Assembly (NCBI GenBank): GCA_934120265.1
Contig: CAKOTU010000001.1
Coordinates: 69,395-133,394 of the forward strand
Direction of reading: 5' to 3'
From: an uncultured Bacilli bacterium
Lineage (GTDB): Bacteria; Bacillota_I; Bacilli_A; RF39; UBA660
DNA: 64,000 bases
Shown here: in pieces, positions 1-64,000 of the stretch
Layout of the letters: every line of letters starts with the position of its first letter
Numbering within the stretch: the first letter of the stretch is position 1
The notes under the pieces: generated by a model
The model's input: only the letters and a program-made list of their open reading frames with translations
The model's database searches: none
Told to the model about the DNA's origin: nothing
Program-made: the position numbers and the translations under genes

Positions 1-1
1 G

Positions 2-682
2 CCACTGTCCATTAATAATGTTTTAGTAACTAATCACTTATTTGAGCTTAATGAATTAAGTGATAGTTTTAGAAGAGTAAGCGCAATCAATCCTGGAGTT
101 ATGGGAACAACCGGAATAGAAACCAGCGACATTATCTTAAGTATTGTGGAAAAAATAAAACCTAGCTTTATTCTAGTAGTAGATGCTCTTGCTAGTGGTT
201 CAATAGAAAGAGTGAATAAAACTATCCAAATGACAGATACTGGAATACATCCTGGAAGTGGAGTAGGAAATAGTAGAAAAGAAATAAGCAAGGATATTTT
301 AGGAATTCCTGTTATTGCTATTGGGGTTCCAACTACTGTTGATGCTGTGACGATTGTAAGTGATACAATAAATTATATGTATAAACATTTTTCTTATACA
401 AAAGAAAATGTGAATAATCCAAGTAATAAATTAATGGTTTCAACTCCCAATTATTTAAAAAAAGCTGTTAAAGTAGACGATAAAGATAAAAATAATTTGC
501 TTGGTTTAGTAGGACTCTTAAATGAAGAAGAAGTTAAACAGTTAATTTTTGAAGTATTAACACCTATAGGTTATAATTTAATGGTAACGCCTAAGGAAAT
601 AGATTTTTTAGTTGATAAATTAGCCTATGTTATTGGTAATGGTATAAACAAAGCTTTACATAATACGGATATTTACAATTAA
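2..682 (+). CDS. gpr: Germination protease GPR (spore endopeptidase), 5' end cut by window edge
   Basis: Frame stays open to the window start. Contains GVMGTTGIETSDII...VVDALAS...IQMTDTGIHPGSGVGN block typical of GPR. Confidence 0.85.
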   Translation, partial: PLSINNVLVTNHLFELNELSDSFRRVSAINPGVMGTTGIETSDIILSIVEKIKPSFILVVDALASGSIERVNKTIQMTDTGIHPGSGVGNSRKEISKDILGIPVIAIGVPTTVDAVTIVSDTINYMYKHFSYTKENVNNPSNKLMVSTPNYLKKAVKVDDKDKNNLLGLVGLLNEEEVKQLIFEVLTPIGYNLMVTPKEIDFLVDKLAYVIGNGINKALHNTDIYN

Positions 683-693
683 AGCCTATAATA

Positions 694-1824
694 CTAATTT
701 ATTATAGGCTTTTCTAATTGGTCTTTTATATTATTATCAGTAATTATGTTATATATATCAGTTACACGATGTTCTAGTTTTAACATTTCATCATTTGAAC
801 TTTTTGGATTAGTTATTATAGGAATGCTTGAGTCTTTCTTAACTCTATTTAAATAATTTTTACCTTTATCATTAAACCCTAAAACTCTTATATAAGTTAT
901 TTCTTTAAACTTATCTGCTTCATCTTTTGTGAAGTTACACAATATATGAATTAACATTCTTGAAATTTTATTATAAGTATACCTTTTTGTTTTGATTTTA
1001 GAAATTAATTCATCTATTGTAGAAACATTATTTATATATTTTATTATACGATTTTCTATTCCTTCATCAACGGTTTGATATAAAGCTAGATTTTTATCAC
1101 TATTAATTTTATATTTTAGTAATTCAAATAATTTAGTATCAAAATTCTTTTTGTTTATATATTTATATGAAAAACTTGGAACATATTTTTTAAATCTTTT
1201 TTTATTTTTAATTAGATTTCTTATAGCACTAGCACTGATAATTTTATCATTTGCTTTTAAGCTATGATAGTCGTTAGTTCTTTTAATACTTACGGGAGTA
1301 ATATTGTACTTATTTTTAATTATTTCTTTTATGTAACTAAGACCTAATAAATCATTTGGATTATTAACACTTTTTCCTCCTAAATCTGTTAGAGCTTTAT
1401 TCATAGCAGTAGGATAATTAATCCCATTGTCCATATATTGTTTTACTAATTTGTCATATTTTTTACTTTTTAATTGAATTTTAGCAAGTTCTTTTAAAGT
1501 ATCAATATTATTTGATTCGCTACCAAAAACAATGTATTCACAGTTTAAATAATTAAGTAAAGAAAGACTGCCTTTGGCAAATATATCTGCAGACTGAGTG
1601 GAGAAAACAAATGGAAGTTCAATAACTAAATCTACTCCATAGTTGAGTGCTATTTTAGTTTTATCAAATTTATTTATAATACTTACTTCACCACGTTCTG
1701 TAAAGCTAGAACTTTGAATAAGAATAACTGTATGATCAGGGAACATTTCTTTAACTTTATTAATGTGATATAAGTGCCCATTATGAAATGGATTATATTC
1801 ACAAATTATTCCAACGCTTTTCAT
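694..1824 (-). CDS. tmcAL: tRNA(Met) cytidine acetate ligase (YlbM/TmcAL family nucleotidyltransferase)
   Basis: N-terminus MKSVGIICEYNPFHNGHLYH matches the HxGH nucleotidyltransferase start of YlbM/TmcAL. Length 376 aa. Confidence 0.8.
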   Translation of the reverse strand: MKSVGIICEYNPFHNGHLYHINKVKEMFPDHTVILIQSSSFTERGEVSIINKFDKTKIALNYGVDLVIELPFVFSTQSADIFAKGSLSLLNYLNCEYIVFGSESNNIDTLKELAKIQLKSKKYDKLVKQYMDNGINYPTAMNKALTDLGGKSVNNPNDLLGLSYIKEIIKNKYNITPVSIKRTNDYHSLKANDKIISASAIRNLIKNKKRFKKYVPSFSYKYINKKNFDTKLFELLKYKINSDKNLALYQTVDEGIENRIIKYINNVSTIDELISKIKTKRYTYNKISRMLIHILCNFTKDEADKFKEITYIRVLGFNDKGKNYLNRVKKDSSIPIITNPKSSNDEMLKLEHRVTDIYNIITDNNIKDQLEKPIIN

Positions 1825-1917
1825 AAAATCACCACCAATATAATAGCATACTTTAAAAAAATATAAAACTTGCTTTTTAAAATAAAGTTATGTATAATGA
1901 TTCTTGTTGGTGATTAT

Positions 1918-2406
1918 ATGGAATATAATTTATTAAGATTAAAAAATGATTTAGATGAATTTATATTAATTGATGAAAGTTATTCATTTTCAAAAGAAGA
2001 ACTAAAAGGAACTGATGTAATTAGTTTGAATGATGTTAAAGTAGTAGGTGAAATAACTAAAGACGCTATTGATGAAATATATTTAGATATCAATGTTAGT
2101 GGAACTTTAGTTTTACCTTGCGCTATTACTTTAAAGCCAGTTAATTATCCCTTTGATATAAAAATCGAAGGAAATATTGATGAATTAGCTGGAGAAAATG
2201 AAAAAAGTGTAAAAAAAGATGAAAATACACTTGATATTTTACCAATAATATGGGAAAATATATTAATGGAAATTCCCATGAGAGTTGTTAGTGAAGATGC
2301 TGAAGAGGAGTTATCTAATTTAGAAGGTAATGGTTGGAAAGTTATTACTGAAGAAGATGATGGCGAAATTAACCCAGAACTTGCTAAATTAAAAGATTTG
2401 TTATAA
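1918..2406 (+). CDS. ylbN: YceD/DUF177 family protein (23S rRNA accumulation protein-like)
   Basis: Acidic ~160-aa protein directly upstream of rpmF, the conserved ylbN-rpmF pairing. Start moved to the ATG after a GGTGA RBS. Confidence 0.7.
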   Translation: MEYNLLRLKNDLDEFILIDESYSFSKEELKGTDVISLNDVKVVGEITKDAIDEIYLDINVSGTLVLPCAITLKPVNYPFDIKIEGNIDELAGENEKSVKKDENTLDILPIIWENILMEIPMRVVSEDAEEELSNLEGNGWKVITEEDDGEINPELAKLKDLL

Positions 2407-2421
2407 GAAAGAGGTGGAATC

Positions 2422-2613
2422 ATGGCTGTACCATTTAGAAGAGTTAGTAAAACAAGTGGAAGAATGAGAAGAACTCATTATAAAATTAGTGAAAATGGAA
2501 CTACTAAGTGTCCAAAATGTGGTGCTGAAATAAGACCACACCGTGTATGTACTGAATGTGGAACTTACAAGGGAAAAGAAGTAATTAAGTCAAAAGAAGA
2601 AACAGCTAAATAG
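2422..2613 (+). CDS. rpmF: 50S ribosomal protein L32
   Basis: [19 protein letters not shown]... with CPKCG...CTECG zinc ribbon. GAGGTGG RBS. Confidence 0.95.
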
Positions 2614-2661
2614 TTGTTTTTTTTTATTATTTTATGTGTTATAATGAAACTAGGTGATAGT

Positions 2662-3465
2662 ATGAAGAAACGTGGTTTTACTTTAGTTGAATTATTAGCA
2701 GTGTTAGTTTTAATAGCTGCTATATCCTTGGTTGTTTTTCCAAGTATAATAAATTATATCAACAATTCAAAAGGAGATATTAACGAAGTAACAAAACAAA
2801 TGATAATAACTAGTGCTAATCAGTATATGAGTGATAAATATCAACAAGAATTAAATGCATCTGTATGTTTTGATTTACAAACTTTAATTGATAACGAATA
2901 TTTAGAAAAATCAACACTTACAAATCAAGTTAGTAAAATAGATCCTAATACAACTTATATTCAAGCTGATTATGCTATTGATCCAGATTTAAAAACAGAG
3001 AAGTATATCATAAAAATTGTAACAAAATGTGTCACTTACGGTGATGTAAATTTAGATGGAAATGTAAATTCAACTGATTTTGATGCTTTAAAAACATATA
3101 TAAAAGGTGGTTCTAGTTTATCGGAAGAAGCTTTTGCAAATGCTGATGTAACTTTAGATGGAAAAGTTGATATCATTGACTTAGCTGTTATAAGAGCAAG
3201 ATTATCAAATACTTTAGCTGAATTTCCATTTAGTATAGATAGTGATAAGTTTAAATTTGGAGATTTGGATCTTGACGGAGAAGTTACAGAAAAAGATAGT
3301 GTAATGCTTGATAGATATATTGCTGAGTGGTTTGATTTTACATCATTACAAAAGATAGCCGCTGATCTTAACTTAGATGGAACGATAGATTCACAAGACT
3401 CATTAATCATGAGCAAATATTTGGCAAATTGGGCAGATTATAAGACTTTACCAAAACTTGATTAA
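2662..3465 (+). CDS. Prepilin-type N-terminal domain protein with two C-terminal dockerin-like modules
   Basis: MKKRG/FTLVELLAVLVLIAAI class III signal. Four DxNxDGxVNxxD-type Ca-binding repeats: DVNLDGNVNSTD, DVTLDGKVDIID, DLDLDGEVTEKD, DLNLDGTIDSQD. AGGTGA RBS precedes the ATG at 2662. Confidence 0.7.
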   Translation: MKKRGFTLVELLAVLVLIAAISLVVFPSIINYINNSKGDINEVTKQMIITSANQYMSDKYQQELNASVCFDLQTLIDNEYLEKSTLTNQVSKIDPNTTYIQADYAIDPDLKTEKYIIKIVTKCVTYGDVNLDGNVNSTDFDALKTYIKGGSSLSEEAFANADVTLDGKVDIIDLAVIRARLSNTLAEFPFSIDSDKFKFGDLDLDGEVTEKDSVMLDRYIAEWFDFTSLQKIAADLNLDGTIDSQDSLIMSKYLANWADYKTLPKLD

Positions 3466-3495
3466 AAAAGTGTTGAAAATTTTCAACACTTTTTT
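3465..3495. terminator. Bidirectional intrinsic terminator between convergent genes
   Basis: AAAAAGTGTTGAAAAT/TTTCAACACTTTTTT perfect hairpin flanked by an A-run and a T-run. Confidence 0.7.
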
Positions 3496-4624
3496 AGTTT
3501 TTATAAACAATTGTTTCTTTTGAAATATTAAAAATTATTCCACTCATAATCATATAGCTAAGTAAACTAGAACCACCATAGCTTATAAATGGCAAAGTTA
3601 TACCTGTAATAGGAATTAGACCTAAAGTCATACCTATATTTTGTATTTGTTGATATAGCAACATTCCAACAATACCAGCAATAATATATTTATTAGTTTT
3701 ATTGTTGGTTTTACTAGCTAGTATTATTAATTTTATATCAAAATAAGCAATAATTATTAATAAAACTATTGATCCGATAAATCCTAAATTATTAGCAAAT
3801 ACAGCAAAAATAAAATCTGTTTGTGGTTCAGGAAAATAAATTGGGGTATGATTAAACCCGTACCCAAATAAACCTCCTGCGCCAATTGCGGCCATTCCGT
3901 TTTCAAGCTGATAACCACTAGAACTAGACCAATCAAGTAATCTATCTATTCTAAGAAAAAAACTTGTTCCAAATATTTTAATAAAAAGATCATTATCAAT
4001 AAAGTATATTCCGACGACTGATCCGATTAATAAGGTGATAATAATACCTAAAATAAAAAACCAACGCAACCTTATACCGGCAATAAAAAGCATTGTAATG
4101 GTTATTAGAATATAGATTAAAACAACTCCTGTATCAGGTTGAAGAAATGTTAAAATGCTAGGTATTAATACTACTATTCCTATTTTCAAAAGAAAAAAGA
4201 ATTCTTCTTTTACGGTTGGATTTGGATATCGTTCATTAAATTTGTTTATTAATACGCCTAAAGTTATTATTAGAATAATTTTCATAAATTCGCTTGGTTG
4301 AACAGCGCCAATTCCCGGAATAGTAAACCAACACTTTGATTCATGAATTGGCTTAGCAAACAAAAGAAGCCCAATTAGAGTTAAAACGCCAAATCCATAT
4401 AACCACCATATATTTTTATAAATAAAATTATTTCCTATGAACATAATAAAGAAAGCCAAAACAAATCCTATTAAATACCAAATAGCCTGTTTTATAACTA
4501 AAGTATGCAAATAGCTCGGAAGTAGTTTTTGTGCACTATTGATAGTTAATAGACTGATTATAAAAAAACATATTATAGATATTAATAGTCCAAGATCAAT
4601 TTTAAATATCTTATCAGTTTTCAT
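3494..4624 (-). CDS. SEDS-family peptidoglycan glycosyltransferase (FtsW/RodA/SpoVE)
   Basis: About 10 TM segments. C-terminal GLIPITGITLPFISYGGSSLL motif characteristic of FtsW/RodA. Confidence 0.85.
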   Translation of the reverse strand: MKTDKIFKIDLGLLISIICFFIISLLTINSAQKLLPSYLHTLVIKQAIWYLIGFVLAFFIMFIGNNFIYKNIWWLYGFGVLTLIGLLLFAKPIHESKCWFTIPGIGAVQPSEFMKIILIITLGVLINKFNERYPNPTVKEEFFFLLKIGIVVLIPSILTFLQPDTGVVLIYILITITMLFIAGIRLRWFFILGIIITLLIGSVVGIYFIDNDLFIKIFGTSFFLRIDRLLDWSSSSGYQLENGMAAIGAGGLFGYGFNHTPIYFPEPQTDFIFAVFANNLGFIGSIVLLIIIAYFDIKLIILASKTNNKTNKYIIAGIVGMLLYQQIQNIGMTLGLIPITGITLPFISYGGSSLLSYMIMSGIIFNISKETIVYKN

Positions 4625-4724
4625 AAATCACCTCTGTATTTATTATTTACACAATATTAAAATGTATAAATTAAATGTTGCTAAAAAATATTTATTTATA
4701 GTATAATATATTAAGGTGATGAAA

Positions 4725-5039
4725 ATGCAATACATAAAATATTTAATAATAATTGTGGTTATGTTAATTATAGCTTTCTCAATTACAAAGACAAAGAAAA
4801 AAGATTATAAAATTGAGGTTAATAAATTGGTTGACTATCTTGGTGGAAAGAAAAATATCATTGATTATGAATTTAATAAATCAAGATTTATTGTAAAGTT
4901 AGAAAATATTGATATGGTTAATAAAGAAGCAATTCAAAAGATGGGAGCTCAAGGTATTGTTGAAATAGATAATCAATTAAAGATAATACTAGGTCCTGAT
5001 GCTAAACAATTAAAAAAATATATAGATGACTTAAAGTGA
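4725..5039 (+). CDS. Membrane-anchored PTS EIIB-like domain protein lacking the catalytic Cys
   Basis: N-terminal TM, then LVDYLGGKKNIIDYEFNKSRFIVKL...GAQGIV...LKIILGP resembling the glucose-family EIIB fold. The HCxTRLR Cys position reads NKSRF. Start is ambiguous (4716, 4719 or 4725). Confidence 0.5.
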   Translation: MQYIKYLIIIVVMLIIAFSITKTKKKDYKIEVNKLVDYLGGKKNIIDYEFNKSRFIVKLENIDMVNKEAIQKMGAQGIVEIDNQLKIILGPDAKQLKKYIDDLK

Positions 5040-5117
5040 TAAAATTTATCACTTTTTTTCTTTTTTCGACAATATACGACATGCTAATAATGTATATTAT
5101 TGTCGAGAGGTGATTAA

Positions 5118-6350
5118 ATGGATTATATAGAAACCGTTATTCTTAACTGTATTTATATATTATTTCCACTATTTTTATATTTTTTATATTTCGCATATAC
5201 AAAGGCCTTTGATAAAAATACAACTAAAATTGTGTTAAATTTTTGTGTTCTATCTTCTTTTTATTTGGTAATAAAATTCGGCCCTGAAAACATATTACTT
5301 CGTTTACTTTTCTTAAATATTCCGATTATATTAGCTTATTATTATGATAAAAAAATGAGTTCTATTTTATTATCAATATATATGATAATTATTTATTCTC
5401 ATTTTAGTAATGATGTTTTAATGTTTATGATATTTAATTATATTATTTGCTTTTTGTTAAAATATAAAATCAATTCTTCTAAAATACATATTACTATTTT
5501 TACATTGTTTCAAATTATTAGTGTTTTAGTTCTAAAGTATAGTTTTAATGCTTTTAAAGATTTTTCTACTAATGATATAATTGTTAATTCTATAGTATTT
5601 ATTATAACCAATCTAATTTGTTTATTTTCATTAAAAAAAATAAAAGAAATAGTTAAATTAGAAATGACTATGAAAGAGTTAAAAAAAGAGGAACAAATAA
5701 GAACATCTCTTTTTAAAATAACACATGAAATAAAAAATCCTATAGCGGTATGTAAAGGATATTTAGATATGTTTGATATTAATAATAAAGATCATGCAAG
5801 AAAATATATTCCTATTATAAGATCAGAAATTAATCGTACGCTCATTCTTCTTCAAGATTTTTTAGATTGTAATCATTTAAAAGTAAATAAAGATATTTTA
5901 GATATTAATATGTTACTAAATGATGTAGAAGAAGAGTGTAGGCCGCTTGTAAATAGTAAAAAGATTAATTTTATAAGCAATATTGATTATGATGAGGAAC
6001 TTTATTTAGATGGTGATTATGAAAGATTAAAACAAGTTTTGGTAAATATTATTAAAAATAGTATTGAGGCTATTAAAGTTAAAGATGATAGTTATATTGA
6101 AATTAATAGCGATATTATTAATAATAAAATACATATTGTAATTGAAGACAATGGAGAAGGTATAAAAAAAGAAGATTTAAAAAAAATACAAGAACCATTT
6201 TACACTACCAAGAAAGATGGCACAGGATTGGGTGTAACATTATCTTATGAAATAATAAAAGCACATAATGGCTCTATTACTTACACGTCTGTTTATCATA
6301 AATGGACCAAGGTAGAGATTGTTTTGCCACTTAATAAAGTTGATCTTTGA
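5118..6350 (+). CDS. Orphan membrane sensor histidine kinase
   Basis: Multi-TM N-terminus. H-box ITHEIKNPIAV, N-box VLVNIIKNSIEA, G-boxes EDNGEGI and GTGLGV. No adjacent response regulator. Confidence 0.8.
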   Translation: MDYIETVILNCIYILFPLFLYFLYFAYTKAFDKNTTKIVLNFCVLSSFYLVIKFGPENILLRLLFLNIPIILAYYYDKKMSSILLSIYMIIIYSHFSNDVLMFMIFNYIICFLLKYKINSSKIHITIFTLFQIISVLVLKYSFNAFKDFSTNDIIVNSIVFIITNLICLFSLKKIKEIVKLEMTMKELKKEEQIRTSLFKITHEIKNPIAVCKGYLDMFDINNKDHARKYIPIIRSEINRTLILLQDFLDCNHLKVNKDILDINMLLNDVEEECRPLVNSKKINFISNIDYDEELYLDGDYERLKQVLVNIIKNSIEAIKVKDDSYIEINSDIINNKIHIVIEDNGEGIKKEDLKKIQEPFYTTKKDGTGLGVTLSYEIIKAHNGSITYTSVYHKWTKVEIVLPLNKVDL

Positions 6351-6352
6351 CG

Positions 6353-6382
6353 TTGACTTTAAGATCATTTTGCCTGTATAAT
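6353..6382 (+). promoter_or_regulatory. Sigma-A-type promoter of the pilin-like gene
   Basis: TTGACT, 18-nt spacer, TATAAT preceded by TG. Same geometry as the promoters at 33811 and 53609. Confidence 0.55.
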
Positions 6383-6407
6383 TAAGATGTAAATTATAGG
6401 AGGCCAT

Positions 6408-7370
6408 ATGAGAAAAAAAGGATTTACTTTGATAGAACTATTAGCAGTAATAATAGTACTAGCTGTTATAGCACTAATAATAACACCAATAGTAACAAAA
6501 ACAATAAAGGATGCAAAAAAGGGATCAGCTGAAATTGAAGCACAAAATTATATAAGGGCTGTACAATTCGCAATATCTAATTCAGAAATTATTAAGAAAT
6601 CTATTCCGGATGGAAGGTATAACATAGATAGTGATGGTAATTTAACGGGTACAGGTTTACCAGATGGAAAACTGGAAATAGATACAAATGGAGATAGACC
6701 AACGGGAGGAACAATAGTAGTAAAAAGTGGACAGGTAACAACTGATTCTGTTATAGAAGTGGGAAGTTATGAAGTTGCATACAATCCAGCAATAGATAGT
6801 TATGAAGCAAAAGAAAAAGGTACATCATTAATTTGTGACTTACAAGAAGGAACAAGTCAAACAGTAGGAGCAAAATATACATGTCATTTAGATAATGATA
6901 GAACATTTTATGTATTAGAAACTTCTGGAGATAACGTAAGTTTAATAATGTCAGAAAATTTTACGGATGATACTGTATCAGCAACAGTAGGTTGGTGTAT
7001 AGATGGAGTACGTAACAATACAACATGTAAAAACATAAATTCTAAAGATGAAGGAACACCATTAAAACATATACAGGATGTATTCGGTACAAAAGTAGTA
7101 GTAAGTTTCCCGACCGCAAGTCAACTTGCAAAAGCATCAGGTAAAACATTTGATAATGCCGCAATTTCATTAACACCAACATGGCTATACGCTAATTTAT
7201 TCGGTTATTCAATTCCATATGGATATTGGACTGCTTCCTATATGTCTAGCACTAGTGATCAAGCTTGGTATGTATCTAGTGATAGTAGTGTGAGTAACAT
7301 CACTGTTGAACTTTCAAGCGTATTCGGTGTACGCCCAGTAATTACAATTTCAAAATCACAATTAAATTAA
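6408..7370 (+). CDS. Prepilin-type protein, shared N-terminal module plus Cys-containing C-terminal domain ending GVRPV
   Basis: MRKKG/FTLIELLAVIIVLAVIALI. Residues ~1-135 are paralogous to the ORFs at 34134 and 53848. C-terminus has YGYWTAS...AWYV...VFGVRPVITI, shared with 34134. AGGAGG RBS. Confidence 0.75.
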   Translation: MRKKGFTLIELLAVIIVLAVIALIITPIVTKTIKDAKKGSAEIEAQNYIRAVQFAISNSEIIKKSIPDGRYNIDSDGNLTGTGLPDGKLEIDTNGDRPTGGTIVVKSGQVTTDSVIEVGSYEVAYNPAIDSYEAKEKGTSLICDLQEGTSQTVGAKYTCHLDNDRTFYVLETSGDNVSLIMSENFTDDTVSATVGWCIDGVRNNTTCKNINSKDEGTPLKHIQDVFGTKVVVSFPTASQLAKASGKTFDNAAISLTPTWLYANLFGYSIPYGYWTASYMSSTSDQAWYVSSDSSVSNITVELSSVFGVRPVITISKSQLN

Positions 7371-7377
7371 AAATAAG

Positions 7378-7410
7378 AATCATGAAATTTTAAAATTTTA
7401 TGATTTTTTG
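7378..7410 (+). terminator. Intrinsic terminator
   Basis: AATCATGAAATTT...AAATTTTATGATT hairpin plus TTTTT. Similar sequence to the terminator after 34134..35552. Confidence 0.65.
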
Positions 7411-7475
7411 TTTGAAATTATTAAAAATGTATACACAAAATTAAAAATATGGTAAAATGAATGTAGGGTGATGGT

Positions 7476-8021
7476 ATGACTGATTTATATGAAATAAAAA
7501 CTGCACTTCATAATAATGAAGGAATTAATCCAGATGTTAGAGATGATATCTTTGAATTAGTTGTAGTCTTTAATAATAAATTTCCTGCTGTTAGTTTGGA
7601 ACATTTAAAAGAACATTTAAAAACATTGAAAATAAGAAAAGTAAATAAATTTTTAAATAATGATGTTTCTATGTATGATTGTAAAAATAATGTTTTATAT
7701 TTTAACAAAGATAAAATGACTGACGAATATGATTTCCGTCACATATTGATGTACGAACTAATTAATATTATTTCATCAAATGGTTTTCAAACTGGATTTA
7801 ATAGTGAAGGAAGGTTTGAAGCTCTAAATACTGGTTATACTGAAATATTAGCTAACTTTTTAGTTGGTAATAATGGTTCTAAGTTAATTTATCCCAATGA
7901 AGCAGTTATGGCTAATATGATAGGTGTTATGGCTGGTGAAGATAAAATGTTTGATGCATATTTTAATAATGATGCTAAAGTATTATTACAAGCATTAACA
8001 GAAGTAGGGGTGGAGTTATGA
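7476..8021 (+). CDS. Hypothetical protein, possible degenerate metallopeptidase-like fold
   Basis: GGGTGA RBS. FRHILMYELINI sits where the paralog-like ORF at 9413 has HEFFH. No family recognised. Confidence 0.45.
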   Translation: MTDLYEIKTALHNNEGINPDVRDDIFELVVVFNNKFPAVSLEHLKEHLKTLKIRKVNKFLNNDVSMYDCKNNVLYFNKDKMTDEYDFRHILMYELINIISSNGFQTGFNSEGRFEALNTGYTEILANFLVGNNGSKLIYPNEAVMANMIGVMAGEDKMFDAYFNNDAKVLLQALTEVGVEL

Positions 8022-8296
8022 CATTTACAAATTTAAATGATAAAATGAATTACTATAGTGAAATAAGTAAAAAAACTGGAAAAAATAAATGGGATCAGGA
8101 TGCTATTCAAAATGATCTTATAGAGATTGTTTCTAAATGCAATTTACCTGTGGAAAAGTTAGAAAGAATTGAATCATTTATGGTACGTGATAATGCTGCT
8201 TTAGATATGGAATCAAGTAGAAATAAATCCTGCGAAGTATTTGACAAATTAGTAGCTATGAAAAAAGAAGAGGCAACTCTAACTAAACGCATGTAG
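8018..8296 (+). CDS. Hypothetical small protein, translationally coupled to the upstream ORF
   Basis: ATGA start/stop overlap with 7476..8021. GGGGTGGAG RBS. Followed by a strong terminator. Confidence 0.45.
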   Translation: MTFTNLNDKMNYYSEISKKTGKNKWDQDAIQNDLIEIVSKCNLPVEKLERIESFMVRDNAALDMESSRNKSCEVFDKLVAMKKEEATLTKRM

Positions 8297-8300
8297 TGTG

Positions 8301-8326
8301 AAGTCCAATTAATTGGACTTTTTTTC
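8301..8326 (+). terminator. Intrinsic terminator
   Basis: AAGTCCAATT/AATTGGACTT perfect hairpin plus TTTTTT. Confidence 0.8.
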
Positions 8327-8384
8327 TTTATAAGTAGATTTAAATTTATGTTTTTGTTATAATAGTGGCATTGGAAGTGAGATT

Positions 8385-9410
8385 ATGAAAACAGATGATT
8401 TTGATTTTGAATTACCAGAGGAGTTAATTGCTCAAACTCCTATTAAGGAACGTGATCATTCACGACTATTAGTACTTAATAGAAAAGATGGTTCTATTGA
8501 ACATAAGATATTTACTGATGTTGTAGATTATTTGGAAGAGGGCGATTCTTTAGTTTTGAATGACACTAAAGTTATGCCAGCCCGTTTATTTGGTGTTAAA
8601 GAAGAAACTAATGCAGTTATTGAAGTATTGCTTTTAAAAGATTTAGGAGAAAATAAATGGGAATGTTTAACAAGACCAGCTAAAAGAATTAAAGAGGGAA
8701 CTATAGTTAGCTTTGGAGATGGAATTTTAAAAGCTGAATGTATAAAGTGTGATGATGAAGGTATTCGTGAATTCAAACTTATTTATGATGGTATTTTGTA
8801 TGAGATACTTGATAAATTAGGGGAGATGCCACTTCCTCCATATATTCATGAAAAATTGGAAGATAAGAATAGATATCAAACTGTATATGCGAAAAATATA
8901 GGTTCTGCAGCTGCTCCAACAGCAGGGTTACACTTTACAAAAGAATTACTTGAAAAAATAAAAAATAAGGGTGTAAATATTGTTTATATAACTCTTCATG
9001 TTGGACTTGGAACTTTTAGGCCTGTAAATGTGGAAGATGTAACTAAGCATAAGATGCATAGTGAATATTATATGATGAGTAAATCTGCGGCTAATACTTT
9101 GAAAAAAACAAAAGAAAATGGTAAAAAAATAATCAGTGTTGGAACTACTTCAACACGAACTTTAGAAACTATTATGAGTTTATACGGTGAATTTAAAGAA
9201 TGTAGTGGGTGGACAGATATCTTTATATATCCAGGTTATAAGTTTAAAGCTGTGGATAATCTAATAACTAATTTTCATTTGCCTAAGTCAACACTTGTAA
9301 TGTTAGTAAGTGCCCTTGCTAGTAAAGAATTAATCATGAAAGCTTATCATGAGGCTATAATTAATAAATATAGATTTTTCTCTTTTGGAGATTCAATGTT
9401 AATAAGGTAA
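8385..9410 (+). CDS. queA: S-adenosylmethionine:tRNA ribosyltransferase-isomerase
   Basis: [19 protein letters not shown]...RDHSRLLVL...[10 protein letters not shown]...TSTRTLE, full-length QueA pattern. Confidence 0.95.
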
Positions 9411-9412
9411 AT

Positions 9413-10432
9413 ATGACAAGAAGAGAAATAACAGAAAAGAACAAGGCATTAATAGAAAAAATTTTGCTGTATTACGAGTCTGATAATAGTGAATTATTAA
9501 ATTTGTTTGATACTTTTTCTTTAATATCCAATGATTACCTTTATGAATTTTATCAAGAAATACCTGATGATGGATTTCAGTTTGATTATGAAAAGATGGA
9601 CGTTAGAGATACTATTAAACTAGTTCGTGACTTTCTTGGCGGAATTGATAAAGAATATCTAGATATTTTTGATAAAGCTCTTAATAATGGTATTTTTGAA
9701 TTATTTTTACCAGAAGATAATCTTAGTGAAAGACCAGATGCACCAATTACTTATCCAAAACCAGAAGCAGTTATTTATGTGCCGATTCAACATAATATAA
9801 CTGATGGTTCAATTATTGTTCATGAATTTTTTCACTATTTAAATGATAGTGATGATGTAGGCGTAAATAGATATATATTTACTGAAATGATTTCTATATA
9901 TTTTGAGCTTAGATATTGCCAGTACTTAGTTACTAGAGGAATAAGTAAAAACGCTTTTAGTAAAGAAGTTTGTAATAGATTAAGTAATGTTTTAATTGCG
10001 AGTGATGTTTTGAGTTTTACAAGTTCAACGTTAGATATATATTATAATACTGGAAAAATAAATAGAGAAAATATTGATTTTCTAAATAAATTTCGTAAAA
10101 TTTATAAAATTAATAAAAAGAATCTAATCGATTTTTACCATGATCCAAACTTTTCTGATGATATGTTAGAGTTTGAGAGTGATATTAGTTATGTAGTTGG
10201 GTCTTTACTTGCACTTAGTGCACTAAATGAAACTGAAGTCAGTGATATAAAAATGAAATATATAAATGAAAACATAAATCAAATGAGTTTGAAAGATGTT
10301 TTTGGAACTTTTCAAACTAGTTTAGATGAATATCAGAAATGGCTAAAAGTATGTAAAAAAAATTTAAAGAAAGCAATGAGTGATGTATATGGAAAAAGTT
10401 ATAGTTATAGTAGGACCAACGGCAGTAGGTAA
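9413..10432 (+). CDS. Putative HExxH zinc metallopeptidase (family unassigned)
   Basis: IVHEFFHYLND motif. 339 aa. The 3' end overlaps the miaA start by ~44 nt. Confidence 0.5.
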   Translation: MTRREITEKNKALIEKILLYYESDNSELLNLFDTFSLISNDYLYEFYQEIPDDGFQFDYEKMDVRDTIKLVRDFLGGIDKEYLDIFDKALNNGIFELFLPEDNLSERPDAPITYPKPEAVIYVPIQHNITDGSIIVHEFFHYLNDSDDVGVNRYIFTEMISIYFELRYCQYLVTRGISKNAFSKEVCNRLSNVLIASDVLSFTSSTLDIYYNTGKINRENIDFLNKFRKIYKINKKNLIDFYHDPNFSDDMLEFESDISYVVGSLLALSALNETEVSDIKMKYINENINQMSLKDVFGTFQTSLDEYQKWLKVCKKNLKKAMSDVYGKSYSYSRTNGSR

Positions 10433-11282
10433 AACAAAACTTAGCATTGAGCTTGCTAAAAAATTAAATGGTGAAATTATAAATGCTGATAGTACTCAAG
10501 TCTTTAGGGGACTTGATATAGCTACTGCTAAAGTAACCAATGATGAAAAAGAAAATATTGTTCATCATTTGATTGATATAAAAAATATAACAGATGATTA
10601 TACCGTTTATGATTATCAAAAAGATGCAAGAAACTGTATCGATGATATATTAAAAAGAGGTAAAACTCCTATCTTAGTTGGAGGAACAGGATTATATATA
10701 AAAGCTTGTTTATATGATTATAAATTTGATGAAGAAAACAAAAATACAAACGAGTATTTAGATTTTAGTAACGATGAATTATATGAAATGTTACTAAAGA
10801 TAGATCCCAAAACCGAAATTCATAAAAATAATCGAAAAAGAGTAGTTAGAGCAATAAATTATTATAATGAAAATAAAAGACCATTAAGCTCTAAAGAAAA
10901 AACTGATAAAGAATTATACGACACTATTTATATTGGATTAACAACAGATAGACAAATTTTATATGATCGTATAAATAAAAGAGTAGATATAATGATTGAA
11001 AATGGTTTATTAGAAGAGGCAAAAAAAATATATGAATCTAATATTCGTACTAAAGCTATTTTAACTCCGATTGGATATAAAGAATTGTTTCCTTATTTTT
11101 CACATGAAAAAAGTTTAGAAGAATGTATAGAATTAATTAAAAAAAATAGCAGAAGATACGCAAAAAGACAATATACTTGGTTTAATAATCAAATGAATAT
11201 AAAATGGTTTAATACAGATTTTAATAATTTTGGTAATACTGTTATGGAAGTTGAAGAGTACATAAAAAATGTTAAGCACTAG
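10389..11282 (+). CDS. miaA: tRNA dimethylallyltransferase
   Basis: MEKVIVIVGPTAVGKTKLSIELAKKLNGEIINADSTQVFRGLDI...GGTGLY. Confidence 0.9.
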   Translation: MEKVIVIVGPTAVGKTKLSIELAKKLNGEIINADSTQVFRGLDIATAKVTNDEKENIVHHLIDIKNITDDYTVYDYQKDARNCIDDILKRGKTPILVGGTGLYIKACLYDYKFDEENKNTNEYLDFSNDELYEMLLKIDPKTEIHKNNRKRVVRAINYYNENKRPLSSKEKTDKELYDTIYIGLTTDRQILYDRINKRVDIMIENGLLEEAKKIYESNIRTKAILTPIGYKELFPYFSHEKSLEECIELIKKNSRRYAKRQYTWFNNQMNIKWFNTDFNNFGNTVMEVEEYIKNVKH

Positions 11283-11298
11283 TCTTAACATTTTTTTT
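11271..11298 (+). terminator. Hairpin plus T-run at the miaA stop, embedded in the 3' codons of convergent rnj
   Basis: GTTAAG-cactagt-CTTAAC followed by ATTTTTTTT. miaA and rnj overlap convergently by 11 nt. Confidence 0.45.
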
Positions 11299-12960
11299 AA
11301 TATCCATTATAACGGGTAAGATAATTGGTTTTCTTCCAGTTTTTTCTAATATAGTGGCTGAAAGAGTAGTGATTATTTCAGATTTTATTTCATTATAATT
11401 TACATGATTATTAATTTTAGAATTAATAGCACGTTTACTAACTTCTTCTAACTCTTTTAATAATTCAATATTATCATTTACTAAAACAAAACCACGTGTT
11501 GTTATATTAGGATTTCCTAATAATTTATTTTGTTCTGTATCAATATTAGCAATAACAACAACAATACCATCACCAGACATAATCTTTCTATCTTTCATAA
11601 CCGCATTACTTACTTCACCAATACGATTACCATCTACATAAATATCTCCAGCTTGCACAGTACCCATTTTAGTAATTTTACCTTTTTTAATAGATAATAC
11701 TTCACCATTCTTCATAACGAAAGTATTTTCTCTTGGGATTCCACAATCAACAGCTATATCAGTATGTTTTTTTAACATTCTATATTCACCGTGAAAAGGC
11801 ATAAAATATTTAGGTTTTATTAAATGCAACATAAGTTTTAATTCTTCTTCGTTACCATGCCCAGAAGTATGTATATCACTAAGTGAAGTATTGGTGTAAA
11901 CTTTTACTCCTTGTAAATATAATTTGTTTATTGTTCTAGATATACTTAAAGCGTTTCCTGGAATAGCAGAAGAAGAGAATACTACTAAATCGTTTGGTTG
12001 TATTTTTATTTGTTTATGACTACCGTTAGCAATTCTACTCAAAGCGGCTAGTGGTTCACCTTGACTACCTGTGCAAAGTAAACATACTTTATTAGGAGGA
12101 AGATGATTTGCTTCATCTGGTGTTACAAACATCTCTTTACCCTTGATATATCCACCTTCGATAGAAATCTCAATATTATTATCCATGCTTCTTCCAAATA
12201 CAGCAATCTTACGATCGTGTCTTTTACATGTTTCAACAATATGTTTTAAACGATATATATTAGATGCAAATGTTGCAATAATAATTCTTCCTTGATGTCT
12301 ATCAAAAATTTCTGATAGAGCTTCATCAACTTTTGATTCACTTGCACTCATACCAGGGCTTAAAGCATTAGTACTATCACTTAAAAGTAAAGTGACTCCT
12401 TTTTCTCCAATACGTGCCATTTTATGTAAATTAGCCATTGGACCAATTGGTGTAAAATCAAATTTAAAATCTCCGGTTGTAACAATAGTTCCATTAGGAG
12501 TATGGATACATATTCCATGAGAATCAGGAATAGAGTGAGTAGTTCTAAAGAATTCTACTTCCATAGTCTTAAACTTAACTCTAGTATCTTCTGTATATAC
12601 TTTTAAATTATCGTATCTAATATTTCGATCTTCTAATTTTCTTCTGATTAAACCAGCAGCTTGATTTGGTGCATATATCACCGGAATATTTACTGCTTGT
12701 AATAAAAATGGTATACCACCAATATGATCTTCATGCCCGTGAGTTATAAATAAACCCTTAATCTTATGTTCATTTTTCTTTAAAAAAGTAAAATCAGGAA
12801 TAACATAATCAACGCCTAGTACTTCTCCTTGTGGAAAAATTATACCAGCATCAGTTATAATAATTTCATTACCCGTCATAACACAATACATGTTTTTCCC
12901 AACTTCGCCAAGTCCACCTAAAGCAAATACTTTAGTGTCTGACTCATCAAAAAATTTCAT
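11272..12960 (-). CDS. rnj: Ribonuclease J
   Basis: Metallo-beta-lactamase motif ITHGHEDHIGG plus beta-CASP and C-terminal domain. 562 aa. Confidence 0.9.
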   Translation of the reverse strand: MKFFDESDTKVFALGGLGEVGKNMYCVMTGNEIIITDAGIIFPQGEVLGVDYVIPDFTFLKKNEHKIKGLFITHGHEDHIGGIPFLLQAVNIPVIYAPNQAAGLIRRKLEDRNIRYDNLKVYTEDTRVKFKTMEVEFFRTTHSIPDSHGICIHTPNGTIVTTGDFKFDFTPIGPMANLHKMARIGEKGVTLLLSDSTNALSPGMSASESKVDEALSEIFDRHQGRIIIATFASNIYRLKHIVETCKRHDRKIAVFGRSMDNNIEISIEGGYIKGKEMFVTPDEANHLPPNKVCLLCTGSQGEPLAALSRIANGSHKQIKIQPNDLVVFSSSAIPGNALSISRTINKLYLQGVKVYTNTSLSDIHTSGHGNEEELKLMLHLIKPKYFMPFHGEYRMLKKHTDIAVDCGIPRENTFVMKNGEVLSIKKGKITKMGTVQAGDIYVDGNRIGEVSNAVMKDRKIMSGDGIVVVIANIDTEQNKLLGNPNITTRGFVLVNDNIELLKELEEVSKRAINSKINNHVNYNEIKSEIITTLSATILEKTGRKPIILPVIMDIKKNVKTSA

Positions 12961-13094
12961 AAATTCTCCTTTCTTTTTTTTATTAACAAAAAATTTGACT
13001 TAATAATTATACCTTTTTTTTTGAAATTTGTCTACTATTTGACAAAAATAATATTTTGGTATATAATACGCAGTACCTAAGGGGGAATGTGTAT

Positions 13095-13730
13095 ATGAAA
13101 TATAGTATTGAAGGAATTGAAAAGTCAAGAGTTATTAAGTCTACTCAAATTATAAACAAAAAGGCTTACGGTCGTGCTATTATCGTTAATTATTTAGATG
13201 GTTCACAAGATGTTTTTGATTTAAATGAAGAAAATCTAAAGAAAATTGAGGAAATTGCTGAAGAACAAGGTAAAAGATTTGTTTCAAAAAAAGGGAAAGC
13301 TTTAAAGCCTTGGAAAATTATTTTAAATATTTGTTTAATGCTTTTAGGCATAATGCTAGTATGTTTAGCATCATCACTTATTGTTGAAGGAGCTACACTA
13401 GTTAGTGCTATAGCAGGATTAACATCGGTATCATTAGGATTAATGGCAGGTATTTCTGCTATTAGTGCTAAAAGTAAGGAAAAATATATAAAGAAGTATC
13501 AATTATATTTTGAACAAGTTAAAGATAAATTAAACGATTATCAACAAATATTAGAAAAAGAAAAGCAATTACTTAACCAAAAGAATAATGAACCAGTTAA
13601 ATTAAATAGTATTTTAGACTTAGATAGTATATCATTATCACAAGTAGAAAGTATTAACGAAAAAGTAGATCGTTACTATAAGGTTGATAAGCAAAAAGTA
13701 AAAAAATTAGAAAACCCTAGTTTCCACTAG
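13095..13730 (+). CDS. Hypothetical membrane protein
   Basis: GGGGGA RBS. Central pair of TM helices and coiled-coil-like C-terminus. No family recognised. Confidence 0.45.
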   Translation: MKYSIEGIEKSRVIKSTQIINKKAYGRAIIVNYLDGSQDVFDLNEENLKKIEEIAEEQGKRFVSKKGKALKPWKIILNICLMLLGIMLVCLASSLIVEGATLVSAIAGLTSVSLGLMAGISAISAKSKEKYIKKYQLYFEQVKDKLNDYQQILEKEKQLLNQKNNEPVKLNSILDLDSISLSQVESINEKVDRYYKVDKQKVKKLENPSFH

Positions 13731-13785
13731 AGTTTTTCTTTTTTTTAGTGTAAAATGTAATTAGAAACTACAAAGGATGTGGCAT

Positions 13786-14781
13786 ATGGGATTATTTGAT
13801 AAATTTAAAAATATTTTTACTGGAAATAAAGAAGAAAAAAAAGATTTAGATTTATATACAAGTGGATTAGAAAAAACAAGAAAAGAATTTGTTTCTAAGC
13901 TAACAATTTTAAATCACAAATATACAAAAGTAGATGATAGTTACTTTGATGAATTAGAAGAAATATTAATTATGGCTGATATTGGTGTTAATACAGTTAT
14001 GAATCTAATTGATAAATTAAGAACTAGAGTAAAAAAGGAACATATCGAAGATACAAAAGATTTGATGGAAGTAATTGTAGATGAGATGTTTATAATTTAT
14101 GTTAATAATAATATTATTGTCAATAAGATAAATAAAGCCAGTGAAGGTCCAACAGTTGTACTTTTTGTTGGTGTTAATGGTGTAGGTAAAACTACAACTA
14201 TTGGTAAGATTGCTAATAAATTAAAGAATGATGGCAATAAAGTTCTCTTAGTTGCTGGTGATACTTTTAGAGCTGGTGCAGTTGAGCAACTAGAAGAATG
14301 GGGAACTAGAGTAGGATGTAAAGTAGTGTCTAAGATGGATGCTGATCCTGCTAGTGTTGTTTATGATGGACTTACAGAGGCTGTAAAAGAAAACTATGAT
14401 TATGTTTTAATCGATACTGCTGGTAGACTTCAAAATAAAGTTAACTTAATGAATGAGCTAGAAAAGATAAATAAAGTAATTGGTAAGATTATACCTGGTG
14501 CACCTCATGAGACATTACTTGTAATAGATGCAACTACTGGACAAAATGGTATAAGTCAAGCTAAGAGTTTTAAAGAAGTAACTAATATTACAGGAATTGT
14601 TTTAACAAAATTAGATGGTACTGCAAAAGGTGGAATAGTTTTGGCAATTAAGGATGAAGTTGATATTCCAGTTAAATTTGTAGGGTTAGGTGAACAAAAA
14701 GGTGATATTAGAGTATTTGATATAGAAAAATATATTTATGGATTATTTAAAGATATGGAGGAAGAATATGGAAAAGAATAA
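13786..14781 (+). CDS. ftsY: Signal recognition particle receptor FtsY
   Basis: GLFDKFK start, GVNGVGKTTTIGK, DTAGR and TKLDGTAKGG SRP-GTPase motifs. Confidence 0.92.
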   Translation: MGLFDKFKNIFTGNKEEKKDLDLYTSGLEKTRKEFVSKLTILNHKYTKVDDSYFDELEEILIMADIGVNTVMNLIDKLRTRVKKEHIEDTKDLMEVIVDEMFIIYVNNNIIVNKINKASEGPTVVLFVGVNGVGKTTTIGKIANKLKNDGNKVLLVAGDTFRAGAVEQLEEWGTRVGCKVVSKMDADPASVVYDGLTEAVKENYDYVLIDTAGRLQNKVNLMNELEKINKVIGKIIPGAPHETLLVIDATTGQNGISQAKSFKEVTNITGIVLTKLDGTAKGGIVLAIKDEVDIPVKFVGLGEQKGDIRVFDIEKYIYGLFKDMEEEYGKE

Positions 14782-15070
14782 TAAGAAAAAAGAAGTAAAT
14801 AAAAATGATTTAGCAATGAAAGATTTTATGGTTAACCAAGTAGGGTTACTTGTAGAATGTACTTTTGTTTTATTTGCAATAGCTGCTGGAATAGCTACTA
14901 TTTTTGAAGGTGAAATGTTAGTTATATTTGAACTTTTAATGGGATTTACATTATTAACGATGGCTTATAATAACTTAAAAGTTTATAAGAAAAAAATGTT
15001 TACAATTCCTTATTTTTTAGGAGCTGCTATAGCTTTCTTTGCTGCGCTTGAAATAATTTTAGGATTCTGA
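14768..15070 (+). CDS. Small hypothetical membrane protein
   Basis: GGAGGAAG RBS. Three predicted TM segments. Overlaps the ftsY stop by 14 nt. Confidence 0.4.
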   Translation: MEKNNKKKEVNKNDLAMKDFMVNQVGLLVECTFVLFAIAAGIATIFEGEMLVIFELLMGFTLLTMAYNNLKVYKKKMFTIPYFLGAAIAFFAALEIILGF

Positions 15071-15071
15071 T

Positions 15072-15365
15072 ATGGAAGAGAATATTTATTTAACAAAATT
15101 ATTTGATTATTATGGCTGTTTATTAACTGATAAACAGCAACAATATTTTACTGATTATTATATGGAAAATTTAAGTATAACAGAAATTAGTAAGAATAAT
15201 AGCGTTAGTAGAAATGCGGCTTACAAACAAATAAAGGATGCAGAAAGTAACTTGCTTAATTATGAAAGCAAGTTGCACTTAGCTGAAAAAGAAATTAAAA
15301 TAAAAGAATTACTAAATGGTATAAGTGAAAAAGAAATAAAAGAAGAAATATTAGATTTAATATAA
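15072..15365 (+). CDS. ylxM: YlxM/UPF0122 HTH protein (normally the SRP operon partner of ffh)
   Basis: LFDYYGCLLTDKQQQYFTDYYMENLSITEISKNNSVSRNAAYKQIKDAE matches the YlxM sigma-70 region-4-like pattern. Confidence 0.8.
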   Translation: MEENIYLTKLFDYYGCLLTDKQQQYFTDYYMENLSITEISKNNSVSRNAAYKQIKDAESNLLNYESKLHLAEKEIKIKELLNGISEKEIKEEILDLI

Positions 15366-15377
15366 AAGGGTGATATT

Positions 15378-17141
15378 ATGTTGGGTAAAGTAGTGTATGT
15401 TAGCGACAACGAAGTGCATGTAAGAGTACCAGAAGGATCTAATCTGGTAACAAACATTATTAATATACATGTTATTTTAGAAGATGAACAAAAGAGAGTA
15501 GTAGGAGAAGTTGTTGATATAACTGGTAATTTAATTAAAATTGGATTACTGGGTGAATATGTTGGTGATATTTTTTATACAGGTGTTATTAGAAAACCAA
15601 CTTTAAATGCTAAAATTAGAATTATCAATAATAGTGAATTATCAGAAATCACAGGAAAAAATGATATTGATAGTTTTTCACTAGGCGTTAGTCCCCTATA
15701 TAACAATTACCCTGTTTATGGTAATATTAATAAATTATTTAGTAATCACCTTGCTATTTTTGGTAATAGTGGTAGTGGTAAATCGTGCGGTGTTGCTAGA
15801 ATACTTCAAAATTTATTTTTAAATAAAAATATATTACCGTATAAAGCTAATTTTTTAATATTTGATGCATATGGAGAATACCATACAGCATTTAAAGATA
15901 TTGACAAGATAAATCCTAATTATCATTTTAAATACTATACAACAAATAAACGTGATAACAGTGGAGAAAAGCTTCGTATTCCAATTTATTTGTTTGATAT
16001 TAATGATATGGCATTACTTTTGTCGGCAACGGAGCATTCTCAACTTCCAATTATTGAAAAGATGTTAAAAATAGTTAATATTTTTGCTTCTAATAATGAA
16101 GTTTCTCTTGCATATAAAAATCATCTAATTGCAAAAGCTATTATAAATATTTTATATACTAATCAGACTTCTGCGTCTAAGAGAAATGATGCGTTTGCAA
16201 TAATTGCTACTTGTTCAACACCACAGTTTAATTTAAATGCCCCAGTTCAGGGATTAGGCTATACTCGTAAATTTAGAGATTGTTTTATGATTGACAGCAA
16301 CGGTAATTTTTCTGAAAGTAACCTACTTATGGAATATTTATCAAGCTTTGTAAGAGATGAATATGATAATTTAGATATCAGGGGAAAAAGTTTTTATACA
16401 TTTAAAGATCTAGAAAAAGCTTTGGAGTTTACTTTGATTTCTGAAGGTATGTTACATAATGAAAAAGTATATAGTGATGCAATAACATTAAAAGTAAGAC
16501 TTCATTCTTTAGTTATTGGAGAATATAGTCAATATTTTGAATATAATAGATTTATTTCTGCACAAGAATTTATATCAAATATCATGTCTTATAATGGAAA
16601 TGGAAAGGCCCAGATAGTTAATTTTAATTTTGAGGATGTAGATGATTGGTTTGCCAAAGTTATAACTAAATTTATGGTTAAATTATTGTTTGAGTTTTCT
16701 AAAAACTTAAATAATCGTGCTTCTGTTCCATTTAATATTTTCTTAGAAGAGGCTCATCGTTATGTTCAAAAAGACAATGACCAATATTTACTTGGCTATA
16801 ATATCTTTGAAAGAGTAGCTAAAGAAGGAAGAAAATATGGAATTATATTGAATTTAATTTCACAGAGACCTGTTGAACTTTCTGAGACAGTAATATCTCA
16901 AGTTTCCAATTTTTTAATTTTTAAATTAACACATCCGGTTGATATTGATTACATGAAAAAGATGTTACCAAATATTAATGCTAATATAATTGAAAAACAA
17001 AAGAGCTTACAAGCGGGTACTTGTGTAGCGTTTGGTAATGCTTTTAAAGTGCCTATTATAGTTCACTTTGAAATGCCTAATCCAGCACCTCAAAGTGGTA
17101 ATTGTAACGTTGTTTCAAACTGGCAAATAAAAAGTGAGTAA
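15378..17141 (+). CDS. HerA/DUF87-like P-loop ATPase
   Basis: N-terminal barrel-like segment. Walker A FGNSGSGKS, Walker B IFLEEAHRY, ISQRPVELSE...FLIFKLTHPVD block typical of HerA/FtsK-clade ATPases. Confidence 0.7.
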   Translation: MLGKVVYVSDNEVHVRVPEGSNLVTNIINIHVILEDEQKRVVGEVVDITGNLIKIGLLGEYVGDIFYTGVIRKPTLNAKIRIINNSELSEITGKNDIDSFSLGVSPLYNNYPVYGNINKLFSNHLAIFGNSGSGKSCGVARILQNLFLNKNILPYKANFLIFDAYGEYHTAFKDIDKINPNYHFKYYTTNKRDNSGEKLRIPIYLFDINDMALLLSATEHSQLPIIEKMLKIVNIFASNNEVSLAYKNHLIAKAIINILYTNQTSASKRNDAFAIIATCSTPQFNLNAPVQGLGYTRKFRDCFMIDSNGNFSESNLLMEYLSSFVRDEYDNLDIRGKSFYTFKDLEKALEFTLISEGMLHNEKVYSDAITLKVRLHSLVIGEYSQYFEYNRFISAQEFISNIMSYNGNGKAQIVNFNFEDVDDWFAKVITKFMVKLLFEFSKNLNNRASVPFNIFLEEAHRYVQKDNDQYLLGYNIFERVAKEGRKYGIILNLISQRPVELSETVISQVSNFLIFKLTHPVDIDYMKKMLPNINANIIEKQKSLQAGTCVAFGNAFKVPIIVHFEMPNPAPQSGNCNVVSNWQIKSE

Positions 17142-17229
17142 TCACTTTTTTTCTTGACATATTTTCAAATAAACATTACAATGGTAATAGGGTGAATAAT
17201 ATTCACTGAGTAGGAAATGGAGGAATAAA

Positions 17230-18783
17230 ATGAATAATATATCATTCTCCATTTTGCTAGTTTTAATTGGTCTTTTTGTAGGCGTTGTAGTATCGCTTAT
17301 AATTAATTATATTAGAGGTAATCTAGTAGCTAAAAAAGTTGAAAAAATGCTAGAAAAAGCAAAAAAAGATGCAGATAAAATAAAAAGAGATTATATTTTG
17401 GAAGCTAAAGAAGAATCACATAAATTAAAAATTGAAACAGATAAAGAAATAAAAGAAAAAAAAGCTGAAATAAGAGAATCGGAAGAACGTTTACTAACAC
17501 GTGAAAATAATATGGATAGACGTGATCAAACATTACAAAATCGTGAGCAAATGTTAGAAGAAAAAGAAAATAATATAATTAACAAACAAAAAGAACTCCA
17601 AAAAGAACAAGTGGAAGTGGAAGAAATAAAGAAACAACAAATTGATTTATTAGATAAAATTGCGGGATATTCTAAAAATCAAGCTAGAGAAATGGTACTA
17701 AAAAAAGTAGAAGAAATGATGAATTTAGAAATAGCCGCATATATTAAAGACCGTGAGGCACAAGCTAAATTAGAAGTTGATAAGAAAGCTAAAAGTTTAT
17801 TAGTTTCTAGTATGCAAAAGTATGCTAGTGATGTAGCTGGAGAACAAACTGTAACAGTTGTAAATTTACCAAATGATGATATGAAAGGCCGCATCATTGG
17901 TAGAGAAGGAAGAAATATTCGTACAATTGAAGCTGTAACTGGTGTTGATTTAATAATTGATGATACACCTGAAGCTATAGTTCTTTCTAGTTTTGATCCT
18001 TTAAGAAGAGAAATAGCTCGTGTTACAATTGAAACATTAATTAAAGATGGTAGAATTCATCCAACTAGAATTGAAGAGTTATATGATAAGGTTAGCCAAG
18101 ATATGAAAGCTAAAATATTAGAATATGGAGAAGAAGCTTTATTCGAATTAGGAATAACAAAAATGGATCCAGAACTTGTAGAAATTTTAGGTAAACTTCA
18201 TTTCAGAACAAGCTTTGGTCAAAATGCTTTGAAGCATTCAATAGAAGTTGCTAATTTAGCTGGTATAATGGCTTCAGAATTAGGAGAAAATGTTACTTTA
18301 GCAAAACGTGCAGGATTACTTCACGATATTGGTAAAGCAATAGATCATGAAGTTGAAGGTAGTCATGTTACTATAGGAGCAGAAATTGCTACAAGATTTA
18401 AAGAAAACGAAGTTGTAATTAACGCTATTGAATCACACCATGGGGATACAGCTCCAACTCATGTTATTTCTGAATTAGTTGCTATTGCAGATGCACTTTC
18501 CGCATCTCGCCCTGGAGCTCGTAATGATTCATTAGAAAACTATGTTAAGAGACTTCAAGATTTAGAAGCTATTGCTAAGGATATTGATGGAGTTGAAAAA
18601 ACATTTGCTGTTCAAGCAGGTCGTGAACTTAGAGTAGTAGTAGAACCTAAAAAAGTAGATGACTTAACAAGTTACAAGATAGCTCGTGATATTAAAAATA
18701 AGATTGAAGAGACACTTCAATATCCTGGAACTATTAAAGTAACTGTTATAAGAGAAACTAGAGCTATAGAAGAAGCAAAATAA
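17230..18783 (+). CDS. rny: Ribonuclease Y
   Basis: N-terminal TM, coiled coil, KH ([12 protein letters not shown]) and HD (LLHDIGKA) domains. Confidence 0.95.
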
Positions 18784-18795
18784 TGCTTCTTTTTT

Positions 18796-18828
18796 TTGCA
18801 ACAAAAAACCACACTTTATGGTGCGGTT
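18796..18828 (-). terminator. Intrinsic terminator for the Tyr-rich gene (minus strand)
   Basis: Minus strand reads AACCGCAC-cataaa-GTGTGGTT followed by TTTTTG. Confidence 0.5.
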
Positions 18829-18848
18829 GAGATTTCAATTTCAACTTT

Positions 18849-19100
18849 TTAGTAGTATCTATAGTATGGTTGGTAGTAAGGTGGGTAGTAGTAGTTATTG
18901 TAATAATAAGGCGGTCTGTTGTTGTTATACCCACCAAAGAATGCTGGAGCAATAGCTGCTCCTGTAACTCCTCCTAGTAAAAAAGGAAAAGCAAATCCTC
19001 CTACAAATCTATCATCACCTTTATTTGGCATTGACATAAAACCTTGGTTGATATTTGGTCGATAATTGTTGACTGGAAAATATGAATTTTGTGTATACAT
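18849..19100 (-). CDS. Small Tyr/Pro/Asn/Gly-rich protein, putative spore coat or structural protein
   Basis: AAAGGAGAA RBS before the ATG at 19100. C-terminal RPPYYYNNYYYPPYYQPYYRYY. Composition resembles Tyr-rich coat proteins. Confidence 0.5.
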   Translation of the reverse strand: MYTQNSYFPVNNYRPNINQGFMSMPNKGDDRFVGGFAFPFLLGGVTGAAIAPAFFGGYNNNRPPYYYNNYYYPPYYQPYYRYY

Positions 19101-19152
19101 AAAAATTCTCCTTTCATAATATAGTATGATATAAAGAAAAATAGGTGATAAT

Positions 19153-20256
19153 ATGGAAAAAATTGACAAGTTAAGTAAAATAATTGTAAATCATTCGTTA
19201 GAAATAAATAAAGATGATAAAGTCTTAATAACTTATCAAAATCAAGCTTGTAACGATTTAGTAGTAGGTATTATTCGTGAGATAAAAAATATAGGTGCAA
19301 CTGTAAATGTAAAATTAATAGATCCAATTGTAAATCATGAATTACTTCTTGCAACAACAGAAAATAGGGCTAAATTAATGGGAAATTATAGTGAATTTGA
19401 AGTTGAAAATTATACTGCATTTATTCAAATTAGATATAATATCAATGATTATGAAGATAATGATATATCTAGTGATATAAGGAACTCAATCAGTAAATAT
19501 ACTAGAAAGTTTGATGAGGTTAGAATTAATGAAAGAAAATGGGTTCTTCTCAATTATCCAAGTCCACTAGATGCATATAAAGCTCACCAAAGCATAGATA
19601 AATTTAAGAATTATGCACTAGATTCTATGATTACAGATTATAATGATTTATATGAAAGAATGCGTCCTTTAAAAGTTTTAATGGAAAAAACAGATATAGT
19701 CAAAATTATAGGTCCTAACACAGATATTAGTTTTTCTATAAAAGATATGCCTATTATTCCTTGCTGTGGTAAATCAAATCTTCCTGACGGAGAACTTTTT
19801 ACCGCACCCATAAAAACAAGTGTTAATGGTAAAATAACATATAATACACCATCACCTTATCGTGGTTCGATTTTTAACAATGTATCTTTAGAGTTTAAAA
19901 ATGGAAAAATAATTAATATGACTTGTGATGGTGATAATGAATTACTTACAGAAATTTTTAATACTGATGAGGGTAGTAAATATATTGGTGAGTTCTCTTT
20001 AGGGTTAAATCCTAATATTAGAAATCCAATAGGTGATATACTATTTGATGAAAAAATTAAGGGTAGTATTCATTTTACACCGGGGCAGGCTTATTATGAA
20101 GCTGATAATGGTAACAGATCAGATATTCATTGGGATTTAGTTTTAATTCAAAGACCAGAATATGGTGGTGGTGAAATATATTTTGATGATGTTTTAATAA
20201 GAAAAGATGGGGAATTTGTCGTCTCTGAATTAAAACATTTGAATTATAATTCATAA
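19153..20256 (+). CDS. M29 family aminopeptidase (AmpS/PepS-like)
   Basis: NLPDGELFTAP, GEFSLGLNPN, LFDEKIKGSIHFTPG, IHWDLV motifs. Confidence 0.85.
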   Translation: MEKIDKLSKIIVNHSLEINKDDKVLITYQNQACNDLVVGIIREIKNIGATVNVKLIDPIVNHELLLATTENRAKLMGNYSEFEVENYTAFIQIRYNINDYEDNDISSDIRNSISKYTRKFDEVRINERKWVLLNYPSPLDAYKAHQSIDKFKNYALDSMITDYNDLYERMRPLKVLMEKTDIVKIIGPNTDISFSIKDMPIIPCCGKSNLPDGELFTAPIKTSVNGKITYNTPSPYRGSIFNNVSLEFKNGKIINMTCDGDNELLTEIFNTDEGSKYIGEFSLGLNPNIRNPIGDILFDEKIKGSIHFTPGQAYYEADNGNRSDIHWDLVLIQRPEYGGGEIYFDDVLIRKDGEFVVSELKHLNYNS

Positions 20257-20286
20257 TGTTGCTCATATACTTAAGTAGGTGATATA

Positions 20287-21126
20287 GTGAAAAAATATTT
20301 TCAAATAGTTGGTATTGTTGCTTTAGCTTGTTTTAGTTTTATACTTACAGAAAAAACGGCTTTAATGGTTCGAAATAGTGATACATTGATGCAGACGATA
20401 AAAGAAAATGAATCTCTTTATAAAGTAGAGAGTGTTAATGCCAGTATTTCGGGAGATACTATTATTCCTGGTATTGGTGGAAAAAAAGTAAATGATAATA
20501 AGAGTTATTCTAATATGAAAAGATTAGGACAGTTTAATTCCAATTTGCTTATATATGATTATATTTTACCAGAAATAACTTTGACTAAAACTTTTGATAA
20601 ATATGTTATAGGTGGTAACCCAAGAAAGAATATGGTTAGTCTTATTATCAAAGTTAGTGAAAATGACAATGTTGATGAAGTATTAAAGTTAACTGAAGAT
20701 ACTAAAGTTAATTTATTTATAGATGGTGTATGGCTTGAAAAAAATGAATCAAAGTTAGAAAATTTAAAAAATTATAATATAGGAAATTTAAGTTATAGTG
20801 GTGATTATAGTAAAAGTGGTTTTATTTGGATGAACACTATTATAAATAAACACTCTAATCAGAAGAATAAGTATTGTTACCAGGAAGAAAAAAATGAAGA
20901 GTATTTAAAAATATGTGCGCTACAAAAAAACTACACAATTCTTCCATCTATAGTAGTTCAAGATAATCCCTTAATAGAAATAAAAAGTAATATAAAAGCG
21001 GGAAGTATAGTATCAATGTCTATTAATGATAAAACAATTAAAGAATTGCCATTGATAATTAGTTATATTAATAGTAAAGGTTATAAAATTGTTGATTTAG
21101 ATGATCTTTTAAGCGAAGATTATTAA
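20287..21126 (+). CDS. Membrane-anchored protein, possibly a divergent polysaccharide-deacetylase-like sporulation protein
   Basis: GTG start after AGGTGA. N-terminal TM. Layout KNMVSLIIKV...VLKLTEDTKVNLFIDGVWLEKN loosely resembles PdaB/YlxY-type proteins, but catalytic residues were not verified. Confidence 0.3.
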   Translation: MKKYFQIVGIVALACFSFILTEKTALMVRNSDTLMQTIKENESLYKVESVNASISGDTIIPGIGGKKVNDNKSYSNMKRLGQFNSNLLIYDYILPEITLTKTFDKYVIGGNPRKNMVSLIIKVSENDNVDEVLKLTEDTKVNLFIDGVWLEKNESKLENLKNYNIGNLSYSGDYSKSGFIWMNTIINKHSNQKNKYCYQEEKNEEYLKICALQKNYTILPSIVVQDNPLIEIKSNIKAGSIVSMSINDKTIKELPLIISYINSKGYKIVDLDDLLSEDY

Positions 21127-21181
21127 TGTATTTACTTTGACTTTAAATCTTAATTCTAGTATACTTATATAGGTGATTATA

Positions 21182-22060
21182 GTGAATAATGACAATGAAT
21201 ATATTCCAAAACATGTTAACACAAGTAGTAAATTACCAACTAAAAAGAAAAGAAGAATAAAGGTTAAAGCAGTAACACTAGGCTTGATATTTTTAGTCTG
21301 TTTAATAATTTTTATAGTATGTTTTTCTAATGTGATTGGATGGGTAAAAGATAGTAATAAAAACAACCAAATGATAGATGAAATAACAGAAGATGTTACA
21401 ATAGAAGAAGTTCCAGATACAAATGATACAGAATTAGTAAATGAGGAGCCAAAAAAGGAAAGTGATTACTGGTATTATGTAAAACAGTCACTTATAAGTG
21501 TTGATATAGATGCTTTAAAAGTTAAAAATAGTGATACTCTAGGTTGGATAAGTGTAAATAATACTAATGTTAATTATCCTTTTGTTCAAGCAAGTGATAA
21601 TGATTATTATTTAAAACATGCTTTTGATAAAAGTAATAATTCTGCAGGATGGATATTTTTGGATTATCGAAATAACAAGGATTTTTCTGATAAAAATAAT
21701 ATTTTATATGGTCATGCTAGAAGAGACAATAGTATGTTTGGTTCACTACGTAGTGTTATTACAAAAGATTGGTACTCAAATAAAGATAATCACATTATAA
21801 AACTATCTACAGAAACAGAAAATACAATGTGGCAAATTTTTTCTGTTTACAGAATAGAAACAGAAAGTTATTATTTGACAACGACTTTTTCAACAAATCT
21901 AGAATATGAAAGATTTCTAAGTACTATTAAAGAACGTAGTCTTTATGATTTTGATGTAACTTTATCTAGAAATGACAAAATATTAACCTTAAGTACTTGT
22001 AGTGGGGAACATAATAGAATTGTTGTTCATGCTAAATTAATTAAGAGAAGTTCAAGATAA
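21182..22060 (+). CDS. srtB: Class B sortase
   Basis: N-terminal TM. WISVNNTNVNYPFVQASDNDYYL, LYGHARRDNSMFGSL, LTLSTCSG active-site Cys motif. Confidence 0.8.
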   Translation: MNNDNEYIPKHVNTSSKLPTKKKRRIKVKAVTLGLIFLVCLIIFIVCFSNVIGWVKDSNKNNQMIDEITEDVTIEEVPDTNDTELVNEEPKKESDYWYYVKQSLISVDIDALKVKNSDTLGWISVNNTNVNYPFVQASDNDYYLKHAFDKSNNSAGWIFLDYRNNKDFSDKNNILYGHARRDNSMFGSLRSVITKDWYSNKDNHIIKLSTETENTMWQIFSVYRIETESYYLTTTFSTNLEYERFLSTIKERSLYDFDVTLSRNDKILTLSTCSGEHNRIVVHAKLIKRSSR

Positions 22061-22105
22061 GCACATAATATGTGCTTTTTTTCATATAATTAATTGGGTG
22101 ATTAT

Positions 22106-22891
22106 ATGGATTTTGATATTGGTGATTTAGTAACTAGAAAATCATATAATAATGATTTAGTTTTTATTATAACGGATATTATAGATGATAATTATTATTT
22201 AAAAGGAACAAATATAAGATTGTGCGCAGATAGCCCCAAAGATGATCTCATTAAATATGAAGAAAAGGAAAGAGATAAAGAAGAAGAGGAATTTATTGAA
22301 AGGTCAAAACCAAAAAATGACTTAGATCGCACGGATTATTTTTACTTACCTGGAAAAATACTTCATATCGATGGTGATAAAGATTATTTAGATCGATGTT
22401 TAAAATATTATAATGATGCCAATATTTGGGCAATGGGAATAAATGAAGTAGAAGAAAATGTTCCTTTGTATATTAGAGATTGGTTAGAGGAATATCGTCC
22501 TAATATTGTAATCATAACTGGTCATGATGCTTATTATAAGCATGATGGCAAAAAGAATAATATAGATGCTTATAAGAACAGTGGTAATTTTATTAAAGCT
22601 GTAAAAGAAGCTCGTAAGTATGAATCTAGTCATGATAAGTTAATAATCATAGCAGGGGCGTGTCAATCTGATTATGAAGATCTTATCAAAGCTGGAGCTA
22701 ACTTTGCATCTAGTCCTAAAAGAGTAAATATTCATGCTTTAGATCCTGCTATTATTGCAACTCGTATGAGTTTATCTGATATTAGTAAAGATATAGATTT
22801 AAAAAATATCTTAGATCAAACAAAATATGGTAGTGATGGGATGGGAGGAATAATTACCAAAGGAACTATGTATGTTGGGTTTCCGAGATAG
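22106..22891 (+). CDS. yabG: Sporulation-specific protease YabG
   Basis: MDFDIGDLVTRKSYNNDLVFIITDI start and ...IVIITGHDAY...IIAGACQS core typical of YabG. Followed by veg. Confidence 0.8.
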   Translation: MDFDIGDLVTRKSYNNDLVFIITDIIDDNYYLKGTNIRLCADSPKDDLIKYEEKERDKEEEEFIERSKPKNDLDRTDYFYLPGKILHIDGDKDYLDRCLKYYNDANIWAMGINEVEENVPLYIRDWLEEYRPNIVIITGHDAYYKHDGKKNNIDAYKNSGNFIKAVKEARKYESSHDKLIIIAGACQSDYEDLIKAGANFASSPKRVNIHALDPAIIATRMSLSDISKDIDLKNILDQTKYGSDGMGGIITKGTMYVGFPR

Positions 22892-22899
22892 GAGTTATA

Positions 22900-23115
22900 A
22901 TGACTAAAACTGAGATAAAAAATCATTTAAATGATTATATTGGATGTGATGTAACAATCAAATATAATTTAGGACGCAATAAATATGAAAGTTACCGAGT
23001 AAAAATAAAAGAATTGTATAATAATATCTTTCTTGTTGAACTTAATGATAATAATCTAATTAAGTCTTTTTCATACAATGATGTTATTACTAAAATAATT
23101 AAGATAGAATATTAA
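22900..23115 (+). CDS. veg: Veg protein
   Basis: 71 aa. IKNHLNDYIGCDVTIKYNLGRNKYESYRVKIKELYNNIFLVEL matches the Veg family. Conserved yabG-veg synteny. Confidence 0.8.
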   Translation: MTKTEIKNHLNDYIGCDVTIKYNLGRNKYESYRVKIKELYNNIFLVELNDNNLIKSFSYNDVITKIIKIEY

Positions 23116-23188
23116 TTTTTAGTTGCAAATTTTTTCCAAATAATATATACTTAAAGTGTAGGATGATATACTGGAGGGAGAGATTTTC

Positions 23189-23446
23189 ATGAAAATAACA
23201 TCTATAAATGTAAGAAAGGTCGAAAAAGAAGATTCTAATTTAAAAGCTTTTGTAAATATCACTGTAGATGATGCATTAGCTGTTAAAGATTTAAGAATTA
23301 TTGATGGTAATAATGGACTATTTGTTGCTATGCCAAGTCGTAAAAATAAAGATGGTGAGTATAGAGATATAGTTCATCCAATTAATCAAGAAGTTCGTGA
23401 TATGATGGAAGAAGAAATCATCAAAGCATATAACGAAGCAGAATAA
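23189..23446 (+). CDS. spoVG: Septation/stage V sporulation protein G
   Basis: MKITSINVRKVEKEDSNLKAFVNITVDDALAVKDLRIIDGNNGLFVAMPSRK. Confidence 0.95.
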   Translation: MKITSINVRKVEKEDSNLKAFVNITVDDALAVKDLRIIDGNNGLFVAMPSRKNKDGEYRDIVHPINQEVRDMMEEEIIKAYNEAE

Positions 23447-23513
23447 TTGATTATTTAAAGATATATTTTAGAATATATCTTTTTTTTTAACATATAATTT
23501 ATTAGGTGATAAT

Positions 23514-23801
23514 ATGGACAAGGATATAATAACTAATTACAATCATACTATTTCAATTACAGAAAGAAAAAATATTAATATAAGTGGAGTAAAAAAGATA
23601 GAAAGCTTTGATAATGAAGAGTTTTTACTAGAAACAACAATGGGATTTATTATCATAAAAGGAGATGGCTTGGAAATAATAAAACTAGATACTTATCAAG
23701 GAAATGTTGCGATAAAAGGTAAAATTAATAGTTTAATATATATGGAAAATTTAGGAAAGAAAGAAAAAGAAGAAAGTTTATTTAGTAAGTTATTCAAATA
23801 A
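23514..23801 (+). CDS. yabP: Sporulation protein YabP
   Basis: HTISITERKNINISGVKKIESFDNEEFLLETTMGFIIIKGDGLEI pattern. yabP-yabQ-divIC order. Confidence 0.8.
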   Translation: MDKDIITNYNHTISITERKNINISGVKKIESFDNEEFLLETTMGFIIIKGDGLEIIKLDTYQGNVAIKGKINSLIYMENLGKKEKEESLFSKLFK

Positions 23802-24085
23802 TGAATATAAAGTTACAAATAACAACATTATTATTTTCTTTTTTATATGGTATTTTCTTTTCCTTTTTTCTTAGTTTAAATTATAAATTTATATATAGTA
23901 ATAAAAAAATTTTTAAAACAATAATTAGTTTACTAGTTATAATTGTTTCTGTTTTAATTTATTTTATTATCCTAAAAAAAATTAATTATGGTATATTTCA
24001 TATATATGAGATATTAATGATTATACTCGGAGTAGTTGTTGAAAACATAATTATTAGTGTTATTGCTAATAAAAAAAAACCATGA
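23801..24085 (+). CDS. yabQ: Spore cortex biosynthesis protein YabQ
   Basis: Small 3-TM protein with a 1-nt stop/start overlap with yabP. Call rests on position and topology. Confidence 0.6.
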   Translation: MNIKLQITTLLFSFLYGIFFSFFLSLNYKFIYSNKKIFKTIISLLVIIVSVLIYFIILKKINYGIFHIYEILMIILGVVVENIIISVIANKKKP

Positions 24086-24112
24086 TATAATTTAAATAGG
24101 AGAGTGGTGAAA

Positions 24113-24526
24113 ATGGCAAAGAGAGTTCCAAAACAAACAAAAAGACGTCTTGTTATACTGGCGCCATTTTCAATCTTCTTTATAGTTTTCTTTTTAGTCA
24201 CATTGACTACATATTCATATAAACTAATTACCTTATCAAAAGAAGAAAAGAATTTGAAAGCCAAGCTTGTATCTCTTCAAGCTGAAGAGAGTAATTTAAA
24301 AGTGGAAATTCAAAAATTAAAAGATCCTGATTATTTAGCAAGATACGCAAGAGAAAATTATCTTTACTCTAAAGATGGTGAATATATAATCAAAATAGAG
24401 GAAAAGAATAAAGAAACTAAAGAAGAAAGTACTATAGATAAATATTATGATTATATAGTTTATGGAGCTGGAGGAGTTCTATTATTAGTGTTTGGGTACA
24501 TAATCGTTAGAAGTATAAAGAAATAA
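24113..24526 (+). CDS. divIC: Septum formation initiator (DivIC/FtsB family)
   Basis: Basic N-terminus, single TM, coiled coil LKAKLVSLQAEESNLKVEIQKLKDPDYLARYARENY. Confidence 0.7.
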   Translation: MAKRVPKQTKRRLVILAPFSIFFIVFFLVTLTTYSYKLITLSKEEKNLKAKLVSLQAEESNLKVEIQKLKDPDYLARYARENYLYSKDGEYIIKIEEKNKETKEESTIDKYYDYIVYGAGGVLLLVFGYIIVRSIKK

Positions 24527-24583
24527 TATTGAGCAATCAATATTTTTTTTATAAAAAAAATAAATAGATTATCTCTATTTATT

Positions 24584-25129
24584 CTATAATTTGAAATCAT
24601 TAGTTATTTCATCTTCGGTATTTTTACCATCGTAGTATGTTCTTATCTTATATCCACAAACTTTAGCAACAAAATTAGTTGGGAAAGATCTAACCATTTT
24701 ATTATAATCAGTAATAATATCATTGTAATATTTTCTAAATGCTTCAATCTCAGCTTCTGATTCATGAAGCGAAACTTCTATTTTTAAATATTTGTTACAA
24801 GTTTTTAAAACTTCATATTGTTCTTTATATTGTTCAAATTCATTTATTGCTTCATATAACTGTCTGTCTAAATCGAAATTTGTTAGTTTACGAGAACGAA
24901 GTTTAGTAATAATTTCTAATACTTCATCTTTTGTTTTAGTATTTGACTTAATTATACCTCTTGATTTATTTAATAAGTCAAAACGTTTCCTTAAAGTTGA
25001 ATCAATATTAGCTTCACATTCGTTAATTCTTATAATATAATCTTGATATCTGTTATAAGTACTAACGCAACAAATAAGAAACAAACATATAGCAATAAAT
25101 GTAATTAAAGTAAACATGAATATCGTCAT
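24584..25129 (-). CDS. lemA: LemA family protein
   Basis: N-terminal TM, then YNRYQDYIIRINECEANIDSTLRKRFDLLNK and C-terminal FPTNFVA...Y pattern. Confidence 0.75.
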   Translation of the reverse strand: MTIFMFTLITFIAICLFLICCVSTYNRYQDYIIRINECEANIDSTLRKRFDLLNKSRGIIKSNTKTKDEVLEIITKLRSRKLTNFDLDRQLYEAINEFEQYKEQYEVLKTCNKYLKIEVSLHESEAEIEAFRKYYNDIITDYNKMVRSFPTNFVAKVCGYKIRTYYDGKNTEDEITNDFKL

Positions 25130-25171
25130 ACTACCACCCTAATACAATTATAGCAAACTAAGATTTAAAAA

Positions 25172-25540
25172 TCAATTATTTGGGTAAAATTCAGGACTAT
25201 AATTTATTTTTTCATCAAATGATATATAATCAACATAGATCATTAAAAGTAGTTGCCATTTTCCTGTAGATGGATCACTTAAAATAATATGATCTCTACC
25301 AGATTGTTCAATGATACCATTAAATTCTAAATCACGCCACTCGGTAGAATCAGGAAAAGTCATATGGACTCTAACTTTTTTTCCTTTGTTAAGTCTTAAA
25401 ATATTTTCGATATAAGATTGTTCAAGTGGAAGATCGGTACTATAATTGGGTGCAGTTTGTTGATTAGGTGTTGGGGTATTACCATTATAAATGGGAGTAC
25501 CTGGAAATGCTTGCTTATTAAAATAAGTATTATTATTCAT
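25172..25540 (-). CDS. gerQ: Spore coat protein GerQ
   Basis: Q/N/P-rich N-terminus, then SYIENILRLNKGKKVRVHMTFPDS...EFNGIIEQSGRDHIILSDP core. Confidence 0.7.
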   Translation of the reverse strand: MNNNTYFNKQAFPGTPIYNGNTPTPNQQTAPNYSTDLPLEQSYIENILRLNKGKKVRVHMTFPDSTEWRDLEFNGIIEQSGRDHIILSDPSTGKWQLLLMIYVDYISFDEKINYSPEFYPNN

Positions 25541-25619
25541 AAAATCAATCCTTTCTATAAAAATATATTATAATGTTATTTTTTTATGACAATGTGATAT
25601 AATGATTAAGGTGATAAGT

Positions 25620-26198
25620 ATGAATATAGATATGAATGTTGGAATTTCTAATCGTCATGTACATTTAACAGAAGACGATTTTAAAAAATTATTTAATGAT
25701 AAAAAGTTAGAAGAGGTAAAATATTTAAATCAACCCGGACAATTTGCATCTAATTTAAAAGTAACTATAAAAACAGCAAAAAGTGAAATTAGTGGTGTTA
25801 GAGTTTTAGGACCATTAAGAGATTACACGCAAGTAGAAATATCAAAAACAGATGCCTATAAATTAGGGATAAATCCTCCAGTTAGAGAATCTGGTGATTT
25901 AAGTGGTAGCGCAGATATTACTATTATTGGTGATAATGAAATAACTGTAAAAGAGTGTACTATAATAGCAACTCGCCATATTCATGCGACTAAAGAAGAT
26001 TTAGAAAAATATAATTTAGATGCTAGTAAAAAGTATAGAGTAAAAGTTTATGGTGAAAAGGGTGGTATTATTAATAATGTATCAATAAAAGTTAGTGATA
26101 AATCTTTCTTTGAGATGCATTTGGATACTGATGATGGAAATGCTCATTTGTTAAAGTGTGGAGATAGAGTAACTATTATAGGAGAAGATAATGAATAA
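25620..26198 (+). CDS. pduL: PduL-type phosphate acyltransferase
   Basis: VGISNRHVHLTEDDFKKLF and ATRHIHATKED duplicated PduL motifs. Confidence 0.85.
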   Translation: MNIDMNVGISNRHVHLTEDDFKKLFNDKKLEEVKYLNQPGQFASNLKVTIKTAKSEISGVRVLGPLRDYTQVEISKTDAYKLGINPPVRESGDLSGSADITIIGDNEITVKECTIIATRHIHATKEDLEKYNLDASKKYRVKVYGEKGGIINNVSIKVSDKSFFEMHLDTDDGNAHLLKCGDRVTIIGEDNE

Positions 26199-26412
26199 AT
26201 TTGGTGTTTGTGATAGGTGTAAAGCAACAAATATAAAATCACTTATTCCAAAATTAAAAAAAATTGATGATAAAGCTATTATAAATATTGGCTGTCAAAG
26301 CGTTTGTGGTATTGGGAGAAACAAGCCATTTGTAATATGCAATGACAAGCTAATTGTTGCAGATAGCGAAGATGAATTAATTACAAAAGTAAAACAAGCT
26401 ATAAATTCTTAG
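26191..26412 (+). CDS. Small Cys-containing protein, DUF1450-like
   Basis: CDRC...GCQSVCG Cys pattern. 73 aa. Overlaps the pduL stop. Confidence 0.4.
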   Translation: MNKFGVCDRCKATNIKSLIPKLKKIDDKAIINIGCQSVCGIGRNKPFVICNDKLIVADSEDELITKVKQAINS

Positions 26413-28367
26413 CTTGTTTTATTTTCTTTAATGGTAGGAATAACATCATCTAGAGGTGTTTTTGAAATAGTTGGTTCAGTTCCTTTAATATAGTAAACTA
26501 TTTTTTTGTGTTTGGAATCATTAGTGGCTAATTCACCAGAAACAGGATCAACAAGTACTCCTACGACATTATTAGGTGTTTCGTACCAATTGTCTTCCTT
26601 ATTTTGTAAACATCCTTCGATAGTTTCTAGCCATACATTTTGTGCAATAGTACGGTCAGCACTAGGAGTAGGAGAGTTATCATCATATCCAGTCCATACT
26701 CCCACAATTAAATCTTTATTGTAGCCAAATATTAATCTATCGGTATCAGTTGTTCCTGTTTTAATCGCATATTTTTTAGTCATTCTACTAGCATAATTTA
26801 TCATTGTTGGATAACTATAATCAATTAGTTCTTTGTCATATGTGTTAGTTAAAAGTTCATTTAAGACATAAGTAATACTTTTATTTAAAACGTTTTCTTT
26901 AACCTCATCAGCTTGGTATAAAATATTTCCATGCTCATCTTCTACTTTGCTAATAAGATGTGGTTCTACTTTGTATCCTTCATTAGCAAATGCTGCATAA
27001 CCTTGCATCATATTAATCAAAGTTATTTCATTAGAACCTAAAGCTAAGGATGGAATAGGAGATAAGTTTTCGATGCCAACTCTTTTGGCAATATCAACTA
27101 AAGTTTCTTCGCCTAAAAAAAGATGAGTTTTAACGGCATATATATTATCTGAATAAGCAACAGCTGCAGCCATAGTAATTGGTTTATTGGCATATACATC
27201 ACCATAATTACTAGGACTATAGGTTTTATTTTCTGAAAAAGTAAACACAGTTTTTTCACTAGTAAATGTTGTTGTAGGGGTAAAACCATTTTCAAGTGCG
27301 GAATAATATAAAAATGGTTTCATAGTAGATCCAACTTGTCTTTTAGCAGATATAGCTCGATTAAATTGACTTTTCGAGTAATCTCTACCACCAGAAAGTG
27401 CGAGTATTTCACCGTTATTCGGATTCATAACAATACTAGCAACTTGTATTTCTTCATTTTTACTTGTATTTTTTTTGATACTTTCATCTAATATACTTTG
27501 AGCATTTTTATCAAGATATGTATATATTTTTAAACCACCAGTTTCTAAAAATGTTGCAGGTATTGTTTTAATACTTTTTAATTCACTTAAAACAGCATCT
27601 TTATAGTACATTACAGAAGTTACACCTTCGTTAGGAATAGCTCCTACATATGTAAGTTCAGTATTATAAGCATCATCAGCTTCTTCCTTACTAATGTATT
27701 TATTTTTAACCATTGAATTAAGGATTAATCTTTGTCTTTTTTTTGCTGCATCTAAATTAGAAAGAGGAGAGTAATTAGATGGGCTTTTAGGAATACCAGC
27801 TAGAATGGTTGCTTCTGCTAGTGTTAAATCTTTAGCATCTTTATTAAAGTAATAAAGACTAGCATTTTCTATTCCAAATATTCCACCATAATTAATAGTG
27901 TTTAAGTATCCTTCAAAAATTTCATCTTTAGTATAATGCGATTCTAAACGTACTGTAAGCCAGGCTTCATTTATTTTTCTAGTCCATGTTTTATCAAAAT
28001 TTAAAAATAAGTTTTTAGCGTACTGTTGCGTTATGGTAGAAGCACCTTGTAATGTTTTACCGTTGATAACATTTACATATAAAGCTTTTAAAATACGTAA
28101 TGGATCAAATCCCTGATGTGAATAAAAGTGTTTATCTTCAATTGATAGAGTAGCGTTTTTTAAATAGTCAGATATATCACTTAGTTTAACCCAGTTATCA
28201 TCATCTGTATAAAGTTCATTATTAATATCATAAAAAACATATTTATTAGCCGATTTAATAGATAGTTTAGGTGTAAATTTAGCAACTATGTAAATACCAA
28301 AATAAGTTATACTGAAAACAATAGTCATTATAATTAATACTTTTTTTAAAGTCTTAAACCATTTCAT
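26409..28367 (-). CDS. Bifunctional class A penicillin-binding protein (glycosyltransferase/transpeptidase)
   Basis: GT51 motifs SIEDKHFYSHQGFD and ASTITQQYAKN. Transpeptidase motifs STMKP, SDN (YSDN, SxN position) and KTGTT. Confidence 0.9.
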   Translation of the reverse strand: MKWFKTLKKVLIIMTIVFSITYFGIYIVAKFTPKLSIKSANKYVFYDINNELYTDDDNWVKLSDISDYLKNATLSIEDKHFYSHQGFDPLRILKALYVNVINGKTLQGASTITQQYAKNLFLNFDKTWTRKINEAWLTVRLESHYTKDEIFEGYLNTINYGGIFGIENASLYYFNKDAKDLTLAEATILAGIPKSPSNYSPLSNLDAAKKRQRLILNSMVKNKYISKEEADDAYNTELTYVGAIPNEGVTSVMYYKDAVLSELKSIKTIPATFLETGGLKIYTYLDKNAQSILDESIKKNTSKNEEIQVASIVMNPNNGEILALSGGRDYSKSQFNRAISAKRQVGSTMKPFLYYSALENGFTPTTTFTSEKTVFTFSENKTYSPSNYGDVYANKPITMAAAVAYSDNIYAVKTHLFLGEETLVDIAKRVGIENLSPIPSLALGSNEITLINMMQGYAAFANEGYKVEPHLISKVEDEHGNILYQADEVKENVLNKSITYVLNELLTNTYDKELIDYSYPTMINYASRMTKKYAIKTGTTDTDRLIFGYNKDLIVGVWTGYDDNSPTPSADRTIAQNVWLETIEGCLQNKEDNWYETPNNVVGVLVDPVSGELATNDSKHKKIVYYIKGTEPTISKTPLDDVIPTIKENKTS

Positions 28368-28486
28368 AGTATCACGCTTCCTAAAGTTATTATTTATAAT
28401 TTTAAAAAAAATATTAGTTAATTATAAAAAAAGTATGAAATTTATGAAAGATGTGCTATAATTTGGCTATTAAATGGGGAATGTAA

Positions 28487-28843
28487 ATGAAAATAAAAGG
28501 AAAAACTAATTTAAAAACTAGTAATGAAGTTGTTATTAATAACAAAGAATTTAATGGCTTAAAGAATGATAATACGATTACTTTTTATGATGATGGCATT
28601 AAAGTTAATATTACTCTAGGTGATGAAGTAACACTTAAAAGAAGTAATGATGATTATGAGATAATGCTAACTTTTAATGAAAGAAGTAGTATGGAAGGTA
28701 AATATCTTTCAAAAAAAGATAATTTGTTCTTGCCATTATATATAATTACTGATAAAATCATAGTTGGTAATAATTTATTAATAATTAATTACCGCCTAAA
28801 TGATGAAATTTATGAGTTTAAATTGGAATTTGAGGTGATATAG
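28487..28843 (+). CDS. ywiB: DUF1934 (YwiB-like) protein
   Basis: 118-aa beta-rich protein immediately upstream of, and overlapping, argS, as in the ywiB-argS pair. Confidence 0.55.
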   Translation: MKIKGKTNLKTSNEVVINNKEFNGLKNDNTITFYDDGIKVNITLGDEVTLKRSNDDYEIMLTFNERSSMEGKYLSKKDNLFLPLYIITDKIIVGNNLLIINYRLNDEIYEFKLEFEVI

Positions 28844-30540
28844 TGGATATTTTAGAAAATATAATTACTAATGTTACAAATGATTTAGGATATACAGTTG
28901 ATAACATGACAGTTATTAAATCTAATCGACCTGATTTATGTGACTATCAATGTGATCAAGTCTTCAAACTAGCTAAGCAGTATCACAAAAATCTTATGGA
29001 AATAGGAGAAGAAATCACAAGTAAGATAAATGAACTAGAAAATTTTAGTGATTACTTTGAAAAAGTGGAGTTTGTACGACCTGGTTTTATTAATATTACT
29101 TTAAGTAATAAGTTTATTAATAATAAAATAAAGAACATGTATAATAATCCTAAGTTTGATATAAAATTACCTAGTCTTAAAGAAACATACTTCATGGATT
29201 ATGGTGGACCTAATGTTGCTAAACCACTTCATGTTGGACATATGAGAACAGCAATTGTTGGAGAAGCAATAAAAAGAATAATTAATTATTTTGGTCATAA
29301 AACTATAAGTGATGTTCATTTAGGTGATTATGGGCTTCAAATTGGTGAAGTTATATATGGTATTAAAGAGAAAAATATGAATATTAATGATTTAACAATT
29401 AAAGATTTAGATCATATATATCCAGAAATGAGTAAAAGATGTAAAGAAGATGAAACTTTAAAAGAAGAGTGTGCTAGTATAACTAAAGATTTACAAGATG
29501 GAAATAAAGAATATTATGAATATTTTAAAAAGATATGTGAAGTATCTGTAAGTGATATAAAAAATATTTATAACTACCTAGATGTACATTTTGATCTATG
29601 GTTAGGAGAAAGTGATTCTTATCCTTATATACCTAAGGTTGAACAATTACTCGATAGTAAACATTTATTAGAATCTAGCGAAGGTGCTAGAGTAGTATAT
29701 GTTAATAGAGATGATGATAAAGTTGAAATTCCACCACTTCTATTTAAGAAAGCAAATGGTGGTTATATGTATCCAGCTACTGATTTAGCATCAATATATC
29801 AAAGAATAGAAGACTATAATCCAGATCATATTCTATATGTTGTTGATAATAGACAAGCACTTCATTTTGAACAAGTATTTAGAACTTGTCAGTTATCTGG
29901 GTTAATAGATGAGTCCAAGTTGGAGCACTTAGGCTATGGTACTGTAAATGGTCTTGATGGTAAACCTTATAAGACAAGAAGTGGAGATACACCTAAGTTA
30001 CAAAATCTATTTGAACAAGTTAAAGAGATATTTGAAAACGCTAAAGAAGAAAATAAAAATAAGAGTGAAAGTGATAAAAATATTATTGTTAATTCCATTT
30101 TAAAATTTGCAGACTTACAAAACAGTCGCGAAAGAGATTATATTTTTGATATTGAAAAATTTAGTGGTTTAGTTGGTAAAACCGGACCATACATTTTATA
30201 CACATATGTAAGAATAAATAAAATACTTGAAAAATTTACAAATGATGTTAATAATTTAACAGATAATATATATAATAATTATGATCGTGATTTAAGAGTT
30301 AAGTTGTTAGATTTAGAATATGAACTTAATTTAGCTTTTGAAAATCGTAAACCTAATTATTTGGTTGATTATATTTATGATTTATGCGTTTTAGTAAATG
30401 CATTTTATCAAAACAATCATATAATTAATTTGGATGATGAAATAAAAAGAAATGATTGGATTTCTGTATTAAAATTATCTAACAAAATTATAAAAGAAAT
30501 GCTAAATTTATTAGCAATAGAAATTCCTACAGAAATGTAG
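28843..30540 (+). CDS. argS: Arginine--tRNA ligase
   Basis: Class I HIGH-region variant PNVAKPLHVGHMR. 565 aa. C-terminal anticodon-binding domain ending ...IPTEM. GTG start overlaps the upstream stop. Confidence 0.93.
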   Translation: MDILENIITNVTNDLGYTVDNMTVIKSNRPDLCDYQCDQVFKLAKQYHKNLMEIGEEITSKINELENFSDYFEKVEFVRPGFINITLSNKFINNKIKNMYNNPKFDIKLPSLKETYFMDYGGPNVAKPLHVGHMRTAIVGEAIKRIINYFGHKTISDVHLGDYGLQIGEVIYGIKEKNMNINDLTIKDLDHIYPEMSKRCKEDETLKEECASITKDLQDGNKEYYEYFKKICEVSVSDIKNIYNYLDVHFDLWLGESDSYPYIPKVEQLLDSKHLLESSEGARVVYVNRDDDKVEIPPLLFKKANGGYMYPATDLASIYQRIEDYNPDHILYVVDNRQALHFEQVFRTCQLSGLIDESKLEHLGYGTVNGLDGKPYKTRSGDTPKLQNLFEQVKEIFENAKEENKNKSESDKNIIVNSILKFADLQNSRERDYIFDIEKFSGLVGKTGPYILYTYVRINKILEKFTNDVNNLTDNIYNNYDRDLRVKLLDLEYELNLAFENRKPNYLVDYIYDLCVLVNAFYQNNHIINLDDEIKRNDWISVLKLSNKIIKEMLNLLAIEIPTEM

Positions 30541-30556
30541 TAAGTGGAGGTTATTT

Positions 30557-31006
30557 ATGAAATTAAAGAATATGAGTCAAGAAGAATTACAATTGTTATC
30601 TTATACAGATTTAACTTATAAAATTTTAAAGGAAGAAAAGAAAACTTTAAATACACCTGCTATTTTTAGAAAAATATGTGATTTACTTGGATATTCTGAT
30701 GAAGAATATGCGGAAAAAATTGGTGATTACTATACATCTCTTACTATTGATAAAAGATTTGTTATGTTAGAAAATGGTGAATGGGATATTAGAGATAATC
30801 ATGTATTAAATATTTCTTTAGAGGACGATGACGAAGAAGAATTAGAATCTGAAGAGGAAGAAGAAACAGAAGATGATGAAAATATAGAAGAAGATGAAGA
30901 AGATATCGATAGCGTTATTGATGATGATGAGTTAGATGATGACGTTGATGATGATATTGACGATTTAGCTGTTTTAGATGAAGAAGAAATTGGAGAAGAA
31001 GAATAA
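30557..31006 (+). CDS. rpoE: DNA-directed RNA polymerase delta subunit
   Basis: HARE-HTH-like N-terminus (LSYTDLTYKILKEEKKTLNTPAIF) plus a long D/E-only tail. Confidence 0.85.
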   Translation: MKLKNMSQEELQLLSYTDLTYKILKEEKKTLNTPAIFRKICDLLGYSDEEYAEKIGDYYTSLTIDKRFVMLENGEWDIRDNHVLNISLEDDDEEELESEEEEETEDDENIEEDEEDIDSVIDDDELDDDVDDDIDDLAVLDEEEIGEEE

Positions 31007-31105
31007 CTTCTCTTTTTTTGTAAAGAAATATTAGAATTTTATAAAAAAAATTGACAATTATTCTTGGTTAAAGATATAATCTAAATATAGAATAGGAGTG
31101 AAATA

Positions 31106-31867
31106 ATGGAAGAAAAAAGAAGTAGTACGGGAATGACAGTTTTAATTACAGTTTTAGTTATGTTGGTGTTAGGTTTAGGAGGATTTATTATTTACGATAA
31201 AGTGTTAAATAAAAAAGATGAACCACAAATTAAAGAAGATAATAAAGTAGAAGACAAGGATAATAATACGACTGTAGAAGAAGAACCAAAAGTTAAAAAT
31301 TTGAGTAATGATGAAAAAGTAAAATATAATAAGGAATTAGATAAAGTGTGGTTCTCATTATATAGATTATTACCTAGTTCATTAGAAAATTTAAAAAGTG
31401 GAGATGCTTTAATTTCTACAAAACAAAATAAAATAGAGTTTTTATTAGAATTAATATCAAGAGATGATTCTATTGATAAAAAGACAGATGCTCGTGGAAC
31501 TGGTAGCCTTGATGTTAAATTATCTGATTTTACAGCAAAATATAAAGAAGTATTTAATGAAGATATAACAGAAAGTGATATTTCTAAAAAATATACAATA
31601 AAAAATGGAACTGTATATGGAACATACTATACTGGATTTGAAAAATCTTTTGCTCTTAAAGCAGAAAAGGTAACTAAACTCGATAATGGAAACTATCAAT
31701 TAGAAACAACTTTTGCCACACTTGATAGTGATGTAGAAGCATTTGCTGAATGTTCTGATGCAAGTAAAGCAACATGTCCAGCAAGTGTAAAAAGTGGAAA
31801 ATTATTATTTGAATATGGTAAAAAAGATAACGCCAATTATTTAGTAAGTATTACTTTTGAAAAATAG
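31106..31867 (+). CDS. Hypothetical N-terminally anchored extracytoplasmic protein
   Basis: TTGACA/TATAAT promoter upstream, AGGAGTG RBS, single N-terminal TM. No family recognised. Confidence 0.45.
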   Translation: MEEKRSSTGMTVLITVLVMLVLGLGGFIIYDKVLNKKDEPQIKEDNKVEDKDNNTTVEEEPKVKNLSNDEKVKYNKELDKVWFSLYRLLPSSLENLKSGDALISTKQNKIEFLLELISRDDSIDKKTDARGTGSLDVKLSDFTAKYKEVFNEDITESDISKKYTIKNGTVYGTYYTGFEKSFALKAEKVTKLDNGNYQLETTFATLDSDVEAFAECSDASKATCPASVKSGKLLFEYGKKDNANYLVSITFEK

Positions 31868-31941
31868 ACACAAATGTGTCTTTTTGTTTGCTTTCATAAA
31901 TAAAATATAGTATAATCTTTGTAGTCGAGAGGATGATTATT

Positions 31942-32997
31942 GTGATAGAAAGATTAGAAGCAATAGAAAAAAGATATAATGAACTAAGTGAACTTTTAAT
32001 GAGTCAAGAAGTAATTTCAGATATTAAAAAAACTTTAGAGTTAACAAAAGAACAAGCTTCTTTGAAAGAAGGATATGAAATATATAATAAATATAAACAA
32101 ATATTATCTGATATTGAAGCGGCAAAAGAAATGACTAAAGATCCTGATATGGCAGAGTTTGCTCGTGAAGAGTTAGAAAGTTTAAACGCTGAAAAAGAAA
32201 AAACAGAAAAAGATATAGAAATAATATTACTTCCAAAAGACCCTAATGATGGAAAGAATGTTATTGTTGAGATTCGTGGAGCAGCCGGTGGAGATGAGGC
32301 CAATATTTTTGCTGGTGATTTATATAGAATGTATTGTCGTTATGCTGAAAAACAAGGATGGAAAACAGAAGTATTAGACAGTGAAGATTGTGCTGCAGGT
32401 GGTTTTTCACAAATAGAATTTATGATTAAAGGTGACAATGTATATTCTAAATTAAAATATGAGAGTGGTGCACACCGTGTACAACGTGTTCCAGTAACAG
32501 AAGCCAATGGTAGAATTCAAACTTCTACTGCAACAGTTTTAGTTATGCCAGAAGCAGAAGAATTAGATTTTGATCTTGATATGTCAGAAGTAAGAATAGA
32601 TATTACAAGATCATCTGGATGTGGAGGACAAGGAGTTAATACTACAGATTCTGCCGTTCGTTTAACTCACATACCTACAGGTATAATTGTTTATTCACAA
32701 ACAGAAAGAAGTCAAATTAAAAATAAGGAAAAAGCTATTCAAATCTTAAAGACTCGTTTATATGATTTAAAATTAAGAGAAAAAGAAGAAGCTGAAGGTG
32801 CTGAAAGAAGAAGTAAAATTGGTACTGGTGATAGATCAGAAAAAATTAGAACATATAATTATCCACAAAATCGTGTAACTGATCATAGAATTGGTTTCAC
32901 AACAAAACAATTAGATCGTGTTATGGATGGAGCGTTAGATGAGATAATTGAGGCTTTAATCACTGAAGACCAAAACCGTAAATTACGTGGTGAATAA
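31942..32997 (+). CDS. prfA: Peptide chain release factor 1
   Basis: [13 protein letters not shown] (PxT-type tripeptide PVT at the PAT position) and [16 protein letters not shown] (GGQ). GTG start after GAGAGGA. Confidence 0.95.
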
Positions 32998-33053
32998 TCT
33001 TTATAAAAAAATGTATTTAGTGAAAAAAATTCATAGAATAAAAAGGTGATTAG

Positions 33054-33779
33054 ATGACTGATATTGAATATTTAAAAAAGTATTTGACTGAGGATAAATT
33101 AGAAGCTGGATTAAAGAGGTTAGAAAAAGGAGAACCGGTTCAATATATAGTTGGTAATGTTGATTTTTATGGTTTAATATTTAATGTTAATCCATGTGTG
33201 TTAATACCCCGTTTTGAAACAGAAGAGTTAGTATCAAAAACAATTGATTATATTAAAAAATTTTTTAACTATCCAATTAATTGTGTAGATTTAGGAACAG
33301 GTAGTGGTTGTATTGCTATCACTTTAAAAAATAAAATAGGTGAAAATATAACTATGGATGCTGTAGATATATCTGGTGATGCTTTAAGAGTTGCACAAGA
33401 AAATGCATCTAATAATAATGCGGATATTACATTTTATCATGGAGATATGTTAGAACCTCTAAATAAAAAATATGATGTTATTATAAGTAATCCACCATAT
33501 ATTCGTAAAGATGAAGAAATTATGAATATAGTTAAAGATAATGAACCTAATATTGCTTTATATGCCGAAAATGAAGGACTTGCTAACTATGAAAAAATAC
33601 TATCTAATGCTAGCAATTATTTAAAAGAAAGAAGTATGATTGCTTTTGAAATTGGTTGGTGGCAAGCAGATAAAATTACTGAAATAGTTAAAAAGTATTT
33701 TCCTAACAGTATGATTAGTGTAGAAAAAGATATGCAAGAAAGAGATCGCTTTATATTTATATTTAATAATCAAGAGTAA
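33054..33779 (+). CDS. prmC: Release factor glutamine N5-methyltransferase
   Basis: DLGTGSGCIAI SAM motif and IISNPPYI. prfA-prmC synteny. Confidence 0.9.
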   Translation: MTDIEYLKKYLTEDKLEAGLKRLEKGEPVQYIVGNVDFYGLIFNVNPCVLIPRFETEELVSKTIDYIKKFFNYPINCVDLGTGSGCIAITLKNKIGENITMDAVDISGDALRVAQENASNNNADITFYHGDMLEPLNKKYDVIISNPPYIRKDEEIMNIVKDNEPNIALYAENEGLANYEKILSNASNYLKERSMIAFEIGWWQADKITEIVKKYFPNSMISVEKDMQERDRFIFIFNNQE

Positions 33780-33810
33780 AGAGATTTAATTCTCTTTTTT
33801 TTTATAATTA

Positions 33811-34004
33811 TTGACAGCAAAGAATACTAAATTGTATAATAAGAACAGTAAAGGTAGTGATAGTATGGTTAAAGAGATAAGTATAAAACTAGCTCAAAAC
33901 CCAACCTGGGGGGGGGGTATATTTAATCATACTATAATATTAAATAAAAAAGAAAACACAAAGCTTCTAGACTTTCGATAGTCTAGATTTCTTTGTGTTT
34001 TTTG
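33811..34004 (+). promoter_or_regulatory. Promoter plus structured leader RNA plus intrinsic terminator (copy A), candidate riboswitch/attenuator
   Basis: TTGACA (33811), 18-nt spacer, TATAAT (33835). 14-bp helix 33860-33873/33922-33935 encloses ~48 nt including G10 (33908-33917). Two-tier terminator 33953-34004. Near-identical copy at 53609-53799. Confidence 0.55.
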
Positions 34005-34133
34005 TGTACACCTTTATAAGAAGAGAGTTGTTTTAAAAATACATAAACGCATTAAAAATATGTATTATGACTAGATGTTTATAAGAATTGAAAAAGGGTA
34101 TAATTAAAATATAAGTAATGTAGGAGGAAAAAA

Positions 34134-35552
34134 ATGAAAAAGGAAGGATTTACTTTAATAGAATTATTAGCGGTAATAGTAGTATTAGCAATAATAGCAT
34201 TAATAGCAACACCAATAGTGATGAATACAATAAATAGTGTAAAGAAAGGTGCGGCTGAGAGAAGCGCAGAGAATTATATAAGGGCGGTAGGACTAGCCAT
34301 ATCTACTTCAGAAATTAATAAAAAACCAGTTTCTGATGGAAAATATTCTATTGGCAATGATGGCAATTTAATAGGAACAAATTTACCGGATGGTAAATTA
34401 GAAATAGATACAAATGGAAATAAGCCAACAGGAGGAACCATAGTAATAAAAGATGGACGAGTAACAACAGAATCAATAATATCAATTGGAGAATATGAGG
34501 TTTCATACAATGAAGAAATTAAAAGATATGAAGCAATAAAGTTAGAAACATACTCAATAAAGTATAATTTAACAAATGTGATTGGGGATAGTAGCAATGT
34601 AACAATCATATCAACAAAAGATGTTAAAACATTAAAGTTTAATCCTGCTTCGGGATACGTATTACCAGATAATGTGACAGTAAATGGGGCAACAAGTGTA
34701 TGGGATAAAGAAACAGGAACATTGATATTATCAAAAGCAACTGGAAATGTAACTGTTATTGTGAATGGTTCTAAAATATATTCAAATGGAGATGAAGTAT
34801 ATTTTAATGTAACAACAGGAACAAAGTGTTCATCATCCGATTACACGGAAACACAAAGTAATACAGGAGTAAAAGAAGGATGTATGAAGTTTTATGCTTT
34901 TAATGATGATGGAAAAGATAAAGTAAATCTTTTGTTAGACCATAATACAACTGCAACAGTAGCGTGGTTATCTAAATCAGATTATGTAGAAGCAGGAGGA
35001 ACAGAAAGTGATTATGGAAGTGAAGGAAAGAATGATAAAGGACCATTAACAACATTAAAGCAATTAAACAGTGATACAGCAACATGGAAAGGAACGGAAA
35101 CTCCTATAAATTATATAATGGACCAAACAGGCCAATCAAGTAATGCAAAATACACAATAGATTATAATGGGTATAAGGCAAGATTAATAACAACAAAGGA
35201 AGTAGCTCAAATTACAGGAAATACAACATGGGATGAGAAGACTGCCGGTAATAGATTTTACTTTGATACAAATTCAACTTCTTCAAGTGCAACATGTATA
35301 AGTGGAAATACAAGTGGATGTTCATATGGATGGCTTTACGATAGAACAAAAATGAATTGTAAGGCATATGGTTGTTTAAATAATTCAGATAAAGAAACTA
35401 ACGGCTATTGGGCTGCATCTTCACGTGCTGCAAATCCTTATCGAGCTTGGAATGTGTACTGCTTAGCTAGTATAAACTATAACACTGTTAGTAGCACAAG
35501 TACATATGGTGTTCGCCCGGTTATAGAAGTACTAAGATCAAAACTAAATTAA
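34134..35552 (+). CDS. Prepilin-type protein, shared N-terminal module plus Ig-like linker plus large Cys-rich C-terminal domain ending GVRPV
   Basis: MKKEG/FTLIELLAVIVVLAIIALIATPIV. Residues 1-135 are paralogous to 6408 and 53848. C-terminus has ARLITTKEVAQI...GYWAASS...AWNV...YGVRPVIEV. AGGAGG RBS. Confidence 0.75.
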   Translation: MKKEGFTLIELLAVIVVLAIIALIATPIVMNTINSVKKGAAERSAENYIRAVGLAISTSEINKKPVSDGKYSIGNDGNLIGTNLPDGKLEIDTNGNKPTGGTIVIKDGRVTTESIISIGEYEVSYNEEIKRYEAIKLETYSIKYNLTNVIGDSSNVTIISTKDVKTLKFNPASGYVLPDNVTVNGATSVWDKETGTLILSKATGNVTVIVNGSKIYSNGDEVYFNVTTGTKCSSSDYTETQSNTGVKEGCMKFYAFNDDGKDKVNLLLDHNTTATVAWLSKSDYVEAGGTESDYGSEGKNDKGPLTTLKQLNSDTATWKGTETPINYIMDQTGQSSNAKYTIDYNGYKARLITTKEVAQITGNTTWDEKTAGNRFYFDTNSTSSSATCISGNTSGCSYGWLYDRTKMNCKAYGCLNNSDKETNGYWAASSRAANPYRAWNVYCLASINYNTVSSTSTYGVRPVIEVLRSKLN

Positions 35553-35558
35553 AACATA

Positions 35559-35589
35559 AAATCATGAATGAAAAAATTCATGATTTTTT
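35559..35589 (+). terminator. Intrinsic terminator
   Basis: AAATCATGAAT...ATTCATGATTT hairpin plus TTTT. Confidence 0.7.
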
Positions 35590-35657
35590 AATGAAATATA
35601 TTAAATAAATATTATAAATATGTTAAAATAATTAGTAGTAGACTTAGGGGGCGTAGT

Positions 35658-38600
35658 ATGGAAGAAAAGTTAAATATTCTTTTAAATCAGATAAAGTTTG
35701 ATGATTTAAATAAATCATCTTTTAATGGTGGAAAAATAGAACAAATAAAAGGTAACAGAAACCATGATAGTTATTGTTTTTATATTGAACTAGAGAGTCC
35801 TCTAAGTATTGACGCTTATCTTGAATTCAAGGAAAAACTACCTCTAGGTTTCCCTACAGTAAAGAATGTCAGTTTTAAATTTAATTTAAAAAATTATACT
35901 GTGGATAATATTAAAGAATATATTAATTTGTTCATGGATGAATATACTAAAGAAAACCCCTTGCTTTCAATGTTTAAAGATAATAAATGTGAAATAGATA
36001 ATGATAGTATTATATTTGAAGTAGGTAACCTTGCGGAAAAAATGAAATTAAGCAGTCTTTCTTCTAAGTTATTAGAAGATTTAGAGAATATTGGTTTTAA
36101 AGATCTAGATGTAATGATTAATATTAATGCGGAAATAAATAGTAGTATTAATGAAGAAATCAAAGAGAGTTTGAAAGTAGAAATAAAAGAAGAACCTAAA
36201 AAAGAAACAGTAAAGAATGATAAACCAATTTATAACCGTTCTAGCAAAAAATCAGATGATCCTAATGCTATATTAGGAAGAGTAATTGATGGTAAAGTGT
36301 CAACAATTAATACAATTTTTTCAGAAGAAGATAATGTTACAGTTGATGCTTATGTATTTGGTGTAGATTACTTTGAATCATCTAAATCAGATTTTAGAAT
36401 TATTACTTTAAAAATCACTGATAATACAGATAGTATGTACTGCAAAGTTTTTGTTAGAGGAGATAGTGAGTATTCGACTTTAAAGAAAGCTTTAGGTGTT
36501 GGTAGTTGGTTAAAAATTAGAGGTTACACTAAAAACGATACTTTTTCTAAAGAACTTGTATTAAATGCTAGGGATATAAATAAATTAGATAAAAAAGTAG
36601 AAAAAATAGAAGACAAGGCAGAAGTAAAAAGGGTTGAACTTCATGCTCACACGATGATGAGTCAAATGGATGGGTTAACAAAAATAGATTTAGGTAAGCA
36701 TACTTGTGAACTTGTTAGCCGTGCTATAGATATGGGATATCGTGGTGTTGCTATTACAGATCATAATGGATGTCAAGCTTTTCCAATAGCTTATGGAATA
36801 ATTAATTCATATAATAAAAAACAAGAAGATCCAAGTAAAAAATTTAAAGGTTTATATGGTACGGAGTTAACACTTGTTGACGATACTATCAATATTGTTG
36901 TAAGACCTACTGACCTTCCTTTAGAAGGAACAACTTTTGTTGTATTTGATACAGAAACAACTGGATTTAATGCGGCTGGTGGAGATCAGATGATTGAAAT
37001 TGGTGCCGTTAAAATACGCGATGGAAATATAATTGATAGATTTGATGAATTAATTGATCCAGGGTGCCATATTCCTGATAAAATTACTAATTTAACATAT
37101 ATTACTGATGAAATGGTAAAAGGTAAAGATAATGAAGAAACAGTCACTCGTAAATTTTTAGAGTGGACTGGAGATCTTCCTATGGTAGCGCACAATGCTA
37201 AATTTGATATTTCTTTTATTGAAATGGCAATGAAAAAATATAATTTAGGTGAATTTAAAAATACCGTAGTAGATACATTACAACTTTCAAGAGCTATAGA
37301 CCAAGGATATGCTCGTCATGGATTATCGGCTTTAGTTAAACGTTATAATGTACCTTGGGATGAAGATGCTCACCACCGTGCAGATTATGATGCCGAAGGA
37401 ACAGCTCTTGTTTATGATAAAATGATGAAAAAATTAATTGCTCAAAACTATGAAAAAATCAGTGATTTAGAAAGATTAATTTCTAAAGATGAAATTCATA
37501 AATTTGGACGTACTTACCATTTTAATGCCATTGCTGTAAATAAAAAGGGATTAAAGAATTTATTCAAAATAATATCTTTAGCTAATACTGTATATCTTTA
37601 TAAAACACCACGTATCTTACGTAGTAAGTTAGAAGAGTTAAGAGAAGGATTACTTATTGGTAGTGGATGTTATGAATCAGAGGTATTTATAGAGGCTAGA
37701 AGTAAAGAGGGACAAGAACTTACGAATATTATTAACTTCTATGATTATGTTGAGGTTCAACCACCAGAAGTATATAATCACTTAATTCAAAGTAGTGATT
37801 TTAAAGATGAAATTGAACTTGAAAATCATATCAAAAAAATTGTGGATGCTGTTAAAGACGCTGGTAAGATTATGGTTGCCACGGGGGATGTACATCACTT
37901 TACACGTGAAGATAAAATTTACCGTGAAATAATTGTCAACCAAAAAGTACCAGGGGGAGGAAGACATCCGCTTGCTCGTAACAATATTACTAACATTCCA
38001 TCTCAACACTTTAGAACAACAGAAGAAATGCTTAGTGATTTTAGTTTCTTAGATAAAGATTTAGCGTATGAAATAGTTGTTACTAACACTAATAAAATAT
38101 TAGATATGGTTGAAGAAATAGAGGTTATTATTGATACAAATGGAATACCATTCTCACCTCGTGTAAAAAGTGATGATGGAAAATCTTATTTAGACTGTCC
38201 TCGTGTTGTTACAGACTTAGTATTTGAAAAAGCTGCTGATTGGTATGGTGAAAACTTACCATACAACATTGAAGAACGAATTGCTAAAGAGTTATATGGT
38301 GATATTGTTTATAAGTGTTTTAGTGATAGAATAAAAGAAGCTAATCCTAGTATTAGTGATGAAGAATTTAATAAAGAAGTATTTGGTAAAGTACATGAAA
38401 CAATAGTTTCAGGTTTTGATAAAGTAAAAGAAGTGTTATCTAGTTATCTTAAAGATAAATGGACAGAAGAAGATGGAGAATTAACTGATGAAGCTTTAAA
38501 TAAAAAACTAAAGAAAGAACTTGGAGGTATTATTGGTGGTGGATTTGATCCAATATACTTAATTGCTCAACGTTTAGTTAAACACTCTAATGATGATGGT

Positions 38601-40310
38601 TATTTAGTTGGTTCCCGTGGTTCTGTTGGTTCAAGCTTTGTTGCAACCATGATGGGAATAACGGAAGTAAATCCACTTCCGGCTCACTATCGTTGTTTAA
38701 ATTGTAAAACAAGTGTTTTTAATGATGATAATGGAGATCCACTAGGTGCCGTATATTCAAGTGGATTTGATCTTCCTGATAAAAAATGTCCTAATTGTAG
38801 AGAAGCCATGTATAAAGATGGTCAAGACATGCCATTTGCTACATTCCTTGGATTTAACGCTGATAAGGTACCAGATATAGATTTAAACTTCTCTGATTTA
38901 AACCAGGCATCTGCTCACGAATATACTAAAGTATTATTTGGTGTTGATAATGTTTATCGTGCTGGTACAATTGGTACAGTTGCTGATAAAACAGCGTTTG
39001 GTTATGTAAAAGGTTATTGTGAAGACAAAGGTATAACAATGAGAACAGCGGAAGTTGAAAGACTAGCTATAGGTTGTACTGGTGTTAAAAGAACAACAGG
39101 ACAACATCCAGGAGGAATAGTTGTTGTTCCTGATTATATGGAAGTTTCTGATTTTACACCATTCCAATTCCCTGCAGATGATCCAACAAGTCCATGGCGT
39201 ACAACACACTTTGATTATCATGCCATAGATCAAGATTTATTAAAACTTGATATCTTAGGGCATTCAGATCCAACCCAACTTCGTATGATTCAAGACTTAA
39301 CTAAAACTGACATTTTGAAAGTTCCAATGGATGATAAAGAAACAATGAGTATCTTTACATCAACTAGGGCATTGGGTGTTACAACAGAACAAATAATGAA
39401 TGATACAGGAACACTTGGTATACCTGAATTTGGTACACCATTTACAGTAAGCATGGTTGCAGAGACTAAGCCAACGACATTTGCCGAACTTATTAAGATT
39501 TCTGGTCTTTCACATGGTACCGATGTATGGTTAGGTAATGCTCAAGAATTAATTAAAAATAATATTGTACCATTTAAAGAGGTTATTGGATGTCGTGACG
39601 ATATTATGGTTTATCTTATGTATCATGGAGTCGCACCAATTAAAGCCTTCAAGATAATGGAGTTTGTACGTAAAGGAAAAGCGAGTAAAGATCCAGATAC
39701 TTGGGCAGGACATAAAGAAACAATGGAAAAAGCTGGTATTGAACCTTGGTTTATTGATTCTTGTCAAAAAATTAAGTACATGTTTCCTAAGGCGCACGCT
39801 GCCGCTTATGTTATTAGTGCCTTTAGAATAGCTTGGTATAAAGTACATATGCCCGTATATTTCTATGCTTCATGGTTAACATCTAAAGCTACAGATGTTG
39901 ATGTTGAAGTAATGATTAAAGGCTATGATGCTATAAAAGCCAAGATAATTGAAATACAAAATAAAGGCTATGATGCAACTAACAAAGAAATGGGACAACT
40001 TGAAAGTTTAAAAGTTTGCTTAGAAGCAACAGCTCGTGGTATTAAATTTTTACCAATTGATCTTAATAAAAGTAACTCAACAGTATGGGGAGTTAAAGAC
40101 GACACCAGTATTTATCCACCATTCTCATCTATTGATGGGCTAGGTGATACAGTTGCCAATAACATTGTCGCAGAACGTGAAAAAGGAACTTTCTTAAGTA
40201 TTGAAGATTTACAAAAACGTGGAAAGATTTCTGGAACATTAATTGAAAAAATGCGTTCAATGGGCATTCTAGATGGTATGGATGAATCAAGTCAACTTAG
40301 TTTATTTTAA
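35658..40310 (+). CDS. polC: DNA polymerase III PolC-type (alpha subunit with intrinsic 3'-5' exonuclease)
   Basis: 1550 aa. PHP domain (VELHAHTMMS), DEDD exonuclease (FVVFDTETTG), zinc-finger CLNC...CPNC, polymerase core. Confidence 0.97.
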   Translation: MEEKLNILLNQIKFDDLNKSSFNGGKIEQIKGNRNHDSYCFYIELESPLSIDAYLEFKEKLPLGFPTVKNVSFKFNLKNYTVDNIKEYINLFMDEYTKENPLLSMFKDNKCEIDNDSIIFEVGNLAEKMKLSSLSSKLLEDLENIGFKDLDVMININAEINSSINEEIKESLKVEIKEEPKKETVKNDKPIYNRSSKKSDDPNAILGRVIDGKVSTINTIFSEEDNVTVDAYVFGVDYFESSKSDFRIITLKITDNTDSMYCKVFVRGDSEYSTLKKALGVGSWLKIRGYTKNDTFSKELVLNARDINKLDKKVEKIEDKAEVKRVELHAHTMMSQMDGLTKIDLGKHTCELVSRAIDMGYRGVAITDHNGCQAFPIAYGIINSYNKKQEDPSKKFKGLYGTELTLVDDTINIVVRPTDLPLEGTTFVVFDTETTGFNAAGGDQMIEIGAVKIRDGNIIDRFDELIDPGCHIPDKITNLTYITDEMVKGKDNEETVTRKFLEWTGDLPMVAHNAKFDISFIEMAMKKYNLGEFKNTVVDTLQLSRAIDQGYARHGLSALVKRYNVPWDEDAHHRADYDAEGTALVYDKMMKKLIAQNYEKISDLERLISKDEIHKFGRTYHFNAIAVNKKGLKNLFKIISLANTVYLYKTPRILRSKLEELREGLLIGSGCYESEVFIEARSKEGQELTNIINFYDYVEVQPPEVYNHLIQSSDFKDEIELENHIKKIVDAVKDAGKIMVATGDVHHFTREDKIYREIIVNQKVPGGGRHPLARNNITNIPSQHFRTTEEMLSDFSFLDKDLAYEIVVTNTNKILDMVEEIEVIIDTNGIPFSPRVKSDDGKSYLDCPRVVTDLVFEKAADWYGENLPYNIEERIAKELYGDIVYKCFSDRIKEANPSISDEEFNKEVFGKVHETIVSGFDKVKEVLSSYLKDKWTEEDGELTDEALNKKLKKELGGIIGGGFDPIYLIAQRLVKHSNDDGYLVGSRGSVGSSFVATMMGITEVNPLPAHYRCLNCKTSVFNDDNGDPLGAVYSSGFDLPDKKCPNCREAMYKDGQDMPFATFLGFNADKVPDIDLNFSDLNQASAHEYTKVLFGVDNVYRAGTIGTVADKTAFGYVKGYCEDKGITMRTAEVERLAIGCTGVKRTTGQHPGGIVVVPDYMEVSDFTPFQFPADDPTSPWRTTHFDYHAIDQDLLKLDILGHSDPTQLRMIQDLTKTDILKVPMDDKETMSIFTSTRALGVTTEQIMNDTGTLGIPEFGTPFTVSMVAETKPTTFAELIKISGLSHGTDVWLGNAQELIKNNIVPFKEVIGCRDDIMVYLMYHGVAPIKAFKIMEFVRKGKASKDPDTWAGHKETMEKAGIEPWFIDSCQKIKYMFPKAHAAAYVISAFRIAWYKVHMPVYFYASWLTSKATDVDVEVMIKGYDAIKAKIIEIQNKGYDATNKEMGQLESLKVCLEATARGIKFLPIDLNKSNSTVWGVKDDTSIYPPFSSIDGLGDTVANNIVAEREKGTFLSIEDLQKRGKISGTLIEKMRSMGILDGMDESSQLSLF

Positions 40311-40336
40311 AAACCGTAAAAAATTACGGTTTTTTG
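40311..40336 (+). terminator. Intrinsic terminator
   Basis: ACCGTAA-aaaa-TTACGGT plus TTTTT. Confidence 0.8.
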
Positions 40337-40395
40337 TTTTGTAAAAAAGGAAATGGAAAAGTTATCTCGTATATTATAAGTAGAAGGAGGTAATC

Positions 40396-41286
40396 ATGAA
40401 TTACTATAAAGAAATAAAAGAAGAATTAATAAATAACGAGATAACAAAAAGAGTAAAAGATTATAGTAAAAATAGAAGTGATTTAAATACATATTATAAT
40501 GTTGGTAAATTGCTATCTGAAGCAGGTAAACATTATGGAGAAGGTATTATTAAAGAGTATTCAAAAAATTTGATTGTTGAAGTGAATAAAAAATATAGCA
40601 CTAGGTTATTATTTAGAATGCGTAGATTATATATTTTTTTTAAGGAAATAAAAATGCCGACATTGTCGGCAAAATTAACAATAAGCCATTATGATGAACT
40701 TTTTAAACTAAATAGCAATAATAAGATCAATTACTATATAAAAATAGCAGAACAACAAAACTTATCAGTAAGACAATTAAGAGAAAAAATAAAAAATAAA
40801 GAGTATGAAAGATTAGATGAAAAGACGAAAGAAAAATTAATAAATAATGAAGAACCTAGAGTGAACGATTTAATAAAGAATCCTATTCTAATTAAGAATA
40901 GTTATAATTATAAAGAAATATCGGAGAAGACATTACAAAAGTTAATACTTGAAGATTTACCAAGTTTTATGAAGGAACTAGGAGAAGGTTTTAGTTTTAT
41001 AGATAATGAATATAAAATCAAAATAGGTGATAGATATAATTATATAGATTTACTTTTATATAATGTTCAATATAAGTGTTATGTAGTAGTAGAACTAAAA
41101 GTAACTGAGTTAAATTATAAACATACGGGACAAATTCAAAATTATATGAATTATATAAATCATAATGTTAGAAATATTGATGATAATGAAACTGTTGGAA
41201 TAATTATTTGCAAAAAAGAAAATAAGTACGTAATAGAATATTGCAGTGATAATAGGATAATATCAAGAAGATATGAATTAGTTTAA
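40396..41286 (+). CDS. YhcG/DUF1016 family PDDEXK nuclease-domain protein
   Basis: C-terminal YNYIDLLLYNVQYKCYVVVELKVTELNYKHTGQIQNYMNY matches the DUF1016 PD-(D/E)xK core. GGAGG RBS. Confidence 0.75.
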   Translation: MNYYKEIKEELINNEITKRVKDYSKNRSDLNTYYNVGKLLSEAGKHYGEGIIKEYSKNLIVEVNKKYSTRLLFRMRRLYIFFKEIKMPTLSAKLTISHYDELFKLNSNNKINYYIKIAEQQNLSVRQLREKIKNKEYERLDEKTKEKLINNEEPRVNDLIKNPILIKNSYNYKEISEKTLQKLILEDLPSFMKELGEGFSFIDNEYKIKIGDRYNYIDLLLYNVQYKCYVVVELKVTELNYKHTGQIQNYMNYINHNVRNIDDNETVGIIICKKENKYVIEYCSDNRIISRRYELV

Positions 41287-41287
41287 A

Positions 41288-42232
41288 CTATTTCACTTCA
41301 AAAGTAGTTTCATCAATAAATTTGTAGTTGGTCATGTATTTAAGTTGTCGTACTAGTTTAAATAATGCATCATCTTTAGCTTTAGCCTCTAACATAACAT
41401 CAATATCAAAATTTAAATGTTTGATAGATTCTAAAAAATTAATAAAATCTTCTGGATTAATATAATCATGATGACTTCGCATATCTTTTTTTGTTTTATT
41501 TTTTTGGCTAGAAAAATGTATTTTAGGATTTATATTATGCCACGTTGAAAATATTTGATAATAATAATCATCAATATTTAAATTATCACTATTACAAATA
41601 TGGTGATGATAATCTAAAACCATTGGTCTGTTTATTTTTTGACATAAATATAAAGTATCTTTAATGTTAAAAACTTTATCATCATTTTCGACAATAATAC
41701 AGTTTTTTATATTTTCTGGTAATTTATTAAAATTATTAATAAATCTTGTTAATGATGATTCTTTTCCAAAAACATTACTTCCAACATGAAGAATCAAATT
41801 TTTATTTTTGATGTTAAGGGCTTCTAAAATATTATAATGATATTTTAGTATTTCAAAGGTATTTTCTAACACTTCTTTTTTAGTGCTATTTAAGACAGTA
41901 AATTGATCTGGGTGCATATCAACACGCATATTATATTTATTAATTTTATTTCCTATCTCATTATATAAAGCTTTATAATTTGCAATATAATCAAAATTTA
42001 CTTCTTTCATAGTTACAAGTGGTATTAAATTAGATGTTAATCGGTAAAAATGAATATTATTTTTTATATTATAGTCTATTATCTCATTTAAAGATTTTAA
42101 ATTCATTTTTACAATTTCATCTAATTTTTGCGTTTTATCTTTTTCTTTTAAGTAATTAGTATAACTAATAGTATGTGATGTTGTAACATCTAATGCTTTA
42201 CTAATTGAAACGTATCCTAGTTTTATAATCAT
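41288..42232 (-). CDS. uvsE: UV damage endonuclease
   Basis: MIIKLGYVSISKAL... start, TIM-barrel-sized 314 aa, HVGS and HHH patterns consistent with UvdE/UvsE. Confidence 0.75.
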   Translation of the reverse strand: MIIKLGYVSISKALDVTTSHTISYTNYLKEKDKTQKLDEIVKMNLKSLNEIIDYNIKNNIHFYRLTSNLIPLVTMKEVNFDYIANYKALYNEIGNKINKYNMRVDMHPDQFTVLNSTKKEVLENTFEILKYHYNILEALNIKNKNLILHVGSNVFGKESSLTRFINNFNKLPENIKNCIIVENDDKVFNIKDTLYLCQKINRPMVLDYHHHICNSDNLNIDDYYYQIFSTWHNINPKIHFSSQKNKTKKDMRSHHDYINPEDFINFLESIKHLNFDIDVMLEAKAKDDALFKLVRQLKYMTNYKFIDETTFEVK

Positions 42233-42296
42233 AATTTCACCAGTATTAGTATATCTTTATATGCCCAAAATATGTTATAATAAAAAAGGTGATAAC

Positions 42297-44888
42297 ATGA
42301 AGAAGATAATTTTAGTAGATGGTAATAACTTATTGTTTAGAAGTTATTATGCGACTGCTTATACTGGCAATTTAATGAAAAATAGTAAAGGGTTTCCTAC
42401 TAATGCACTATTTGGGTTTGCTAATATGATTAATAAAATATTACATGAAGAAAATCCTACTCACATTATAGTTGCGTTTGATAAAGGTAAAACATTTAGA
42501 CATGAAAAATATGCTGATTATAAAGGAGGTAGAGGAGAAACTCCTGATGAATTAAAAATGCAGTTTCCTATCGCTAAAGAGTTATTAACATATATGGGAA
42601 TAAAATACTATGAAATTGATAATTATGAAGCAGATGATATTATTGGAACGTTTGCTAAATTTTGTGATGATGAAGATGAATTTATTGGTACTATTGTAAG
42701 TAGTGATAAGGATTTACTACAATTAATTTCTTCTGATGTTGATATAAAGTTATTAAAACAAAAAGATTATATTAGGTATAATGAGGAAACATTTAAAGAG
42801 TCTTATGGTATAGAACCTATTAGAATTATTGATCTTAAAGCTCTTATGGGTGACTCTTCAGATAACATTCCGGGCGTTAAAGGAATAGGTGAAAAAACAG
42901 CTTTAAAGCTTCTTCAACAGTATGGTAGCCTAGATAATATATATCAAAATATAGATAGTATAAAAGGCGCTACTAAGCAAAAATTAATAGATGATAAAGA
43001 TAATGCCTATAAAAGTTTTGATCTTGCTACTATTGTAAGAGATGTTCCGATGGAAATAGACATTAAAGATGTAGTTTTAAAAGAAAAAAATAGTGAAAAA
43101 TTAAATAGTTTATATGAAGACTTAGAGTTTTATTCATTTTTAAAAAAAGAAAAAGAAGAAAAAAAGATAGTTAGAGAAACTAACGTTACAATTGTTAAGA
43201 ATATAAACGAAGTTCCTAAGATAGAAGAATGTGCCTTTTATTTAGAAATATTGGGTACTAATTATCATAAATCAGAAATAATAGGTGCTGGTGTTTATAA
43301 CCAAGATGTAAGTTTATATATTCCATTTTCTATTTTGAAAGATTGTAAAGACTTACTTACTAATACAGTAAAAAGTGTATATGACTTAAAAAAGACATAT
43401 GTTGCTTTAAAGTGGAACAATATTGATATTACTAATGTAAATTTTGATACTATGATAGCGTCTTCTTTACTTGATTATAATGTAAAAGATGATATTGCTT
43501 ATCTTTCTAATCAAATGGGATATGATTTAGATTTTTATGAAAATGTCTATGGTAAGGGTGTTAAATTACATATCCCAGATGAAATAGAAGTGGCTAAAAA
43601 CTGTATAAATAAAGCTAGATTTGTTTATGAAACCAAAAAAGAATTATTAAATAAGTTAACAGATGAAGAAATGTTAGAGTTATATGATGATATAGAACAT
43701 CCTTTAATCACTGTTTTGGGTGATATGGAATATAATGGGGTATATGTTGATAAAAGTATTTTAGAAGAAATGGGTAAAGAAATAGAAATAAAATTAGAAC
43801 TCTTAAGCAAAGATATTTATAATCTTGCTGGAGAAGAGTTTAATATTTCATCTCCGTTCCAGCTTGGTGATATTCTTTTTGATAAGCTTGGATTACCTCA
43901 TGGTAAAAAAGGTACTAGAGGATATTCTACTGCTATAGATGTTTTAGAAAAAATAAAAGATAAACATCCAATTATAAACTTAATTATTGAACACCGCAAT
44001 TTAACAAAATTGAATTCAACATATATTGAAGGTTTAATAAATAGTATCATGCCTGATAATAAAGTTCATACCATTTATACACAAGCTTTAACTAGAACTG
44101 GACGTTTGTCTTCAATCGAACCTAACTTACAAAATATTCCAGTTAGGGATGAATACGGAAAACTAATAAGAAAAGCTTTTATTCCATCACCTAATTCAAT
44201 TATTGTAAGTGCGGATTATTCACAAATAGAACTTAGAATTCTAGCATCAATTGCTAACGTAGAAGCTTTAAAACAAGCATTTAAAGACGGAAAAGATATT
44301 CATAGTAAAACAGCTAGTGATATATTTGGTGTACCAATTGATATGGTAACTAAGAGTATGAGAAGAATAGCTAAAGCTGTTAATTTTGGTATTGTTTATG
44401 GAATTAGTGGTTTTGGTTTATCAGAAAATATAGGTGTATCTACAAAGAAAGCTAAAGAATTTATTAATAATTACTTAGAAACATACCCTGGAATAAAGAA
44501 TTATATGGATGATACTATTGCTAAAGCCAAAGAAGTTGGTTACGTAAGAACTTTATTTAATCGTAAAAGAATTATTCCAGAGTTAAATAATAAAAATTAT
44601 ATGATTAGAAGTGCTGGAGAAAGAATTGCTTTAAATACCCCAATTCAAGGCACTAGCGCTGATATTATAAAAAAAGCTATGATCGAAATTGATAAAAAGT
44701 TTAAGGAAAACAATATTAAAAGTAAAATGATTTTACAAGTTCATGATGAACTTATATTTGATACCCTAAAAGAGGAAAAAGAAAAAGTGTGCGAGATAAT
44801 TGAAAGCGTTATGGATGCAGATTATAATATAAATGTTCCTTTAGAAATTGATATAGAAAGTGGTGAAGATTGGTATCAAGCCAAATAA
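42297..44888 (+). CDS. polA: DNA polymerase I
   Basis: 5' nuclease domain (ILVDGNNLLFRSYYA, GDSSDNIPGVKGIGEKTA). Pol motifs DYSQIELRILA, RRIAKAVNFGIVYG, QVHDELIF. Confidence 0.95.
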   Translation: MKKIILVDGNNLLFRSYYATAYTGNLMKNSKGFPTNALFGFANMINKILHEENPTHIIVAFDKGKTFRHEKYADYKGGRGETPDELKMQFPIAKELLTYMGIKYYEIDNYEADDIIGTFAKFCDDEDEFIGTIVSSDKDLLQLISSDVDIKLLKQKDYIRYNEETFKESYGIEPIRIIDLKALMGDSSDNIPGVKGIGEKTALKLLQQYGSLDNIYQNIDSIKGATKQKLIDDKDNAYKSFDLATIVRDVPMEIDIKDVVLKEKNSEKLNSLYEDLEFYSFLKKEKEEKKIVRETNVTIVKNINEVPKIEECAFYLEILGTNYHKSEIIGAGVYNQDVSLYIPFSILKDCKDLLTNTVKSVYDLKKTYVALKWNNIDITNVNFDTMIASSLLDYNVKDDIAYLSNQMGYDLDFYENVYGKGVKLHIPDEIEVAKNCINKARFVYETKKELLNKLTDEEMLELYDDIEHPLITVLGDMEYNGVYVDKSILEEMGKEIEIKLELLSKDIYNLAGEEFNISSPFQLGDILFDKLGLPHGKKGTRGYSTAIDVLEKIKDKHPIINLIIEHRNLTKLNSTYIEGLINSIMPDNKVHTIYTQALTRTGRLSSIEPNLQNIPVRDEYGKLIRKAFIPSPNSIIVSADYSQIELRILASIANVEALKQAFKDGKDIHSKTASDIFGVPIDMVTKSMRRIAKAVNFGIVYGISGFGLSENIGVSTKKAKEFINNYLETYPGIKNYMDDTIAKAKEVGYVRTLFNRKRIIPELNNKNYMIRSAGERIALNTPIQGTSADIIKKAMIEIDKKFKENNIKSKMILQVHDELIFDTLKEEKEKVCEIIESVMDADYNINVPLEIDIESGEDWYQAK

Positions 44889-44891
44889 TTT

Positions 44892-45755
44892 ATGAGAAAA
44901 GAAAATAAAGTAATGTTAACTAGTATGATAGTTAACTCTTTTCTTTCTATTATTAAAATAATAGTTGGAATAGTAGGTAAGTCATCTGCGCTTATTGCAG
45001 ATGGTATTCATTCTTTTAGTGATTTATTCACCGATGTTTTTGCAATATTTGGGAATTTACTTAGCAGGAAACCAGCAGATGAAAAGCATCCTTTCGGTCA
45101 CGGAAAATTAGAATATTTAACCAGCATTGGAATTGGATTAGTTATTTTATTTGTAGGATTTTCAATAATATATAATTCATATAATACTAAAATAATAATT
45201 CCTAGTATTTTAGTAGTTTTAGTAAGTTTATTTACTATTATTTCTAAATATTTACTAGCACACTATATAATAAAAAAAGGAAAAGAATATAAAAATAATA
45301 TTTTGATATCGAGTGGTAAAGAATCGTCTATGGATGTTTTAAGTTCGGTTGTAGTTCTAGTCGCGACTATTTTAATGCGTTTTTCAAGTAAAATTGAAAT
45401 CTTAAAATATGCAGACAAAATTGCAACCATCGTAGTAGGGCTATTTATTATAAAAGTTGGTTTTGATGTACTAAAAGAAAATATTAGTACTATTTTGGGA
45501 GAACAAGAAATAGATCCTGTATATTTAGAAAATATAAGAAAAATAATAACAAAAGAAAAAGAGGTAATATGTGTTGATGAACTTACATTAATAAAATATG
45601 GTTATTATTTTAAAATCGTTTGTGAAGTAGGAATGAATGGTAATTTAAGCTTGAAAAAAAGTCATGATGTTTTAGAAAAAATAGAAAAGGAATTAAAAAA
45701 ATATGATGAAAGAAACAGATATATAACTATTCATGTTAATCCATATGGTGATTAA
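44892..45755 (+). CDS. Cation diffusion facilitator family transporter
   Basis: SSALIADGIHSFSDLFTD motif, 6 TM segments, cytoplasmic C-terminal domain. Confidence 0.85.
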   Translation: MRKENKVMLTSMIVNSFLSIIKIIVGIVGKSSALIADGIHSFSDLFTDVFAIFGNLLSRKPADEKHPFGHGKLEYLTSIGIGLVILFVGFSIIYNSYNTKIIIPSILVVLVSLFTIISKYLLAHYIIKKGKEYKNNILISSGKESSMDVLSSVVVLVATILMRFSSKIEILKYADKIATIVVGLFIIKVGFDVLKENISTILGEQEIDPVYLENIRKIITKEKEVICVDELTLIKYGYYFKIVCEVGMNGNLSLKKSHDVLEKIEKELKKYDERNRYITIHVNPYGD

Positions 45756-45812
45756 ATAAAACTTATACTATCTTTAGTAAATACAAATAATAAAAGTTTA
45801 TGAATTATAACT

Positions 45813-45847
45813 GTGACACTTATTACGTAAATAAGTGTCACTTTTTA
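45813..45847 (+). terminator. Intrinsic terminator
   Basis: GTGACACTTATT-acgta-AATAAGTGTCAC plus TTTTT. Confidence 0.8.
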
Positions 45848-45910
45848 TTGCTATAAAAAGTTTTAAAAAATAGGTATACGTGATATAATAAAATAAGATT
45901 GGAGGCAGTT

Positions 45911-48217
45911 ATGAATTACACAGATATAGATACAGGATTAACAAAAAAACAAGTTGAAATTCGTAAAAAACAAAAATTAGTTAATTATAATTCAGAAGTG
46001 CCTACAAAAGGTATAAAAGAAATTATAAGAGATAATATATTTACTCTTTTTAATTTACTAAATTTAGTTTTAGGATTATTGATTTTTTTAGTAGGATCAT
46101 ATAAGAATTTACTTTTTTTAGGGGTTGTTATATGTAATACGTTAATAAGTATTTTTCAAGAGATAAGAGCAAAAATAGAAATAGATAAATTATCTATTAT
46201 TGCGGAAACAAAAGTTACTGTAAAAAGAGATGAAAAAGAAAATATTATAGGTATTAATGAGATTGTTATTGATGATATTATAAACTTTAAAGTTGGTAAT
46301 CAAGTAGTTGTTGATAGTGTTGTAAGAAGTGGTAGGGTTGAAGTTGATGAATCTTTTATTACTGGGGAATCTAAGCCACGTGTAAAAAAAACTGGTGATA
46401 CTATTCTTTCTGGAAGTTTCATTGTAAGTGGAAAATGTTTAGCCCAAGTTATACATATTGGAGAAGATAACTATACATCTAAAATAACTAATGGAGCTAA
46501 ATATATAAAAAAGATAGACTCTTTACTTTTGAATTCGCTAAATAAAATAATAAAGTTAGTTTCTATAGTTATAATTCCTTTAGGACTTCTACTTTTTATC
46601 AACCAATTTTTTATCATTCATCAATCATTTTCTAATGCTATAGTAAATGTTGTAGCAGCGTTAGTTGCAATGATTCCTGAAGGTCTTGTATTACTTACTA
46701 GTACAGCTTTAGCTGTTAGTTCGATTAAACTTGCGCATAATAAAGTTTTAATTAAGCAATTATATTCAATTGAGTCTTTAGCGCGCGTTGATACAATATG
46801 TTTTGATAAAACAGGTACTCTTACGGAAGGTGTAATGGAAGTAAGTAAATATATTCCTCTTACTAATAAAAAATATGATGTTAAAGAAATAATGAGTGAA
46901 ATATGTAATGTTTTTGATAATGAAAATGAAACTATGGCTGCTTTAACCCGTTATTTTGGCGTTCATAATAATTATAAGGTGGAAAAAAGTATACCATTTT
47001 CATCAGATCGTAAATATTCTAAGGTTAGCTTTGAAACTTTAGGAACATATATTTTAGGTGCTCCGGAAATAATATTAAAAGAAAAGTATAACGATTATGA
47101 TATTGATAAATATGTTAAAGATGGAAGAATAGTACTTTTAGCAGAAGAAAAATATAAAGATATTTATCCTATTGCAATTATTTTGATTCAAGATAAAATT
47201 AGAAAAAATGTTTTGAAAACAATTGAGTATTTTAAAAAAGAAAATGTGGATGTTAAGATAGTATCTGGTGATAATCCTAAAACCATTTTAAATATTGCAA
47301 ATAGATTAAATCTTGGTATTAAAAAGTATAAAGATGTATCAAAATTAAGTGATGAAAAGTTAGAAGAGATAGTAGAAGATTATTCAATATTTGGACGTGT
47401 TAGTCCTTACCAAAAGAAAACTATCATTAATGCTTTAAAGAAAAAAGGGCATAAAGTAGCAATGATTGGTGATGGAGTTAATGATGTTCTAGCATTAAAA
47501 GAAGCAGATTCAAGTATAGCTTTAAATAATGGCAGTGAAGCAGCACGTAATGTTGGGGAACTTGTTTTACTAGACTCTAATTTTGATGCAATGCCTTTAA
47601 TCGTAAAAGAAGGGAGAAGAACAATTAACAACATTGAAAGATCAGCAAGTCTTTTCATAGTAAAAACAGTATATGCATCATTACTTGCTTTAATATTTGT
47701 TTTTCTCCCCCTAAAGTATCCTTTTATTCCAATTCAATTAACACTCACTAGTTCATTTACAATCGGCATACCATCATTTATTTTAGCACTTGAACCTAAT
47801 AAGGATGTTATTAGAGGAAACTTTTTATATAATATCTTTAAGGCAGCAATTCCAACCGCCCTTACAATTGTTATTAATATTTTAATTACGGTTATATTTG
47901 GGTCTATTTTTAACGTAGATTCAAAAGAAGTATCTACTATAGCTGTTACTTTAGTAGGATTTACAGGATTTGTTCATTTGTATAGGATTTGTAAACCACT
48001 AAACAAATTAAGAACAACTTTAATTGTTACGCTAGTTCTTTTCTTTGCTTTTGGTGTAGTTGGTCTTAATAATTTATTCTCTTTAACTATATTTAATTTA
48101 AGAATGTTACTTGTAATGATAGTTTTATTCTTAAATACTATATTGCTTCTTAAAGTAAATACTATATTCTTTGAAAAGAAAATCTATAAGAGACTTAATA
48201 AAATATTACAAAAATAG
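45911..48217 (+). CDS. Cation-translocating P-type ATPase
   Basis: ICFDKTGTLTEG phosphorylation site, TGES, MIGDGVNDVLALKEAD hinge. ATG after GGAGG. Confidence 0.9.
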   Translation: MNYTDIDTGLTKKQVEIRKKQKLVNYNSEVPTKGIKEIIRDNIFTLFNLLNLVLGLLIFLVGSYKNLLFLGVVICNTLISIFQEIRAKIEIDKLSIIAETKVTVKRDEKENIIGINEIVIDDIINFKVGNQVVVDSVVRSGRVEVDESFITGESKPRVKKTGDTILSGSFIVSGKCLAQVIHIGEDNYTSKITNGAKYIKKIDSLLLNSLNKIIKLVSIVIIPLGLLLFINQFFIIHQSFSNAIVNVVAALVAMIPEGLVLLTSTALAVSSIKLAHNKVLIKQLYSIESLARVDTICFDKTGTLTEGVMEVSKYIPLTNKKYDVKEIMSEICNVFDNENETMAALTRYFGVHNNYKVEKSIPFSSDRKYSKVSFETLGTYILGAPEIILKEKYNDYDIDKYVKDGRIVLLAEEKYKDIYPIAIILIQDKIRKNVLKTIEYFKKENVDVKIVSGDNPKTILNIANRLNLGIKKYKDVSKLSDEKLEEIVEDYSIFGRVSPYQKKTIINALKKKGHKVAMIGDGVNDVLALKEADSSIALNNGSEAARNVGELVLLDSNFDAMPLIVKEGRRTINNIERSASLFIVKTVYASLLALIFVFLPLKYPFIPIQLTLTSSFTIGIPSFILALEPNKDVIRGNFLYNIFKAAIPTALTIVINILITVIFGSIFNVDSKEVSTIAVTLVGFTGFVHLYRICKPLNKLRTTLIVTLVLFFAFGVVGLNNLFSLTIFNLRMLLVMIVLFLNTILLLKVNTIFFEKKIYKRLNKILQK

Positions 48218-48224
48218 GTGACTT

Positions 48225-48860
48225 ATGAAGTACGAAATAAATAATGAAGTATATGATGTAGTTATTGAAAAAAAGAATAATAAAAATTTGTATATTAGAG
48301 TTAAAGAAGATTTGACAATATTAGTTACAACTAATTATTTAACATCTAAAAAACAAATCCTAGATGTCTTAGAACAAAATCAGTCATATATATTAAAGAT
48401 GATTGAAAAAAGAAAAAAAGAGATCGAAAAAGATAAATATATTTTATATCTTGGAAATAAATATGACTTAGTATTTGGAAACTTGTTCGATGAAGTGGAA
48501 ATTGCTGGAAATAAAATATATGCTCATGATCAAAAACAATTTGACAAGTGGTACAAAAAACAAATGCAAAATATTTTTGACGAACATTATCAAATGTTAT
48601 ATAATAAATTTGAAGAACAAATTCCATTTTACAGAATGCGAATTAGAGAAATGAAAACTCGTTGGGGAGTGTGTAATGTTAAGAGTAAAACAATAACTCT
48701 TAATTCTAGACTAATAGAGTATCCATTAGAAGCTTTAGATTATGTTATTGTTCATGAACTTTCTCATTTAATTCATTTTAATCATTCAAGTAGTTTTTGG
48801 AATTTAGTAGCGAAGTATAAACCAGATTATAAAAGAATCAGAAAAGAATTGAAGGAGTAA
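48225..48860 (+). CDS. YgjP-like M48/DUF45 metal-dependent hydrolase
   Basis: RWGVCN...ITLNSRL...VIVHELSHLIHFNHS motif. Confidence 0.8.
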   Translation: MKYEINNEVYDVVIEKKNNKNLYIRVKEDLTILVTTNYLTSKKQILDVLEQNQSYILKMIEKRKKEIEKDKYILYLGNKYDLVFGNLFDEVEIAGNKIYAHDQKQFDKWYKKQMQNIFDEHYQMLYNKFEEQIPFYRMRIREMKTRWGVCNVKSKTITLNSRLIEYPLEALDYVIVHELSHLIHFNHSSSFWNLVAKYKPDYKRIRKELKE

Positions 48861-48862
48861 TT

Positions 48863-49339
48863 ATGAAAAAGATAGTATTAGTGTTGGTAACAGTTTTATT
48901 GCTTACAGGGTGTAGCGCTGTGGAAGATAGTATGACTATTGATTACGATAGATATATGAATAATTTATTATCATCAAATGAAAATAGTGAATATGTTCCA
49001 TGTGATATTGAAATAACTTATGATAAAATAAGTGATACACAATATAGTTACCAAATTGTTTTAGACAATCCAAAAGAAGATATGAGAAATATCAATATTG
49101 TTGTTAGTCATAATATGGAAACACATGATGGATATCCAAGCATAGGTGTTTTTGATGAAGAACCAATTAACCTAATGGTAGAAAGAACTGAAGATGACAC
49201 CAATAAAGGAATTGTTCTTGTTGGTTATATTGATAATACTGGAACTAAAGAGGATTTTCATCCTGAAATTAAACTGTTAATAAATTATGTTAATAGCGCT
49301 ATTGAAGAAAAAACAATTTATTATAAGAAGACGATATAA
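48863..49339 (+). CDS. Putative lipoprotein
   Basis: Signal peptide with lipobox LLTGC. Confidence 0.6.
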   Translation: MKKIVLVLVTVLLLTGCSAVEDSMTIDYDRYMNNLLSSNENSEYVPCDIEITYDKISDTQYSYQIVLDNPKEDMRNINIVVSHNMETHDGYPSIGVFDEEPINLMVERTEDDTNKGIVLVGYIDNTGTKEDFHPEIKLLINYVNSAIEEKTIYYKKTI

Positions 49340-49354
49340 TCCGTCTTTTTTTTT
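49328..49354 (+). terminator. Intrinsic terminator overlapping the stop codon
   Basis: AAGACG...CGTCTT hairpin plus T9. Confidence 0.65.
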
Positions 49355-49389
49355 ACACCTTTAGTATTAGAATGATAGTGGTGATTTAA

Positions 49390-49560
49390 ATGAAGGTTAA
49401 AATATTTGATGAGGGCCATGAAAAAGATTTAGAGGCGGCAGTAAATGATTTTTTAAAAGACTTAGATGGGGATGTAATAGATATTAAATATCAAGTCAGT
49501 GTTAGTGTTTTTTCAGAGGAACAAGTATTTTGTTTTTCAGCGATGATTATATATGATTAA
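49390..49560 (+). CDS. cse60: Sporulation protein Cse60-like (56 aa, below the ORF-track cutoff)
   Basis: My own translation: MKVKIFDEGHEKDLEAAVNDFLKDLDGDVIDIKYQVSVSVFSEEQVFCFSAMIIYD. K(V/I)FDExHEKDLE...F and CFSA..I.Y fit my memory of the Cse60/YteV family. Confidence 0.5.
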   Translation: MKVKIFDEGHEKDLEAAVNDFLKDLDGDVIDIKYQVSVSVFSEEQVFCFSAMIIYD

Positions 49561-49610
49561 AAATGATAAATAAGTTACACAATAACATAGAATATAAAGG
49601 AGATGATAAT

Positions 49611-51935
49611 GTGTTTGGAGAATTTACAGAAGAAGCACGTAAAATACTAGTTAGCGCTAAGGAAGAAATGTATGAATTAAAACATCCTTATGTTGGTAGT
49701 GAACACTTACTTTTAGCTATTTTAAAAGATAACAATGCTGTTTCAAAAAAACTAAAAGAATATAATTTGACTTATGATGTGTTAAAAAAAGAAATAACTA
49801 ACATTATAGGGGTTGGTAGTGAACATCCGGAATGGTTTTTATATACACCATTACTTAAAAGAATAATTGAAAATGCTATAGTTGATAGTAAAGAAAATAA
49901 CAATGGTGATGTAACTGTAGAACATCTTTTTGCAAGTCTTCTTGAAGAAGGGGAAGGTGTTGGTATCAGAATAATGCTTGGAATGGATATTGATCTTGAT
50001 AAATTATATAAAGATTTCTCAAACAAGTTAATAATCTCTTCCAAAACTAAAAAAACTAAAAAACTATTAATTGATGAACTAGGATATGATTTAACAAAGA
50101 AAGCTTTAAATAATGAGTTAGATCCTGTTATAGGAAGAGATGAAGAAATCAGTAGACTTTTAGAAATATTATGTCGTAGGACAAAGAATAATCCTATCTT
50201 AATAGGAGAGGCAGGAGTAGGTAAAACAGCGATTGTAGAAGAGCTTAGTAGAATGGTAGCCTTTGGAGAAGTCCCTAAGAAATTAAAAAACAAACGTATT
50301 ATAAGTTTAGATATGGCTACTATGGTAGCGGGTACTAAATATCGTGGTGAATTTGAAGAGAGAATGCGTAAAGTGTTAAAAGAAATAGAAGATAATGATG
50401 ATATTATTATTTTTATTGACGAGATACACACATTAGTAGGAGCAGGAGGAGCTGAAGGAGCAATAGATGCTTCCAATATTTTTAAGCCGGCTTTAGCTAG
50501 GGGTAAAATAAAATGTATAGGAGCTACAACAACAGAAGAGTATAAAAAGTATATAGAAGCAGATGGAGCGTTAGATAGAAGATTTCAAAAAATATTAATA
50601 CAAACGCCTGATAAAGCGACTGTAAAAGAGATATTGAGTAAACTAAAACCAATTTATGAAAAGTATCACAACGTAATTATAAGTGAAGAAATAATAGATT
50701 TGATTGTTGACTTATCTGAAAGATATATATATGATCGTAATCAACCAGATAAATCTATTGATATATTAGATGAGGTATGTAGCTTTGCAAGCCTAAAAGA
50801 AAGTGATGAATTAAAAAAATATAAAAGCTATAACAAAGATTTACAACTTGTGATTAATAGTAAAAACAAAGCTATCATTAATAATAGCTTCGATAGTGCA
50901 GCAAAGTTTAGAAAAAAAGAAAAAGAATTAATGGATAAAATAAACAAGTTAGAGTTAGATGTTATTAAAGATGCTAATAAAAAGGTTATATATAAAGAAG
51001 ATGTTGCGCTTGTTATAAATAAAAGAACTAGGATACCAGTGTATGAATTGTTAAAAGAAAAAGAACAAATAATTTTAAATATTGAAGAAAATCTAAAAAG
51101 TAACATCATAGGCCAAGACGAAGCCATCAGTAAATTGATAGATTTAGCTAAAAGAATTAAGTTGGGATTTGTAGATGAAAACAAATGTAATTCTATTATC
51201 TTTTGTGGATCGAGTGGCATAGGTAAAACTTGTTTAGCTAAAACATTTGGTAATGAACTAGTGGGAAAGGAAAATGTTATTAAATTAGATATGAGTGAGT
51301 ATTCTGAACCTCATTCTGTCAGTAAAATAGTAGGAGCTCCTCCAGGATATGTTGGATATTCAGACTCTAAAAATATATTAGAAGAAGTTAGGAATAAACC
51401 ATTTTCAGTTATTATTCTAGATGAAATAGAAAAAGCCCATCCAGCTATTATAAATTTATTATTTCAAATATTAGATGAAGGAAAGATAAAAGATTCTAAA
51501 GGGACAGAAGTTCGCTTTGATAATACAACAATTATCATGACATCTAATATAGGTTTTAATGAAAGCAATATTGGATTTTCTAATGATAAAAATAGTATAA
51601 TAGAACAAAAACTAAAAGAGAACTTTTCTTTACCGTTTATCAATCGTATCGATACTACTATTTTCTTTAAATCACTAAACAAAGAAGATATTACAAAAAT
51701 AGTTGATATGAATTTAAAAAAATTAAAAAACAAATACAAAAATAAAGGAATAAAAGTTACTGTCTCTAAAAATGTAATAAATGAAATAATTGAAAAAAGT
51801 AAATATAAGGAATTTGGAGCTAGAAAAATAAGCAAGATAATAAAAGAGTTGGTTGAAAATCAAATAATTGAAAAATGTATGAATGGCATTACTAACGTTA
51901 ATATTGTGTCAACAAACAATAAAGTTAGTGTTTAA
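49611..51935 (+). CDS. clpC: ClpC-like AAA+ ATPase (Clp/Hsp100 family)
   Basis: Clp_N repeats (FTEEARKIL...GSEHLLLAIL). AAA-1 GEAGVGKTAIVE / IIFIDEIH. AAA-2 GSSGIGKTCLAK / VIILDEIEKAH. GTG start after AAAGGAG. Confidence 0.85.
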   Translation: MFGEFTEEARKILVSAKEEMYELKHPYVGSEHLLLAILKDNNAVSKKLKEYNLTYDVLKKEITNIIGVGSEHPEWFLYTPLLKRIIENAIVDSKENNNGDVTVEHLFASLLEEGEGVGIRIMLGMDIDLDKLYKDFSNKLIISSKTKKTKKLLIDELGYDLTKKALNNELDPVIGRDEEISRLLEILCRRTKNNPILIGEAGVGKTAIVEELSRMVAFGEVPKKLKNKRIISLDMATMVAGTKYRGEFEERMRKVLKEIEDNDDIIIFIDEIHTLVGAGGAEGAIDASNIFKPALARGKIKCIGATTTEEYKKYIEADGALDRRFQKILIQTPDKATVKEILSKLKPIYEKYHNVIISEEIIDLIVDLSERYIYDRNQPDKSIDILDEVCSFASLKESDELKKYKSYNKDLQLVINSKNKAIINNSFDSAAKFRKKEKELMDKINKLELDVIKDANKKVIYKEDVALVINKRTRIPVYELLKEKEQIILNIEENLKSNIIGQDEAISKLIDLAKRIKLGFVDENKCNSIIFCGSSGIGKTCLAKTFGNELVGKENVIKLDMSEYSEPHSVSKIVGAPPGYVGYSDSKNILEEVRNKPFSVIILDEIEKAHPAIINLLFQILDEGKIKDSKGTEVRFDNTTIIMTSNIGFNESNIGFSNDKNSIIEQKLKENFSLPFINRIDTTIFFKSLNKEDITKIVDMNLKKLKNKYKNKGIKVTVSKNVINEIIEKSKYKEFGARKISKIIKELVENQIIEKCMNGITNVNIVSTNNKVSV

Positions 51936-51971
51936 ACGAGAGTCTTATGTTATACTATAATTGGTGATAGT

Positions 51972-53024
51972 ATGAATAATAAGTTTGTAGATTTAATAAA
52001 AAGTAAGGTTAATTCTGGTGAGTTAAAGACAAAAGAAGATATAATTAATTATATTAGGAAGATAAGAGAATCAGCGTATTCTAATCCAGAATTAATGAAT
52101 CTATTAAAAGAAGCTGGTATAAACTTAGATGAACAAGATCTAAATAAAGTTACAACTGCGGTACTTGATTATTATGATAAAACTAAAGCGGATACTACTA
52201 GCTTAAATTTAGACGGTGTTTCTCAGATGACAATTAAAGATGAAAAGGGTTTTGATGACAAATATATAAAAGTTGAAAATAAAGATGGATCTTATACCGT
52301 TTTAGAGGATAATATGAATGATAAAGATTTTGTTACTCAGTTTAATGAACGTCAAAATAGGTCAGTTAATCTTCAAAGTAACGATGGAGTAAAAAATAAA
52401 GAAGAAATAGTAAAAGATATGAGAAAAGATAAATTAGAAGCTAATTTAGAGTCAACTAACAGTATAGATACAAGAGAATTAACTCCAGAAGAAAGAAGAG
52501 AATTTGCTGCTGTTATGAAAGGAAGAAAAGCAGACGGAATAAACTTTATAGTTGATACAAAAAGAAATATTTATATAGATAAAGATACGGGAGAAACTTA
52601 TTATACTTATTTAAATAATGATAACAAAATGGAAGTTAGAAAAGCTAATGAAGAAACTTCTGAAACTGTAGCTAATGATGTTAATAGTGTTGATAAAGAT
52701 GGAGTAGAACAACAATTCACTGTAGAAAGTTCACAAGATATAGATATGAACAGTTTAGATGATTATGAACTTCAATATATGTTAGATAATAAATTTGACA
52801 GCTTAACTCCAGAACAAAAACAAACATTGTTGGCATTAATAGAACGTAGAAAAGAAATGAAACCCAATGAAAATTCTAGCAATCTAAATAAAGAAAAAGG
52901 TTATCAATACACTTTAAAGCTAAACGATCCGAAAAAACAAAACGGTTATTTAAACTTAATATTTTTATCCTTAGTAACCCTATTATTTGGAATTGGTTTT
53001 ATACTTTTTATAACCTTAAACTAG
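51972..53024 (+). CDS. Hypothetical tail-anchored protein
   Basis: Acidic, low-complexity soluble region with a single C-terminal TM (YLNLIFLSLVTLLFGIGFILFITL). No family recognised. Confidence 0.45.
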   Translation: MNNKFVDLIKSKVNSGELKTKEDIINYIRKIRESAYSNPELMNLLKEAGINLDEQDLNKVTTAVLDYYDKTKADTTSLNLDGVSQMTIKDEKGFDDKYIKVENKDGSYTVLEDNMNDKDFVTQFNERQNRSVNLQSNDGVKNKEEIVKDMRKDKLEANLESTNSIDTRELTPEERREFAAVMKGRKADGINFIVDTKRNIYIDKDTGETYYTYLNNDNKMEVRKANEETSETVANDVNSVDKDGVEQQFTVESSQDIDMNSLDDYELQYMLDNKFDSLTPEQKQTLLALIERRKEMKPNENSSNLNKEKGYQYTLKLNDPKKQNGYLNLIFLSLVTLLFGIGFILFITLN

Positions 53025-53079
53025 TTGACATACTAAAGACATTATGCTATAGTATGCCGTACATAGGAAGAAAGATAAA

Positions 53080-53586
53080 ATGTATAAATTTTTACCAGAG
53101 CAAATTGCAAATTTGGAAAAACAATTAGATGACGAGAATGCAAAATTTAACGATTTTCTTGAACTAAAAAAAGCACATTATTCAGAAAGGGGAACTGATG
53201 AAGGAGAAGAAACTAGAGTTTTATTTGATAACTGTCTACTAGAAGATTCTGCTATGAATGTTGCTTCACTTAATGATATCAGAGAAAAGTTACTTAATTG
53301 TAAAATTGTTGAGAGAAGTAATAGCGATGAAATAAGAGTAGGAAGTAGTTTTGAAATAACTTTTGATGGCGATGATGAAAAAGTAACATGTACATTAATT
53401 GAGACAAGAATTCCAAACGATCCAATGCACTTTATTTCAATTAGTAGTCCGTTAGGAAAAGCTGTTATCGGAAAGGTACAAGGAGACAGTTTCGAATATG
53501 TTGTAGAAAACTCTGTAATTTCTGGAAAGATAAATGAAATTATAAAAATAGATGAAAATGCCAAAACAAAAAATATTCGTAAATAA
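53080..53586 (+). CDS. GreA/GreB-family C-terminal domain protein
   Basis: IRVGSSFEITF...ISISSPLGKAVIGKVQGDSFEY resembles the GreA C-terminal FKBP-like domain. The N-terminus is atypical. Confidence 0.6.
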   Translation: MYKFLPEQIANLEKQLDDENAKFNDFLELKKAHYSERGTDEGEETRVLFDNCLLEDSAMNVASLNDIREKLLNCKIVERSNSDEIRVGSSFEITFDGDDEKVTCTLIETRIPNDPMHFISISSPLGKAVIGKVQGDSFEYVVENSVISGKINEIIKIDENAKTKNIRK

Positions 53587-53608
53587 AGCGAATATTTTTT
53601 TGTGAACA

Positions 53609-53799
53609 TTGACAAAAATAAATATAAAACTGTATAATAAGAACAGTAAAGGTAGTGATAGTATGGTTAAAGATGTAAGTATAAACATAACTCAAAACCT
53701 AACCTGGGGGGGTTATTTAATCATACTATAGTATTAAACGAAAAAGAAAACACAAAGTTTCTAGACTTTAAAGTAGTCTAGATTTCTTTGTGTCTTTTG
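53609..53799 (+). promoter_or_regulatory. Promoter plus structured leader RNA plus terminator (copy B)
   Basis: TTGACA (53609), 18-nt spacer, TATAAT (53633). Helix 53658-53671/53716-53729. G7 at 53706-53712. Terminator 53747-53799. About 90% identical to copy A. Confidence 0.55.
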
Positions 53800-53847
53800 T
53801 TATGCCTTTATAAAAAAGTAAATCTAAAGAAAAAAGGAGGAAATGAT

Positions 53848-54714
53848 ATGAAAAAGAAAGGATTTACACTTATTGAATTACTAGCGGTGATAGTAGTACT
53901 AGCAATAATAGCTTTAATTGCAACACCAATAGTAATGAATACAATAAAAAGTGCGAAGAAAGGCGCAGCGGAAAGAAGTGCAGATAACTATATTGATGCA
54001 CTAGAAACAGTGGTTTCCACAAAACGTTTAGATGGAAATATCTTAGAAGGAGAATACCTAGTTCAATCGGATGGAAACTTATGTCCAACATCAGGATGTG
54101 GAGAAAATGATAAAGATAAAGTTGTTGTTGAAGTGAATGGAAATAAACCAATAAGAGGAACAATAGTAGTAAAAGATGGGCAAGTAACTACCGATTCAAA
54201 AATGACAGTAGGAAGTTATGAAATATCATATAATTCAACAACAAAGAAATATGAAGCAACAGAGAGCAGTAGTGCTTCGCCAACGGTAGTATATAGATAT
54301 TCAACAGATATAGTTAGCATAGGAGATACGATGAATGACTCGACAAAATATACAACTAATCCAAGCACATTAGGAAAAGTAGTATATTTAAAACATATAT
54401 TAGATAAAAATCATAAAGTAACAGAATCATACGCCTGCATTAATGAGAAGAGTATTGAAGCATGCATACAAGGTGGTAGTGCTGATTTTTATGGGTGGTC
54501 AGAAGAAGAAAGCAATTATAAAGGAAATGAGTTAATAATAAAAACGTTGCAAGATAAGGGCTTTAATTGTTATTTAAGTGCTTCAGATTCTTTTTGTACA
54601 GGTGATTCAGTTTATCTAGATGCAGGTCCAGGTGGACGTGTTGGCGTTGAAGGTGGAGGAAGTGAATACGGTAATTGTGAAGTTAATGAAGATGGTAGTT
54701 CTTCTTGCCGATAA
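53848..54714 (+). CDS. Prepilin-type protein, shared N-terminal module plus distinct Cys-rich C-terminal domain
   Basis: MKKKG/FTLIELLAVIVVLAIIALIATPIVMNTIKSAKKGAAERSADNYI is near-identical to 34134. The C-terminal ~150 aa is unrelated to the GVRPV-type domain. AGGAGG RBS. Confidence 0.75.
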   Translation: MKKKGFTLIELLAVIVVLAIIALIATPIVMNTIKSAKKGAAERSADNYIDALETVVSTKRLDGNILEGEYLVQSDGNLCPTSGCGENDKDKVVVEVNGNKPIRGTIVVKDGQVTTDSKMTVGSYEISYNSTTKKYEATESSSASPTVVYRYSTDIVSIGDTMNDSTKYTTNPSTLGKVVYLKHILDKNHKVTESYACINEKSIEACIQGGSADFYGWSEEESNYKGNELIIKTLQDKGFNCYLSASDSFCTGDSVYLDAGPGGRVGVEGGGSEYGNCEVNEDGSSSCR

Positions 54715-54740
54715 AAGGTTATATATTATTTAAAATATTA

Positions 54741-54779
54741 AAGAACTATAAAACTTAATATTTATGGTTCTTTTTTTTT
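54741..54779 (+). terminator. Intrinsic terminator, right arm overlaps the 3' end of the convergent gene
   Basis: AAGAACTATAAA...TTTATGGTTCTT plus T-run. Confidence 0.65.
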
Positions 54780-55268
54780 ATTATTCAATTTGAATGCATT
54801 ATTAGCAATGATAGTAATGTTTTCATCTTCATTTCTAATTAGTTTTACTATTCTTTTTCTATCCTTTCTAGTTAAAACAACAACTAATATAGATTTTTCT
54901 TTATCGCAACCCTCAATATTAGTAACCTTATAACCGTTATTTTTAATAATTGAAACAATCTTTTCTTCTAGTTCCTTTTTTATAACAATAATCAACATGT
55001 TACTACCAATAGCTAGTTTTTCTTCTATCATACTACCAACGTATGAACCAAAAGCAGACCCTAGAGCAAACGCTACTATTTTAAATGGATCTTTAGTAAT
55101 GTTTACAATAACAACACCAGTGATACACATCCATACAATTGCTATAATACCCTGCAAAATAGCTCCGAATACTTTTCTTCCATTTGCGATAACAATAATT
55201 CTAAGTGTACCTAAGGCTAGCTCAATTGTTTTTGATATAAAAATAATAAAATAAAGAATAATATTCAT
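54762..55268 (-). CDS. UPF0316/DUF2179 family membrane protein
   Basis: Three TM segments (LALGTLRIIVIANGRK) followed by a DUF2179-like soluble domain (GYKVTNIEG...ILVVVLTRKD). Start at MNIILY after AGGTGA. Confidence 0.65.
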   Translation of the reverse strand: MNIILYFIIFISKTIELALGTLRIIVIANGRKVFGAILQGIIAIVWMCITGVVIVNITKDPFKIVAFALGSAFGSYVGSMIEEKLAIGSNMLIIVIKKELEEKIVSIIKNNGYKVTNIEGCDKEKSILVVVLTRKDRKRIVKLIRNEDENITIIANNAFKLNNKKKEP

Positions 55269-55335
55269 AATTTCACCTAATAATATTATGTAATAAAAAT
55301 GTAAAAAAATGAAAAATTTGTGAAAAAATAATTTT

Positions 55336-55362
55336 TTAGCACTCATATATTGACAATGCTAA
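55336..55362 (+). promoter_or_regulatory. CIRCE-like HrcA operator 1 (imperfect), overlapping the -35 box
   Basis: TTAGCACTC-N9-CAATGCTAA versus consensus TTAGCACTC-N9-GAGTGCTAA. Confidence 0.7.
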
Positions 55363-55378
55363 CATATACTAGTATAAT
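55350..55378 (+). promoter_or_regulatory. Sigma-A promoter of the hrcA operon
   Basis: TTGACA, 17-nt spacer, TATAAT. Confidence 0.75.
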
Positions 55379-55382
55379 GAAA

Positions 55383-55409
55383 TTAGCATTCGAGAATAAC
55401 GTCTGCTAA
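55383..55409 (+). promoter_or_regulatory. CIRCE-like HrcA operator 2 (imperfect), in the 5' UTR
   Basis: TTAGCATTC-N9-GTCTGCTAA. Confidence 0.6.
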
Positions 55410-55421
55410 AGAGGTGATTTA

Positions 55422-56408
55422 ATGATTAGTAACAGAAAGGAAACTTTACTAAGACTTATTGTTGAAGATTATATAAAAAGTGCTAGACCAATAAGCTCAA
55501 AGTCACTTTGTAGTATTATGAAATGTTCAAGTGCAACAATTCGTAATGAAATGAGTGAGTTAGAGGAGTTAGGTCTGCTAGAAAAAACACATACATCTTC
55601 AGGTAGAGTTCCAAGTGAAAAGGGATATAGATATTATGTTGATCACTTGATGGAACCAAAAAAATTAAGTGGTGAGGACATGTTGAAATTACAAACTGTT
55701 TTCCACAACAAAAATTTGGTGTTGAGTGATGTTATTACAAAAAGTATGGAAATAATATCAGAACTTACTAATTATACAGCTGTAGTTTTAGGAAAGTCAT
55801 CAAAGGAAAATAAAATTAGCAAATTAGAGGTAGTACCGCTTAATGAACAACAGTTAATAGCGATAGTAGTTACTGATAAAGGCTACGTTGAACATAAAAA
55901 TATGTATTTAGAAGAACATGTTTCACTAAACGACATAAAACAAACTGTTGATTTAATCAATAAGCTTTTAGTAGGTACACCAATTGATGAAGTAAGTGCT
56001 GCTTTAGAATTCGAAATAAAACCAATTATTTCTAGGTATGTAAAGCAACATGAAGCTTTGTATAATGCTTTCTATAATGCATTTGCTGATTTTAAGAATG
56101 ATCAAAATTTTAAAATGGCCGGAGCCAAAAATATTTTGATGCAACCAGAATTTGATAATACGAATAAAATAAGAGAGATAATTAATAAATTCCATGATAA
56201 ATCATTAATTAATAATATAAAAGAAGAAGATAATGGTATTAACGTTTATATTGGTAGTGAAAATGATTTAGATGATGATTTAACAGTTATTAAAACCAAA
56301 TATTCTATTGATGGAGAAGAAGGAACGATTGCTTTAATAGGACCTAAGAGAATGGAATATGAAAGAGTAGTTTCACTTCTAAATTACATCAAAGAGAATT
56401 GCAAATAG
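55422..56408 (+). CDS. hrcA: Heat-inducible transcription repressor HrcA
   Basis: RKETLLRLIVEDYIKSARPISSKSL...ATIRNEMSELEELGLLEKTHTSSGRVPS. Confidence 0.95.
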   Translation: MISNRKETLLRLIVEDYIKSARPISSKSLCSIMKCSSATIRNEMSELEELGLLEKTHTSSGRVPSEKGYRYYVDHLMEPKKLSGEDMLKLQTVFHNKNLVLSDVITKSMEIISELTNYTAVVLGKSSKENKISKLEVVPLNEQQLIAIVVTDKGYVEHKNMYLEEHVSLNDIKQTVDLINKLLVGTPIDEVSAALEFEIKPIISRYVKQHEALYNAFYNAFADFKNDQNFKMAGAKNILMQPEFDNTNKIREIINKFHDKSLINNIKEEDNGINVYIGSENDLDDDLTVIKTKYSIDGEEGTIALIGPKRMEYERVVSLLNYIKENCK

Positions 56409-56417
56409 GAGGTTAAA

Positions 56418-56969
56418 ATGGAAAAAGAAAAATGTAAATGCGAAGAAAAGCATGATGAAAAATGTACTTGCTCTGAAAAGTGTGAGTGCCATGAGCCTAA
56501 AAAGAATAAACACAAAGAAGAAATAGGTAAATTAAAAGAAGAAAACAAAAAATTAGAACAAGATGTTTTACTAGCTAAGGCTGATTTGATAAATTATCGT
56601 AAAAGAAAAGACGAAGAAGTAGCTCGAATGTTGAAGTTTTCAAATGAAGATTTAGTAAAAGAACTTCTTCCAACAATTGATAATTTTGAAAGAGCAATTA
56701 AAATGGATGATGATGATTTAACTGATGAAGTTTCTAAGTTTTTAGAAGGATTCAAAATGATTTATTGTAATTTCATTAATACAATGGAAAAGTATGAAGT
56801 TAAAGCTATTGATGGAATAAATAAACCATTTGATCCAACTTATCATCAAGCTGTTATGACAGAAAAAAGAGAAGGTGTAGAACCTGGGATAGTAATAGAG
56901 GTTTTACAAAAAGGATATTTATTAAAAGATAAAGTAATCCGTCCAGCAATGGTCAGGGTTTCAGAATAA
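56418..56969 (+). CDS. grpE: Nucleotide exchange factor GrpE, with a Cys/His-rich N-terminal extension
   Basis: ADLINYRKRKDEE...LLPTIDNFERA...FDPTYHQAV GrpE core. N-terminus is CKCEEKHDEKCTCSEKCECHE. Confidence 0.95.
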   Translation: MEKEKCKCEEKHDEKCTCSEKCECHEPKKNKHKEEIGKLKEENKKLEQDVLLAKADLINYRKRKDEEVARMLKFSNEDLVKELLPTIDNFERAIKMDDDDLTDEVSKFLEGFKMIYCNFINTMEKYEVKAIDGINKPFDPTYHQAVMTEKREGVEPGIVIEVLQKGYLLKDKVIRPAMVRVSE

Positions 56970-56980
56970 AAGAAAGGTGA

Positions 56981-58807
<1,827 letters not shown>

Positions 58808-58809
58808 AA

Positions 58810-58835
58810 AGAAGTTCTAGCTAGTCTAGAACTTC
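58810..58835 (+). other. Perfect hairpin after dnaK without a T-run (possible attenuator or processing site)
   Basis: AGAAGTTCTAG-ctag-(T)CTAGAACTTCT. Confidence 0.4.
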
Positions 58836-58856
58836 TCGTATATTTAAGGAGAGACT

Positions 58857-60653
58857 ATGGAACAAAGACAAAAAACTAGAAGTGAAATTGAAGAAAAATA
58901 TAAATGGGATTTGACACCAATTTACAAAGATGTAGATTCATGGTATGAAGATTATGATTTGGCTTTAAAAGAAATAAAAAAAGTTCTAGAATTTAAAGGT
59001 AATATTGTAAAAAATGCTAAAAATTTACTTGATTATATTGAGTTCTCAATGAATTTAGAAAGAAAATTATATAAGCTTTATTATTATGCTCATCTAAATT
59101 TTGATAGTGATACAACAAATGATGAATATCAAAAGATGAATGGTAAAATTGAAAATTTATTAGCTGAATATAATAGATTAGATTCCTTTGCTAATCCTGA
59201 AATGATGAAAATAGATTATAGTCAAGTAAAAGAATTTTATAAAGAAGAACCAAGATTAGAAGAATATGAGTTTTTGTTGGAACAACTATATCGATATAAA
59301 GATCATATATTAAACACAGAAGCAGAGAGTATTATTTCATCTTTTGCTAATATCAATAGTACTCCAGAACAAGTATTTGAGGCTCTTACTGATTCTGATT
59401 TAAGATTTGGTAAAGTAAAAAATGATAAAGGTGAAGAAATTGAACTTACTGAAAGCAATTATTCTTCGTTTATAGAATCTACTAATAGAGATGTTAGAAA
59501 AGAAGCTTTTGAAATGTTATTAAAAACCTATAGTAATTATAAAAATACTATAGCTAATACTTTTGCTGGTAATGTTGAAGTTTTAACTACTATGGCTAAG
59601 TTAAAAAAATATTCAAGTAGTTTAGAAGCCTCTTTATTTGATGATAATATTAGTACTGAAGTTTATAATAACTTAATAGATACTGTGTCTAATAATTTAA
59701 ATGTTTTATATAAATATTTTGATTTAAAAAAAGAAGTTTTAGGTTTAGATGAATTCCATTTATATGATCAATATAATTCTTTAGTACCTGATTGTTCAAA
59801 AAATTATACATTTGAAGAAGCTAAAGAGTTAGTTTTGAAAGCACTAGCTGTTTTAGGAGAAGATTATGTAGCAAATCTAAATAAAGCCTTTGATGAAAGA
59901 TGGATTGATTTTTATAATAACAAAGGAAAAAGAACAGGTGCCTATTCAAGTGGCTTCTATGATACAAATCCATATGTGTTACTAAACTTTAATGGTAAAT
60001 TTGGTGATGTGTCAACACTCGCTCATGAACTTGGCCATTCAATGCACACATATTATTCATGTCATAATAATCCATATCAATATTCTAGTTATAAAATCTT
60101 TGTTGCCGAAGTCGCATCTACTGTTAATGAATTGTTATTAAAATATTACATCTTAAATCATACTGATGATGTAAATGAGAAAAAATATATTATTAACGAA
60201 ATGATGAATAATTTTAAATCAACAATTTATAGACAAACTATGTTTGCAGAATTTGAAAGAGATATGCATGCCTTAAAAGAAAAAGGTGAAATACTAACTA
60301 GTCAATTACTTTCGGATAAGTATTATGAATTAAATAAAAAATATTTTGGACCTGATGTTGTAGTTGACGATGTTATTAGATATGAATGGGAAAGAATTCC
60401 TCATTTCTATTATGATTTTTATGTTTATAAATATGCCATTGGTTTGTCTTGCGCATGTTATATTGCAGATGGCATATTAAATGATAAACCAAACGCTCTT
60501 GAAAACTATAAAAAATTCTTATCTTTAGGTGGTAGTGACTATCCAGCAAACGAACTTAAAATTGCTGGTATTGATGTTACAAAGAGTGAAGTAGTTGAAA
60601 GTGCAATTAAGATGTTTGATAATTTAATTAAACAATTTAAAGAATTAAGTTAG
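58857..60653 (+). CDS. pepF: Oligoendopeptidase F (M3B)
   Basis: WDLTPIY N-terminus, LAHELGHSMH zinc motif, 598 aa. Confidence 0.9.
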   Translation: MEQRQKTRSEIEEKYKWDLTPIYKDVDSWYEDYDLALKEIKKVLEFKGNIVKNAKNLLDYIEFSMNLERKLYKLYYYAHLNFDSDTTNDEYQKMNGKIENLLAEYNRLDSFANPEMMKIDYSQVKEFYKEEPRLEEYEFLLEQLYRYKDHILNTEAESIISSFANINSTPEQVFEALTDSDLRFGKVKNDKGEEIELTESNYSSFIESTNRDVRKEAFEMLLKTYSNYKNTIANTFAGNVEVLTTMAKLKKYSSSLEASLFDDNISTEVYNNLIDTVSNNLNVLYKYFDLKKEVLGLDEFHLYDQYNSLVPDCSKNYTFEEAKELVLKALAVLGEDYVANLNKAFDERWIDFYNNKGKRTGAYSSGFYDTNPYVLLNFNGKFGDVSTLAHELGHSMHTYYSCHNNPYQYSSYKIFVAEVASTVNELLLKYYILNHTDDVNEKKYIINEMMNNFKSTIYRQTMFAEFERDMHALKEKGEILTSQLLSDKYYELNKKYFGPDVVVDDVIRYEWERIPHFYYDFYVYKYAIGLSCACYIADGILNDKPNALENYKKFLSLGGSDYPANELKIAGIDVTKSEVVESAIKMFDNLIKQFKELS

Positions 60654-60662
60654 GTGATGTAA

Positions 60663-61784
60663 ATGAATAAAAGAGATTATTATGAGGTCCTAGGAGTTAG
60701 TAAAACTGCTACGGATGATGAAATAAAATCAGCGTTTCGTAAATTAGCAAAGAAGTATCATCCAGATGTTTCTAAAGAACCTGATGCTGCTGAAAAATTT
60801 AAAGAAGCTCAAGAAGCATATGCGATACTTTCTGATCCACAAAAAAGAAAACAGTATGATCAATTTGGCCATGCTGCATTTGAACAAGGTGCAGGAGGCG
60901 GAGCTGGTGCAGGTGGATTTGATTTCTCTGGTTTCGATTTTTCTGATATTTTTGGTGATCTTTTTGGAGAAAGCGGATTTGATTTTGGATTCGGTGGAGG
61001 CAGATCGAGGGGCTCAAACCGTGCCACTAGAGGTGCTGATAGCTTAATTAGAATGGATCTAACATTTGAAGAAGCTGCTTTTGGATGTAAAAAAGATATT
61101 ACATTAGAAATAATGGAAGAATGTAGTGAATGTGATGGTAAAGGTGGACATGGTGAAAAAAATTGCCCTGATTGTCATGGTAGTGGTACAGTAACAACAG
61201 AGCAACACACATTATTTGGTTCTTTCATGACTAGAACAACTTGTCCTAGTTGTAGAGGAAAAGGAAAAATATATGAAACTAAATGTAGTAAGTGTCGTGG
61301 AGCTGGAAAATTAAAAGTAACAAAGACTTTAGAAGTCAAAGTTCCAGCCGGAGTAGATACTGGAAATCAATTACGTTTAGCTGGAAAAGGTACTGCTGGA
61401 ACTAACGGTGGACCTAATGGAGATGTATATTTAGAGTTTAGAGTAAAAGAACATCCATTATTTAAACGTGAAGAAAATGATATATATTTAGAGTTACCAA
61501 TTACAATTACTGATGCTGTATTAGGATGTAAAAAAGAAGTTCCTACTTTAAATGGTAAAGTTGTTTTAACAATTACCGCTGGAACTCAAACAAATGATAA
61601 ATACCGTATTAAAGGAAAAGGAATAGAAGATGTACATTCTTCACGTAAAGGTGATATGTATGTTGTTATAAAGGTAATAACTCCTAAGAAACTAACTCGT
61701 GATCAAAAGAAATTATTTGAAGAACTTTCAAATACAACTTTAGACGATAGTTTAGAATTTAAAAAAATTAACCAATATTTATAA
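60663..61784 (+). CDS. dnaJ: Molecular chaperone DnaJ
   Basis: J domain (DYYEVLGV...KYHPD), G/F region, four CxxCxGxG zinc-finger repeats. Confidence 0.97.
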
Positions 61785-61850
61785 TACTTTACATAAAGTT
61801 AATTTTATGTTATTATGTATTTAGCAAGAGAACTTGCATAAAATAAAAAA

Positions 61851-61934
61851 GGGAATACTTAACTTTGCTCGTTGAGTACTCGCCATATTGGTTTTGTACT
61901 TAATCTATGTCGATAGATTGAGTACTATTTTTTT
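61851..61934 (+). ncRNA. Candidate antisense RNA, or the dnaJ 3' UTR, ending in an intrinsic terminator and antisense to the 3' end of the small toxin-like gene
   Basis: GGGAATACTT... 5' segment mirrors the 5' UTR of the opposite-strand gene. Hairpin 61896-61925 plus T7. Only a weak -10 (TAAAAT at 61839) lies upstream. Confidence 0.3.
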
Positions 61935-62014
61935 ATAGATAGAATCATTAAAGAGACTATTAATAAAATGATAATTAGTATTAGAAATGAGATTAATAAA
62001 TCTTTTTTCTTCAT
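61925..62014 (-). CDS. 29-aa hydrophobic peptide, candidate type I toxin
   Basis: My own translation: MKKKDLLISFLILIIILLIVSLMILSIKK. AAAGGAGG RBS 9 nt upstream, partly sequestered in a CTTTC-ATAC-GAAAG hairpin. Own strong promoter. Confidence 0.45.
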   Translation of the reverse strand: MKKKDLLISFLILIIILLIVSLMILSIKK

Positions 62015-62079
62015 AATATCAAGCCTCCTTTCGTATGAAAGTTGGCAAGTACTCAAACAGTTAGTATTCCCTAAAGATA

Positions 62080-62108
62080 ATTATACCAGAAGTTAACTAT
62101 GCATTCAA
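62080..62108 (-). promoter_or_regulatory. Sigma-A promoter (minus strand) driving the small hydrophobic ORF
   Basis: Minus strand reads TTGAAT, 17-nt spacer, TGgTATAAT (extended -10). Predicted start is near GGGAATACT. Confidence 0.55.
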
Positions 62109-62201
62109 CAGTTTGCGATAAATATTCATTATAAATTAATTTTATTGTTGATAAATAAAACACTTTATAATATAATATATGTAGTTGAGAGGATGAATTA
62201 T

Positions 62202-62744
62202 ATGGATGATATTTTAATGGAAACAGAAATGAAAATGGAAGCTTCTATTGATAGTATGGAAAAGAGATTAATTAATATTAGAGCAGGACGTGCTAACCCA
62301 GCTATTTTAGATGGTGTTATGGTATCTTATTATGGAGTTGATACACCTTTAAAACAACTTGCTACTATTTCTATTCCTGAGGCACGTCAACTTATGATTA
62401 AGCCATTTGATAGAACTACTTTGGGAGCTATTGAAAAAGGAATTTATGAAGCAAATGTTGGACTAACTCCAAATAATAATGGTGAAGTAATAATTTTAAA
62501 TATTCCTATTTTAACAGAAGATACAAGAAGAGAATATGTAAAGCAAGCTAAAACAATTTGTGAAGAATGCAAAATAGCGCTTCGTAATATTAGACAAGAT
62601 GCTAATAACGATATAAAAAAATTAGAAGTGCCTGAAGATGAAATAAAAAGTGGTCAAGAAGATGTTCAAGAATTAATTAATAAATATAATAAAATTGTTG
62701 ATGAAAAGTTTAAAATAAAAGAACAAGAATTAATGACTGTATAA
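62202..62744 (+). CDS. frr: Ribosome recycling factor
   Basis: IRAGRANPAILDGVMVSYYG...LATISIPEARQLMIKPFD. Confidence 0.95.
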   Translation: MDDILMETEMKMEASIDSMEKRLINIRAGRANPAILDGVMVSYYGVDTPLKQLATISIPEARQLMIKPFDRTTLGAIEKGIYEANVGLTPNNNGEVIILNIPILTEDTRREYVKQAKTICEECKIALRNIRQDANNDIKKLEVPEDEIKSGQEDVQELINKYNKIVDEKFKIKEQELMTV

Positions 62745-62749
62745 AAACG

Positions 62750-62931
62750 TTGAAGAAGATTAGTAAATTAAAAATATTTTAAAGAGAGTCTGTGGCCGGT
62801 GTGAACAGATAAATGTTTTGATTGAAGCTCCTTTGGAGTGTGATTAATAATCACCGGGAAACCGTTATCAAAATTAAGATCAATTAGGATGGTACCACGG
62901 TTTTTCGTTCCTAGAAAAACACGTGGTTTTT
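62750..62931 (+). promoter_or_regulatory. T-box leader (tRNA-sensing transcription attenuator)
   Basis: AGAGAG bulge (62782-88), distal loop GGCCGGUGUGA, T-box AATTAGGATGGTACCACGG (62882-62900). Antiterminator TAGGA/TCCTA with UGGUACC bulge. Competing terminator 62895-62926 plus T5. Confidence 0.8.
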
Positions 62932-62957
62932 ATATATTTAGATATAAAGGAGGAACT

Positions 62958-63509
62958 ATGGAGTTTACAAAAAAAGAAGTTAAAATATTTTTATTGTCAG
63001 GTAAAGCTAGAAGTGGTAAAGAAACTGTTTCTAGTATGATAAAAGATTATTATTCTAGTAAAAAAGTTATAGCTATATCTTTTGCCGGCTATTTAAAAGA
63101 ATACGCTAAAAAAATAAGTGGTTGGGATGGAAGCGAAGAGACTAAACCAAGAGAGTTTTTACAACAATTGGGAATAGAACTAATAAAAGAAAAAATAGAT
63201 AATAAATTATTTATAAGAAGAGTTTTAGAAGATATAGAAGTTTATTCATATTTCTTTGATGTTATTATAATAACTGATGCTAGACTAGTAGATGAGGTAG
63301 AATCGGTAAAAGATAAATATAAAGATGCTGTAACAATTAGAATTGTTAGGGACGATTATGAAAGTAATTTAACAAGTGATCAAAAGAACCATATTACAGA
63401 AACAGGATTAGATGGATATAATAATTTTGATTACATAGTAAGTAATAATGAATTGGATAAATTAAAAGTAGATATCGATAAAATATTAAAAGAGGTGGAT
63501 TATGAATAA
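62958..63509 (+). CDS. dNMP kinase-like P-loop protein (phage T4 gp1-like family)
   Basis: FLLSGKARSGKETV P-loop and NHITETGLDG motif parallel LSGVKRSGKDT / THITEAGL of T4 gp1. AAGGAGG RBS at the ATG 62958. Confidence 0.65.
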   Translation: MEFTKKEVKIFLLSGKARSGKETVSSMIKDYYSSKKVIAISFAGYLKEYAKKISGWDGSEETKPREFLQQLGIELIKEKIDNKLFIRRVLEDIEVYSYFFDVIIITDARLVDEVESVKDKYKDAVTIRIVRDDYESNLTSDQKNHITETGLDGYNNFDYIVSNNELDKLKVDIDKILKEVDYE

Positions 63510-64000
63510 ATTAGTAGCAATCGTAGGTATGTGTGGTTCTGGTAAGTCAGTTGCAACTACATTTTTTAAAGATCATGGTTATGAAGTTATATATTTTGGT
63601 GGAGTAACTATGAAAAAATTAGAAGAAGAAGGATTAGAAGTAACACCTGAAAATGAAAAAATGATGAGAGAACGCCTTAGACGTGATTTTGGTATGGGAG
63701 CGTATGCTCAAGTTTTAATAGATGATATTAAATCATCTTTAGAGAAAAGTAATGTTGTTTTAGATGGTGTTTATTCTTGGAGTGAATTAAAAATATTAAA
63801 ACAAGAATTCCCAAGTATAAAATTTATTTCTGTTGTTGTTGATAAAGAAAAAAGATATGATAGATTAAATAATAGGGAAGTTAGACCATTTAACCACGAA
63901 CAAGCTGTTATTAGAGATACATCAGAGATAGAAAATTTAGAAAAAGGTGGACCAATCTGTTATGCAGATTACTTTATTTTAAATAATGATAGTGAGAAAG
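63502..64000 (+). CDS. P-loop nucleotide kinase-fold protein (dephospho-CoA kinase/UPF0200-like), 3' end cut by window edge
   Basis: My own translation: MNKLVAIVGMCGSGKSVATTFFKDHGYEVIYFGG.... Overlaps the upstream stop by 8 nt. GAGGTGG RBS. Confidence 0.55.
   Translation, partial: MNKLVAIVGMCGSGKSVATTFFKDHGYEVIYFGGVTMKKLEEEGLEVTPENEKMMRERLRRDFGMGAYAQVLIDDIKSSLEKSNVVLDGVYSWSELKILKQEFPSIKFISVVVDKEKRYDRLNNREVRPFNHEQAVIRDTSEIENLEKGGPICYADYFILNNDSEK

Follow-up and report, generated by a model that had tools for sequence, protein, structure and literature searches.

Prepilin genes of the window and their N-terminal module

The 64-kb stretch of DNA analyzed here, referred to below as the window, carries four prepilin genes, P1 to P4, all on the + strand. 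P3 (34134..35552) encodes a modular type IV prepilin of 472 aa, in which a pilin module (aa 1-135, 34134-34538) is followed by an Ig-like all-beta domain (aa 136-215, 34539-34778) and by a C-domain which, as judged by Foldseek on the predicted model, is DUF6273/C-type-lectin-like (aa 216-472, 34779-35549). P4 (53848..54714), a modular type IV prepilin of 288 aa counted from the ATG, joins a pilin module of a subtype with a Cys79-Cys84 loop (aa 1-136, 53848-54255) to a Cys-rich C-domain (aa 137-288, 54256-54711), and P2 (6408..7370; 320 aa), also modular, joins its pilin module (aa 1-136) to a smaller C-domain (6816-7367) of the same family as that of P3. P1 (2662..3465; 267 aa) is a prepilin-dockerin fusion (Dockerin_1, E 2e-25) with a class III signal and alpha-1 helix, another globular part, and then two type I dockerin repeats, which matched PF00404 (Dockerin_1) in two stretches with 89.1 bits relative to a cut-off of 22.9. 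This architecture is common to about 20 clusters at the 90% identity level; P1 has the alpha-1 helix alone in common with P2-P4 and lies outside the 135-aa module family. The genes are single and scattered amid housekeeping genes, with no comG operon around them. P1 and P2 each have their own plain promoter, that of P2 reading TTGACT..TGTATAAT, and P2 has neither a leader nor a G-run; P3 and P4 are preceded by a structured leader RNA.

The initial annotation had read the starts of P2, P3, and P4 as M(K/R)K(K/E)GFTLIELLAVI with Gly-1, Phe+1, and Glu+5, and the open reading frames bear this out. In P3, the class III signal runs from M1 to G5 with the cut before F6 and E10 as Glu+5, that is, MKKEG followed by FTLIELLAVIVVLAIIALIATPIV, a short basic leader ending in Gly-1 ahead of Phe+1, Glu+5, and a stretch of about 20 hydrophobic residues. 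All three proteins passed the Pfam N_methyl cut-off (26.9-31.3 bits relative to 21.2), and P3 also passed that of TIGR02532 (28.7 bits relative to 16.3). As annotated, the three sequences could be aligned to about residue 135 with no large gaps, at 57-69% amino acid identity, and diverged beyond that point. The AF2 model of whole P3 (pLDDT 82.6) consists of a 54-residue helix (residues 8-61), a beta sheet, and a beta sandwich; the strands after the helix lie at residues 69-73, 100-106, 115-118, 121-126, and 131-136, where the pLDDT was 85-92. In the model, therefore, the N-terminus of P3 is an alpha-1 helix on a beta sheet, the arrangement of a pilin-type fold. When the family sequence profile was compared with PDB sequences, the full-length profile matched the alpha-1 helices of solved type IV pilins and nothing else. 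Foldseek with the whole three-domain model returned no pilin, its matches being generic Ig/Fab and Gram-positive adhesins with TM of about 0.1.

A search with residues 28-136, the globular part of the module, against 1.84 billion representatives gave 398 clusters at the 50% identity level, and the pilin module was N-terminal in every one of the best 150 of the 398 matches. Given 398 clusters with this N-terminal placement, the sequence comparison indicates that the sharing of the pilin module is beyond chance. In a few start-truncated fragments, the module begins at residue 2-11. Related records were labelled uncultured Bacilli, Tenericutes, or Mollicutes. The TANB77 'conserved pilin' (PMC11680825) was considered as a member of the same family and rejected, as it belongs to a Tad-type cluster in another order.

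C-terminal domains and expansion of the family

Three statements had been made about the parts beyond the module: that P3 contains an extra Ig-like stretch, that it carries a larger version of the P2 domain, and that the C-terminal part of P4 is unrelated to the other two. All three agree with our results. The AF2 model has an all-beta domain at residues 139-211 of P3. By BLAST, the C-parts of P2 and P3 have their final ~49 aa alone in common, at 43% identity; through transitive links, the two C-domains form one family, of which P3 carries the larger version. The C-part of P4, with six Cys by our count, is unlike both. Its domain type gave two matches only in a word-index protein search and was found in 11 other representative clusters by exhaustive search.

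Modelled alone, the C-domain of P3 reached a pLDDT of 88. Foldseek matched it to 9qa6 (T. ramosa IgAse) with a probability of 0.99 and to phage DUF6273 proteins with a probability of 1.00, and also returned receptor-binding and DUF1566 proteins; despite these probabilities of 0.99-1.00, the TM-scores were low, at 0.42-0.48. The C-terminal motif GYW.AS...AW.V...GVRPVI was present, and matches to Pfam DUF6273 were sub-threshold (E 0.019 for P2; E 6e-4 or weaker for five of 61 homologues). Searches of PDB sequences with the P3-type C-domain, by phmmer and with the family profile, gave no match. [quoted passage not shown] As far as the predicted models go, the P2/P3 C-domain resembles the DUF6273/C-type-lectin-like folds of phage receptor-binding proteins and of this IgAse domain; the predicted fold of the P3 domain resembles that of the group formed by DUF6273, DUF1566 (Legionella Lcl C-terminal), and IgAse, from which the domain differs in its scores below the Pfam thresholds, its lack of a PDB sequence match, and its modest TM-scores. 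Proteins with another kind of N-terminus carry the P3-type C-domain too, as tandem copies. Both P1, with its dockerins, and P3, with its C-domain, thus join to a pilin module a further domain that folds by itself and is not tied to pili, which is what characterizes modular pilins. The view that these oversized prepilins consist of a conserved N-module and exchangeable C-modules resembling binding or adhesive domains is supported, and we infer that the C-modules of P2, P3, and P4 are putative ligand-binding modules.

Among 136 representatives, the same N-module was joined to at least 26 C-terminal types unrelated to one another, and among the best 80 matches two gut MAGs had at least 17 and at least 15 loci each. 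From these sequence data, the family is a lineage-specific, heavily expanded one of modular pilins in uncultured low-GC gut Bacilli. We propose that P2-P4 would be assembled into a type IV filament. The window itself encodes neither pilus machinery nor a major pilin, classical small ones included; when PilB and PilD were sought by motif and by tblastn, in its sequence and in every fetched locus, L106 alone gave a positive result. Taken with the presence, in a small genome, of at least 15 such genes, every one of which has a bulky C-domain, this absence favors another reading, that the proteins are not polymerised and that the class III signal and pilin module are an anchor or export device for surface binding proteins, by likeness to the Sulfolobus bindosome, in which sugar-binding proteins carry a class III signal. 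We consider this unlikely. The module has the full predicted pilin fold, helix and sheet, which goes beyond a mere signal, and a related contig with the same family encodes, next to a leader and pilin gene, a PilD-like peptidase, a GspE/PilB-family ATPase (E 1e-148, below the equivalog cut-off), and two minor pilins. Moreover, the modular pilins of S. sanguinis are incorporated into pili (PMC8179133).

The initial annotation had proposed that a constant 5' cassette of promoter, leader, and N-terminal module would permit shuffling with variable 3' cassettes joined at about codon 135, which as an active system would amount to antigenic variation as in Neisseria pilE/pilS; conservation of the N-module, and of the leader in two of the genes, speaks for it. 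Promoter and leader are indeed constant between P3 and P4 (86-91% nucleotide identity, with a 43-nt identical run, the longest among the leaders), but not in P2 and P1 with their plain promoters. The first ~150 nt of the P3 and P4 coding sequences, which had been described as nearly identical, agree at only 83% of positions, and of 45 residues that are the same in both, 16 are encoded by different codons. Between these two coding sequences, the longest stretch without a difference is 14 nt, and the longest across all paralog coding sequences are 14-20 nt; synonymous sites have diverged, and identical codons were not enriched toward the 5' end. When the 64 kb were searched by tblastn for the silent 3' cassettes that the proposal calls for, no silent or partial copies of N- or C-modules were detected; all copies in the window are complete genes with their own promoters, and there is no repeat at the module boundary. 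N-modules are 57-69% identical among the paralogs of the window, as opposed to 78-79% identical to proteins of other genomes, and since they are more diverged from each other than from those proteins, there is no sign of gene conversion or homogenization of paralogs in the window. N- and C-modules have nonetheless been reassorted in evolution: the closest N-modules to that of P4 (79%) are attached to a P3-type Ig and C-domain rather than to the Cys-rich domain, and the closest to that of P2 are attached to the large P3-type domain. Module exchange is therefore visible over evolutionary time, in at least 26 C-terminal types, while an active recombination system is not supported, and we regard cassette recombination as very improbable. 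The family appears to have diversified by the grafting of many modules onto one pilin module over evolutionary time and not by active cassettes. Of the initial annotation as a whole, the modular prepilin family stands and the near-identity of the first 150 nt falls. Least credible of all, to the point that we give it hardly any weight, is the reading of these proteins as ordinary ComG-type competence pseudopilins or minor pilins without distinct C-terminal domains: the weak NCBIfam matches to ComGC, ComGD, and ComGE that favor it cover the N-terminal helix only and score far under the cut-offs (26.6 bits relative to 75 for ComGC), the genes stand singly between housekeeping genes, and the C-parts are independently folding domains common to non-pilin proteins, as the standalone model of the P3 domain and the number of C-terminal types attest.

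The leader RNA and its small open reading frame

The leader upstream of P3 and P4 is about 180 nt long and comprises a consensus promoter, a small upstream open reading frame (uORF) that includes a poly-G run, and an intrinsic terminator. For P3, a promoter with the sequence TTGACA-18 nt-TATAAT (33811..33840, + strand), which matches the consensus at 12 of 12 positions, precedes the leader RNA (33841..34022; 190.7 bits with covariance model R1), in which helix P0 pairs 33848-33854 with 34011-34017, helix P1 pairs 33859-33873 with 33922-33936, and the terminator hairpin, followed by a U run, pairs 33954-33975 with 33980-34003 (-24.8 kcal/mol). The corresponding features of P4, likewise on the + strand, are a promoter at 53609-53638 (also 12 of 12), a leader RNA with a terminator-like site at 53639-53816 (178.4 bits), helix P0 (53646-53652 with 53805-53811), helix P1 (53657-53671 with 53716-53730), and the terminator hairpin and U run (53748-53769 with 53775-53798; -20.8 kcal/mol). 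Between its leader and the RBS (AGGAGG, 34122-34127), P3 has a 'long-form' extension (34018..34133, + strand) that is also found in L004, L009, L019, L020, L051, L013, and L066; a second promoter within this extension was considered and rejected, as the scan gave no consensus match.

We collected 62 copies of the leader; wherever downstream DNA was readable, the copy lay upstream of a prepilin open reading frame, at a distance of 15-126 nt (27-126 nt for uncut copies), and the promoter was kept upstream of most of them. Contigs often break inside the leader. The RNA appears to be strongly structured, with MFE z-scores of -7.5 for P3 and -5.8 for P4, 97% of cells paired, and eight pairs with compensatory changes as opposed to 2.9 in shuffles. 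Comparison of both leaders with Rfam 15 at E up to 10, including the c-di-GMP riboswitches, gave at best 15-21 bits relative to thresholds of 50-100; at gathering score, Rfam recognized a T-box at 62741-62915 alone in the whole window. At two P1 positions, G-U was the commonest pair, and it was frequent at one P0 position, a pattern that fits a role of the inverted repeat GTAAAGG/CCTTTAC as RNA on the + strand. An invertible-DNA switch at this repeat was rejected, as the promoter lies outside the repeat and the hairpin is symmetric.

The uORF of P3 (33865..33981, + strand; 38 codons, MVKEISIKLAQNPTWGGGIFNHTIILNKKENTKLLDFR) contains a run of ten Gs (33908..33917), is in the long frame, and ends at a TAG in the loop/3' arm of the terminator. 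Its Shine-Dalgarno sequence, AAAGG at 33850-33854, lies 10 nt before the AUG and doubles as the 5' strand of P0. The uORF of P4 (53663..53731, + strand; 22 codons, MVKDVSINITQNLTWGGYLIIL) contains a G7 run (53706-53712), and is in a short frame, its stop codon being in the 3' arm of P1 and 17 nt ahead of the terminator. These two are the only G or C runs of six or more in the 64-kb window. When the runs were altered in simulation, G9 or G11 cut the P3 uORF to 23 or 20 aa, and G8 or G5 gave P4 a long uORF of 38-39 codons. The same frame logic held throughout the family: in 29 of 29 G-run leaders, one-G changes moved the uORF between lengths of about 19, 23, and 38-40 codons, and in every case the long frame entered the terminator, ending in its loop or 3' arm. 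The leaders thus combine a small ORF that has an RBS and a slippage-prone repeat with a terminator entered by one frame only, as in pil1-type systems.

Maintenance of the uORF was examined in 55 distinct leaders; its frame was open in 54 of them, and the other two frames were closed in 54-55. This most variable part of the leader is an open frame of fixed length; its indels (L110, L113) are 12 nt long and add or remove whole codons. Over the first 15 codons, variation was without third-position bias, so the peptide sequence is not clearly selected. The runs inside leader uORFs ranged from G5 to G11, and the G-run leaders were distributed over the three frames as 27/7/8. Thirteen leaders lacked a run; 11 of these were fixed in the long frame, none was in a short frame, and two were degenerate. 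More distant family members have G9-G11 in the promoter spacer instead. In three orthologous pairs (96-98.5% identity over about 500-580 nt), the sole indel was one G in the run; at the P3 locus, another sample (L002) had G9 as the sole indel in 582 nt. These are short-read consensus assemblies, and the differences in run length between metagenomes could be homopolymer errors. G9 was the mode, in 27 of 42 G-run copies, and so strong a mode could just as well reflect a tract that is conserved and not hypervariable.

A candidate phase switch for modular pilins

The explanation that we favor, with somewhat better than middling confidence, is that P2-P4 are modular type IV pilins of an expanded family and that expression of P3 and P4 is probably switched stochastically. 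By their signal for prepilin peptidase and the ~135-aa module, P2, P3, and P4 would be incorporated into a type IV filament, most likely as scarce subunits or as tip proteins, each with a different C-module, which is Cys-rich in P4 and DUF6273/C-type-lectin-like in P2 and P3, preceded in P3 by an Ig-like spacer. Transcription from the strong promoter would produce the ~180-nt leader RNA with its poly-G uORF and intrinsic terminator, and slipped-strand gain or loss of one G would change the uORF frame. In the long frame, the ribosome would enter the terminator and block the hairpin, allowing read-through into the pilin gene (ON); in the two short frames, it would stop early and transcription would terminate (OFF). 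As it stands in this sequence, P3 (G10, 38 codons) would be ON and P4 (G7, 22 codons) OFF. The proposal builds on what can be read at the level of sequence, namely the architecture, the expansion, the conservation and structure of the leader, the maintenance of the uORF, the frame logic, and the run-length differences; hypermutability of the G-run within a population, ribosome-mediated antitermination at the leader, and the switch itself are inferred. The anatomy of the leader, with poly-G in a uORF that overlaps the terminator, points to on/off phase variation and not to recombinational shuffling. Transcription-translation coupling is weak in some Firmicutes, which counts against blocking of the hairpin by the ribosome, and a simple uORF/terminator model does not account for helix P0, a conserved pairing of the uORF Shine-Dalgarno with sequence past the terminator. 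A pyrG-like antiterminator, in which the poly-G would pair with the pyrimidine-rich 3' arm, was rejected, as the pairs would be mainly G-U and the maintained ORF would go unexplained.

The strong conserved fold with its three-helix junction and compensatory changes, the helix that closes the 5' end onto sequence past the terminator, and the G9 mode in most copies would also fit a ligand- or protein-responsive attenuator or a 5' mRNA stabiliser, in which the G-run is a structural loop and the ORF is incidental or encodes a micropeptide; control of C. difficile pilA1 by a c-di-GMP riboswitch is a precedent. The lack of any Rfam match even at E up to 10, the fixed-length open frame with indels in threes within the most variable part of the RNA, the long frame in 11 of 13 run-less copies with none short, the three-frame design in 29 of 29 leaders, and the same kind of G-run in promoter spacers of relatives all speak against such a role, and we judge it improbable. 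Somewhat less probable still is frame switching at the RNA level, by polymerase slippage or by ribosomal +1/-1 frameshifting, which would leave the share of long-uORF translation constant or physiologically tuned rather than set heritable ON/OFF states. G9-G11 is a perfect slippery sequence for both tRNA-Gly and polymerase, and the modal G9 is one nucleotide off the long frame; however, orthologous loci differ by one G in their DNA, and the run-less copies are hard-wired in the long frame. The favored stochastic switch can be extended to the whole repertoire: at least 15 modular pilin adhesins, each heritably and independently switched by poly-G, would put combinatorial sets of binding tips on one pilus machine, the tract being located in an undescribed uORF/terminator leader RNA family in close relatives and in the promoter spacer in distant ones. 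We offer this extension tentatively, as falling a little short of an even chance.

Phase variation and antigenic variation of surface proteins have precedents that resemble parts of this arrangement. In Neisseria, pilE/pilS provide antigenic variation, and pilC undergoes phase variation by frameshift at a poly-G tract; there, as here, components of type IV pili vary, pilC by a run of the same base, but the family studied here gives no sign of silent cassettes or gene conversion, and its G-run lies in an upstream leader ORF and not in the structural gene. The vlp lipoproteins of Mycoplasma, each switched ON or OFF independently through poly-A in the promoter spacer, are likewise encoded by a family of genes that combine a conserved 5' non-coding region and N-terminal export/anchor part with variable surface C-parts and a 5' homopolymer, and their hosts, too, have small genomes and come from related low-GC lineages; the genes here differ in encoding pilins and in having poly-G in a uORF/attenuator (in the promoter spacer in distant relatives). 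The leader terminator as a switch is shared with C. difficile cwpV, in which site-specific DNA inversion governs terminator formation, and antitermination by a translating ribosome with E. coli pyrBI, whose leader ORF runs through the attenuator so that the ribosome prevents termination, a device that senses UTP and is not phase-variable. The closest counterpart in frame logic is S. gallolyticus pil1, for which phase variation through a leader peptide and terminator has been shown experimentally (Danne et al. 2014, PMC3894217); there, translation in the short frames stops before the terminator, whereas the long frame has its stop codon inside the terminator and the ribosome thereby blocks the hairpin (PMC3894217). 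Promoter, repeat-bearing leader ORF, terminator, and pilus gene or genes follow one another in both systems, with the same logic in 29 of 29 of our leaders. In contrast, pil1 has GCAGA units and a sortase pilus, whereas here there are a G homopolymer and a type IV pilin, and the leader, known from sequence alone, is multicopy (62 collected), stands before different paralogs, and has the extra helices P0 and P1. As for the proteins, the S. sanguinis modular type IV pilins PilB (vWA) and PilC (lectin) (Raynaud et al. 2021, PMC8179133; PMC9934059) have the same plan of a class III signal and small pilin module, a short linker, and a bulky functional or adhesive module. Here, however, one module is combined with at least 26 C-modules in at least 15 scattered single-gene loci per genome and no single pil operon, the C-modules are DUF6273/C-type-lectin-like, Cys-rich, or dockerin (dockerin being absent from the text of PMC8179133), and many genes have their own switch-like leader.

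Modular type IV pilins are therefore an already known kind, that of S. sanguinis PilB and PilC. Such pilins are believed to account for the many functions gained by simple type IV filaments, and in the present family, from a human-gut lineage that is uncultured, the idea is taken to an extreme, with one carrier module and dozens of modules that probably serve in binding. The leader is a well-defined candidate RNA/uORF family for databases and, because contigs so often end in it, a practical warning to assemblers and annotators. As the switch state can be read as G-run length in metagenomic reads, the proposed switch is directly testable. If the leader works as we suppose, the repertoire would be tied to stochastic switching gene by gene; it would be the first phase switch of the attenuation type to act on type IV pili and also the first to occur as a multicopy leader family. 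It would bring the variation logic of Opa, Vlp, and Pil1 to the type IV pili of a commensal, with consequences for attachment to mucus, glycans, fibre, or other cells, and for evasion of IgA.

Prepilin genes and their protein family

A six-frame motif scan of the window (27.6% G+C) found four prepilin-type N-termini and no more, each of them on the + strand: P1 (2662-3465, 267 aa), P2 (6408-7370, 320 aa), P3 (34134-35552, 472 aa; the ORF originally flagged), and P4 (53848-54714, 288 aa). Each had a short basic leader, Gly-1, Phe+1 and Glu+5, followed by a hydrophobic stretch; all four were over the gathering score of Pfam N_methyl, and P3 and P1 also passed TIGR02532. The initial annotation had described P2, P3 and P4 as prepilins with a common N-terminal module and divergent C-terminal parts, and their alignment bore this out, being nearly gapless to about residue 135 (57-69% identity) and divergent beyond. 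The sole part that P1 shared with the others was the alpha-1 helix, after which came a pair of type I dockerin repeats (Dockerin_1, E 2e-25). About 20 clusters of orthologues, which like P1 combine N_methyl and Dockerin_1, make up a small conserved family and show some 52-98% identity to P1; dockerin is not mentioned in the modular-pilin paper of Raynaud et al. (PMC8179133).

The four are single genes dispersed amid housekeeping genes, their neighbours being rpmF/ftsW, a histidine kinase gene/queA, prmC/polC, and a greA-like gene/hrcA; its polC, hrcA-grpE-dnaK-dnaJ, prfA-prmC and clpB-like genes give the window the look of a Firmicute chromosome. ORFs of 181, 92 and 350 aa (7476-8296 and 51972-53024), for which Pfam gave no match, adjoin P2 and P4, and the product of the 350-aa ORF has a hydrophobic segment at its C-terminal end. 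A T-box leader (RF00230, 62741-62915, + strand, 108.5 bits) lies 5' of an ORF at 62889-63509.

When P3 residues 28-136, which form the globular portion of the pilin module, were searched against 1.84 billion representative proteins, 398 clusters were found at E <=1e-3 and 107 at E <=1e-10. In the best 150 of the 398 matches the module was N-terminal, nearly always at about residues 28-135, in proteins of 122-599 aa. All-against-all BLAST of the 136 representatives with a C-terminal extension sorted their C-terminal parts into 26 unrelated types, of which the DUF6273-like one was the commonest (91 members); the P4 type had 12. A search with P3 returned over 4,000 clusters (90% identity level), in which three architectures occurred: N-module, Ig and C-domain; N-module and C-domain; and C-domains in tandem, two or three of them, following a different N-terminus, pilin-like but without Glu5 (MKNNKGFAISS...). 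In P0002, P0009-P0011 and P0021 the two or three tandem domains are DUF6273-like and follow such an N-terminus, MKNNKGFAISSVVY, which resembles that of a small minor-pilin-like ORF (2709-3182) beside a PilB-like ATPase on the metagenome contig L106. Among species-representative genomes the family occurred solely in MAGs whose labels read uncultured Bacilli, Tenericutes, Mollicutes or Firmicutes, most of them from the guts of animals and humans; of the best 80 loci, one MAG supplied 17 and a second MAG 15. The same "modular pilin" design is known from S. sanguinis PilB/PilC and was surveyed by Raynaud et al. (PMC8179133), but here, unlike PilB/PilC, one carrier module is reused across a large paralogous family. 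P2-P4 are new members of this known class of type IV pilins, within a single-module family that is unusually large.

An AlphaFold2 model of P3, made on a 60-sequence alignment, was confident (mean pLDDT 82.6). A 54-residue helix (8-61) and a beta sheet to about residue 136, predicted together to be the pilin module, are followed by an all-beta middle domain (139-211) and a mixed alpha/beta C-domain (216-472); the latter modelled alone gave pLDDT 88 and pTM 0.87. [quoted passage not shown] The best matches among predicted viral structures were gut-phage DUF6273, receptor-binding/tail-fibre and DUF1566 proteins (probability up to 1.00, TM 0.42-0.47), and weak, sub-threshold matches to Pfam DUF6273 are consistent with those to phage DUF6273 proteins. 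Because the C-domain had no sequence-level match in the PDB, the predicted DUF6273/C-type-lectin-like fold is an assignment of moderate strength. The P2 C-domain is a smaller one of the P3 family (the final 49 residues are 43% identical; same single-linkage component). That of P4, with six Cys, is unrelated to either and had no Pfam match; its type occurred in 11 other representative clusters.

A leader RNA upstream of P3 and P4

A noncoding segment of about 200 nt, absent at P2 and P1, precedes P3 and P4 and is conserved at 86-91%, more than the coding regions. It consists of a 12/12 consensus promoter, an RNA that folds strongly (z-scores −7.5 and −5.8), and a hairpin (−24.8 and −20.8 kcal/mol) with a U run after it; no Rfam family matched the leaders. 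By blastn the leader was found 5' of about 20 pilin genes in fetched genome loci, and a covariance model plus one metagenome scan brought the copies to 62. Wherever downstream DNA was available, a prepilin ORF of 148-676 aa began 15-126 nt 3' of the leader (27-126 nt for uncut copies). The consensus structure has three helices: helix P0, in which GUAAAGG at the 5' end pairs with CCUUUAC beyond the hairpin; the 12-bp helix P1 (distinct from gene P1); and the terminator hairpin. In the model-fitted alignment 97% of cells were paired, versus 34-50% in slid controls, and eight pairs had compensatory changes versus 2.9±1.3 in shuffles. At two helix P1 positions G-U was the commonest pair, which argues for an RNA on the + strand.

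Twelve metagenome contigs ended within the leader, at model positions of about 97-159, as expected of a multicopy repeat. The repeat, possibly also heterogeneity of its G-run, appears to break assemblies, and leader copy numbers in MAGs are thus probably underestimates. A "long-form" extension of about 110 nt (34018-34133) separates the leader from the ribosome-binding site of P3; it has a small hairpin (ATACATA..TATGTAT) plus GGGTATAAT and no consensus promoter, and is kept in seven other loci (L004, L009, L013, L019, L020, L051, L066) and absent at short-form loci such as P4.

Within the leader a uORF starts at a conserved AUG in the 5' arm of helix P1, with AAAGG upstream at a suitable distance. 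Its first 14 codons were open in 54 of 55 distinct leaders, despite being the leader's most variable part; the other two frames had stops in 54 and 55 of the 55, and the indels in this region (in L110 and L113) were of 12 nt, a multiple of three. The Shine-Dalgarno/AUG context of the uORF (33848-33867, AAAGGTAGTGATAGTATG) closely resembles the start of leaderless distant pilin genes (L033, L035 and L039; AAAGGTAGTAGTGAAGTAGTATG, just upstream of the pilin ATG) and is also close to the start context of gene P1, AGGTGATAGTATG. To judge from sequence, duplication of a pilin 5' end may have given rise to the uORF.

Frame logic of the G-run

The uORF enters, as codons W-G-G..., a poly-G run within helix P1, G10 upstream of P3 and G7 upstream of P4; no other G/C run of at least six occurs in the whole 64 kb. 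Frame A (about 19 codons) stops at a TAA in the helix P1 3' arm, frame B (22-24 codons) at the end of helix P1, and frame C (37-40 codons), passing through ...FNHTIILNKKENTKFLDF..., in the terminator loop or 3' arm. Frame C reached the terminator even in diverged leader copies (SIG212) with a different hairpin sequence. In all 29 G-run leaders tested, one-G changes produced the triplet of 19, 23 and 38-40 codons, the long frame always meeting the terminator. Leaders with a run of at least five G were in frame A (27), B (7) or C (8); of 13 leaders lacking the run, 11 were in frame C, none in A or B, and two were degenerate. Three pairs of orthologous loci from different samples shared 96-98.5% identity across about 500-580 nt, of which 400 nt was unique upstream flank, and the sole indel in each was one G in the run (G10 in the window versus G9 in L002; G8 in L087 versus G9 in L120; G8 in L107 versus G9 in L131). 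The frame bias of leaders without a run, the one-G triplet and the one-G differences between orthologues fit a switch.

This anatomy matches that of the S. gallolyticus pil1 operon, for which "attenuation-like" phase variation was shown experimentally: gain or loss of GCAGA repeats shifts the leader-peptide frame, short peptides with a stop 39 bp before the terminator give low expression, and long peptides ending within or beyond it give high expression as the ribosome blocks the hairpin (PMC3894217). By analogy, frame C would be the ON state, a reading which also fits the presence of leaders without a G-run, locked in frame C, before intact pilin genes. In the window P3, with G10 and a 38-codon uORF whose stop (33979-33981) falls in the terminator, would then be ON, and P4, with G7 and a 22-codon uORF that stops 17 nt short of the terminator, would be OFF; in a frame simulation P4 was one added G from the long frame. 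In read-through transcripts helix P0 would sequester the uORF Shine-Dalgarno. Conservation, structure, ORF maintenance, frame logic and run-length differences between samples are evident from the sequences; hypermutability within populations and translation-dependent antitermination at the leader are what we infer. RNA-level slippage or ribosomal frameshifting on the G-run is a possible alternative to such a switch.

More distant pilin genes of the family have no leader, and carry G9-G11 between the promoter −35 and −10 or in a hairpin arm. The former arrangement (L042, L044, L047, L048 and L060, about 40-80 nt 5' of the pilin ATG) has the sequence features of classical promoter-spacer phase variation; in L031 the promoter is as in L047 but the run is interrupted (GGGAGGGGG). 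In L036 and L058 a terminator-like hairpin has G10 as its 5' arm.

Module exchange and possible filament assembly

The initial annotation also proposed recombinational shuffling of C-terminal cassettes, citing near identity of the first 150 nt or so of P3 and P4. The underlying observation was real save that this identity was overstated: it was only 83%, with different codons at 16 of 45 identical residues and a longest identical run of 14 nt. On an evolutionary time scale, sequence comparison shows C-module exchange. The N-modules nearest to that of P4 (79%) were on proteins with a P3-type Ig and C-domain (about 70% identical to P3) rather than the P4 domain, and those nearest to that of P2 were joined to a large P3-type domain. 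The evidence went against shuffling as an active mechanism. Searches by tblastn with every module found no additional, silent or partial copy within the 64-kb window, identical runs between paralogous coding sequences were 14-20 nt, and codon identity at conserved residues was not in excess at the 5' end. There was no sign of gene conversion, since N-modules within the window were less alike mutually than they were to proteins of other genomes. The recombination model is thus not supported.

No pilus machinery is encoded within the 64-kb window. On L106, which has the same leader and a family pilin, genes for a membrane peptidase resembling PilD (GGGDIK motif), an ATPase of the GspE/PilB family (E 1e-148 to TIGR02533/TIGR02538, short of the equivalog cut-offs) and two small pilin-like proteins, one with an N-terminus like that of the tandem C-domain proteins, all lie within 8 kb of the pilin gene; filament assembly is therefore plausible for the lineage. 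As far as Rfam and literature searches show, the poly-G/uORF/terminator leader is an undescribed RNA/uORF family; the switch principle itself is known, and this proposed form of it is new.

Follow-up and report, generated by a model that had tools for sequence, protein, structure and literature searches.

In classical attenuation, as in the enterobacterial trp and his leaders, whether an intrinsic terminator forms depends on where the ribosome stands on a leader ORF. Phase variation of surface-protein families through homopolymers lying in a promoter spacer or within the coding frame is known in Neisseria, in Campylobacter and in the vlp genes of Mycoplasma hyorhinis, and in Clostridioides difficile the leader terminator of cwpV is switched by DNA inversion. 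Poly-G phase variation in Campylobacter has been noted (PMC11955535), and the leader switch of flgB acts via Rho (PMC12360218). The closest described system is that of the pil1 and pil3 loci of Streptococcus gallolyticus, for which it was shown experimentally that GCAGA repeats within a leader ORF of about 38 amino acids set the position of the stop codon relative to a premature terminator (Danne et al. 2014, PLoS Pathog, PMC3894217). Short frames stop approximately 28-39 nt before this terminator and give low expression, while longer frames stop in or after it and give high expression, as the ribosome occludes the hairpin (PMC3894217). Beyond that report, the literature searched contained no description of a poly-G or leader-peptide version of such a switch, or of the pilin family of the lineage presented here. 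A paper on TANB77 pilins (PMC11680825) was considered as a precedent and set aside, as it concerns Tad-type pili.

The window analyzed here, a 64-kb stretch of DNA from an uncultured Bacilli bacterium, is Firmicute-type with a G+C content of 27.6%, includes genes for PolC and HrcA, and has a T-box leader at 62741-62915 (RF00230, 108.5 bits with a gathering score of 93). Two copies of a promoter-leader-terminator unit were present in the window, each located 5' of a prepilin-type gene, and are referred to as copy A (33811-34004) and copy B (53609-53799). The original prediction, that copy B represents a second copy of a discrete unit placed before a pilin paralog, was borne out. The two copies were approximately 90% identical (0.896 over the whole leader), with an alignment score of 245 compared with -24.5 +/- 12.6 for shuffled sequences. 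Identity was 91% in the leader (33842-33945 versus 53640-53739), 87% in the terminator part and 77% in the promoter part. With respect to the flanks, the 111 nt upstream of the copies were 68% identical, which is the background level (shuffles 65 +/- 4.5%), so that the flanks are unrelated and the conserved unit is indeed the leader and not the whole upstream region. The similarity was also not the edge of a uniform segmental duplication, as identity fell from 91% in the leader to 83% in the first 150 nt of the pilin coding sequence and to approximately 65-70% further into the gene. A core of 34 nt common to both copies was absent elsewhere in the window (0 expected by chance). The predicted 4-nt length difference at the G-run (G10+TATATTT in copy A, G7+TTATTT in copy B) was confirmed, as was the difference in the spacer from terminator to start codon (about 130 nt in copy A and 48 nt in copy B). 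Features of both copies are presented in Table 1. Taking this anatomy together with the frame conservation, run-length variation and link to prepilin-type genes described below, we consider it probable that each copy is a phase-variable leader-peptide transcription attenuator.

Table 1. Position of leader features and downstream genes for the two copies within the window.
Copy	Feature	Position	Strand	Details
A	Promoter	33811-33840	+	TTGACA, 18-nt spacer, TATAAT; 12/12 consensus match
A	Helix P1	33860-33935	+	33860-33872 pairs with 33923-33935; folding and RNAalifold
A	Leader ORF	33865-33981	+	Present G10 state, MVKEISIKLAQNPTWGGGIFNHTIILNKKENTKLLDFR then stop; TAG 33979-33981 in terminator hairpin; predicted ON
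A	Poly-G run	33908-33917	+	G10
A	Intrinsic terminator	33952-34003	+	Core hairpin 33957-33997, inner hairpin 33966-33987, U-tract 33998-34003
A	Downstream gene	34134-35552	+	Prepilin-type, 472 aa; PF07963 and TIGR02532 above cut-off
B	Promoter	53609-53638	+	TTGACA 53609-53614, 18-nt spacer, TATAAT 53633-53638; 12/12 consensus match
B	Putative transcription start	about 53645	+	
B	SD-like site and leader ATG	53648-53665	+	SD-like AAAGGTAGTGA, then ATG 53663-53665; read from sequence
B	Helix P1	53658-53729	+	53658-53670 ATAGTATGGTTAA (ATG inside) pairs with 53717-53729 TTAATCATACTAT; single-sequence folding and RNAalifold
B	Leader ORF	53663-53731	+	Present G7 state, MVKDVSINITQNLTWGGYLIIL then stop; predicted OFF
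B	Poly-G run	53706-53712	+	G7; proposed slipped-strand switch
B	Intrinsic terminator	53746-53799	+	Outer arms GAAAACACAAAG/CTTTGTGTCTTT, inner hairpin 53760-53782, T-rich tail
B	Downstream gene	53848-54714	+	Prepilin-type, 288 aa; PF07963 and TIGR02532 above cut-off

In both window copies the promoter is the sole promoter-like site on the plus strand before the pilin ATG, and the SD-like AAAGGTAGTGA with its ATG lies about 17 nt past the putative transcription start. The block AGTAAAGG..G.G...GTATGGTTAA, which comprises the SD-like site and ATG, was kept in all copies aligned. The pilin gene at 2656 has a similar ribosome-binding site and start (AGGTGATAGTATG). Compared with the GGAGG of the pilin genes, the SD-like site of the leader is weaker, a point against the attenuator. 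The run begins 68 nt past the -10 hexamer in each copy, and the two runs are the only G or C runs of six or more in the 64 kb (0.2 G-runs of seven or more expected).

A short ORF starting at the leader ATG had originally been discounted; as its frame differed between the two copies, the leader was taken to function as an RNA and not to encode a leader peptide. The wider family reversed this interpretation. In the segment from the ATG to the run, the frame of the ORF was open in all 31 distinct sequences, with 0 in-frame stops versus 75 and 46 in the other frames, even though no other stretch of the leader varies as much. The segment was 39, 40, 43, 52, 55 or 56 nt long, with differences which are mostly multiples of three; a few copies out of phase (L014, L022, L029 and L015) count against the attenuator. 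Entropy by codon position before the run was flat (0.72, 0.81 and 0.86), which indicates that the constraint is on the frame, which has to stay open, and not on the amino acids. Following the run, a single frame (frame X), which reads LFNHTIILNNKENTKFLD.., contained 2 stops in 29 distinct sequences (27 were without any) versus 98 and 37 in the alternative frames, and its openness spans a ATAATAATAAATAATAA-type linker with 3-nt indels. The stop of frame X falls 27-36 nt into the terminator, in its 5' arm/hairpin region, whereas the stops of frames Z and Y are located 14 nt and 25 nt upstream of the terminator, respectively. The present G7 ORF of copy B stops 14 nt before the A-tract at the terminator base and about 19 nt before the hairpin core. 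When run lengths were modelled, a three-step cycle was obtained in which the ORF of copy A is long with G4, G7 or G10 and that of copy B is long with G5, G8 or G11, the latter then ending at 53779 inside the terminator. The frame difference at the G-run is, as far as sequence can tell, the switch itself.

In the proposed mechanism, the strong sigma-70-type promoter would produce a transcript whose first 160 nt or so carry the SD-like site, the ATG and the short ORF across the poly-G, followed by the intrinsic terminator, with the prepilin-type gene beginning 48-130 nt further on. Slipped-strand replication, by adding or removing a G within populations, would reset the frame of ribosomes leaving the run. 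In frame X, a ribosome translating the leader ORF would cross the 5' arm of the terminator through ..LFNHTIILNNKENTKFLD.. and stop in the hairpin, so that the terminator would be blocked and transcription would read through into the pilin gene (ON). In frame Z or Y, the ribosome would stop before the terminator, which would then form and leave the gene silent (OFF). Copy A (G10) would be in the ON frame, and copy B (G7) in an OFF frame, one G too short for ON. With many units per genome (at least 15 in one), a random subset of the pilin-like surface proteins would be produced by each cell. Transcription-translation coupling is reportedly weak in Bacillus subtilis, and probably in other Firmicutes, which counts against this mechanism. 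The sequestration of the start codon by helix P1 also seems at odds with efficient translation of the leader; our guess is that P1 closes the leader to later ribosomes once the first has passed.

The run ranged from G5 to G10 across the family. In the 35 distinct complete run-bearing leaders, G5 was found in 3, G6, G7, G8 and G10 in 2 each and G9 in 24, with the frame state being X in 5, Y in 26 and Z in 4; these homopolymer lengths come from short-read metagenome assemblies in which many contigs break in the leader, and some lengths and junctions may be unreliable. Differences in length were also observed at a single locus. The copy A locus, recognized by an identical 472-aa pilin, carried G10 in the window and in L033 and G9 in L034, where the ORF stops at the position equivalent to 33935. 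At another locus, G8 was observed in one sample and G9 in a second (L037 and L075), and a further locus carried G8 in L063 and G9 in L011 and L085. Seven distinct leaders had no run, and five of these were continuous in frame X (e.g., MVNITSKELSEKLILGIYNHTIILNNKENTKFL) compared with 5 of the 35 run-bearing leaders (Fisher p = 0.005). Several samples contained one locked run-less copy, P0140, which was read on 23 contigs (29 index blocks). A profile of the long-frame peptides identified 141 database clusters of 34-44 aa, listed in public assemblies without a name or as "hypothetical" proteins. The junction held one, two or three Gly residues in 27, 41 and 21 of these clusters, respectively, as would result from runs differing by 3, and approximately 30 clusters had interrupted runs. 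A PF07963 gene was located about 70 nt downstream of both a divergent peptide (P0235) and the locked P0140.

The preponderance of G9 is more uniform than a freely hypermutable tract would give, and could reflect selection for the OFF state, recent gene conversion or assembler consensus. It also favours a reading in which the same attenuator operates in a non-heritable manner, with RNA polymerase slippage or ribosomal +1 frameshifting on a largely fixed G9 run bringing a fraction of ribosomes into the long frame and resulting in constant low or noisy expression. G9 is one nucleotide off the long frame in most copies, and transcriptional slippage is known to occur at homopolymers of about nine bases or longer. 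Against this, the run in the DNA itself differs in length at one locus between samples, and assemblies show in-frame states with one, two and three Gly codons; on this evidence a purely non-heritable system is unlikely. The two are not mutually exclusive, and heritable phase variation could be accompanied by slippage of RNA polymerase or by frameshifting of ribosomes on G9.

A scan of GTDB species genomes with the leader pattern identified 22 copies in only two genomes, with 15 in "Uncultured Tenericutes bacterium UMGS688" and 7 in a MAG designated "uncultured Bacilli bacterium"; many of these copies were at contig ends. A 5'-anchored scan of metagenome contigs, with a pattern which missed leaders of the window type (the AAGG-ATG gap is one nucleotide shorter in these), gave 60 further leader loci, from human-gut assemblies where identifiable, and additional copies were obtained from look-ups of pilin homologues. 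A prepilin-type gene was found downstream in 23/23 copies with enough sequence. The spacers from terminator to gene fell into two classes, 50-54 nt and 121-132 nt. The downstream proteins carry the N-terminal cleavage/methylation motif G-F-T-L-x-E followed by a hydrophobic helix, with PF07963 and TIGR02532 above cut-off, and solved pilins match them in the N-terminal helix only. The copy A and copy B pilins were 60% identical over the first 139 aa, and no record of the copy B pilin was returned by exact-protein look-up. No pilin assembly machinery (ATPase, platform protein or prepilin peptidase) was identified among the scanned window genes. Two other pilin genes of the window (2656 and 6408) have the prepilin methylation motif and lack the leader, and the upstream regions of the homologues P0007, P0012 and P0014 were too short for one; only some members of the pilin family are therefore preceded by the leader. 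In the product of the first of these window genes (2656-3465), which has no poly-G leader, the prepilin part is combined with two dockerin type I repeats (PF00404, E = 2e-25). The homologues P0048 and P0071 have the same prepilin and dockerin domain pair, and such a fusion is unusual. No blastn match to the leader was obtained in phage or plasmid collections, and a mobile-element origin was rejected for this reason.

The N-termini of the pilins were nearly identical across copies over the first 45 residues or so, an observation which favours a second alternative, namely that the conserved block is mainly a portable promoter and a homology tract which gene conversion among pilin cassettes keeps similar, or else a separate gene for a small protein, ended by its own terminator, with the pilin being expressed independently. 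In support of portability, different leader variable regions, which differ even in length, were found between samples next to the same chromosomal flank (L013 versus L080; L014 versus L048; L027 versus L044 versus L055), which suggests recombination or gene conversion of the leader/pilin cassette. The long spacer of copy A, moreover, contains a -10-like GGGTATAAT. The short-spacer class, however, which includes copy B, has no promoter-like site between terminator and pilin ATG, and the frame-specific avoidance of stops in the variable parts of the leader is beyond what gene conversion alone would give. A small-protein gene is further disfavoured by an N-terminal half of the peptide without constraint at the amino-acid level. 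This alternative is quite unlikely, and the phase-variable attenuator remains the preferred reading.

Contigs of many MAGs and metagenomes end within the leader (L011-L015, L030, L032, L038, L040, L045 and others). Assemblies of these genomes break repeatedly at the leader, which causes contig breaks in MAGs. One copy at a contig start (L010, 1-130) is missing about 20 nt including the ATG and the P1 5' arm, with the run, 3' arm and terminator kept, and is either a degenerate leader or an assembly artefact. In L074 (3466-4700) the leader is broken right after the first codons by an insert which encodes a 292-aa transposase-like ORF on the opposite strand, and the leaders of L049 and L092 are interrupted with the same junction sequence. 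In L051, L053 and L066 (e.g., L066 8326-8544) an unrelated ORF of 72 aa has been joined to the promoter, SD and first six codons of the leader, immediately past a prepilin-type gene of 662 aa; this fusion is probably a recombination remnant.

Several other pilin-family genes, in related genomes, have a run of G8-G9 in the promoter spacer (TTGACA-N9-G9-TATAAT; L006 and L007, both 2925-2970, L017 21-53 and L035 at about 4910-4945). It appears that poly-G is used by the same lineage at two different positions, in the leader ORF and in the classical promoter spacer. Within the copy A spacer, GGGTATAATTAAAAT (34096-34110) is similar to the L006 poly-G promoter except that only GGG is left of the run, and may be a decayed second promoter. 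The same long spacer (34009-34133) contains a hairpin, ATACAT..ATGTAT, at 34039-34065, with GTACAT..ATGTAC as its counterpart in L010, and its fold was no better than that of shuffles. An unrelated upstream gene in L006 (2880-2915) also ends in the motif of the inner terminator hairpin, TCTAGACT..AGTCTAGA, and this hairpin seems to be a common terminator module in the lineage.

RNA structure was assessed on an alignment of 37 distinct full leaders. The base pairs listed originally for the internal hairpins are present in the two window copies, as read from sequence. The compensatory change which had been cited in support of the first hairpin did not hold up when all 37 copies were compared, as its positions paired in 43-46% of cases versus 38-49% for slid controls, and the hairpin was absent from the RNAalifold structure, an outcome which had been named originally as refuting the proposal. 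Given that pairing is at background level, the compensatory change is no evidence of a conserved hairpin. The second proposed hairpin (ACCC/GGGU) is beyond the reach of covariation because one of its strands is the homopolymer. RNAalifold gave P1 and the terminator only. P1 is a helix of 13 bp formed by the start-codon region and the segment just 3' of the G-run, and was paired in 99.2% of cells over the 37 copies; five pairs vary on one side and stay paired, with no double change. In the 3' arm, all changes were pairing-compatible transitions, two of which change the amino acid (His to Tyr and Thr to Ile). P1 looks like a real RNA constraint, though not one proven by covariation. The terminator was 98.6-98.8% paired, with one C-G to U-A double change. 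Sequestration of the pilin SD by a conserved CCUUU past the terminator was considered and dropped, as the spacer folded no better than shuffles (z = +1.1, -0.6 and +0.2).

Some of these results favour a structured cis-regulatory RNA, either riboswitch-like or protein-binding, in which the helices control the terminator and the ORF is incidental. The leaders of copies A and B fold better than shuffles (z = -6.3 and -4.0, respectively), and both the retention of P1 and the pairing-compatible changes in its 3' arm point in the same direction. In contrast, no Rfam family (Rfam 15, including the c-di-GMP classes) was detected in either leader at gathering score, with nothing meaningful at E up to 10, and no antiterminator pairing between leader and terminator arms was seen by eye. 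Any ligand pocket would be expected in the interior which P1 encloses, and no other part of the leader varies as much; insertions of 9-13 nt are tolerated there. With this variable interior and the one-sided changes in P1, the leaders did not display a conserved core enclosed by covariation-supported helices. The pairing of hairpin 1 at background also counts against such an element, as does its failure to explain single-frame stop avoidance on each side of the run, the 3-nt indels and the locked long-frame copies, and we regard it as very unlikely. Finally, a C/U-rich small RNA might act in trans on the G-run, with regulation tuned by the length of the run. This proposal has a precedent in Helicobacter pylori tlpB and RepG and would suit a surface-related gene family whose 5' leader contains a G-run of variable length, but it makes no use of the ORF or of the terminator geometry, leaves the frame constraints unexplained and is scarcely credible.

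If the phase-variable attenuator is correct, it would be the second known example of phase variation by leader peptide and terminator, of independent origin and different design. It would mean that prevalent, small-genome uncultured gut commensals vary their surface in a stochastic and combinatorial manner, with consequences for IgA recognition, phage receptors and adhesion, and the 141 clusters of "hypothetical proteins" in public catalogues would be explained. As the ON/OFF state is predictable from sequence, metagenomic and metatranscriptomic reads are suited to a direct test of the model. A more extended picture is possible although doubtful, in which at least 15 scattered prepilin-type proteins of abundant uncultured human-gut Bacilli are switched independently by poly-G attenuators, P1 limits the decision to the first ribosome, and recombination between leader and pilin 5' regions reshuffles the cassettes; no combinatorial surface-variation strategy of this kind has been described among type IV pilin-like proteins or in this lineage.

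In relation to the known systems, the proposed mechanism shares with trp and his attenuation the principle that the position of a ribosome on a leader ORF decides the fate of an intrinsic terminator. Unlike those leaders, it has no regulatory codons and no alternative antiterminator hairpin, and its input would be a heritable change of frame rather than the supply of charged tRNA. As in Neisseria, Campylobacter and the vlp genes, a hypermutable homopolymer in an A+T-rich genome is associated with a multigene surface family which has a conserved 5' region and would switch independently. The runs of the window copies, however, lie neither between the -35 and -10 hexamers (as they do in L006, L007 and L017, with G9 in TTGACA-N18-TATAAT) nor in the structural gene, but in a separate upstream ORF which would act on a terminator. 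The likeness to cwpV and flgB is that of phase variation through transcription termination in the 5' leader of a Firmicute surface-structure gene; those switches depend on site-specific inversion and need no leader peptide, whereas no inverted repeats or recombinase are involved here.

The poly-G leader matches pil1/pil3 on every feature of the mechanism which can be examined in sequence. Both have a promoter, ribosome-binding site, ATG-initiated leader ORF, slippage-prone repeat and intrinsic terminator before a pilus gene, and the geometry is similar, in that the stops here lie 27-36 nt into the terminator or else precede it by 14 or 25 nt. The two are not similar in sequence, and the poly-G leader is a mechanistic analogue and not a homologue. 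The hosts also differ, being uncultured low-G+C gut bacteria and not S. gallolyticus. While pil1/pil3 use 13-22 units of a pentanucleotide repeat (GCAGA) with two of three frames long, the design here would rely on a mononucleotide G run with one of three frames long, and would control prepilin-type (type IV pilin-like) genes in place of sortase-assembled pilins. It would do so at many loci per genome, with at least 15 and at least 7 independent copies in the two genomes as compared with two for pil1/pil3, and with an additional conserved helix over the start codon.
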